This document shows, in pieces, positions 1 to 14,468 of a stretch of DNA of 14,468 nucleotides; the stretch's first letter is position 1, and each line of letters begins with the position of its first letter. The stretch is from positions 1 to 14,468 of the forward strand of contig DATGXB010000113.1 of assembly GCA_035299225.1 (NCBI GenBank), read 5' to 3'. Source of the stretch: Nostocaceae cyanobacterium (GTDB lineage Bacteria > Cyanobacteriota > Cyanobacteriia > Cyanobacteriales > Nostocaceae). The notes beneath the pieces are model-generated. The model made no database searches. It was not told where the DNA came from and was given only the letters and a program-made list of their open reading frames with translations. Made by a program: the position numbers and the translations under genes.

Positions 1-112
1 CTTATCCTCTAGAGCTTTGAGTTACCAGCAATAATTAAATCAAAGTCAAGTCTAAACCTGAGTTGCATTTAATTCGATATTTCCTATACTTCTTGCGCTG
101 TAAGCCTTGTAG

Positions 113-224
113 CCTCGTTCTCAAAACTGTCCGAAGTATTGCCAAAAGGAATATGAACTATTTTTTTAAATTAGGTGTTGATGGAGTTTTTAGTAATTTT
201 CCTGATGTAGCTTTTTCAGTTTGA
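113..224 (+). pseudogene. Decayed 3' remnant of a glycerophosphodiester phosphodiesterase (GDPD)-family gene
   Basis: Hand translation. The frame starting at 113 reads PRSQNCPKYCQKEYELFF and hits TAA at 167-169. The frame starting at 168 reads KLGVDGVFSNFPDVAFSV and ends at TGA 222-224. Joined across the T7 run (161-167) this gives EYELFFKLGVDGVFSNFPD, which matches the C-terminal GVDG-[IV]-F-[ST]-[DN]-FPD signature I recall for GDPD enzymes. Further in-frame stops upstream (TAG 110-112, TAA 36-38) show the gene body is not intact. Confidence 0.4.
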
Positions 225-285
225 GTATTTAGTTGAAAATGTTGTAAAATTGTTCATATTACACAACTCACATTAAATCAAAACT

Positions 286-1323
286 ATGAAATATAACCAA
301 TTAGGAACAAGTGATTTAAAAGTTTCTGAGATTTGCTTGGGAACAATGACCTATGGACAACAAAACACAATAGAAGAAGCACATCAACAATTAAATTATG
401 CCATTAGTCAAGGAATTAATTTTATTGACACTGCGGAAATGTACCCAGTTCCACCCCGTGCAGAAACCTACAGTTTAACAGAAACTTATATCGGTGAATG
501 GTTGAAACATCAAAAAAGAGATCAGATAATTATTGCCACTAAAATTGTCGGTAATGGTCGTATGTTTAAATGGGTGAGAACTGGTAACAACTCCGTCAAT
601 AAAGAAAATATTATTCAAGCTGTAGATGATAGTTTGAAAAGACTGCAAACCGACTATATTGATTTATATCAAATTCATTGGCCAGACCGTTACGTTCCCC
701 GGTTTGGTCAAACAATTTTTGACCCATCCCAAATATATGAAACAGTACCAATTGCAGAACAATTATCAGTATTTACTGATTTAATTAAAGCCGGAAAAAT
801 CCGTTATTTAGGTTTAAGTAATGAGACACCGTGGGGGGTGGCAGAATTTAGCCGCATTGCCAAAGAGATGAATTTACCGCAAGTCGTTTCCATTCAAAAT
901 GCTTACAATTTACTCAATAGAGTTTTTGACACAGCATTAGCAGAAGCGGTATATTATACAAACATTGGTTTACTAGCTTATAGTCCGTTAGGATTTGGAT
1001 TTTTAACTGGTAAACACTTAAATAGTAAACAGGAAAATAGCAGAATTAGTTTATTTGCAAGTTTTGGTCAACGTTATTTTAAACCAAATGTCCAAGAAGC
1101 AATAAAAGCTTACATCAATATTGCAAACCAATTTCAAATTAGTCCCGCACAAATGGCCTTAGCATTTGTCAGAAGTCGTTGGTTTGTTGCTAGTACCATT
1201 ATTGGTGCAACCACTTTAGAACAACTCAAAGAAAATATAGACAGTGTAAATGTAGTTTTGAGTAAAGAGATTTTAGCAGAAATAGACGCTATACACGGAT
1301 GTTTTCCTAATCCTGCACCTTAA
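286..1323 (+). CDS. tas: NADP(H)-dependent aldo-keto reductase, Tas-like
   Basis: 345-aa ORF. It appears collinear, from memory, with E. coli Tas along its length: LGTMTYGQQN, INFIDTAEMYPVPPR, LKRLQTDYIDLYQIHWPDR, AGKIRYLGLSNETPWG, LLAYSPLGFGFLTGK, PAQMALAFVRSRWFVASTIIGATT, and a C-terminal PNPAP. Confidence 0.9.
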   Translation: MKYNQLGTSDLKVSEICLGTMTYGQQNTIEEAHQQLNYAISQGINFIDTAEMYPVPPRAETYSLTETYIGEWLKHQKRDQIIIATKIVGNGRMFKWVRTGNNSVNKENIIQAVDDSLKRLQTDYIDLYQIHWPDRYVPRFGQTIFDPSQIYETVPIAEQLSVFTDLIKAGKIRYLGLSNETPWGVAEFSRIAKEMNLPQVVSIQNAYNLLNRVFDTALAEAVYYTNIGLLAYSPLGFGFLTGKHLNSKQENSRISLFASFGQRYFKPNVQEAIKAYINIANQFQISPAQMALAFVRSRWFVASTIIGATTLEQLKENIDSVNVVLSKEILAEIDAIHGCFPNPAP

Positions 1324-1337
1324 TTGTGAGATAAAAT

Positions 1338-1404
1338 TATGTGTAGGGTGGGCATTTTTAGGTGAAATCTGAATTAAAGAGAATTATACTAATAAATGCC
1401 CACC
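1338..1404 (+). repeat. MITE-like hairpin element, copy 1 of 3 (tatgtgtagggtgggcattt ... aaatgcccacc)
   Basis: 11-bp inverted arms ggtgggcattt (1347-1357) and aaatgcccacc (1394-1404) with a 36-nt spacer. The whole ~67 bp aligns by eye to the reverse complements of 5627-5694 and 6219-6286. It covers the GTG at 1362 that opens the long version of the next ORF. Confidence 0.7.
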
Positions 1405-1448
1405 GATTTATATCATTAAAAACACAGCCTTTGTCAAGGATAAAAACT

Positions 1449-2009
1449 ATGCAATCTCCCTTAAATTTCCTCAGTATTGAAGAATACTTAGAAGTAGAAA
1501 AATCTAGTGATATTCGTCATGAATACATAGCCGGACAAGTCTTTGCAATGGCTGGTGCGAGTGAAGAACATAACATAATTGTAGGAAATCTTCTTGCTAT
1601 ATTACGTCCTCATTTACGCGGAAGTTCTTGTCGTGCTTTCGTCTCAGACATGAAAGTAAAAGTTCAGGTAAAAAACGCCGATATCTTTTATTATCCTGAT
1701 ATTTTAGTTACTTGTGATCCTGAAGATAAAGAAAGATATTTTAAAACCCGTCCTAACTTAATTATAGAAGTATTATCTGACTCAACCGCAACCACAGACA
1801 AACGAGAAAAACGCATTAACTACCAAACTTTAGACAGTTTACAAGAATATGTATTAGTGTACCAAAACCAAATCAAAATAGAAATTTATCGTCGAGATGA
1901 TTCGGGAAATTGGTTAATAGAAGTTTTAGGTAAAAATGATAAATTACGGTTAGATTCTGTGGGGTTAAATTTGACAATGGCAGATGTTTACGAAGATGTT
2001 AATCTGTAA
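1449..2009 (+). CDS. Uma2-family (DUF820) putative restriction-endonuclease-like protein
   Basis: Motifs typical of Uma2/DUF820: SIEEYLEVEKSSDIRHEYIAGQVFAMAGASEEHN, YYPDILVTCD, LIIEVLSDSTATTDKREKRINYQ, LQEYVLV. The ORF track starts at GTG 1362, but those 29 extra codons are encoded by the MITE-like repeat. ATG 1449 (MQSPLNFLSIEEY) is the more likely start. Confidence 0.8.
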   Translation: MQSPLNFLSIEEYLEVEKSSDIRHEYIAGQVFAMAGASEEHNIIVGNLLAILRPHLRGSSCRAFVSDMKVKVQVKNADIFYYPDILVTCDPEDKERYFKTRPNLIIEVLSDSTATTDKREKRINYQTLDSLQEYVLVYQNQIKIEIYRRDDSGNWLIEVLGKNDKLRLDSVGLNLTMADVYEDVNL

Positions 2010-2065
2010 TTATATGATAAAAAAATCAGAAATCGCACTTCTGAAACCATCTAATTCAAATAACA

Positions 2066-2536
2066 TCAAATATTCAAATCTTTTAAAGCCAAGCGAATTT
2101 GTTCTAAGCGCCGACGGTTAACACCCAAATCTGACTCACCCACACGAGAAGCCGAACGAATATGAATCACCGACTCATCAGCAGGAAAATAAAATTCCAC
2201 ATCATCAATAAATTTGAAAATGCGACTTTTAGAAAGTGCGTGAATATAATTATCTGTTTTTTCCACCACTTCAGTACGCGGAACAACCGTTAAAACTTTC
2301 AGTACAGTTTGATAAGCTGTATCACGGTCTACATGATAGGGGATAGGTTCAATAGCGTGTTGTGCGTCAGCATTTTGACTAACCGCACAGTTAGGAGAAG
2401 CTGGACAGGGTGCGAGTTGACCATTTTGTAAACCCGTCGCTTCAGCAACCACCGGGAAAATCAAACCAAAGGACAAAATTAAAAATAGCGCTAAAACAAC
2501 CTTCTGTAATTTCTGGTAAAGTTTTACAAGGGACAT
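2066..2536 (-). CDS. DUF1499 domain-containing protein with an N-terminal signal/anchor
   Basis: 156-aa ORF with a hydrophobic N-terminus (VVLALFLILSFGLIFPVVAEA). Other motifs are APCPASPNCAVSQ, FKFIDDVEFYF and IRSASRVGESDLGVNRRRLEQIR, which is the DUF1499 pattern as I recall it. Confidence 0.75.
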   Translation of the reverse strand: MSLVKLYQKLQKVVLALFLILSFGLIFPVVAEATGLQNGQLAPCPASPNCAVSQNADAQHAIEPIPYHVDRDTAYQTVLKVLTVVPRTEVVEKTDNYIHALSKSRIFKFIDDVEFYFPADESVIHIRSASRVGESDLGVNRRRLEQIRLALKDLNI

Positions 2537-2604
2537 ATATTAATCAAGTTATAGGTCATTATACAGATTATCATCCATCCAGGCACAAAACGCAGTTGTT
2601 TTTT

Positions 2605-2635
2605 GTAGGGTGTGTTAGCGACAGCGTAACGCACC
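2605..2635. repeat. Small GTAGGG-type palindromic element (hairpin)
   Basis: The sequence is gtagggtgtgttagcgacagcgtaacgcacc. The arms ggtgtgtta (2609-2617) and taacgcacc (2627-2635) pair over 9 bp with one G-T wobble and a 9-nt loop. It resembles the short dispersed palindromes common in Nostocales intergenic DNA. Confidence 0.5.
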
Positions 2636-2665
2636 AATAAAACTATATTAAATTACCATCCAATC

Positions 2666-2770
2666 CTTCTGCATCCCGGTGCACAAAGAATGTAACCCAA
2701 TACATTAAGAATGCAACCCGATACATTGCTTCTGCATCCCGGTGCACTGCTTCTGTATCCTGATCTAGAA
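2666..2770 (+). repeat. Five phased 21-bp repeat units (A-B-B-A-A') upstream of the small-protein/NB-ARC pair; candidate operator or iteron-like array
   Basis: Units start at 2666, 2687, 2708, 2729 and 2750. A = cttctgcatcccggtgcac is identical at 2666-2684 and 2729-2747, and degenerate at 2750-2765. B = gaatgtaacccaatacatt at 2688-2706 and gaatgcaacccgatacatt at 2709-2727. B contains the inverted half-sites AATGTA-N6-TACATT. A and B share the core TG.A.CCC..T.CA. Confidence 0.6.
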
Positions 2771-2812
2771 GTAATGAAACATCATTCCTCAAAGCTGCGA
2801 AAACACCAACAC

Positions 2813-2842
2813 TTGCTAAACCTTAACCAATAAGGTTAGAAT
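2813..2842 (+). promoter_or_regulatory. Candidate sigma70-type promoter for the 2880 gene (TTGCTA-N18-TAGAAT)
   Basis: ttgcta at 2813-2818 and tagaat at 2837-2842, with an 18-nt spacer, about 38 nt upstream of ATG 2880. This is a pattern match only in AT-rich DNA. Confidence 0.25.
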
Positions 2843-2879
2843 AAACGCTAGTAAAATCACGTTTTTCAACGTTGTTAAT

Positions 2880-3335
2880 ATGGAACCGATAACTCTAGCC
2901 ACAGCCGTAGCAACCCTGATGTTCTCTGAAACCATTAAAGAAACTGGAAAAAACCTTGGACAAGGAATTTCTGAACAAGCAGGACAATTGTTTAATCTGA
3001 TTCGGGAAAGATTTCAACAAGCAGGAACAGAGGGACTTTTAACCAGAACTGAAAAAGACCCCAATGAGAAAAATATCACCAAATTTCAAGACGAGTTAGA
3101 AACCCAATTGCAAGAAGACGAAGATTTTGCTCAACGTGTCCGGGAAATAGTCAAACAGTTAGAACCTGTGGTCAAAAAACGTCAAGTAATGGCTAGTGGA
3201 ATTAAAGTAGACGGAGCATTAGAAGCTGAAAATATGAAACAGAAAGCATCAGAAAGTAGTTCTTCAGAACAGGAAATGTTCACAGACGTAGAAGCAAAAA
3301 GTATTAAACTTGGTAACTTAACTCAAGAAGGCTAA
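2880..3335 (+). CDS. Small helical protein with a hydrophobic N-terminal helix and C-terminal duplicated short motif; candidate Bell/HeLo-like executioner partner of the downstream NB-ARC protein
   Basis: 151-aa ORF. Residues 3-15 (PITLATAVATLMF) are uncharged and hydrophobic. Residues ~17-100 are charged and helix-prone (QDELETQLQEDEDFAQRVREIVKQLE). The tail is QVMASGIKVDGALEAENMKQ, then the linker KASESSSSEQEMFTDVEA, then KSIKLGNLTQEG. The stop at 3333-3335 lies 4 nt before the next ATG. No enzymatic motif was recognised. Confidence 0.55.
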   Translation: MEPITLATAVATLMFSETIKETGKNLGQGISEQAGQLFNLIRERFQQAGTEGLLTRTEKDPNEKNITKFQDELETQLQEDEDFAQRVREIVKQLEPVVKKRQVMASGIKVDGALEAENMKQKASESSSSEQEMFTDVEAKSIKLGNLTQEG

Positions 3336-3339
3336 ACTA

Positions 3340-5208
3340 ATGAACATTCAACCCACTCCCGAACAGATTTTACAAAGCATTCTCAAAAATGTTTCAGTTG
3401 GCGGAAATTTGACCACAGGAGATATTACCCAAATTCTCAATTTATGGGTTGTTATTGAACAACAAGATATTTTTACATCAAAAGAAATTCCCCAAAATAT
3501 CCCCCGCAGTGACATCATTAAATTTGTGGGACGTGCTGAAGTTTTAGTGAACTTGCATAAAAAGCTACAAAATACCTCTGTAATTGCTGTTCAGGGAATG
3601 GGAGGACTAGGAAAAACTGAGTTAGCAACACAGTATGCACTCATTCACCTATTACTCAAAACCTATCCAGGGGGAATTTGTTGGTTACGCGCTGGAAAAG
3701 AAAATATAAATATAGGGACTCAGATTTTACAATTTGCTACAACTAAATTAGGACTTAAGCTGCCAGACAATTTGGACGCAGTTAAACAAGTTGATTACTG
3801 TTGGTCAAATTGGCGACGAGATGGGGATGTGTTAATAGTTTTGGATGATGTTACAGACTATCAAAGTGTAAAACCTTATTTACCGCCAGCATCACTAAAG
3901 TTTAAATTACTAATTACTTCTAGACTACAGTTAGATTCACCACAGTCTATTTCTTTAAATTTTTTGGATGAGTCACCAGCATTGGAACTGTTACAAACTT
4001 GGGTAGGGGAAAAGGTCACGCAAGAATTAGAAACAGCAAAAGAACTTTGTGAGTTTTTAGGTTATTTACCTTTAGCTTTAAACTTAGTAGGCAGGTACAT
4101 TAAAAAGCGTAATATTTCTTTAGCGAAAATGTTGCGGAGATTAGAGAAAGAAAAGATTACTCATCAAGCCCTAGCCAGAAATGAAAAAGACCCTACTTGG
4201 ACATTAAATGTAAATTCAGGTGTAATTGCAGCTTTTGAATTAAGTTGGTCAGAATTAAGTGATGATGCTAAAGAATTAGCAGTTTTACTCAGTTTATTTG
4301 CTTTAGCACCTATTCCTTGGTCATTAGTTGAAAAGGTAAAAACGGTCAGAGATGTAGAACAGTTGGAAGATAGCCGAATAGAATTAGAAAATTTACACCT
4401 GCTGCAAAGTAAAGAAAATTATGAATTACATCCATTAATTCGCCAATTTTTTCAACTTAAGCAGAATGAAATAAACGAAACGGAAGAATTAAAACGCGCC
4501 TTTTGCCAAACAATGGTAGAAGTTGCAAAGAAAATTCCTGACACAATCACTCTACAACAAGTTACTGATATTTCTCCTCAACTACCACACATAGCAGAAG
4601 TAGCAAACAATCTCATTGAATATGTCAGCGATAATGATTTAATCTGGCCTTTCTGGGGTAATGTTACATTTTACAAAGATCAGGGGTTATATGCTCAAGC
4701 TTTACCTTGGTGTCAGCAATGTCTAGAGACCACTAAACAAAGCTTGGGAGAAGAACATCCCGACTTTGCCACTAGCCTGAACAATTTGGCGTTCCTCTAC
4801 AACTCACAAGGCAGATACAGTGAAGCAGAACCCCTGTATCGGCAAGCATTGGAACTGAGGCGACGGGTGCTGGGAGAAGAACATCCCGACTTTGCCACTA
4901 GCCTGAACAATTTGGCGTTACTCTACTCCTCACAAGGCAGATACAGTGAAGCAGAACCCCTGTATCGGCAAGCATTGGAACTCTGGCGACGGGTGCTGGG
5001 AGAAGAACATCCCGACTTTGCCACTAGCCTGAACAATTTGGCGGGACTCTACGACTCACAAGGCAGATACAGTGAAGCAGAACCCCTGTATCGGCAAGCA
5101 TTGGAGATTTGCGAAAAAAGTTTAGGGGTAAATCATCCGCACACGGTTACTGTTAGTGAAAATTTGCAAATCTGCCAACAAGCTTTAGATAAATTATCAA
5201 ATCAATAA
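3340..5208 (+). CDS. NB-ARC (AP-ATPase/STAND) NTPase with C-terminal TPR repeats; bacterial NLR-like protein
   Basis: 622-aa ORF. NB-ARC motifs are FVGR (aa 62-65), Walker A GMGGLGKT (aa 86-93, nt 3595-3618), Walker B VLIVLDD (164-170), LLITSR (190-195) and the GLPL-type motif GYLPLAL (241-247). The C-terminus has three near-identical 42-aa TPR units (LGEEHPDFATSLNNLAxLYxSQGRYSEAEPLYRQALEL). Only ~55 aa precede the NTPase, so there is no effector domain. GAAGG (3327-3331) lies 8 nt upstream of the ATG. Confidence 0.9.
   Translation: MNIQPTPEQILQSILKNVSVGGNLTTGDITQILNLWVVIEQQDIFTSKEIPQNIPRSDIIKFVGRAEVLVNLHKKLQNTSVIAVQGMGGLGKTELATQYALIHLLLKTYPGGICWLRAGKENINIGTQILQFATTKLGLKLPDNLDAVKQVDYCWSNWRRDGDVLIVLDDVTDYQSVKPYLPPASLKFKLLITSRLQLDSPQSISLNFLDESPALELLQTWVGEKVTQELETAKELCEFLGYLPLALNLVGRYIKKRNISLAKMLRRLEKEKITHQALARNEKDPTWTLNVNSGVIAAFELSWSELSDDAKELAVLLSLFALAPIPWSLVEKVKTVRDVEQLEDSRIELENLHLLQSKENYELHPLIRQFFQLKQNEINETEELKRAFCQTMVEVAKKIPDTITLQQVTDISPQLPHIAEVANNLIEYVSDNDLIWPFWGNVTFYKDQGLYAQALPWCQQCLETTKQSLGEEHPDFATSLNNLAFLYNSQGRYSEAEPLYRQALELRRRVLGEEHPDFATSLNNLALLYSSQGRYSEAEPLYRQALELWRRVLGEEHPDFATSLNNLAGLYDSQGRYSEAEPLYRQALEICEKSLGVNHPHTVTVSENLQICQQALDKLSNQ
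4746..5105 (+). repeat. Tandem 126-bp repeat (2.9 copies) encoding 42-aa TPR units inside the NB-ARC gene
   Basis: Units start at 4746, 4872 and 4998. The DNA is identical except at codons 4792-4794/4918-4920/5044-5046 (ttc/tta/gga), codons 4801-4803/4927-4929/5053-5055 (aac/tcc/gac), and ctg agg versus ctc tgg near the ends of units 1 and 2. Confidence 0.95.
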
Positions 5209-5313
5209 AATCTGATAACTAAAATTTGCTGTTAGTTTTGTGGTAGGTGAGACTAGGAAGAGATAAGGGAAAAATGAGGAAGAAAAAAACACATTTTTAT
5301 GATTAATTTGTAG

Positions 5314-5334
5314 GGACATGGCATTGCCGTGTCC
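5314..5334. terminator. Palindromic hairpin between convergent genes (candidate bidirectional terminator; GTAGGGACA-type dispersed palindrome)
   Basis: ggacatggc-att-gccgtgtcc forms a 9-bp stem with one G-T wobble and a 3-nt loop. It is preceded by gtag. It abuts the DUF433 stop (5337-5339) and sits about 105 nt after the NB-ARC stop. There is no clean U-tract on the + strand. On the - strand a T7 run follows about 25 nt later. Confidence 0.35.
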
Positions 5335-5336
5335 TC

Positions 5337-5546
5337 TTAAAATCCGATTAATTTACCCAACCCATACTGTAAAGATTGACGAATATCCTCCGCTTCTAAA
5401 TCAGGATATTCTGCTAAAATCTCCTCTACAGGCTTACCATTAGCCACCAAATTAACCACCAAAGAAACCGGAATCCTCATTCCGCGAATGCAAGGCTGTC
5501 CAGCCATAATGCGGGGGTTAAATGTAATTCTGTCTAGACCTACCAT
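5337..5546 (-). CDS. DUF433 domain-containing protein (antitoxin-like), without a visible partner gene
   Basis: 69-aa ORF with RITFNPRIMAGQPCIRGMRIPVSLVVNLVANGKPVEEILAEYPDLEAEDIRQSLQY, the DUF433 pattern as I recall it. The usual downstream DUF5615/PIN-like partner is absent, and only a palindromic element follows. Confidence 0.75.
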   Translation of the reverse strand: MVGLDRITFNPRIMAGQPCIRGMRIPVSLVVNLVANGKPVEEILAEYPDLEAEDIRQSLQYGLGKLIGF

Positions 5547-5626
5547 AAAATTATTTTTAGTTGTTTTCTTTAGTTTGCCATAAATTTCTGAAAGTATACT
5601 ATTTCTGTTTAATGTTTAAAATATAA

Positions 5627-5694
5627 GGTAGGCATTTATCAATATAATTCTCTATGATGAGGGATTTACCCTAAAAATGCCCACTCTACATATA
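5627..5694 (-). repeat. MITE-like hairpin element, copy 2 of 3
   Basis: The arms are ggtaggcattt (5627-5637) and aaatgcccact (5675-5685) with a 37-nt spacer. The reverse complement (tatatgtagagtgggcatttttagggtaaatccc...agagaattatattgataaatgcctacc) aligns with 1338-1404. Confidence 0.65.
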
Positions 5695-5829
5695 CTTAGT
5701 AATGCTGACGCAACAGCCCGCGCAATACAAGCAGTTGTTACTTCTGGGGGAAGTCTACAACAAAATCCGCGTCGTGGTGCCATTAAGGACAATTACAGTA
5801 TAATATAAATAGCTTTACTCCTAATTTAT

Positions 5830-6114
5830 ATGACATTAACAGAAATTTTACCCTCACTGCAAAAATTATCTCATCAAGAAAAAATTCAAGCCATTCAATT
5901 TTTAGCCTCAGAATTAGCTCAAGAAGCGCAAAATTTAGCAACAGAATCACTTGAGTATGGTGAGATAGATACAGAATTAAATTTTCAGCTTCTTAGTGAA
6001 AAAGACATGATTGAACAAAGCAAATCTGCTTTAGAAGCTTACCTCAGTGCAGGTTCAGGAGTCAAACATGAGCAAATCCAGAAATGGGCAAATAGTTTAA
6101 TAATTCAACAATAA
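5830..6114 (+). CDS. Putative type II antitoxin (addiction-module-component-like)
   Basis: 94-aa acidic ORF with an N-terminal LPSLQKLSHQEKIQAIQFLASEL helix pattern, as seen in small addiction-module antitoxins. A ParE/RelE-type toxin N-terminus follows 5 nt later. The family assignment rests on context and pattern only. Confidence 0.5.
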   Translation: MTLTEILPSLQKLSHQEKIQAIQFLASELAQEAQNLATESLEYGEIDTELNFQLLSEKDMIEQSKSALEAYLSAGSGVKHEQIQKWANSLIIQQ

Positions 6115-6119
6115 TACTA

Positions 6120-6188
6120 ATGTCTGAGATAATTTGGACGGAAACAGCGACTAATGACTTAAATCGTCATTATGATTTTATCATATAG
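6120..6188 (+). pseudogene. Truncated ParE/RelE-family toxin gene (22-codon stub)
   Basis: ATG 6120 translates to MSEIIWTETATNDLNRHYDFII and then TAG 6186-8. The I-x-W-T-x-x-A-x-x-D-L-x-x-x-x-D-[FY]-I opening is the canonical N-terminus of ParE/RelE toxins (~90-100 aa). The rest is missing and a MITE-like copy begins at 6219. Confidence 0.6.
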
Positions 6189-6218
6189 GATTCCTATTTG
6201 ATTTTTGAAAAAGACTGA

Positions 6219-6286
6219 GGTGGGCATTTCCGAAAATTCTCAGCTTTGATTCAGTGTTTTACCGAAAAATGCCCACCCTACACATA
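6219..6286 (-). repeat. MITE-like hairpin element, copy 3 of 3
   Basis: The arms are ggtgggcattt (6219-6229) and aaatgcccacc (6267-6277) with a 37-nt spacer. The reverse complement (tatgtgtagggtgggcatttttcggtaaaacactgaatcaaagctgagaattttcggaaatgcccacc) aligns with 1338-1404. Confidence 0.7.
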
Positions 6287-6376
6287 CTTTGCGATTTTGC
6301 GCGAGACTTTCCCCTAAAAAAATCCCCCAAATCTCATACAAGAATTGGAGGACTAAAACTAACTAACTAACTCAAA

Positions 6377-8953
6377 TTAGCCAACAACAAAATTAACCAA
6401 CTTCCCAGGAACAACAATTACCTTCTTAATCTCCTTACCCTCAATATACTTCTGTGCTATCTCCGATTCACGCGCAAATTTTTCCAACTCATCCTTACTT
6501 GCTTGTGCTGGGACTTGAATCGCACCGCGAGTTTTACCCAAAACCTGAATTACTAAAGTAATTTCATCTGCTATTAAAGCCGCAGGATCAAAAGCTGGCC
6601 AACTTACTTGATGCACTGATTCCCCATTACCTAATAAATGCCATAACTCATCGGCAATATGGGGAGCAAAAGGTGCTAACATAATGACTAATGTTTTAAT
6701 CCCCTCCCCATAAACGGCGGAATTTTTACAATCAGCATCGGTTAAAGCATTACTTAATTTCATCAACTCAGATATAGCTGTATTGAATTGATATTCATCT
6801 TCTACATCTTCGGTTACGGCTTTAATTGCTGTGTGAATTGCCCGTTTTAAATCTTTCTCAGATTTACTTAAATCACCATTTTTGGTTGTTTTAGGAACGC
6901 CGCCATTAATACAATCTGTTACCAACCGCCAAACCCGATTTAAAAAGCGGAATTGCCCCTCTACATCAGCCTCATTCCATTCTAAATCTTTTTCTGGTGG
7001 GGCTTTAAATAAAATGAACATCCGCGCTGTATCTATGCCATATTTACTAATGACATCTTCCGGGGCAACACCATTGCCTTTTGATTTGGACATGGTAGCA
7101 TAAAGACACTGTAAAGGTTCTCCGGTTTGCGGATCACGGGGGTTATTAGGATCTACTAAATGAGAAGGAATCCATTTATCTTTACCGGATTTATTCGGGT
7201 TCATGTAAGTTAAACCCTGTACCATGCCTTGAGTTAAAAGCCGTTGGAAGGGTTCATCAAAATTCAATAAACCTCTATCTCTTAATACTTTGGTAAAGAA
7301 ACGAGAATACAATAAATGTAAAATCGCGTGTTCTACTCCCCCCACATATTGATCTACAGGCATCCAATCATTTACTTTGGCTGAATCAAATACCTGATTG
7401 GCATTTTTAGCATCGGGATAACGCAAGAAATACCAGGAGGAATCTATAAAAGTATCCATTGTGTCTGTTTCCCGTTTGGCTGGTGTGCCACAGGTGGGAC
7501 AGGGAACATTTACCCAGTTTTCTAACTGTGCTAAGGGTGAAGCACCACGACCAGTAAATTCTACTTCTTCTGGTAATAATACGGGTAAATCTTCATCTGG
7601 TACAGGTACGACACCACAGTTAGGACAGTGAATAACGGGAATAGGTGCACCCCAATATCTCTGACGGGATATTAACCAATCTCGGAGGCGATACTGTACC
7701 CGCACTTTACCAAAACCTTGTTGTTCGGCGTATTCGGTGATCGCTTGTTTGGCTTCTGTGGAGTTTTTACCGTTAAATTGTTGGGAATTAATTAATATTC
7801 CGGGTTCGGTGTAAGCTGCGGTTAAAATTGGTGTTTCTTCTAGGTTGGCGGTTTCGGGAACTATTACTACTTGGATGGGTAAATTTTGTTCTTGGGCAAA
7901 TTTAAAGTCTCTGACATCATGGGCAGGAACTCCCATTACTGCGCCAGTTCCATATTCATACAATACATAATCAGCGACCCAAATGGGTACTTCTGCCCCG
8001 GTAAAGGGGTTAATGGCTTTGCCACCGGTGGCTATACCCCGTTTTGGTCTGTCTTCGGCGGTGCGTTCTATTTCGCTTTGGTTGGTGACTTCTTGAACGA
8101 AGCTATCAACGGCAGCTTTTTGTTCTGGGGTGGTTACTAATGCGGTTAAGGGGTGTTCTGGGGCTAAAACAACGTAACTCACACCATATACTGTATCGGG
8201 ACGGGTGGTGTAAACGCCTATTTTTTCTTCTCTCCCCACAATGGGAAATTCTAAATAAGCACCGACGGATTTTCCGATCCAGTTGGCTTGCATTAATTTG
8301 ACTTTTTCTGGCCAACCGGGTAATTTATCCAAGTCGTTTAATAATTCTTCGGCGTAGTCGGTGATTTTAAAGAACCATTGCCGTAGTAATTTGCGTTCCA
8401 CTTTGGCCCCACTGCGCCAAGAACGGCCTTCGCTGTCTACCTGTTCGTTAGCTAATACGGTTTGGTCTATTGGGTCCCAGTTAACTGCGGCTTCTTTTTG
8501 ATAGGCTAATCCGGCTTGTAAAAATTGCAGGAATATCCATTGTGTCCATTTATAATAATCTGGGGAACAGGTAGCAATTTCTGCTTCCCAGTCTAAGGAG
8601 AAACCCAGACGCTGTAATTGTTTCCGCATCTGGTCAATATTTTGATATGTCCATTTGGCGGGAGGAATGCCCCGGTCAATGGCGGCGTTTTCGGCGGGTA
8701 GTCCAAAGGCATCCCAACCCATTGGATGTAACACCCGATACCCCTGCATTCGCTTGAGGCGGGCAATTACGTCTGTAATGGCGTAGTTACGGACGTGCCC
8801 CATGTGTAGGCTACCGGATGGGTAGGGAAACATGGAAAGGGTGTAAAATTTTGGCTTGTTTTGATCTTGAGGGGTACGATCTAAGCCAAGTTCTGACCAT
8901 TTACTCTGCCATTTTTCCTCTATTGCGGCTGGGTTGTATCGGGATTCCACCAA
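6377..8953 (-). CDS. leuS: Leucine--tRNA ligase
   Basis: 858-aa ORF. It starts [19 protein letters not shown], has the class I HIGH motif as [15 protein letters not shown] and the KMSKS motif as TMSKSKGN, plus an editing-domain-sized insertion. The length is typical of bacterial LeuRS. Confidence 0.97.
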
Positions 8954-9034
8954 TTTTCTCCTAACTGAAATTATAACTATTCTGTGCTTCCATATTGTAG
9001 ACTTTCGGCAGGATAGGTTAATTGATTTAAAGTA

Positions 9035-9478
9035 ATGACTGAGTTAAATGTGAATCAAACAGATTTGTTCAGGGTTTTTGTGTATGGGACGCTAAAACCA
9101 GGGGAGGCTTATTATAAACGTTATTGTGCTGGTCGTGTTGTGTCTGCACAAAGAGCGTTTGTATTTGGTCGGCTGTTTGATTTATCTGTGGGTTATCCGG
9201 GGATGACTTTGGGGGAAGATAAAGTTAAGGGTTATTTGCTGTCTTTTGCTGATGGGAGCGTTTTAACTTTATTGGATGATTTGGAAGATTATTCGCCAAA
9301 TCGCCCAATGTCAGAAAATATATATAATCGTCAGTATATAGAGGTGTATAAGCTTGATGGTGAATCTTTGGGACAGGCTTGGGTGTATGTGATGAGTTGG
9401 GAGAGGGTTCAGCAGTTGGGGGGCAAACTGGAGGTTGATGGCTGGTGGAGCGATCGCTCTTTACAATGGGTAGATTAG
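9035..9478 (+). CDS. Gamma-glutamylcyclotransferase (AIG2/GGACT-like) family protein
   Basis: 147-aa ORF with the N-terminal [11 protein letters not shown] motif, the later GYPGM motif, and LDDLEDY, characteristic of the GGACT/AIG2-like fold. Confidence 0.75.
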
Positions 9479-9548
9479 TTTGAGATTTTGAATTTTAGAT
9501 GGAGTTAGACGCTAGGAAGTACGTTATTTTCTCCCCTGCCCCCCTGCT

Positions 9549-10043
9549 TTAATTTACATCTCTATCTGTAGATACTGTTTTTAGCTTTGGTCTGGGGTTA
9601 GATACGGCGGTTTTAGGAATTTCAATCACTGGGTTGTTAATAGCGACCATCAAGGGAGAAGTGGAGGCTTGTTTTGCTGTGGCTTCTGGTTTGGGTGATG
9701 TGATTGAATTTTGGGCAAATTGCAGGTTTCTAGAGCTAGTTGGTATAAGGTTAGTTATACTACCAATAGCACAAGCGGCGATCGCTCCTCCCAAAATCCA
9801 TGCCAACCGGGAACGACGCTGTAATCTTTCCTGAACCTGTTGCAAGACTTTCTCTGGTGACTGTGGGGCTGCGACTGGCATTGTTCGCATCCCTGATCTC
9901 AGTTTCAATAAACGGAAATACAGGTCTTTCACGGCGGGATCTGTGGCTAACCATTCTTCTACCTGTTTCCGTTCGCCGGCAGTGACTTCACCATCTAGGT
10001 AAGCACTCAATAACTCGAAGCGATCGCGCTTCACCATATCCAT
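9549..10043 (-). CDS. Anti-sigma factor (single-pass membrane; SapG-like partner of the upstream ECF sigma)
   Basis: 164-aa ORF with an N-terminal anti-sigma domain pattern (FELLSAYLDGEVTAGERKQVEEWLATDPAVKDLYFRLLKLRSGMR). One TM segment follows (LAWILGGAIAACAIGSI). It lies downstream of an ECF sigma gene on the same strand. Confidence 0.8.
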   Translation of the reverse strand: MDMVKRDRFELLSAYLDGEVTAGERKQVEEWLATDPAVKDLYFRLLKLRSGMRTMPVAAPQSPEKVLQQVQERLQRRSRLAWILGGAIAACAIGSITNLIPTSSRNLQFAQNSITSPKPEATAKQASTSPLMVAINNPVIEIPKTAVSNPRPKLKTVSTDRDVN

Positions 10044-10299
10044 AGTACCCGTTAATTTGTTGGTAGGCTGGGCCGTCCCACCAGGACAATTCCTTGATAG
10101 TTGTGAGTGGGAGGGTTCATTAAACTTTGAACCATTGTTTATCTTAACATTTTTACCAATTTTTGGACTGGTAAAATTTGCCTGCGAATTGGCATTTACG
10201 CCTTAATTTTGTTTGCTTTTCAAGACATATTTTGTGTGCATTTGATAATGCTTAATATTTCTTAAATTTTGCCCTGAAATTAAGGCTAACTGCGGTAAA

Positions 10300-10956
10300 T
10301 TAAATGTCTAGATATCTTTGCAACTGGGACTGCAATCTGGATCTAGCTCTAGCTATTCTGGATTTAACTGTACCCAAAGAAACGCCGGTAATTTCGGCTA
10401 TTTCTTCATAGGCCAGACCTTCTATCTCCCGTAATACAATTGTAGTTCGGAAAACTTCTGGTAAATCCGCGATCGCTTCTCGCAGTTGTTCATAAAATTC
10501 TCTAGTTGTTAGTTCTTCTTCTGGCCCTGGAGTATCACCAGCGATTTCCCAGTCCATCTCACCATCGTCCACGGAACGAGGAGCATCTAAGGACAAGGGA
10601 CTAACAACCCGTTTACGCTTGCGTAACTCATCATAAAACAAGTTAGTGGCAATCCGACTTAACCAACCCCGGAACTTAGCAGGTTCTTGTAAGCGGCTAA
10701 TATTCCGATACACACGAATCCAAACTTCCTGGGCTAAATCAGCTCGATCAGGCCAGTCAGGCGCTAAGTGATATAAAACCCTATCGACTTGAGTCTGATA
10801 GCGGCGCAACAGTTCTGCAAAAGCAGCACGGTCGGGGCGCAGTCCAGCTTGACAGCGCAAAATAAGATCATGATTTGAGAGTTTGTCAACTTGCACCGAT
10901 GCTTCTGAATACGTTGCATCAACCGTTGACCAGGATACAGTAATCGAATGACTCAT
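10300..10956 (-). CDS. sigG: ECF-type RNA polymerase sigma-70 family factor (SigG-like)
   Basis: Region 2 reads DRADLAQEVWIRVYRNISRLQEPAKFRGWLSRIATNLFYDELRKRKR. Region 4 HTH reads REIEGLAYEEIAEITGVSLGTVKSRIARARSRL. The ORF track starts at TTG 10998. I prefer ATG 10956 (MSHSITVSW) because a sigmaE-type promoter overlaps the TTG extension. The sigG symbol is by resemblance to the Nostoc/Anabaena sigG-sapG pair and is not verified. Confidence 0.85.
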   Translation of the reverse strand: MSHSITVSWSTVDATYSEASVQVDKLSNHDLILRCQAGLRPDRAAFAELLRRYQTQVDRVLYHLAPDWPDRADLAQEVWIRVYRNISRLQEPAKFRGWLSRIATNLFYDELRKRKRVVSPLSLDAPRSVDDGEMDWEIAGDTPGPEEELTTREFYEQLREAIADLPEVFRTTIVLREIEGLAYEEIAEITGVSLGTVKSRIARARSRLQSQLQRYLDI

Positions 10957-10988
10957 AGATCGGTTTGGCTTTAAATCATCCCTAGCTG

Positions 10989-11016
10989 TTAGACACAATA
11001 ATGGAAATTAAGTTCC
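10989..11016 (-). promoter_or_regulatory. Candidate ECF (sigmaE-type) autoregulatory promoter: GGAACTT-N16-TCTAA
   Basis: The minus strand reads cttGGGAACTTaatttccattattgtgTCTAAcagctagggatgatttaaagccaaaccgatctATG. The -35 GGAACTT is the complement of 11010-11016 and the -10 TCTAA is the complement of 10989-10993, with a 16-nt spacer. This matches the GGAACTT-N16-TCnaA consensus known for sigmaE-like ECF factors. The predicted TSS is ~10982, about 25 nt upstream of ATG 10956. Confidence 0.45.
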
Positions 11017-11070
11017 CAAGTAGGATGGCAGAATTATGATCAGAACCAAGAAATATATCTTTTGAGGGAG

Positions 11071-11126
11071 GAGTGCGGGGTAGAGGAGTGCTGAGTGCGG
11101 GGTGCGGAGTGTGGGGTGCAGGAGTA
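11071..11126 (+). repeat. G-rich degenerate heptanucleotide tandem repeat (STRR-like), about 8 units
   Basis: Read in sevens from 11071: gagtgcg gggtaga ggagtgc tgagtgc ggggtgc ggagtgt ggggtgc aggagta. It lies in the divergent intergenic region between the sigma gene and the L,D-transpeptidase gene. Confidence 0.7.
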
Positions 11127-11151
11127 ATTAATTATTTTTGACTTTTGCCAA

Positions 11152-11179
11152 TTCCCTGTTCCCTGTTCCCTGTTCCCTA
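11152..11179 (+). repeat. Heptanucleotide tandem repeat (TTCCCTG)x3 + TTCCCTA (STRR-like)
   Basis: The repeat is directly visible as ttccctg ttccctg ttccctg ttcccta. On the minus strand it reads (CAGGGAA)n and so contains GGAA(C) cores. Confidence 0.9.
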
Positions 11180-11311
11180 ATGACTAAATTTGTTGATCTT
11201 GGCAAAACCGTGCGAAAACTGATAGATATTGATCAATTTTTTCTTACTAACCTGTCTTTAACAGGTGATTAATGAGCCAGATTATGTCAGGGATAAAAAA
11301 AGGCGATCGCA

Positions 11312-12079
11312 ATGGCAAGAAATGAATCTTTAGCAAGTATGGTGATGTTACTCTGTTTTGGTACAGCAATTTTATCTCTGGCTGTCCATTGGCGCAATCA
11401 AAATGCAGCAAATCAACCTGCGGCTTTAAACTCAAGTAGCTATAATGACAGTGATCAAAAATCTTCCAATGGAGTTTATCGCCCTACTTTCCCAGTGGGA
11501 ATTGGTGATGTGGCTTTGGCTGAAACTCCTCAAAAGCGTAATGTCGCCACCCAAACTAAAGGAAAGAGTAATCAAAAATCTAGATTAATCACAACAAAAG
11601 TAGTAGTCAATCCTAGTGATAATGATTGGCCAAAACCCAGGTTAGCAGTTAACGTTGCTCAACCTAAAACAAATATATTCCCAGAGTCCAATCAGGCACA
11701 ACTAATGGTAGATTTAAGCGATCGCCGGGTTTATGTTTACCGCAATGATTATGTAATTGCTAGTTATCCCATCGCTATTGGTAAGAAGGGCTGGGATACA
11801 CCTACAGGTAACTTTCAGGTTGTGCATAAAGAACATGATCCCATCTGGAAACATCCAATTACTGGTAAAGTATTTGAAGCTGGTACGGATAGCCCATTAG
11901 GTGAGCGCTGGATCGGTTTTTGGTCAGATGGGAGAAATGAGATCGGCTTTCACGGTACACCTGATATTGACTTAATAGGAGAAGCTGTGTCTCATGGTTG
12001 TCTAAGAATGCGAAATTCTGATATTAAGTTGCTTTACGACCAAGTAAGTTTAGGCACAACTGTGTTAGTCCGCGAGTAA
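11312..12079 (+). CDS. L,D-transpeptidase (YkuD domain) family protein, membrane-anchored
   Basis: 255-aa ORF with an N-terminal hydrophobic anchor (MVMLLCFGTAILSLAV). The C-terminal YkuD domain has YPIAIGKKGWDTPTG and the catalytic GFHGTP...SHGCLRM motif. Confidence 0.88.
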   Translation: MARNESLASMVMLLCFGTAILSLAVHWRNQNAANQPAALNSSSYNDSDQKSSNGVYRPTFPVGIGDVALAETPQKRNVATQTKGKSNQKSRLITTKVVVNPSDNDWPKPRLAVNVAQPKTNIFPESNQAQLMVDLSDRRVYVYRNDYVIASYPIAIGKKGWDTPTGNFQVVHKEHDPIWKHPITGKVFEAGTDSPLGERWIGFWSDGRNEIGFHGTPDIDLIGEAVSHGCLRMRNSDIKLLYDQVSLGTTVLVRE

Positions 12080-12102
12080 TGGGAAAAGTGTATAAAAAAT
12101 CC

Positions 12103-12147
12103 TAGATTTTGGATCTGAGAATTACTCAATCCAAAATCCAAAATCTA
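12103..12147. terminator. AT-rich 12-bp inverted repeat between convergent genes (candidate bidirectional terminator), embedded in heptamer-like repeats
   Basis: tagattttggat (12103-12114) and atccaaaatcta (12136-12147) are perfect reverse complements with a 21-nt loop. The adjacent sequence is tccaaaa tccaaaa tctaaga tttaaaa. It lies between the L,D-transpeptidase stop and the ComFB stop. Confidence 0.4.
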
Positions 12148-12167
12148 AGATTTAAAATCTACAATTC

Positions 12168-12707
12168 TTATGACTTTTCCTCAAAGCTGGGAGCGTAGAC
12201 TTGTAGAAGGTTGCTGACTTGACGTAGCACTTCGTTACCTGTACTTTTACCGATCGCTTGTCGTTCTGGGAAGAAATTGGGGCGATCTAAGTAACGGTTG
12301 ATAGCTTCTCCTACTTGCTGAGAAATTAAATCTTGCAGTTCTGTTGTAGCTCGTTGACGTTGGTAATTAGCACCTTCTTCAGTTGTCGCATACAAAGGCG
12401 GGAGACGATTAAGCGCGTAAGCGGCAATATCTCCCACATCTAAAGAACTTTCACTGGTGGCTTCGATTTCTGCTACTCTTGTAATGGCTTCAGTCAACAC
12501 TAACTCTTCCATTACATTTATAAATTGTTTGCGAGGTACCGCCACTACCTCACCTGTTAAAAGTGCGCCCATCAGGCGGTCTAAGGCCATATACTCTTCA
12601 ATTGTTAGATCCGAGGCATTATCACAGATCCGTCCGACTTCTGCTTCCATTGCTGGTGTTAGATAACCATCCTGAAGAGCTTGTTCAACAATTCTTTCTA
12701 TACTCAT
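12168..12707 (-). CDS. ComFB (late competence development protein) family protein with an N-terminal extension
   Basis: 179-aa ORF. The core INVMEELVLTEAI ... DIAAYALNRLPPLYATTEEG matches the ComFB signature (NxxExxV ... DIxAxALNxLPPxY) that I recall from B. subtilis ComFB and its cyanobacterial homologues. Confidence 0.75.
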   Translation of the reverse strand: MSIERIVEQALQDGYLTPAMEAEVGRICDNASDLTIEEYMALDRLMGALLTGEVVAVPRKQFINVMEELVLTEAITRVAEIEATSESSLDVGDIAAYALNRLPPLYATTEEGANYQRQRATTELQDLISQQVGEAINRYLDRPNFFPERQAIGKSTGNEVLRQVSNLLQVYAPSFEEKS

Positions 12708-12941
12708 AATCTTCGTCTTTTAATTTAAGCACCCAAATCAGGTAAGAATGGTACTGTTGCATTGTATTTTGCTTTGCAGCAAAAGTTGTTTAATTATCTA
12801 TTAACAAAATTTGACCTCTGCCTGGTCTTAAGATACTGTGATTCTAAGCTGTTGTTGCTTCGTTTTTGAGTTTTGGTTTCCCAGAGTTTAAATCTGGTAG
12901 CAAGGTTCAAAGCTTGCCTATATAGCTTATTAACCAGTTAT

Positions 12942-13394
12942 CTATTCCAGGGTAATTACATAAAAAATATTGATACTATTACCAACAAATTTTAAAGCTT
13001 GCTGAGGATATGTCACCACTGCGTCACCAATGCCTTTGCGGTAGTTGGTTAGCCTGGTTTGATTTTCTAAGTGCCCCTGACAATACTTTTTATCTAATTT
13101 CTTGAATGATCTAAAAGATTCGGCAACTGAATTTAAAATCCTTTGCACTGCTTGAGAATACAAAACTTGATAGTGATTGTTAGCTTTGTATTCTTTTTCT
13201 AAATCAAATTTGCCGATGATTTGTCCAGTCTTAAAAAATAGCTGACGAGTATAGTAAATACTACTGTTTGTCAGCTTGTAAGATTCAGAACAAATAAACT
13301 CAAGAATTGCTTTTAAATCTTCATTTAGATTAATCAGATTTTGTTGGCATCCGTATAATTTAGTCACCTCCTTACTAAAATGTAATGATAACAT
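12942..13394 (-). pseudogene. tnpB: Truncated N-terminal fragment of an IS200/IS605-family TnpB (OrfB/IS1341-type) gene
   Basis: 150-aa ORF. The stretch CSESYKLTNSSIYYTRQLFF ... YSQAVQRILNSVAESFRSFKKLDKKYCQGHLENQTRLTNYRKGIGDAVVTYPQQALKF fits the TnpB N-terminal pattern (SKNLYNxANYxxRQ ... AQQxL ... WKSFF ... PKLPxYxKK ... QAxK). Key residues are degraded. The RuvC (GIDLG) and zinc-finger parts are absent (full length is ~400 aa), and no tnpA is present. Confidence 0.6.
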
Positions 13395-13445
13395 AAATGT
13401 GTTGCAGCAAAAAAATTATACATGATAATTAAGAATATTCTACAG

Positions 13446-13461
13446 GCGGGATAAATCCCGC
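13446..13461. other. Short GC hairpin (gcggga-taaa-tcccgc) between the M23 peptidase stop and the tnpB remnant start
   Basis: A perfect 6-bp stem with a 4-nt loop. It could be a weak terminator for the peptidase gene (no U-tract follows on the - strand) or a subterminal hairpin of the decayed IS200/IS605-type element. This is unresolved. Confidence 0.3.
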
Positions 13462-13535
13462 AACTGCGACTGTCATCCCTAAAAAACAGTTAAGAGACTT
13501 TCAGCATATCATTGTTGTAATTTATCAAATTTCTA

Positions 13536-14468
13536 CTAATTCATGACTTTAGTACGCCAGGGTGCTGGGTCAACGGATAATCCATTGACATATAAACCCC
13601 AATGTAAGTGGGGGCCTGTAGAAGCGCCTGTAGAACCTACTGCACCAATTCTTTGACCAGCTTTAACAAAATCACCTTCTTTAACATTAATACGGCTGAG
13701 GTGCATAAAAATGCTAACAACACCTTGACCGTGATCAACACCAACCACATTACCGTGAACTTTGAATCCTTGGGCTACTGTTCCCACCAGCGCAACTCTT
13801 CCAGCAGCTGGGGCAACTACTGGTGAACCTGTTGCACCAGCATAGTCAACACCACGATGGTAGTAGTCATTGGCAAATTTACCATTATAGTAACGACGGA
13901 CACCATAGATTGTTGTTATTCTTCCAGCGTTGGGTTGAAGGAAAGAGCCATTCCAGAATTTTTCAGGTGTTTGCAGGGCTTTGAAGGCTGCAACACGGCT
14001 AAGTTCAAGTTCTGTTGCCCTGACTCCAGCTTTACCTGGTGGTAAATTAATTCGTTGAACTGGAAATTTGCGATCGCCTATTTTTACTGCTAAATTTTTC
14101 TGTTGCCCATCTCCTGCAACTCTAATGGTTCTAACTCCACCTTTTTCTAAGGGAGTTGTCGGAATAAAAGCTCGATATTTATTAGGTGCAACTTCATAAA
14201 CTGGGTATGTTTTCTCTCCCACAGCCACAGTCGGCTGTTCTCCACTTGTTTGCCCATCTGTATTAATTACTACTGAAACCGTATCACCCAAACGAGGATT
14301 ATTTGGCGTTATCTGTACTTGTAAAGCTTCTGCTGGTGAAGCTAAGGCCACAGGCACAACAGCAAAAATTCCCATTAACAGGTTTAGTTTCCGGCGTTGG
14401 TTTGGCAGTATGGTGCTACCAGAAGATTGTTGATTTTGTACAGTAACAGTGTAATCCTTTGTCGTCAT
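13536..14468 (-). CDS. M23 family (LytM-type) metallopeptidase, secreted
   Basis: 310-aa ORF with a signal-like segment (LLMGIFAVVPVALASPAEA). The M23 catalytic motifs are HRGVDY and GSTGASTGPHLHWGLYVNG. The ATG sits on the last three bases of the window, so the true start could lie beyond the edge. Confidence 0.88.
   Translation of the reverse strand: MTTKDYTVTVQNQQSSGSTILPNQRRKLNLLMGIFAVVPVALASPAEALQVQITPNNPRLGDTVSVVINTDGQTSGEQPTVAVGEKTYPVYEVAPNKYRAFIPTTPLEKGGVRTIRVAGDGQQKNLAVKIGDRKFPVQRINLPPGKAGVRATELELSRVAAFKALQTPEKFWNGSFLQPNAGRITTIYGVRRYYNGKFANDYYHRGVDYAGATGSPVVAPAAGRVALVGTVAQGFKVHGNVVGVDHGQGVVSIFMHLSRINVKEGDFVKAGQRIGAVGSTGASTGPHLHWGLYVNGLSVDPAPWRTKVMN

Follow-up and report, generated by a model that had tools for sequence, protein, structure and literature searches.

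A Bell-BASS4/NLR-type gene pair in a Nostocaceae cyanobacterium, probably an amyloid-signalling module

Two adjacent genes of a Nostocaceae cyanobacterium probably encode an amyloid-signalling module of the Bell-BASS4/NLR type. The window, by which we mean the whole stretch of 14,468 nucleotides that was analysed, contains an ATG-initiated open reading frame for a 151-residue Bell-BASS4 protein, the presumed executioner (2880..3335, forward strand), and directly downstream on the same strand a second ATG-initiated frame for a 622-residue NB-ARC/TPR protein, an NLR-type sensor (3340..5208). The TAA stop codon of the small gene (3333-3335) is followed by four nucleotides (ACTA) and then by the ATG of the NLR gene at 3340. 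A Shine-Dalgarno-like GAAGG for the NLR gene lies on the forward strand at 3327..3331, within the last codons of the small gene and 8 nt ahead of this ATG. Both the four-nucleotide gap and the position of the GAAGG had been pointed out in an initial annotation of this DNA, and both are borne out by the coordinates and the sequence. The two genes are one operon-like unit, and the locus is a compact example of the Bell/NLR module: one operon of 2.3 kb with three copies of a shared motif, one of which (r1, see below) is degenerate in the window. A sigma-70-like promoter match (TTGCTA-18-TAGAAT, 9 of 12 positions; 2813..2842, forward strand) is located 38 nt upstream of the small gene and is weak evidence; the region contains 11 promoter-like sites compared with 8.3 ± 2.9 in shuffled sequences, which is not above chance. 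The promoter and terminator scan was dropped as uninformative, its counts being at chance level.

Judged by its homologues, the small protein is a member of the described Bell family, a point left open initially, and the pair is of a kind already catalogued. The profile libraries returned no Bell-named family, so that the link to Bell is made through three of the homologues retrieved with the small protein (L013, L012 and L039), the sequences and organisms of which match bass_04/cya_02 pairs listed as Bell in Table S2 of Dyrka et al. (2020). These catalogued pairs are OYD94771.1/OYD94772.1, OYE01065.1/OYE01066.1 and BAZ20404.1/BAZ20405.1, and their hosts are Nostoc 'Peltigera cyanobiont' 210A and 232 and Scytonema NIES-4073. 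The locus adds no new principle, and very close relatives already figure in the catalogue that established the family.

Bell effectors (Dyrka et al., 2020) are defined as proteins of about 120–150 residues, of which about 100 form a predicted α-helical domain; their N-terminal helix is hydrophobic, and position 2 or 3 is acidic. The small protein has 151 residues, AF2 helices within residues 3-98, a hydrophobic N-terminal helix and an acidic position 2. A Bell gene further has a neighbour within 5 kb, usually collinear, that encodes NB-ARC or NACHT together with TPR or WD repeats; here the neighbour starts after 4 nt on the same strand and combines NB-ARC with TPR_10/TPR_12. The motif of about 20–25 residues that is shared by the C-terminus of a Bell protein and the N-terminus of its NLR is present at the level of family profiles, the pairwise comparison within the window being not significant. 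Assignment to the BASS4 class is made through the bass_04/cya_02 labels of the homologous pairs, and two pseudo-repeats are found on the small protein; duplication of the BASS4 motif on the Bell side is frequent (PMC8086366). The catalogued homologues and the motif on both proteins support what had been proposed from the sequence alone, namely a pair of the Bell/BASS or HET-S/NWD2 type.

The AF2 model of the small protein (mean pLDDT 79.7; 86-94 over residues 31-90) predicts helices at residues 3-15, 17-22, 28-47, 51-59, 63-79 and 81-98, which make up a putative Bell-type helical domain of residues 1-98 (2880..3173, forward strand). Its hydrophobic helix 1 (residues 2-15, EPITLATAVATLMF; 2883..2924, forward strand) is delimited by the predicted helix at residues 3-15 and by Kyte-Doolittle values. 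Residues 1-19 are the sole hydrophobic stretch of the protein, in which the Kyte-Doolittle hydropathy over 13 residues peaks at 1.81 (residues 4-16). The protein starts with MEPITLATAVATLMF (MEPIT), a region of the 'MEPIS' type described in 10.1101/2024.11.07.622273, with the acidic residue at position 2, and M1 and E2 are invariant in an alignment of 25 homologues. In the membrane-targeting domains Bell, Hell and MLKL, helix 1 with an invariant E2 is what is conserved. Structure prediction had been suggested as a check of the annotated architecture, an N-terminal helix followed by a charged helical body. The predicted helical domain with its N-terminal helix agrees with this up to about residue 98, where the helix stops; beyond that point the helical description has to be given up, the last 50 residues forming two predicted β-strand pseudo-repeats.

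Homology to a housekeeping family, on which the proposal would founder, was not found for the small protein: no Pfam, NCBIfam or PADLOC family scored above its cut-off, and PriC, GvpT and MG_279 were rejected as identities with scores far below the cut-offs. A Foldseek search of the PDB with the AF2 model returned nothing at E ≤ 0.001 (best E-value 0.73) and no structural match to HeLo, MLKL, CC or other pore-forming domains. The Rx CC domain, which came third and fifth in this search, was rejected as insignificant (E 0.9-2.2, TM about 0.2). A PDB sequence search with the family profile gave nothing meaningful either (best E 0.099, a designed cage protein), and there is no Bab entry among the 6 PDB sequence matches or the 50 fold-search matches listed.

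The partner is an NB-ARC/TPR STAND NTPase. The complete NB-ARC module and the TPR region that had been recognized in the sequence are confirmed by Pfam, and all motifs quoted for them could be located. The NTPase module extends over residues 72-274 (3553..4161, forward strand; PF00931, E 2e-14) and includes Walker A (GMGGLGKT, residues 86-93, 3595-3618), Walker B (VLIVLDD, residues 164-170, 3829-3849), the sensor-I region (LLITSR, residues 190-195, 3907-3924) and a GLPL-type GYLPLAL (residues 241-247, 4060-4080), as expected of a STAND protein. After the module follows LHPLIRQF (4426-4449), which by our own reading we take to be MHD-like. The repeat sensor region occupies residues about 443-600 (4666..5139, forward strand; TPR_12, 6.6e-68; TPR_10, 3.7e-62). 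Within it, TRF detects three near-identical units of 126 nt (42 residues) at 4745..5105 on the forward strand (period 126, 2.9 copies, 96% matches). The units differ at positions 16, 19 and 36-42, mostly by non-synonymous changes, and are presumably fast-evolving. The NLR had been described as having a short N-terminus without effector. A Pfam scan indeed found no effector domain fused to the NTPase, but the roughly 60 N-terminal residues are not empty, as residues 12-32 form a conserved motif.

This motif is of the BASS4 type, is 20-21 residues long and has the form Q-x-phi-phi-x-N-V-x-phi-x-G-N-phi-x-phi-G-[DN]-phi-[ST]-Q. It occurs twice on the small protein and once within the first ~35 residues of the NLR. 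Pseudo-repeat r1 (QVMASGIKVDGALEAENMKQK, residues 102-122; 3183..3245, forward strand) was delimited by family alignments and by AF2 strands at residues 101-122, pseudo-repeat r2 (QEMFTDVEAKSIKLGNLTQE, residues 131-150; 3270..3329, forward strand) by an NLR-side PSSM, and the NLR-side motif R0 (QSILKNVSVGGNLTTGDITQI, residues 12-32; 3373..3435, forward strand) by a Bell-side PSSM of r1. With its 21 residues r1 is in the same register as R0; r2 has 20 residues, and eight residues (123-130) lie between the two pseudo-repeats. All three copies are absent from the initial annotation; R0 and r2 are picked out here by the cross-side profiles.

The Bell-side r1 PSSM, built from 49 other sequences, gave its top match on the window NLR at residues 12-32 with 26.0 bits. 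The next best of the 602 positions reached 1.9 bits, and the maximum of the null was 15.6 bits over 321,948 21-mers. Conversely, a 20-mer PSSM of the NLR-side motif from other genomes had its top match on the small protein at residues 131-150 (23.3 bits; next best 3.5; null maximum 17.6). The window was left out of both cross-side profiles. R0 is conserved across 40 partner N-termini, and N23 of the NLR and N146 of the small protein are among the conserved N/G positions of the motif. The r1 of the window is a degenerate copy, with 3.7 bits in the NLR-side 21-mer PSSM. A Smith-Waterman comparison of the C-terminus of the small protein with the N-terminus of the NLR was not significant (839 of 5000 shuffles reached the score), and the window pair alone is therefore not claimed as proof of the motif. 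A HMMER profile of the NLR-side motif gave 2.2 bits on the small protein of the window and 2-8 bits on Bell C-termini, in the correct register; it was set aside as too weak a test, which is why ungapped PSSMs with an empirical null were used. The motif match is thus visible only via the family PSSMs. In the AF2 model the two pseudo-repeats appear as strand sets of like pattern at residues 101-122 and 130-150, with an offset of about 29 residues; the pattern is predicted for a monomer and is not evidence of amyloid formation.

A survey of linkage across genomes, proposed with the annotation as a test of the pair, bears it out. It took in 61 loci with full-length homologues, the window among them; in 58 of these a collinear ORF follows downstream, in 42 cases at a distance of 2-5 nt, and a strict P-loop is present in 41 of the partner proteins. 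The homologues are 50-64% identical to the small protein over residues 1-100; L013 and the window pair are identical at 64% of positions over the helical domain and at 68% over the NOD. The same pairing, in the same order and 2-5 nt apart, is found repeatedly among filamentous cyanobacteria amid unrelated neighbourhoods, and no conserved flank synteny was found across 73 related loci save for one Uma2 paralogue. The arrangement of the small gene and the NLR gene is not due to chance. Relatives of the small protein also occur fused to TIR_2, DUF676 esterase or EAD4. In other cyanobacteria, what follows the Bell-BASS4 homologues at a spacing of 3-5 nt may be, besides NB-ARC/TPR NLRs, any of three further kinds of partner: NOD-less proteins in which the motif is combined with a hydrophobic segment and TPR repeats, proteins of 870-880 residues with only weak HEAT matches, and proteins of about 170 residues without known domain. 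These non-NLR partner types are represented by loci L001, L007 and L036.

By analogy with HET-S/NWD2 and Bab/Agp, the module may work as follows. Recognition of a ligand by the TPR units would lead to nucleotide-dependent oligomerization of the NLR, which would gather the R0 segments into a cross-β fold. This fold would template r1 and r2 into a two-rung β-solenoid-like amyloid, and the refolding could free helix 1 from the helical bundle. The freed helix would insert into the membrane, so that the cell is killed or arrested, which may serve to abort an infection or to answer non-self in some other way within the filament. Amyloid templating, membrane attack and biological role are inferred here from relatives; the fungal HET-S and the Bab/Agp system of E. 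coli suggest a function in death or immunity and a toxicity to membranes. Amyloid signalling from an NLR to a helical executioner that has a gene of its own is a striking parallel between the cell-death pathways of fungi, animals and bacteria. To our knowledge, no experiment exists on BASS4 or on cyanobacterial Bell/NLR pairs, and amyloid signalling in cyanobacteria is known from genome mining only; the locus may offer a test case for BASS4. Prion and fibril formation by BASS motifs is described in 10.1101/2020.01.06.895854; together with conversion of the Bell-side motif by the NLR-side one, the authors reportedly demonstrated it for BASS1 and BASS3 only. Amyloid-triggered abortive infection has been shown experimentally for Bab/Agp, and for Bell/NLR pairs the function 'remains to be elucidated' (10.1101/2024.11.07.622273).

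The linkage survey and the cross-side profiles effectively refute an incidental adjacency, in which an unrelated or housekeeping ORF would precede a stand-alone AfsR- or MalT-like regulator. This reading, extremely improbable in our view, could point to partial, sub-threshold NCBIfam matches of the NLR to AfsR-like and FxSxx TPR proteins and to the missing curated family of the small protein; however, dozens of genomes retain both the order of the genes and their spacing of 2-5 nt despite differing flanks, the cross-side motif match is highly specific, and a Pfam scan of the NLR revealed no DNA-binding domain. A linked pair that works without amyloid is likewise judged unlikely, if less remote. 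The motif would then mediate a stoichiometric β-strand or β-solenoid heterodimer, with the small protein as adaptor, inhibitor or chaperone on the resting NLR. Fibrils and prions are formed by members of other BASS families that the same genomic criterion had brought to light, the motif resembles those of the HET-s type in its residues (Q, N, G, V, I), its length of 20-21 residues and its two-plus-one repeat layout, and helix 1 with its invariant E2 is shared with the Bell, Hell and MLKL domains. All this argues against the heterodimer, in favour of which are the AF2 monomer, where r1 and r2 fold as compact two-layer strands (pLDDT 60-82), the helical domain, for which no structural resemblance to pore formers was detected, and the low pairwise identity of the motif in the window.

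If amyloid signalling is accepted as the preferred reading, its role may still be other than antiphage, for which we see a minor but appreciable probability. The same mechanism could control cell death in development or in a kind of allorecognition, inside one filament or between several, or it could be set off by a metabolite, by stress or by some other cue that is not viral. Within the window the pair was found to have neither a defence island nor a prophage around it, the enrichment of Bell/BASS pairs in multicellular prokaryotes is linked by their authors to multicellularity, and the fungal paradigm HET-S acts in allorecognition. On the other hand, Bab/Agp, the sole bacterial amyloid-signalling pair tested, functions in antiphage abortive infection. 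The fusions of relatives to TIR and EAD4 are typical of conflict systems, the genomic location varies, as it would for accessory defence genes, and the near-identical TPR units, varying at few positions, resemble diversifying immune receptors.

Compared with the catalogued bass_04/cya_02 pairs, both proteins of the window are homologous, gene order, few-nucleotide spacing and the filamentous cyanobacterial host are alike, and both have two pseudo-repeats on the Bell side. The NLR-side motifs are near-identical (ILQSILQNVQVGGNLTTGNITQ against ILQSILKNVSVGGNLTTGDITQ), whereas the genomic neighbourhood differs. HET-S/NWD2 of Podospora anserina (HRAM) shares the logic of a single R0 on the NLR and an adjoining effector that combines a helical membrane-targeting domain with two C-terminal pseudo-repeats of about 21 residues, to which R0, r1 and r2 correspond. 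It differs in its NACHT/WD architecture as opposed to NB-ARC/TPR, in the sequence family of the motif and in the window host being bacterial. Since no HeLo or Hell domain was detected (no Pfam match at E ≤ 1, no significant fold match), the resemblance concerns working logic, not membership. In Bab/Agp (BASS11, E. coli ECOR25; 10.1101/2024.11.07.622273), Bab differs by its 'Babybell' domain, which is shorter with some 80 residues, and by a single BASS11 motif, and the system resides in prophage defence hotspots, whereas the window pair lies among ordinary genes. The antiphage STAND NTPases Avs/AVAST and bNACHT, some of which carry a MEPIS-type N-terminal region (10.1101/2024.11.07.622273), resemble the NLR in combining a STAND NTPase with a repeat sensor. 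Unlike the window pair, they have the effector fused to the NTPase and no amyloid motif. PADLOC gave no Avs or NLR defence match for the pair, only a generic TPR match and weak ones above 0.001, and with no fused effector domain the NLR does not belong to Avs/AVAST.

In its C-terminal BASS region the small protein differs in subtype from its catalogued relative, resembling L001-L005 (RQVMASGIE..GNLTQES) and not 210A (KGKAKVGDINL..GNVNMKA). On account of this difference the small gene looks like a mosaic, a recombinant of two Bell subfamilies as far as the alignments go. This would imply a modular exchange of the C-terminal motif cassette and of the sensors. It is conceivable, and we put it forward tentatively, that the Bell-BASS4 family is a common executioner 'socket' for very different sensors, all of which would plug in by the same motif at their N-terminus. 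In that case, undescribed sensor or decoy classes of amyloid signalling would be among the non-NLR partners. The neighbours of the pair in the window are genes for an aldo/keto reductase, Uma2 and DUF1499, and an 858-residue ORF nearby presumably encodes leucyl-tRNA synthetase, as read from the sequence without a profile scan.

The gene for the small protein (151 residues, 2880–3335) is followed on the same, forward strand by the gene for the large NB-ARC/TPR protein (NLR; 622 residues, 3340–5208). Four bases, ACTA, separate the TAA stop codon of the former (3333–3335) from the ATG of the latter at 3340, and the sequence GAAGG (3327–3331) is located 8 nt 5' of this ATG. Spacing and GAAGG are as reported in the initial annotation, all listed features of which were found in the sequence; two of its descriptive points are corrected below.

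Judged by sequence, the pair is of the Bell-BASS4/NB-ARC-TPR kind. The Bell domain is helical, comprises about 100 residues and has a hydrophobic N-terminal helix with an acidic residue at position 2 or 3; each of ten BASS motif families is found both at the C-terminus of Bell proteins and at the N-terminus of the NB-ARC/NACHT proteins encoded next to them (Dyrka et al., 2020, 10.1101/2020.01.06.895854). Table S2 of that paper labels three pairs of interest as bass_04/cya_02, among them BAZ20404.1/BAZ20405.1 from Scytonema sp. NIES-4073 (our locus L039). Its motif strings are those extracted from the matched loci, and the organisms agree too. The full pair closest to that of the window is L013, another matched locus (64% identity in the helical domain, 68% in the NTPase part, NOD). 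BASS4 frequently occurs in repeated form in Bell proteins, a parallel with HET-s (PMC8086366), and 'MEPIS' is the name given to the N-terminal motif conserved among Bell, Hell and Bab proteins and certain antiphage NLRs (10.1101/2024.11.07.622273); the small protein begins with MEPIT. Published BASS4 repeats, 'MEPIS' region and conserved NLR repeats all fit the window pair, and the assignment follows from these traits, the motif and the bass_04/cya_02 homologues. The initial annotation had proposed a Bell/BASS-type pair, which the catalogued homologues bear out, and had left the choice between a described Bell member and a new executioner family; the small protein belongs to the described Bell family. 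The catalogue already extends to close homologues in this family, and the additions to it, a mosaic make-up of the small protein and non-NLR partners in other genomes (both described below), are minor.

The small protein could be assigned to none of the curated families of Pfam, NCBIfam and PADLOC, all its matches being far under the cut-offs. A search of 5.8 billion proteins yielded 25 homologue clusters, all of 151–154 residues; every source-named cluster is from a Nostocales cyanobacterium, and a Nostocaceae MAG supplies the 100% match, a hypothetical protein. With a profile search of 1.84 billion representatives, 411 matches were obtained at E ≤ 0.001, mostly of 120–165 residues. M1 and E2 are invariant in the family alignment, and the N-terminal helix is conserved; the extreme N-terminus is the sole hydrophobic stretch of the small protein. 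Scanning one genome per species, we found 73 loci, nearly all in filamentous or aggregate-forming cyanobacteria. The small ORF and the next same-strand ORF were extracted from each, and linkage, a survey of which had been proposed, was counted over the 61 loci, that of the window among them, at which the small protein is full-length. In 58/61 a collinear ORF of 100 or more residues follows; it starts 2–5 nt past the stop in 42 of the 61, and in 41 the partner has a P-loop of the strict GxxGxGK[ST] form near residues 81–117.

Except for one Uma2 paralogue, the genes beside the pair in the window do not recur at the other loci, and thus the pair moves as a unit through differing neighbourhoods. 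Pfam identified as neighbours an aldo/keto reductase, Uma2, DUF1499, a GGACT-family protein, an ECF sigma factor with anti-sigma factor, a YkuD transpeptidase and ComFB; the 858-residue ORF at 6377–8953 we take, from its translation, to be a leucyl-tRNA synthetase. The Uma2-family putative endonuclease (1362–2009, forward strand; PF05685, E 8e-36) is encoded some 870 nt before the pair, and DUF1499, on the other strand, intervenes. Locus L019, too, has a Uma2 gene (58% identity) upstream of its pair. Since the Uma2 family is multi-copy in cyanobacteria, this may be coincidence. A near-perfect palindrome, GGACATGGCATTGCCGTGTCC (5314–5334), about 100 nt 3' of the NLR stop codon, has no T-run after it and was not called by the terminator scan. 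Two ORFs of 94 (5830–6114, forward strand) and 150 residues (12942–13394, reverse strand) had no Pfam match at E ≤ 0.001 and no evident link to the pair.

The NB-ARC module and TPR repeats described for the NLR were both recovered by Pfam (PF00931, E 2e-14, residues 72–274; TPR_12, E 6.6e-68; TPR_10, E 3.7e-62), and the four quoted motifs were located: GMGGLGKT (86–93), VLIVLDD (164–170), LLITSR (190–195) and GYLPLAL (241–247). Three 126-nt TPR units (window 4745–5105) are 96% identical in DNA and vary at unit positions 16, 19 and 36–42, mostly by non-synonymous changes; just 5 nucleotide differences separate units 1 and 2, and the three that are non-synonymous fall at unit positions 16, 19 and 38. 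In this the units resemble the repeats, 'highly internally conserved' and presumably quick to diversify, that are frequent in fungal and bacterial NLRs (10.1101/2020.01.06.895854).

The stretch of about 60 residues ahead of the NTPase, rightly described as having no recognisable effector, is not empty: it holds at residues 12–32 a motif copy, R0 (QSILKNVSVGGNLTTGDITQI), shared with the small protein. The C-terminal third of the latter consists of two pseudo-repeats seen across the family, r1 (residues 102–122, QVMASGIKVDGALEAENMKQK) and r2 (131–150, QEMFTDVEAKSIKLGNLTQE). Near residue 10–30, the motif Q-x-phi-phi-x-N-V-x-phi-x(1-2)-[GR]-[ND]-phi-x-phi-G-x-phi-x-Q is common to 40/40 distinct P-loop partners. 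The consensus sequences are QKIFENVQAGGNITVGNITQ for R0, QVVLSEIELTGDLKAKDISQ for r1 and, one residue shorter, QEMLKGVKATNIDVGNLNQ for r2. R0 and r1 agree in the Q ends, the hydrophobic positions and the central G-[ND], and shorter NLR variants such as QSAFENVQARDITVGSITQ are matched by r2. Within the window alone, the similarity between small-protein C-terminus and NLR N-terminus is not significant (839 of 5000 shuffles scored at least as high as the local alignment), and a HMMER profile of the NLR motif gave only 2.2 bits on the small protein. At the sequence level, sharing of the motif by both proteins is settled decisively by cross-side position-specific matrices, made solely from other genomes, with about 322,000 reversed ORF 21-mers as null. 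The matrix of 49 Bell-side r1 sequences, run over the 622 residues of the NLR, peaked at 12–32 with 26.0 bits (next 1.9, null maximum 15.6); that of 12 NLR-side 20-mers peaked on the small protein at 131–150 with 23.3 bits (next 3.5, null maximum 17.6). The window r1 is a weaker copy (3.7 bits by the NLR-side 21-mer matrix).

AlphaFold2 modelling of the small protein on the 25-sequence alignment (mean pLDDT 79.7, pTM 0.62) predicted helices at residues 3–15, 17–22, 28–47, 51–59, 63–79 and 81–98, and two strand sets at 101–122 and 130–150. Internally these sets are patterned alike, with an offset of about 29 residues, and are compatible with two stacked rungs; such a monomer model gives no evidence that amyloid forms. 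The uncharged N-terminal helix of the initial annotation is thus retained as part of a predicted helical region (3–98), and the helical description gives way to predicted strands within 101–150. Foldseek found nothing significant in the PDB (best E 0.73), and therefore we make no claim, on the basis of fold, that the protein belongs to the HeLo, MLKL or CC superfamily. Outside helix 1, these membrane-targeting folds differ widely (Bab preprint, 10.1101/2024.11.07.622273).

Domain anatomy, three motif copies and conserved tight linkage are established here; the mechanism we infer by analogy with HET-S/NWD2 and Bab/Agp. The TPR array would bind a ligand and the NB-ARC module would oligomerize; the clustered R0 segments would then take up a cross-beta fold that templates r1 and r2, and this refolding would free helix 1 for membrane attack. 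The nearest rival keeps the linkage and regards the motif as an ordinary interaction surface. A second rival keeps templated refolding and sees its purpose in development or allorecognition rather than phage defence. A role in conflict systems is supported by some relatives of the small protein, in which it is fused to TIR_2, a DUF676 esterase or EAD4. The surroundings of the window pair are ordinary genes, not a defence island, and what Bell/NLR pairs do 'remains to be elucidated' according to a 2024 preprint (10.1101/2024.11.07.622273).

Residues 1–100 of the small protein are closest to the type of loci L013 and L014 (64%), which also have the NLRs most similar to that of the window (68–69%); its C-terminal repeat cassette (RQVMASGIE...GNLTQES) is of the type of L001–L005. 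The protein thus looks like a mosaic of a 210A-type helical domain and an L001–L005-type motif cassette, which suggests that the cassette is swapped between Bell genes.

In six distant relatives (P0066, P0085, P0136, P0162, P0090 and P0092), all of the Bell-BASS region or just its C-terminal part is joined to TIR_2, DUF676 serine esterase, EAD4 or GUN4-like domains, the GUN4 fusion being unexpected for a death module.

Non-NLR partners are paired with the same executioner family in other genomes (coordinates within each locus). One class, of 868–883 residues (L036, 4471–7119; L027, 4471–7074; also L061 and L062), has a divergent N-terminal motif (e.g. AFKDVEVGRDFNFEGDINQ), no recognised NTPase, and weak HEAT-repeat matches as its only ones. 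Another, of 168–171 residues and 3–4 nt downstream (L001, 4460–4969; also L002, L003, L005 and L052), has a BASS4-like N-terminus (e.g. ALENVSVGGNLSIGQLQQI) and no Pfam domain; it occurs in the genomes with the small protein closest to that of the window over its full length. The remaining class (L007, 4467–6665; L010, 4464–6251; also L006, L045 and L009) combines the N-terminal motif, a hydrophobic stretch that may span the membrane and many TPR_1/TPR_2 repeats, with neither NOD nor P-loop, and would be a sensor of non-NLR type coupled to the same executioner.

Follow-up and report, generated by a model that had tools for sequence, protein, structure and literature searches.

The 151-aa effector and the adjoining NLR-type STAND NTPase encoded in the window (the whole stretch of 14,468 nucleotides analyzed here, from a Nostocaceae cyanobacterium) share a short motif, and on the evidence of their sequences the pair belongs to the BASS4 class as one further example of a known system. 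BASS motifs on gene pairs combining a Bell-domain protein with an NLR have been described previously (Dyrka et al., 2020, bioRxiv 10.1101/2020.01.06.895854). The gene arrangement, the domain content, the BASS4 membership of both proteins, and the presence of two full repeats in the effector are each supported here, and the two genes quite probably form a two-gene Bell/NLR amyloid-signaling module of this class. The features of the locus are as follows.

2880..3335, + strand: effector gene, 151 aa, Bell-type helical domain and two BASS4 repeats (ORF, homologues, and related loci)
2880..3173, + strand: Bell-type N-terminal domain, residues 1–98, beginning MEPITLATAVATLMFSE (AF2 helices and homology to listed Bell proteins)
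3177..3248, + strand: BASS4 repeat r1, K100–A123, KRQVMASGIKVDGALEAENMKQKA (profile match and AF2 strands)
3249..3263, + strand: Ser/Glu spacer, S124–S128 (variable in the family alignment, without an AF2 strand)
3264..3332, + strand: BASS4 repeat r2, S129–G151, SEQEMFTDVEAKSIKLGNLTQEG (profile matches and AF2 strands)
3340..5208, + strand: NLR-type STAND NTPase gene, 622 aa (ORF and Pfam scan)
3367..3438, + strand: BASS4 repeat r0 at the NLR N-terminus, I10–L33, ILQSILKNVSVGGNLTTGDITQIL (profile matches)
3553..4161, + strand: NB-ARC domain, residues 72–274 (Pfam PF00931, E 2e-14; Walker A GMGGLGKT, Walker B LIVLDDV)
4666..5127, + strand: TPR sensor repeats, about residues 443–596 (TPR_12, E 6.6e-68; TPR_10, E 3.7e-62)

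Gene arrangement and domain content

The effector and NLR genes share a strand, the NLR start following the effector stop codon after 4 bp, and are probably co-transcribed. A gap of 3–5 bp between the effector and the downstream gene is common to most of the related loci. BASS4 pairs are recognized by genes that lie no more than 5 kb apart and in most cases run collinearly (Dyrka et al., 2020); the window pair is adjacent and, like 91% of published pairs, collinear. A defense island was sought around the pair and not found, and PADLOC gave no match at the locus. The neighbors are instead housekeeping genes, including those for an aldo-keto reductase, Uma2, DUF1499, and DUF433, together with a putative leucyl-tRNA synthetase recognized by reading its translation by eye, without a domain scan. 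Repeats of 18 nt are also present upstream, as confirmed by a direct DNA search.

Bell domains are characterized by an N-terminal helix that is hydrophobic and carries an acidic residue at position 2 or 3, and by an all-helical N-terminal domain of ~100 residues forming a bundle of about five helices. The effector opens with a hydrophobic helix 1 carrying an acidic residue at position 2, and M1 and E2 are invariant among 25 effector homologues; the N-terminal motif "MEPIS" of Bell proteins has been described as conserved in the literature. In the AF2 model, built from 25 sequences (pLDDT 79.7 overall, and 86–94 in blocks of residues 31–90), helices occupy residues 3–15, 17–22, 28–47, 51–59, 63–79, and 81–98, and thus span residues 3–98. 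The model predicts that this helical domain is followed by beta rungs. Homology to listed Bell proteins is evident from tblastn, in which the whole effector is 49–50% identical (E 3e-40) to proteins of loci L012 and L013 (OYE01065.1 and OYD94771.1), both entered as Bell-side proteins in Suppl. Table 2 of Dyrka et al. (2020). With residues 1–98 as the query, 147 representative homologues were recovered, which carry several different C-terminal motifs, some of them other BASS-like motifs.

Comparison of the small protein with Pfam, NCBIfam, and PADLOC returned sub-threshold noise only and assigned no family. A Foldseek search of the PDB with the whole effector model, including its beta tail, likewise gave nothing significant (best E 0.7), the potato Rx CC domain (4m70) appearing at an insignificant E of 0.9; the search lends no support to structural kinship with Bab, HeLo, or CC domains.

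The downstream protein has the composition of an NLR-type STAND NTPase, with an NB-ARC domain containing a P-loop and C-terminal superstructure-forming repeats. Walker A starts at residue 86, and both Walker A and Walker B are intact. Three near-identical units of 42 aa are found among the TPR repeats, and the DNA contains a tandem repeat at 4745–5105 (period 126, 2.9 copies, 96% matches).

The shared motif and its register

The initial annotation aligned small-protein residues 101–123 with NLR residues 11–33, and allowed that similarity in so short a motif could be due to chance. These segments are as quoted, giving five identities and a BLOSUM62 score of 14 without gaps, and the register of the alignment is that of the whole family. 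Taken alone, the pair does stay within chance. Its best ungapped 23-mer scores 17, which is reached by 16.7% of shuffles, and Smith–Waterman scores against shuffles give p=0.13 for r1–r0, p=0.07 for r2–r0, and p=0.38 for r1–r2. Since pair-only statistics are insignificant, the case rests on family evidence.

In 73 related cyanobacterial loci, a conserved motif of ~24 residues occurs as two copies at the effector C-terminus and as a single N-terminal copy in the product of the next gene downstream. The layout proposed at the outset for the window, with two copies in the effector and one in the NLR, is present, and it matches the published Bell/NLR BASS architecture. The BASS4 profile, an HMM made from 14 published cya_02 alignment rows (Dyrka et al., 2020), gave two matches among 213 six-frame stretches of the window, all others having E > 0.8. 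It covers residues 8–31 of the NLR (E 4e-12) and also matches the small protein (E 2.2e-7), where r2 is found at 130–149 (domain E 6.6e-6). Scoring against this BASS profile, in line with a check suggested at the outset, places both proteins in BASS4. Over the 73 related loci, the same profile yields 144 domain matches, 101 of them at effector C-termini and 30 at the N-termini of catalogued downstream genes. The remaining 13 are all on the + strand; by the coordinates read, 10 start just past an effector whose downstream ORF was uncatalogued, two belong to an effector with a frameshift (L069), and one falls between an effector and the next gene (L040).

Profiles derived from the related loci behave similarly. 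The r1 profile from other loci finds the window r1 (E 2e-10), the r2 profile finds the window r2 (E 7e-12), and the r0 profile, made from other loci with close relatives left out, finds the window r0 (E 4e-11). The effector r1 profile moreover reaches the NLR r0 (E 3.6e-4) and r2 (domain E 2.6e-4). The repeats are also positioned as in BASS4 pairs, with r1 and r2 occupying residues 100–151 of 151 and r0 occupying residues 10–33, before the NB-ARC domain. The motif is retained at the N-terminus even of downstream partners other than NB-ARC proteins. The explanation that the resemblance is accidental and the segments functionally unlinked would agree with the insignificant pair-alone tests, but it is refuted by the BASS4 profile searches of the window and of the 73 loci, and against such overwhelming profile and family evidence its probability is negligible. 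The motif common to the small protein and the NLR is thus real, with family-level similarity above chance as judged by the profiles.

BASS4-like N-termini were also observed outside NLRs. The case is clear for a 170-aa protein of unknown function, and weaker for TPR proteins with a membrane anchor and for HEAT-like proteins of ~870 aa.

The anatomy of the second copy requires correction. It had been described as C-terminally truncated (residues 140–151) and as separated from the first copy by a Ser/Glu-rich linker of ~16 residues. Instead, r2 (S129–G151, SEQEMFTDVE-AKSIKLGNLTQEG) is a full repeat that lacks one residue compared with r1 and r0. Its first half falls inside the supposed linker, and the true spacer amounts to about 5–7 residues (S124–S128), in a segment that is variable and Gly/Ser/Arg-rich in the family alignment. 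In the AF2 model, r1 has strands at 101–103, 113–116, and 119–122, and r2 has an equivalent set at 130–132, 141–144, and 147–150, offset by 28–29 residues; the region is predicted with a pLDDT of 60–82, and residues 123–129 are without a strand. A single-sequence AF2 prediction of NLR residues 1–75 places low-confidence helices over r0 (pLDDT 62) and so lends no support to a beta fold there.

The register is fixed by comparison of 41 unique pairs at offsets from -8 to +8, in which offset 0 scores +23 for r0–r1 and +29 for r0–r2 and all other offsets score negatively. The window r1/r0 alignment agrees with the family-wide register of two Gln residues separated by 19 residues (Q..19 residues..Q). 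In this register, effector G145–Q149 (GNLTQ) pairs with NLR G27–Q31 (GDITQ), not with NLR G22–T25. The exact GNLT match to the NTPase that had been reported is consequently 5–6 residues out of register by the 41-pair offset scores, and the IK-h-G-x-L pattern reported as common to both copies is displaced by the same amount. Both matches mislead because the motif contains an internal half-rung quasi-repeat, h-x-h-G-[ND]-h. The framework positions (Q3, h5/6, h9, h11, h15, h17, [ND]19, h20, and Q22) are all kept in the pair.

Fit between sensor and effector

The initial annotation also proposed that conservation and co-variation of the motifs be checked across orthologous pairs. The motifs are conserved across loci, but by partner permutation co-variation is absent for r0–r1 (p=0.51) and weak for r0–r2 (p=0.013, without phylogenetic correction). 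In published BASS4 pairs, the longest common stretches measure 6–10 residues (Suppl. Table 2 of Dyrka et al., 2020). The own-pair score of the window pair is the second lowest of 44 (27 vs. a median of 55), and for the window r0 all 40 other effectors fit better than its own, which comes last of 41.

The effector is a mosaic, since its repeat region is of another BASS4 subtype than that of the listed close pair. Relative to P0005, its Bell domain is 73% identical and its repeat region 25% identical, and the window NB-ARC domain is closest to those of NLRs whose effectors bear a different repeat type. It seems that the repeat cassette was exchanged separately from both the Bell domain and the NLR. 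One explanation that would accommodate the low scores, the mosaic effector, and the affinities of the NB-ARC domain is a decaying or mismatched module, in which exchange of the C-terminal cassette left the NLR r0 and the effector repeats with a poor fit, so that the NLR would activate the effector inefficiently or the effector would answer another BASS4 sensor in the genome. However, both ORFs, the framework positions, and the Walker motifs are preserved, and BASS4 similarity is generally found at the level of the family rather than of the pair, as the short common stretches of published pairs illustrate. A module of this kind is thus considered very improbable.

Several genomes contain two or three BASS4 loci. 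A more general reading, put forward tentatively and on balance doubtful, is that BASS4 may serve as a common currency of the whole family and not as a pair-specific code, as is suggested by the near absence of co-variation, the apparent exchange of cassettes, the multiple loci per genome, and the non-NLR partners. If so, several sensors could fire any BASS4 Bell effector within the cross-talking network of one genome, in which the window pair would constitute a recombined node.

Proposed mechanism and known systems

As an amyloid-signaling module, the pair would comprise the NB-ARC/TPR protein as sensor and the 151-aa protein, with its helical Bell domain of ~100 residues followed by r1 and r2, as executioner. 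First, the TPR domain would recognize a ligand, leading to oligomerization of the NB-ARC domain. Oligomerization would gather several N-terminal r0 motifs into a cross-beta fold, which would then template the effector's r1 and r2 to form a two-rung amyloid resembling a beta-solenoid. Finally, the Bell N-terminal helix would be released to attack the membrane, resulting in regulated cell death as abortive infection or another non-self response. This scheme is modeled on HET-S/NWD2 and Bab/Agp, and amyloid formation, templating, membrane attack, and the biological trigger are all proposed by analogy. For templating, we infer by analogy because BASS1 and BASS3, which form prions and fibrils, are the motifs named in the published experimental sections, and BASS4 is not (Dyrka et al., 2020).

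The same focus of the published experiments on BASS1 and BASS3 is compatible with the shared motif acting as a docking module and not as an amyloid. According to this alternative, r1 and r2 form a soluble two-rung beta unit in the monomer, to which r0 binds stoichiometrically by addition of a strand or rung, tethering or releasing the effector without self-propagating polymerization. The paired strand sets of r1 and r2 already appear in the AF2 monomer with moderate confidence, and there is little pair-specific co-variation, as docking would have it. Yet amyloid repeats are often folded intramolecularly by AF2, the composition and layout of the motif match those of families with demonstrated prions and fibrils, and the motif is retained on very different partner proteins. 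Docking without amyloid formation is accordingly regarded as unlikely, and the amyloid-signaling module remains the preferred reading.

By analogy, a hypothetical 151-aa protein and its neighbor thereby gain a likely function as a regulated cell-death or immunity module of a filamentous cyanobacterium. General knowledge is unchanged, since the 2020 literature already contained the architecture, the motif class, and even close orthologues. The addition is modest and twofold. The anatomy of BASS4 is corrected to two full rungs of ~24 residues, a spacer of 5–7 residues, and a single register in common with r0. The mosaic effectors, the non-NLR partners, and the essential absence of pair-level co-variation, in turn, bear on how sensor–effector specificity in amyloid signaling is, or is not, maintained.

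The closest known systems are the published BASS4 pairs, which resemble the window pair in effector length, Bell domain, two repeats, and gene spacing of a few bp (Dyrka et al., 2020). That paper has loci L012, L013, and L039 among its BASS4 Bell/NLR pairs and takes Bell-side matches from the r1 as well as the r2 position. The listed NLR motif of OYD94772.1 (ILQSILQNVQVGGNLTTGNITQ) differs from the window r0 (ILQSILKNVSVGGNLTTGDITQ) at three of 22 residues, and the NLR of the listed close pair, likewise of the NB-ARC/TPR type, is 72% identical across 300 aa around the P-loop. In contrast, the repeats diverge, being RQVMASG.../EQEM...GNLTQ in the window and INQIVLKG...GDINL/VNQEAVVD...GNVNM in the listed pair. 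The BASS1 and BASS3 (RHIM-like) pairs of Streptomyces and other Actinobacteria have the same Bell/NLR architecture, whereas their motif sequences are unrelated to those of the window and have been validated experimentally as prion- and fibril-forming. On the Bell side, BASS1 and BASS6 also come in two or three pseudorepeats.

The HET-S/NWD2 system of Podospora anserina (HRAM motif, HeLo domain), with which the arrangement was compared in the initial annotation, is similar in its layout and in the templating logic proposed for it: a helical effector that targets the membrane bears r1 and r2, and the adjoining STAND NTPase bears r0 at its N-terminus. The likeness is one of analogy and not of membership, because the Pfam scan of the small protein at E <= 1 returned no HeLo family and no HET-s prion-domain family; the architectural parallel therefore holds without homology. 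HET-S/NWD2 further differs in its NACHT/WD NLR, as opposed to NB-ARC/TPR in the bacterial host of the window, and in an inter-repeat loop of about 15 residues compared with about 5–7 in the window effector. Bab/Agp of E. coli ECOR25 (BASS11) differs in having a single motif copy of ~20 aa, a shorter "Babybell" domain (~80 aa), and a sensor of the TPR-GreA/B-C-PIN type instead of an NLR. [quoted passage not shown] Bab with BASS11 confers amyloid-dependent antiphage abortive infection, and no other bacterial case has had its function demonstrated (Ibarlosa et al., 2024, bioRxiv 10.1101/2024.11.07.622273).

The gene pair and the register of its repeats

The effector and NLR genes and the effector's repeats lie as follows:

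2880-3335, + strand: effector gene (ORF), 151 aa
3340-5208, + strand: NLR gene (ORF), 622 aa, starting 4 bases past the effector stop codon
Effector K100-A123: repeat r1 (family alignment)
Effector S129-G151: repeat r2, one residue shorter than r1 (family alignment)
Between r1 and r2: spacer of ~5-7 residues (family alignment)

Because a Pfam scan matches NB-ARC at residues 72-274 (PF00931, E 2e-14) and strong TPR repeats (TPR_12, E 6.6e-68), the 622-aa protein is, on its sequence, an NLR-type STAND NTPase. The effector matches no family above noise in Pfam, NCBIfam, or PADLOC, and an identical copy is on record in a Nostocaceae metagenome-assembled genome. A protein search with the effector returned 25 homologues (46-61% identity), whose alignment is conserved in the C-terminal region (RQVMASGIExxGxLExxDMxQ...VEQEMxxDxKxxDIKLGNLxQES). 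Scanning one genome per species yielded 73 related loci, every one from cyanobacteria. Where the effector is complete, the next gene almost always starts 3-5 bp downstream, and these downstream genes open with motifs such as VVQKIFENVQAGGNITVGNITQIY or ILQSILQNVQVGGNLTTGNITQ.

In the aligned tails, each full-length effector carries both repeats complete, and the common pattern spans 24 columns: h1-x-Q3-x-h5-h6-x-[NDG]8-h9-x-h11-x-x-[ND]14-h15-x-h17-G18-[DN]19-h20-x-Q22. Across 41 unique triples of r1, r2, and the single NLR N-terminal repeat r0, mean BLOSUM62 scores at offset 0 are +23.4 (r0-r1), +29.3 (r0-r2), and +26.2 (r1-r2); with r0 set against r1 and r2 at offsets -8 to +8, all but 0 are negative. 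The initial annotation's ungapped pairing of effector residues 101-123 and NLR 11-33 is in this register, with five identities and a BLOSUM62 score of 14, and the peptides it quoted are present where it placed them. Its r1/r0 reading holds, but its r2 boundaries and the argument from an exact GNLT do not. The supposed truncated second copy is the second half of the full repeat S129-G151, and the ~16-residue linker contains the first half of r2. Effector G145-Q149 pairs with NLR G27-Q31, five residues from the earlier placement of GNLT, and the IK-h-G-x-L match between the effector copies is likewise off register. Both misleading matches are products of an internal half-rung quasi-repeat of the motif, which also makes scores at offsets ±5-6 less negative.

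An AlphaFold2 model of the effector (25-sequence alignment, mean pLDDT 79.7) predicts helices across residues 3-98, followed by strands at 101-103, 113-116, and 119-122 in r1 and at 130-132, 141-144, and 147-150 in r2. These strand sets form two equivalent rungs, 28-29 residues apart, which equals the sequence-derived repeat register. For NLR 1-75, single-sequence AlphaFold2 placed helices on r0 at low confidence (pLDDT 62).

The neighbouring genes encode an aldo-keto reductase, Uma2, DUF1499, DUF433, and, judging from its translation, a putative leucyl-tRNA synthetase; a defence island was sought around the pair in the window, and only these ordinary neighbours were found. Within the TPR region, the DNA at 4745-5105 repeats in tandem (126-nt period, 2.9 copies, 96% matches) and encodes three near-identical 42-aa TPR units; "high internal conservation" of NLR repeats is a hallmark tied to rapid repeat diversification (Dyrka et al., 2020, bioRxiv 10.1101/2020.01.06.895854). 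Upstream of the effector gene, intergenic positions 2667-2765 hold nested short repeats, for which the chance expectation is none. Two exact copies of TTCTGCATCCCGGTGCAC (2667, 2730) flank a pair of AATGYAACCCRATACATT units (2689, 2710), both of which could form a hairpin with a 6-bp stem, and a third, degenerate TTCTGCATCCCGGTGCAC unit lies at ~2751-2765. The array could represent an operator or a dispersed repeat of the cyanobacterial kind.

Assignment to the BASS4 class and the Bell domain

Profile searches of the window covered 213 six-frame stretches, with the window left out of the family-built r1 and r0 profiles. The r1 profile from other loci matches window r1 (E 2e-10), r2 at 130-150 (domain E 2.6e-4), and NLR 12-31 (E 3.6e-4); the r0 profile, built on 34 other loci that exclude close relatives, matches the NLR (E 4e-11), with effector r2 second best (E 0.033). 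Class bass_04 comprises motifs cya_02 and nlr_13, and its Bell-side match is taken at r1 (96-122) in some entries and at r2 (125-151) in others (Dyrka et al., 2020, Suppl. Table 2). The listed pairs include loci of the present set, namely L012, Cyanobiont 210A (L013) and Scytonema sp. NIES-4073 (L039), and the published alignments have an identical register, the one-residue r2 gap included. An HMM built from the 14 published cya_02 rows, the scoring against published BASS profiles that had been proposed, matches the NLR N-terminus (E 4e-12) and the effector (E 2.2e-7), all other window stretches having E > 0.8. On the 73 loci (8,689 stretches) it gave 144 domain matches, 101 in effector tails and 30 at N-termini of catalogued downstream genes. 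All of the leftover 13 map to the + strand. Going by their coordinates, 10 start right after an effector with an uncatalogued downstream ORF, two lie in the frameshifted effector of L069, and one falls between the effector and next gene of L040. Given the published listings and these matches, the window pair is, by sequence, a further member of the published class. The HET-s/NWD2-like interpretation proposed initially is supported; what the analysis shows of it is the anatomy and the BASS4 membership.

With MEPITLATAVATLMFSE, the effector begins in a hydrophobic helix whose second residue is acidic, and this fits the published Bell signature and "MEPIS" motif. Residues 1-98 alone have 147 representative homologues in a library of 1.8-billion proteins, 54 of them matched by BASS4 repeat profiles; others end in different G/N/Q-rich motifs. 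Bell domains have been described as modular and paired with differing C-terminal motifs, which matches this spread. Examples among P0027-P0172 are "...EVKGSAFG...NNKW", "...SSIGN...TIGDINKY", and the BASS6-like "ASGERSVATGG", and in a few cases (P0053, P0071, P0074, P0091, P0113, P0156) the domain is embedded in a longer protein of 290-680 aa. A Foldseek comparison of the effector model with PDB structures found nothing significant, the top match having E 0.7 and a plant CC domain E 0.9; this does not confirm a structural relationship with HeLo, CC, or Bab domains. The Bell ORF of L069 (~3995-4450) is cut off at 80 aa, with BASS4 repeats in another + frame stretch, while L064, L066, and L070-L073 hold only N-terminal Bell fragments with no motif-bearing neighbour; judging from sequence, these effectors appear degraded.

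Similarity within pairs and a mosaic effector

The initial caution that the similarity could be due to chance was justified for the pair taken alone. The best ungapped 23-mer between effector tail and NLR head scores 17, reached by 16.7% of shuffles, and Smith-Waterman scores are matched by 13% (r1-r0), 7% (r2-r0), and 38% (r1-r2). In the test of within-pair co-variation proposed initially, conservation is strong but pair-specific co-evolution is not evident: among 41 unique pairs, partner permutation, uncorrected for shared ancestry, returned p=0.51 (r0-r1) and p=0.013 (r0-r2). At 27, the score of the window pair is second lowest of 44 (median 55), and each of the 40 other effectors suits the window r0 better than its own does. 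The outcome is in line with published BASS4 pairs, whose common stretches are short, at 6-10 residues (Dyrka et al., 2020).

The window effector was compared with the homologues P0005 and P0006 and with loci L013, L014, L030, and L037. Against P0005, identity is 73% over the Bell domain (1-98) and only 25% over the repeat region (99-151), the values for P0006 being 53% and 66%; the window NB-ARC is nearest (72-73%) to NLRs whose effectors bear the other repeat subtype. By these identities the effector is a mosaic, and together with the NB-ARC grouping this suggests that the amyloid cassette was exchanged at the Bell/BASS junction.

Partners in relatives and the proposed mechanism

In L001, L002, L005, and L052 the gene after the BASS4 effector encodes a ~170-aa protein, not an NLR (about 4460-4975; 559-1074 in L005). 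It matches no Pfam family, carries a clear N-terminal BASS4 motif (E ~1e-6, profile from NB-ARC partners only), and is followed by an overlapping ~420-aa ORF, likewise without family; L003 is similar, with a weaker match (E 0.08). BASS4-like starts also occur on other partners (L006, L007, L009, L010, L045, L057; L027, L036, L061, L062; L040): TPR proteins without an NTPase domain, where an apparently hydrophobic segment after the motif is possibly a membrane span, ~870-aa proteins with weak HEAT matches, and a single NACHT protein. In the first two groups, independent profiles give marginal support (E 0.002-0.34 where detected), with no match at E<=1 in L007, L027, L057, and L061. In L021 (3402-3530), L039 (4831-4960), and L069 (4568-4700) an extra Q/N/G-rich segment of ~35 residues (IQQQAENSTLSGGMQAIQGDNNIQLQGNSQ), possibly a further motif of a different type, precedes the BASS4 motif of the NLR and shifts Walker A from residue 85 to ~116.

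Two or three effector-family loci are present in each of several genomes (L002+L059, L039+L057, L018+L038+L042, L021+L044, L014+L029, L028+L035, L046+L049, L031+L036), and Tolypothrix campylonemoides has two on one 43.6-kb scaffold. Combined with the absence of pair-level co-variation, this multiplicity prompts the question whether modules cross-talk. Only these two features, cassette exchange, and non-NLR partners go beyond the published picture. Experimental sections of the 2020 preprint name BASS1 and BASS3, not BASS4 (Dyrka et al., 2020), and no test of BASS4 was found in the literature consulted.

Templated activation of the effector by the NLR is the most likely mechanism. Ligand-induced oligomerisation of the NB-ARC/TPR protein would gather r0 motifs into a cross-beta seed, which would template r1 and r2 into a two-rung fold and so activate the N-terminal helix of the Bell domain against the membrane. 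The trigger, seeding, fibril formation, and toxicity in this scheme are proposed by analogy with HET-S/NWD2 and Bab/Agp.

What the first reader, a model, noticed from the sequence alone, without database searches (positions are those of the whole stretch)
4746..5105. Near-identical 126-bp TPR repeats whose only differences fall on canonical ligand-contact codons
Units 1 and 2 are full 126-bp copies and unit 3 matches for 108 bp. All are identical at the DNA level except at three places:
- One codon reads ttc/tta/gga (F/L/G).
- A second codon reads aac/tcc/gac (N/S/D).
- ctg agg versus ctc tgg (LR versus LW) occurs near the unit end. This includes the single synonymous difference (ctg/ctc), which sits immediately next to the R/W change.

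Aligning ATSLNNLAxLYxSQGRYSEAEPLYRQALEL to the 34-residue TPR consensus (W4 L7 G8 Y11 A20 F24 A27) puts the first two variable residues at positions 9 and 12. These belong to the helix-A concave-face set (2, 5, 9, 12, 13) known to contact ligands.

Zero silent divergence elsewhere, combined with multi-nucleotide changes at contact codons, implies recent amplification or conversion with diversification of specificity. Fungal NLR repeat domains show this behaviour.
Basis: partly seen in the sequence, partly recalled or inferred. Interest (0 to 1): 0.65.

Follow-up and report, generated by a model that had tools for sequence, protein, structure and literature searches.

The report
Near-identical TPR sensor repeats, cyanobacterial NLR
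The near-identical 126-bp repeats are the ligand-sensing tail of a cyanobacterial NLR-type (NB-ARC + TPR) immune-receptor-like protein, and they differ only at the family's fastest-evolving, ligand-contact positions, a pattern already described in fungal NLRs and noted in bacteria.

Summary

The repeats are 42-residue kinesin-light-chain-type TPRs. They form the C-terminal end of a 622-aa NB-ARC/TPR protein (3340-5208) from a Nostocales cyanobacterium.

The three variable codons are repeat positions 17, 20 and 39, which are TPR positions 9, 12 and 31.
- In 490 repeats from 100 homologues, these are three of the four most variable positions.
- They are the top three among near-identical repeat pairs within a protein.
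- In 72 related genes, these codons give pN/pS of about 2.1, against 0.33 for the other codons.
- 62% of repeats have their closest DNA relative in their own array, which indicates concerted evolution.
- By register with human KLC1, the three positions correspond to V305/L347, R266 and R327. All of these contact cargo peptides in crystal structures.

The phenomenon, "high internal conservation" NLR repeats, is documented in fungi and has been noted in cyanobacteria, so this is a new member of a known kind.

A 151-aa gene lies 4 bp upstream. Its C-terminus shares a roughly 20-residue motif with the NLR N-terminus, which suggests an amyloid-signalling effector/receptor pair.

Repeat number here (3) may be underestimated by the assembly.

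The parts
2880..3335 (+). Upstream 151-aa ORF: helical domain (residues 3-98) followed by a beta-strand-rich C-terminal region. It is the candidate cell-death effector partner (Bell-like), with no Pfam family.
   Evidence: The ORF comes and its translation, with no Pfam hit. There are 25 homologues of 150-154 aa in Nostocales, aligned. The AF2 model has helices 3-98 and strands 101-150. A homologue lies directly upstream on the same strand in 26 of 81 related loci.
3177..3332 (+). C-terminal region of the upstream ORF (residues 100-151) with two roughly 20-residue pseudo-repeats (QVMASGIKVDGALEAENMKQ and QEMFTDVEAKSIKLGNLTQ). It is the candidate amyloid-signalling motif.
   Evidence: A profile of this region matches the N-termini of NLR homologues. 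58 of 120 score at least 10 bits, against 0 of 600 shuffled and 0 of 120 reversed sequences. Both pseudo-repeats (profile positions 3-22 and 32-51) align to the NLR motif.
3340..5208 (+). 622-aa NB-ARC/TPR (NLR-type STAND) protein. It starts 4 nt after the stop codon of the upstream ORF.
   Evidence: ORF and translation. Pfam gives NB-ARC at E 2e-14, TPR_12 at 6.6e-68 and TPR_10 at 3.7e-62. 2044 homologues have E of 1e-10 or better, mostly Nostocales.
3373..3432 (+). N-terminal motif of the NLR (residues 12-31, QSILKNVSVGGNLTTGDITQ). It is a single copy of the motif found twice in the upstream protein.
   Evidence: The motif is conserved across homologues. It is hit by the upstream-ORF C-terminal profile at 15.8 bits, E 8e-5.
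3553..4161 (+). NB-ARC nucleotide-binding oligomerisation domain (residues 72-274). The Walker A motif GMGGLGKT is at 3595-3618.
   Evidence: Pfam PF00931, residues 72-274. The Walker A motif was read from the translation.
4618..4743 (+). Degenerate first 42-residue TPR (N-terminal cap, residues 427-468).
   Evidence: Weak match (8.7 bits) to the repeat HMM in register with the array. It is helical in the AF2 model.
4744..4869 (+). TPR unit 1 in codon register (residues 469-510). The variable codons are 17 = TTC (F, 4792-4794), 20 = AAC (N, 4801-4803) and 39 = AGG (R, 4858-4860).
4870..4995 (+). TPR unit 2 (residues 511-552). The variable codons are 17 = TTA (L, 4918-4920), 20 = TCC (S, 4927-4929) and 39 = TGG (W, 4984-4986).
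4996..5121 (+). TPR unit 3 (residues 553-594). The variable codons are 17 = GGA (G, 5044-5046), 20 = GAC (D, 5053-5055) and 39 = TGC (C, 5110-5112). DNA identity to units 1 and 2 ends at 5105.
5122..5208 (+). C-terminal capping helix region (residues 595-622) and the stop codon.
   Evidence: Translation. The AF2 model has a helix at model residues 201-216, which are protein residues 605-620.

Best explanation
The repeats encode the sensor domain of a bacterial NLR-type receptor (N-terminal signalling motif, then NB-ARC ATPase, then 42-residue KLC-type TPRs) in a filamentous (Nostocales) cyanobacterium.

The array is a "high internal conservation" (HIC) array. Recombination between the 126-bp units (unequal crossing-over or gene conversion, inferred) keeps the scaffold nearly identical at the DNA level and changes unit number. 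Selection keeps or creates differences at the few residues that line the concave ligand groove: repeat positions 17, 20 and 39, and in the wider family also 7, 10 and 21.

Each unit therefore presents the same backbone-binding asparagine pair (LNNLA) with a different set of specificity residues: F-N-R, L-S-W and G-D-C.

By analogy with other STAND/NLR proteins, ligand binding in the groove would release NB-ARC oligomerisation. The clustered N-terminal motifs would then template the matching double motif of the adjacent 151-aa protein into an amyloid and activate it as a cell-death effector. This amounts to abortive infection or non-self response.

Shown here:
- the repeat anatomy and the domain architecture;
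- family-wide hypervariability and pN/pS above 1 at exactly these codons;
- within-array clustering of repeats;
- correspondence to KLC1 cargo-contact residues;
- the conserved gene pair with a shared motif.

Inferred:
- the recombination mechanism;
- the ligand (probably an extended peptide of a phage or foreign protein);
- amyloid templating;
- the defence role.
For: Anatomy:
- The array and its differences are as described.
- The protein carries NB-ARC plus TPR_10/TPR_12.
- The fold is KLC-like: PDB sequence hits to KLC1/2 at E 5e-69 and to the P. anserina nearly identical 42-residue repeats 4Y6W/4Y6C. The AF2 model has pLDDT above 90 over the repeats, and its Foldseek top hits are KLC1/2 TPR.

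Hypervariable sites:
- Entropy ranks across 490 repeats from 100 homologues are 20 > 17 > 10 = 39.
- In 180 within-protein pairs at 85% identity or more (window excluded), differences peak at 17 (112), 20 (104) and 39 (86).

Selection:
- Codons 17/20/39 give pN/pS 2.10 and the six hypervariable codons give 2.37. The remaining 36 codons give 0.33. These come from 282 within-array pairs at 90% nucleotide identity or more.

Concerted evolution:
- 62% of repeats have their nearest neighbour in their own array, against 1.5% expected.
- Window units are at most 78% identical to any foreign repeat.

Contact mapping:
- KLC1 V305/L347 = position 17, R266 = position 20, R327 = position 39, K340 = position 10, K309/N351 = position 21. 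The asparagine pairs are positions 13/14 (PMC6214655; register).

Precedent:
- Fungal NB-ARC/TPR HIC repeats show repeat-number polymorphism and positively selected concave-face sites (PMC4986451).
- HIC has been noted in bacterial and cyanobacterial NLRs.

Gene pair:
- The intergenic gap is 4 nt.
- The shared motif is supported by the profile test.
- A homologue of the upstream gene lies directly upstream in 26 of 81 loci.
- The paradigm is experimentally supported in E. coli by Bab/Agp (bioRxiv 10.1101/2024.11.07.622273).
Against: - No orthologue closer than 70% identity and no second contig of this gene was found. Repeat-number polymorphism and allelic diversification of this particular gene are therefore untested.
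- The window gene alone offers only 4-7 non-synonymous changes.
- The pN/pS figures come from non-independent repeat pairs in arrays that recombine, which can distort such ratios. No recombination-aware site test was run.
- PADLOC finds no known defence system. The neighbours are mostly housekeeping genes (leuS, aldo/keto reductase).
- For the amyloid part, the pairwise similarity of the two motifs in this window alone is not significant (p 0.08-0.12).
- The helical domain of the upstream protein has no significant Pfam or PDB match, so calling it a Bell domain is unproven.
Confidence: 0.8

Rival explanations
1. This is a neutral, very recent tandem triplication. The few differences are chance mutations without functional meaning, and the variable positions are simply unconstrained surface residues.
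For: - There are only three units and few substitutions.
- Over the whole unit 1 versus unit 2 comparison there are 4 non-synonymous and 2 synonymous differences, which is not significant as a gene-wide dN/dS.
Against: - All amino-acid differences within the identical stretch fall on the three positions that are most variable in near-identical repeat pairs of other genes. The chance of this is 1/11480.
- At those codons the family shows pN/pS of about 2.1, not the value of 1 or less expected from relaxed constraint.
- Two of the three sites need 2-3 nucleotide changes each.
- The positions are ligand contacts in KLC1.
Confidence: 0.07
2. This is an assembly artefact. The near-identity, or the number of units, results from collapse or consensus-merging of a longer repeat array in a short-read assembly.
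For: - The protein is known from one contig only (14,580 nt).
- Homologues usually have 5-7 canonical units. The closest ones are 748 aa, exactly three units (126 aa) longer than this 622-aa protein.
- HIC arrays are known to need long reads for correct reconstruction (PMC13449251).
Against: - The reading frame is intact.
- Each unit carries a unique combination of variable codons.
- The longest exact stretch shared between units is only 59 nt. That is shorter than usual reads and the larger assembly k-mers, so the three-unit path is resolvable.
- The same pattern occurs in isolate and complete genomes of related cyanobacteria, so the phenomenon itself is not an artefact.
- Only the copy number here remains uncertain.
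Confidence: 0.1
3. A dedicated mutator such as a diversity-generating retroelement, or another site-directed mechanism, causes targeted hypermutation and writes the variable codons.
For: - The differences are clusters of adjacent nucleotides. One cluster (GA to CT at 4857-4858) straddles a codon boundary and includes a synonymous change.
- Adjacent multi-nucleotide differences are enriched family-wide: 3-nt runs number 153 against 11 expected.
- DGRs do diversify STAND/NLR sensors in multicellular bacteria (PMC10907252).
Against: - There is no reverse transcriptase or template repeat in the window.
- The substitutions are not adenine-specific (TT to GG, AA to TC).
- Known DGR targets are C-type-lectin or FGE folds, not TPRs.
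- Multi-nucleotide clusters are expected anyway where selection favours amino-acid replacement at single codons.
- The L38 codon is not linked to the residue at position 39 across the family.
Confidence: 0.03

Closest known systems
Fungal HIC (high internal conservation) NB-ARC/TPR NLRs, for example Podospora anserina Pa_2_10340, het-z and PaPnt1 (Dyrka et al. 2014, PMC4986451; PMC13449251). The structure of the nearly identical 42-residue repeats is PDB 4Y6C/4Y6W (Marold et al. 2015).
   Same: - The architecture is the same: NB-ARC plus 42-residue KLC-type TPRs.
- Repeats are nearly identical at the DNA level.
- A handful of hypervariable positions lie on the concave face.
- There is evidence of concerted evolution and a variable repeat number between relatives.
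- 4Y6W/4Y6C are hit by sequence (E 1e-25) and by fold.
   Different: - The host is bacterial, so there is no RIP (the fungal repeat-induced point mutation process) and no heterokaryon incompatibility context.
- The array here is very short (three canonical units).
- Sequence identity of the repeats to the fungal ones is only about 27-28% in the structural alignment.
- Repeat-number polymorphism within a population was not testable here.
Bacterial Bell/BASS-NLR amyloid signalling gene pairs (Dyrka et al. 2020, bioRxiv 10.1101/2020.01.06.895854) and the E. coli Bab/Agp antiphage system (bioRxiv 10.1101/2024.11.07.622273).
   Same: - A small helical protein is encoded collinearly, 4 nt upstream of an NB-ARC/TPR gene.
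- A roughly 20-residue motif is shared between its C-terminus and the NLR N-terminus.
- There are two copies of the motif on the small protein and one on the receptor, as in HET-s/NWD2.
- The host is a filamentous cyanobacterium.
   Different: - The helical domain could not be shown to be a Bell domain: there is no Pfam model hit and no PDB fold match.
- The motif could not be assigned to one of the BASS1-11 families.
- Amyloid formation is untested.
Kinesin light chain TPR domain (KLC1/KLC2; PDB 3NF1, 6FUZ, 3ZFW).
   Same: - The repeat is a 42-residue TPR with the LNNLA asparagine pair.
- Identity to the AF2 model of this domain is 42-44% in the structural alignment, and the sequence E-value is 5e-69.
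- The window's variable positions coincide with KLC1 cargo-peptide contacts V305/L347, R266 and R327.
   Different: - KLC repeats are diverged from one another and conserved between species.
- KLC has no NB-ARC domain and no role in immunity.
- The resemblance says how the groove probably binds a peptide, not what is bound.
Bacterial antiviral STAND/NLR proteins (Avs, bNACHT).
   Same: - They share the tripartite logic of effector or adaptor, STAND NTPase and C-terminal repeat sensor that binds phage proteins (as summarised in PMC10907252).
   Different: - Here the NTPase is NB-ARC and the N-terminus is a short motif rather than an enzymatic effector.
- No PADLOC model is matched.
- No phage-defence phenotype is known for this family.

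Membership tests
NLR-type STAND protein (NB-ARC + superstructure-forming repeats) | Central NB-ARC/NACHT NTPase domain with a P-loop | tested here: met
   Pfam NB-ARC hits at E 2e-14 and 53.9 bits (cut-off 23.5) over residues 72-274. The Walker A motif GMGGLGKT is at residues 86-93.
NLR-type STAND protein (NB-ARC + superstructure-forming repeats) | C-terminal TPR, WD40, ANK or LRR repeat domain | tested here: met
   TPR_12 hits at E 6.6e-68 and TPR_10 at 3.7e-62. The AF2 model is a helical repeat solenoid with pLDDT above 90.
NLR-type STAND protein (NB-ARC + superstructure-forming repeats) | N-terminal effector or signalling module | tested here: inconclusive
   There are only about 60 residues before the NB-ARC domain. 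They hold a conserved motif that matches the upstream protein's C-terminus, but no recognised domain.
HIC (high internal conservation) NLR repeats | Repeat units at 80-85% identity or more over 100 residues or more | tested here: met
   Units 1 and 2 are 39/42 identical in amino acids and 95-96% in nucleotides. Unit 3 is identical over its first 36 codons except at two codons. The span is about 120 residues.
HIC (high internal conservation) NLR repeats | A few hypervariable positions under diversifying selection on the binding surface | tested here: met
   This was tested at family level. Positions 17/20/39 top the variability rankings, with pN/pS 2.1 against 0.33. The positions map to KLC1 contact residues. 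For the window gene alone the sample is too small for a test.
HIC (high internal conservation) NLR repeats | Concerted evolution: repeats of one gene are more alike than positional counterparts in relatives | tested here: met
   Window units are at most 78% identical to foreign repeats but 95-96% to each other. 62% of repeats have their nearest neighbour in their own array, against 1.5% expected.
HIC (high internal conservation) NLR repeats | Repeat-number polymorphism between strains of one species | not testable with these tools
   No close orthologue or second contig was found. Between homologues the number of canonical units ranges from 1 to 20.
42-residue KLC-type TPR (Pfam TPR_10 / TPR_12; '42PR') | 42-residue period with lengthened helices A and B and the KLC-like consensus | tested here: met
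   The period is 126 bp. TPR_10 profile positions 2-42 of 42 are matched. The top PDB hits are KLC1/2 by sequence and by fold. Helix A spans repeat positions 6-21 and helix B spans 25-43.
Bell/BASS-NLR amyloid signalling pair | Collinear adjacent genes, usually 10 bp or less apart | tested here: met
   The upstream stop codon ends at 3335 and the NLR start is at 3340, on the same strand. The pair is conserved in 26 of 81 related loci.
Bell/BASS-NLR amyloid signalling pair | The same short motif at the effector C-terminus and the NLR N-terminus | tested here: met
   The profile of the C-terminal region hits 58 of 120 NLR N-termini at 10 bits or more, against 0 of 600 shuffled and 0 of 120 reversed. 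The window NLR scores 15.8 bits. The single pairwise comparison in this window is not significant on its own.
Bell/BASS-NLR amyloid signalling pair | The effector N-terminal domain is a Bell (HeLo-like, membrane-targeting) domain | tested here: inconclusive
   The domain is helical, spans about 100 residues and has a hydrophobic N-terminal helix. There is no Pfam hit, no PDB sequence hit and no PDB fold hit. No Bell model was available.
Bell/BASS-NLR amyloid signalling pair | The motif forms amyloid and templates the partner | not testable with these tools
   AF2 predicts beta strands for residues 101-150, which is compatible with this but is not a test.
Diversity-generating retroelement target | Nearby reverse transcriptase and template repeat, with adenine-specific substitutions | tested here: not met
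   No RT domain is found in any ORF of the window. The substitutions include TT to GG and AA to TC.

The most novel reading that the evidence does not exclude
The hypervariable codons of these bacterial TPR arrays may not be diversified only by ordinary mutation plus selection. An active, locus-specific process could be at work, such as frequent cassette-like exchange of 126-bp units within and between paralogous NLR genes, or a site-directed multi-nucleotide mutator.

In that case a filamentous cyanobacterium would generate new receptor specificities on ecological time scales, as a quasi-adaptive repertoire. The residues at three to six positions per unit would form a readable recognition code for phage peptides.

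Two observations are compatible with this but do not demand it: the dinucleotide change that straddles a codon boundary (4857-4858), and the strong family-wide excess of adjacent multi-nucleotide differences.
Probability: 0.08. Interest if true: 0.75.

Novelty: new member of a known kind. Interest (0 to 1): 0.35.

Why it matters
The locus is a compact bacterial example of an NLR sensor whose scaffold is homogenised while its ligand-contact residues diversify. The same evolutionary regime is described for fungal allorecognition and immune NLRs.

The family-level numbers obtained here are:
- the three to six hypervariable positions;
- pN/pS above 2 at those positions against 0.33 elsewhere;
- exact correspondence to KLC1 peptide-contact residues.

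[quoted passage not shown] They also predict which residues set specificity and that the ligand is an extended peptide held by the conserved asparagine pairs.

Together with the adjacent motif-sharing small gene, the locus is a candidate two-gene receptor/executioner module for experimental work in filamentous cyanobacteria. It does not reveal a new kind of system.

Tried and rejected
1. Close orthologues or paralogues for allele and repeat-number comparison. None were found.
- A genome-contig scan with the N-terminal 467 aa found none.
- The best protein homologue is 70% identical, and the window protein's cluster has a single member.
- An exact 38-nt core of the unit is absent from genome contigs and metagenome contigs.

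2. Direct geometric mapping of the variable residues on the AF2 model. Coordinates are not exposed, so I mapped by register to KLC1 contact lists instead.

3. Ancient linked "cassette" alleles explaining CTC-TGG versus CTG-AGG. This was rejected because the L38 codon is not associated with the residue at position 39 across 519 repeats.

4. DGR or other retroelement. This was rejected.

5. Known defence-system models. PADLOC gives only a generic TPR hit. NCBIfam gives a below-cut-off FxSxx_TPR match (221 against 300 bits), and no FxSxx peptide system is nearby.

6. Fold or sequence identification of the upstream protein's helical domain. There was no significant hit.

7. A second Bell/HeLo-like gene at 12942-13394. 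The sub-threshold HeLo hit (E 0.08) is not supported by profile comparison.

8. Marold et al. 2015 could not be read. Which BASS family the motif belongs to could not be determined from the text available.

9. Rfam, tRNA and terminator or promoter scans added nothing.
Full report
OBSERVATION

Tandem Repeats Finder reports a single strong array at 4745-5105: period 126 bp, 2.9 copies, 96% matches, no indels, score 666.

- Over the first 108 bp the three units are identical except at unit offsets 47-49 and 56-57.
  - Offsets 47-49: 4792-4794 TTC, 4918-4920 TTA, 5044-5046 GGA, giving F/L/G.
  - Offsets 56-57: 4801-4803 AAC, 4927-4929 TCC, 5053-5055 GAC, giving N/S/D.
- Units 1 and 2 differ additionally only at 4857-4858 (CTG AGG versus CTC TGG).
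- Unit 3 diverges after 5105.

Every statement of fact in the finding is correct.

In codon register the units start at 4744. The first codon there is TTG in unit 1 and CTG in unit 2, which is a further synonymous difference at the left edge of the repeat.

WHAT THE REPEATS BELONG TO

The array lies in an intact 622-aa ORF, 3340-5208 on the + strand.

- Pfam finds an NB-ARC domain (residues 72-274, E 2e-14), followed by TPR_12 (E 6.6e-68) and TPR_10 (E 3.7e-62).
- A Walker A motif GMGGLGKT is at residues 86-93.
- The protein is therefore an NB-ARC/TPR STAND protein with the architecture called NLR-like in fungi and bacteria.

The organism is a Nostocales cyanobacterium.

- The neighbouring leucyl-tRNA synthetase (6377-8953, - strand) is 82-83% identical to those of Nostoc, Aliinostoc, Scytonema and Brasilonema.
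- The NLR's homologues are nearly all from Nostoc, Tolypothrix, Scytonema, Calothrix and relatives.

The repeat is the 42-residue kinesin-light-chain type.

- The best solved relatives by sequence are KLC1/KLC2 TPR domains (E 5e-69). The Podospora anserina "nearly identical TPR-like repeats" 4Y6W/4Y6C are also hit (E 1e-25).
- An AF2 model of residues 405-622 has pLDDT above 90 over the repeats. Helix A covers repeat positions 6-21 and helix B covers positions 25-43.
- Foldseek returns KLC1/KLC2 first (E about 3e-12, 42-44% identity) and also 4Y6W/4Y6C.

REGISTER

I number the unit from L of LGEEHPD (window 4744). The variable codons are then 17, 20 and 39. Pfam TPR_1 aligns residues 520-548 to profile positions 2-30. 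Repeat position 17 is therefore TPR 9, position 20 is TPR 12 and position 39 is TPR 31.

IS THE PLACEMENT OF THE DIFFERENCES MEANINGFUL?

I collected the 120 best homologues of the N-terminal half and cut out their repeats with an HMM.

- Among 490 canonical repeats from 100 proteins, the most variable positions by entropy are 20 (3.45 bits), 17 (3.43), then 10 and 39 (3.10 each). Positions 33, 21 and 7 follow.
- I restricted the comparison to pairs of repeats in the same protein that are at least 85% identical, and left the window protein out. Differences then pile up at 17 (112 of 180 pairs), 20 (104) and 39 (86), followed by 7, 10 and 21.

The window's three variable codons are thus exactly the family's three hottest positions. 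For three positions drawn at random from 42, the chance of this is 1 in 11,480.

DNA-LEVEL TEST

I fetched 80 related loci from reference genomes using an alignment of the NB-ARC region. From these I extracted 519 in-frame 126-bp units in 73 arrays.

High DNA identity between units is the rule in this family. The median of the best within-array identity is 0.905, and the window's is 0.952. The window is typical, not exceptional.

In 282 within-array pairs at 90% nucleotide identity or more (window excluded):

| Codon set | pN | pS | pN/pS |
|---|---|---|---|
| 17/20/39 | 0.322 | 0.154 | 2.10 |
| Six hypervariable codons | 0.265 | 0.112 | 2.37 |
| Other 36 codons | 0.029 | 0.088 | 0.33 |

The same contrast holds for pairs at 80-90% identity.

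Further results on concerted evolution and orthologues:

- 62% of all units have their nearest DNA neighbour in their own array, against 1.5% expected.
- The window's units are at most 78% identical to any unit elsewhere, although they are 95-96% identical to each other.
- Between ortholog-like protein pairs, differences at positionally matched repeats are twice as frequent at the hypervariable positions as expected: 42 against 20.9.

Together this is the signature of concerted evolution of the scaffold with diversifying selection at a few codons.

Caveats:

- The pairs are not independent.
- Recombination can bias pN/pS.
- No recombination-aware site model was run.

DO THE VARIABLE RESIDUES CONTACT LIGAND?

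The KLC1 sequence aligned and the residue numbers in Pernigo et al. 2018 (PMC6214655) are mutually consistent. N259, N301 and N343 are at position 13, and N302, N344 and N386 are at position 14.

| Repeat position | KLC1 residue(s) | Role in KLC1 |
|---|---|---|
| 13/14 | Asparagine pairs | Hydrogen-bond the peptide backbone |
| 17 | V305, L347 | Line the tyrosine pocket; V305T nearly abolishes JIP1 binding |
| 20 | R266 | Salt bridge to the acidic residue; R266S nearly abolishes binding |
| 39 | R327 | Holds the C-terminal aspartate of TorsinA |
| 10 | K340 | Peptide contact |
| 21 | K309, N351 | Peptide contact |

All three variable positions of the window, and the next three of the family, correspond to experimentally defined cargo-contact residues. 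The invariant LNNLA pair corresponds to the backbone-binding asparagines.

The fungal precedent is direct. In P. anserina NB-ARC/TPR NLRs with highly conserved 42-residue repeats, Dyrka et al. 2014 found repeat-number polymorphism. They also found three positively selected sites which, together with the other polymorphic sites, map to the concave side of a KLC2-based model (PMC4986451).

SURROUNDINGS

A 151-aa ORF at 2880-3335 ends 4 nt before the NLR start, on the same strand.

- It has no Pfam family.
- It has 25 homologues of 150-154 aa in Nostocales.
- A homologue sits directly upstream of the NLR gene in 26 of the 81 loci examined, including all the closest ones.
- AF2 with a 14-sequence alignment predicts a helical domain (residues 3-98) followed by short beta strands (101-150).

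The NLR N-terminus carries a motif, QSILKNVSVGGNLTTGDITQ, that is conserved across the family. I tested whether the upstream protein's C-terminus shares it.

- A profile of the upstream protein's C-terminal 50 residues hits the first 60 residues of 58 of 120 NLR homologues at 10 bits or more. It hits 0 of 600 shuffled and 0 of 120 reversed controls at that level.
- The window's own NLR scores 15.8 bits.
- Both halves of the profile (positions 3-22 and 32-51) align to the NLR motif.
- The single pairwise comparison within this window is not significant by itself (p 0.08-0.12).

Two motif copies on the small protein and one on the receptor is the layout of HET-s/NWD2, and of some bacterial Bell/BASS-NLR pairs described by Dyrka et al. 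2020. In those pairs, 57% of collinear genes lie 10 bp or less apart. An E. coli pair of this design, Bab/Agp, has been reported to act as an abortive-infection antiphage system through amyloid templating.

I could not show that the helical domain is a Bell domain, nor assign the motif to a numbered BASS family.

MECHANISM (BEST ESTIMATE)

The TPR array forms a groove. In it, the conserved asparagine pairs hold an extended peptide. Residues 17, 20 and 39 of each unit (F-N-R, L-S-W, G-D-C) set specificity, together with positions 7, 10 and 21, which are invariant in this gene.

Unequal recombination or conversion between 126-bp units homogenises the scaffold and alters unit number. Selection preserves or favours differences at the contact codons.

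Ligand binding would trigger NB-ARC oligomerisation. The clustered N-terminal motifs would then seed the double motif of the upstream protein and activate it.

The first part (HIC sensor with hypervariable contact sites) is well supported. The signalling part is an inference from gene order, motif sharing and published analogues.

RIVALS

- **Neutral recent triplication.** This is unlikely given the 1-in-11,480 coincidence and the family-wide pN/pS above 2.
- **Assembly artefact.**
  - The pattern itself cannot be an artefact, because isolate and complete genomes show it.
  - The longest exact stretch shared by units is only 59 nt.
  - The unit count may still be too low. Most homologues have 5-7 canonical units, and the closest are exactly three units longer (748 against 622 aa).
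- **DGR-type mutator.** This is rejected. No reverse transcriptase is present in the window, and the substitutions are not adenine-directed.
- **The dinucleotide change across a codon boundary (4857-4858).**
  - Adjacent multi-nucleotide differences are in excess family-wide: 3-nt runs number 153 against 11 expected.
  - This is most simply explained by repeated replacement at selected codons.
  - The L38 codon is not linked to the residue at 39 across the family, so there is no sign of ancient linked cassettes.

NOVELTY

High internal conservation of NLR repeats with hypervariable binding-surface positions is established in fungi.

- Dyrka et al. [quoted passage not shown]
- A 2026 study reports HIC NLRs in all domains of life, including Cyanobacteria (PMC13449251).
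- In the library searched, I found no paper giving site-wise evidence for cyanobacterial NB-ARC/TPR arrays.

The family-level numbers here add detail, but the finding is a new member of a known kind. Interest is moderate to low for a specialist. The locus is a neat, compact example and a reasonable experimental candidate.

Noticed in passing
window 2880-3335 and 3373-3432: A 151-aa gene lies 4 nt upstream of the NLR. Its beta-rich C-terminus carries two copies of a roughly 20-residue motif that is present once at the NLR N-terminus. This is a candidate amyloid-signalling effector/receptor pair (HET-s/NWD2-like layout). The pair is conserved in 26 of 81 related loci.
   Followed up: yes
window 2667-2747: An exact 18-nt direct repeat, TTCTGCATCCCGGTGCAC, occurs at 2667-2684 and 2730-2747 (0 expected by chance). 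It brackets two 21-bp tandem units (2686-2727). The repeats lie in the intergenic region upstream of the gene pair and may be an operator or a small repeat element.
   Followed up: partly
window 11070-11178: Heptanucleotide tandem repeats (GGAGTGC x7.7 at 11070-11125; TTCCCTG x3.9 at 11152-11178) lie in the spacer between the ECF sigma factor gene (10300-10998, -) and a YkuD L,D-transpeptidase gene (11312-12079, +).
   Followed up: no
window 5337-5546 (- strand): A small 69-aa ORF of the DUF433 family (E 2.6e-24) lies in the 1.17-kb stretch between the NLR gene and leuS. It was missed by the ORF listing at 80 aa or more. The rest of that stretch, including ORF 5830-6114, has no recognisable family.
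   Followed up: partly
window 12942-13394 (- strand): A 150-aa ORF has no family. A sub-threshold Pfam HeLo hit (E 0.08) is not backed by profile comparison with the upstream-ORF family (hhalign probability 0.15%).
   Followed up: partly
window 9549-10998 (- strand): An anti-sigma factor with a zf-HC2 domain (9549-10043) and an ECF sigma factor (10300-10998) form a gene pair. They are unrelated to the finding.
   Followed up: no
window 1362-2009: A Uma2-family putative restriction endonuclease gene (E 8e-36) lies two genes upstream of the pair. This family is abundant in cyanobacteria.
   Followed up: no
homologues P0002, P0003, P0006 (748 aa) versus the window protein (622 aa): The closest homologues are longer by exactly 126 residues, which is three 42-residue units. 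This reflects either real unit-number variation or collapse of the array in this assembly.
   Followed up: partly
homologues P0116, P0031, P0049; locus L135: P0116 combines the same NB-ARC region with a caspase-like Peptidase_C14 annotation. P0031 carries the N-terminal motif twice. P0049 (Nostoc sp. C057) and L135 (Pseudanabaena) are plasmid-borne copies of the family.
   Followed up: no
loci L120, L121, L103, L100: Some relatives carry very long arrays (14-20 canonical units). Some have pairs of units that are 100% identical at the DNA level (L121, L101, L146, L122, L094).
   Followed up: no
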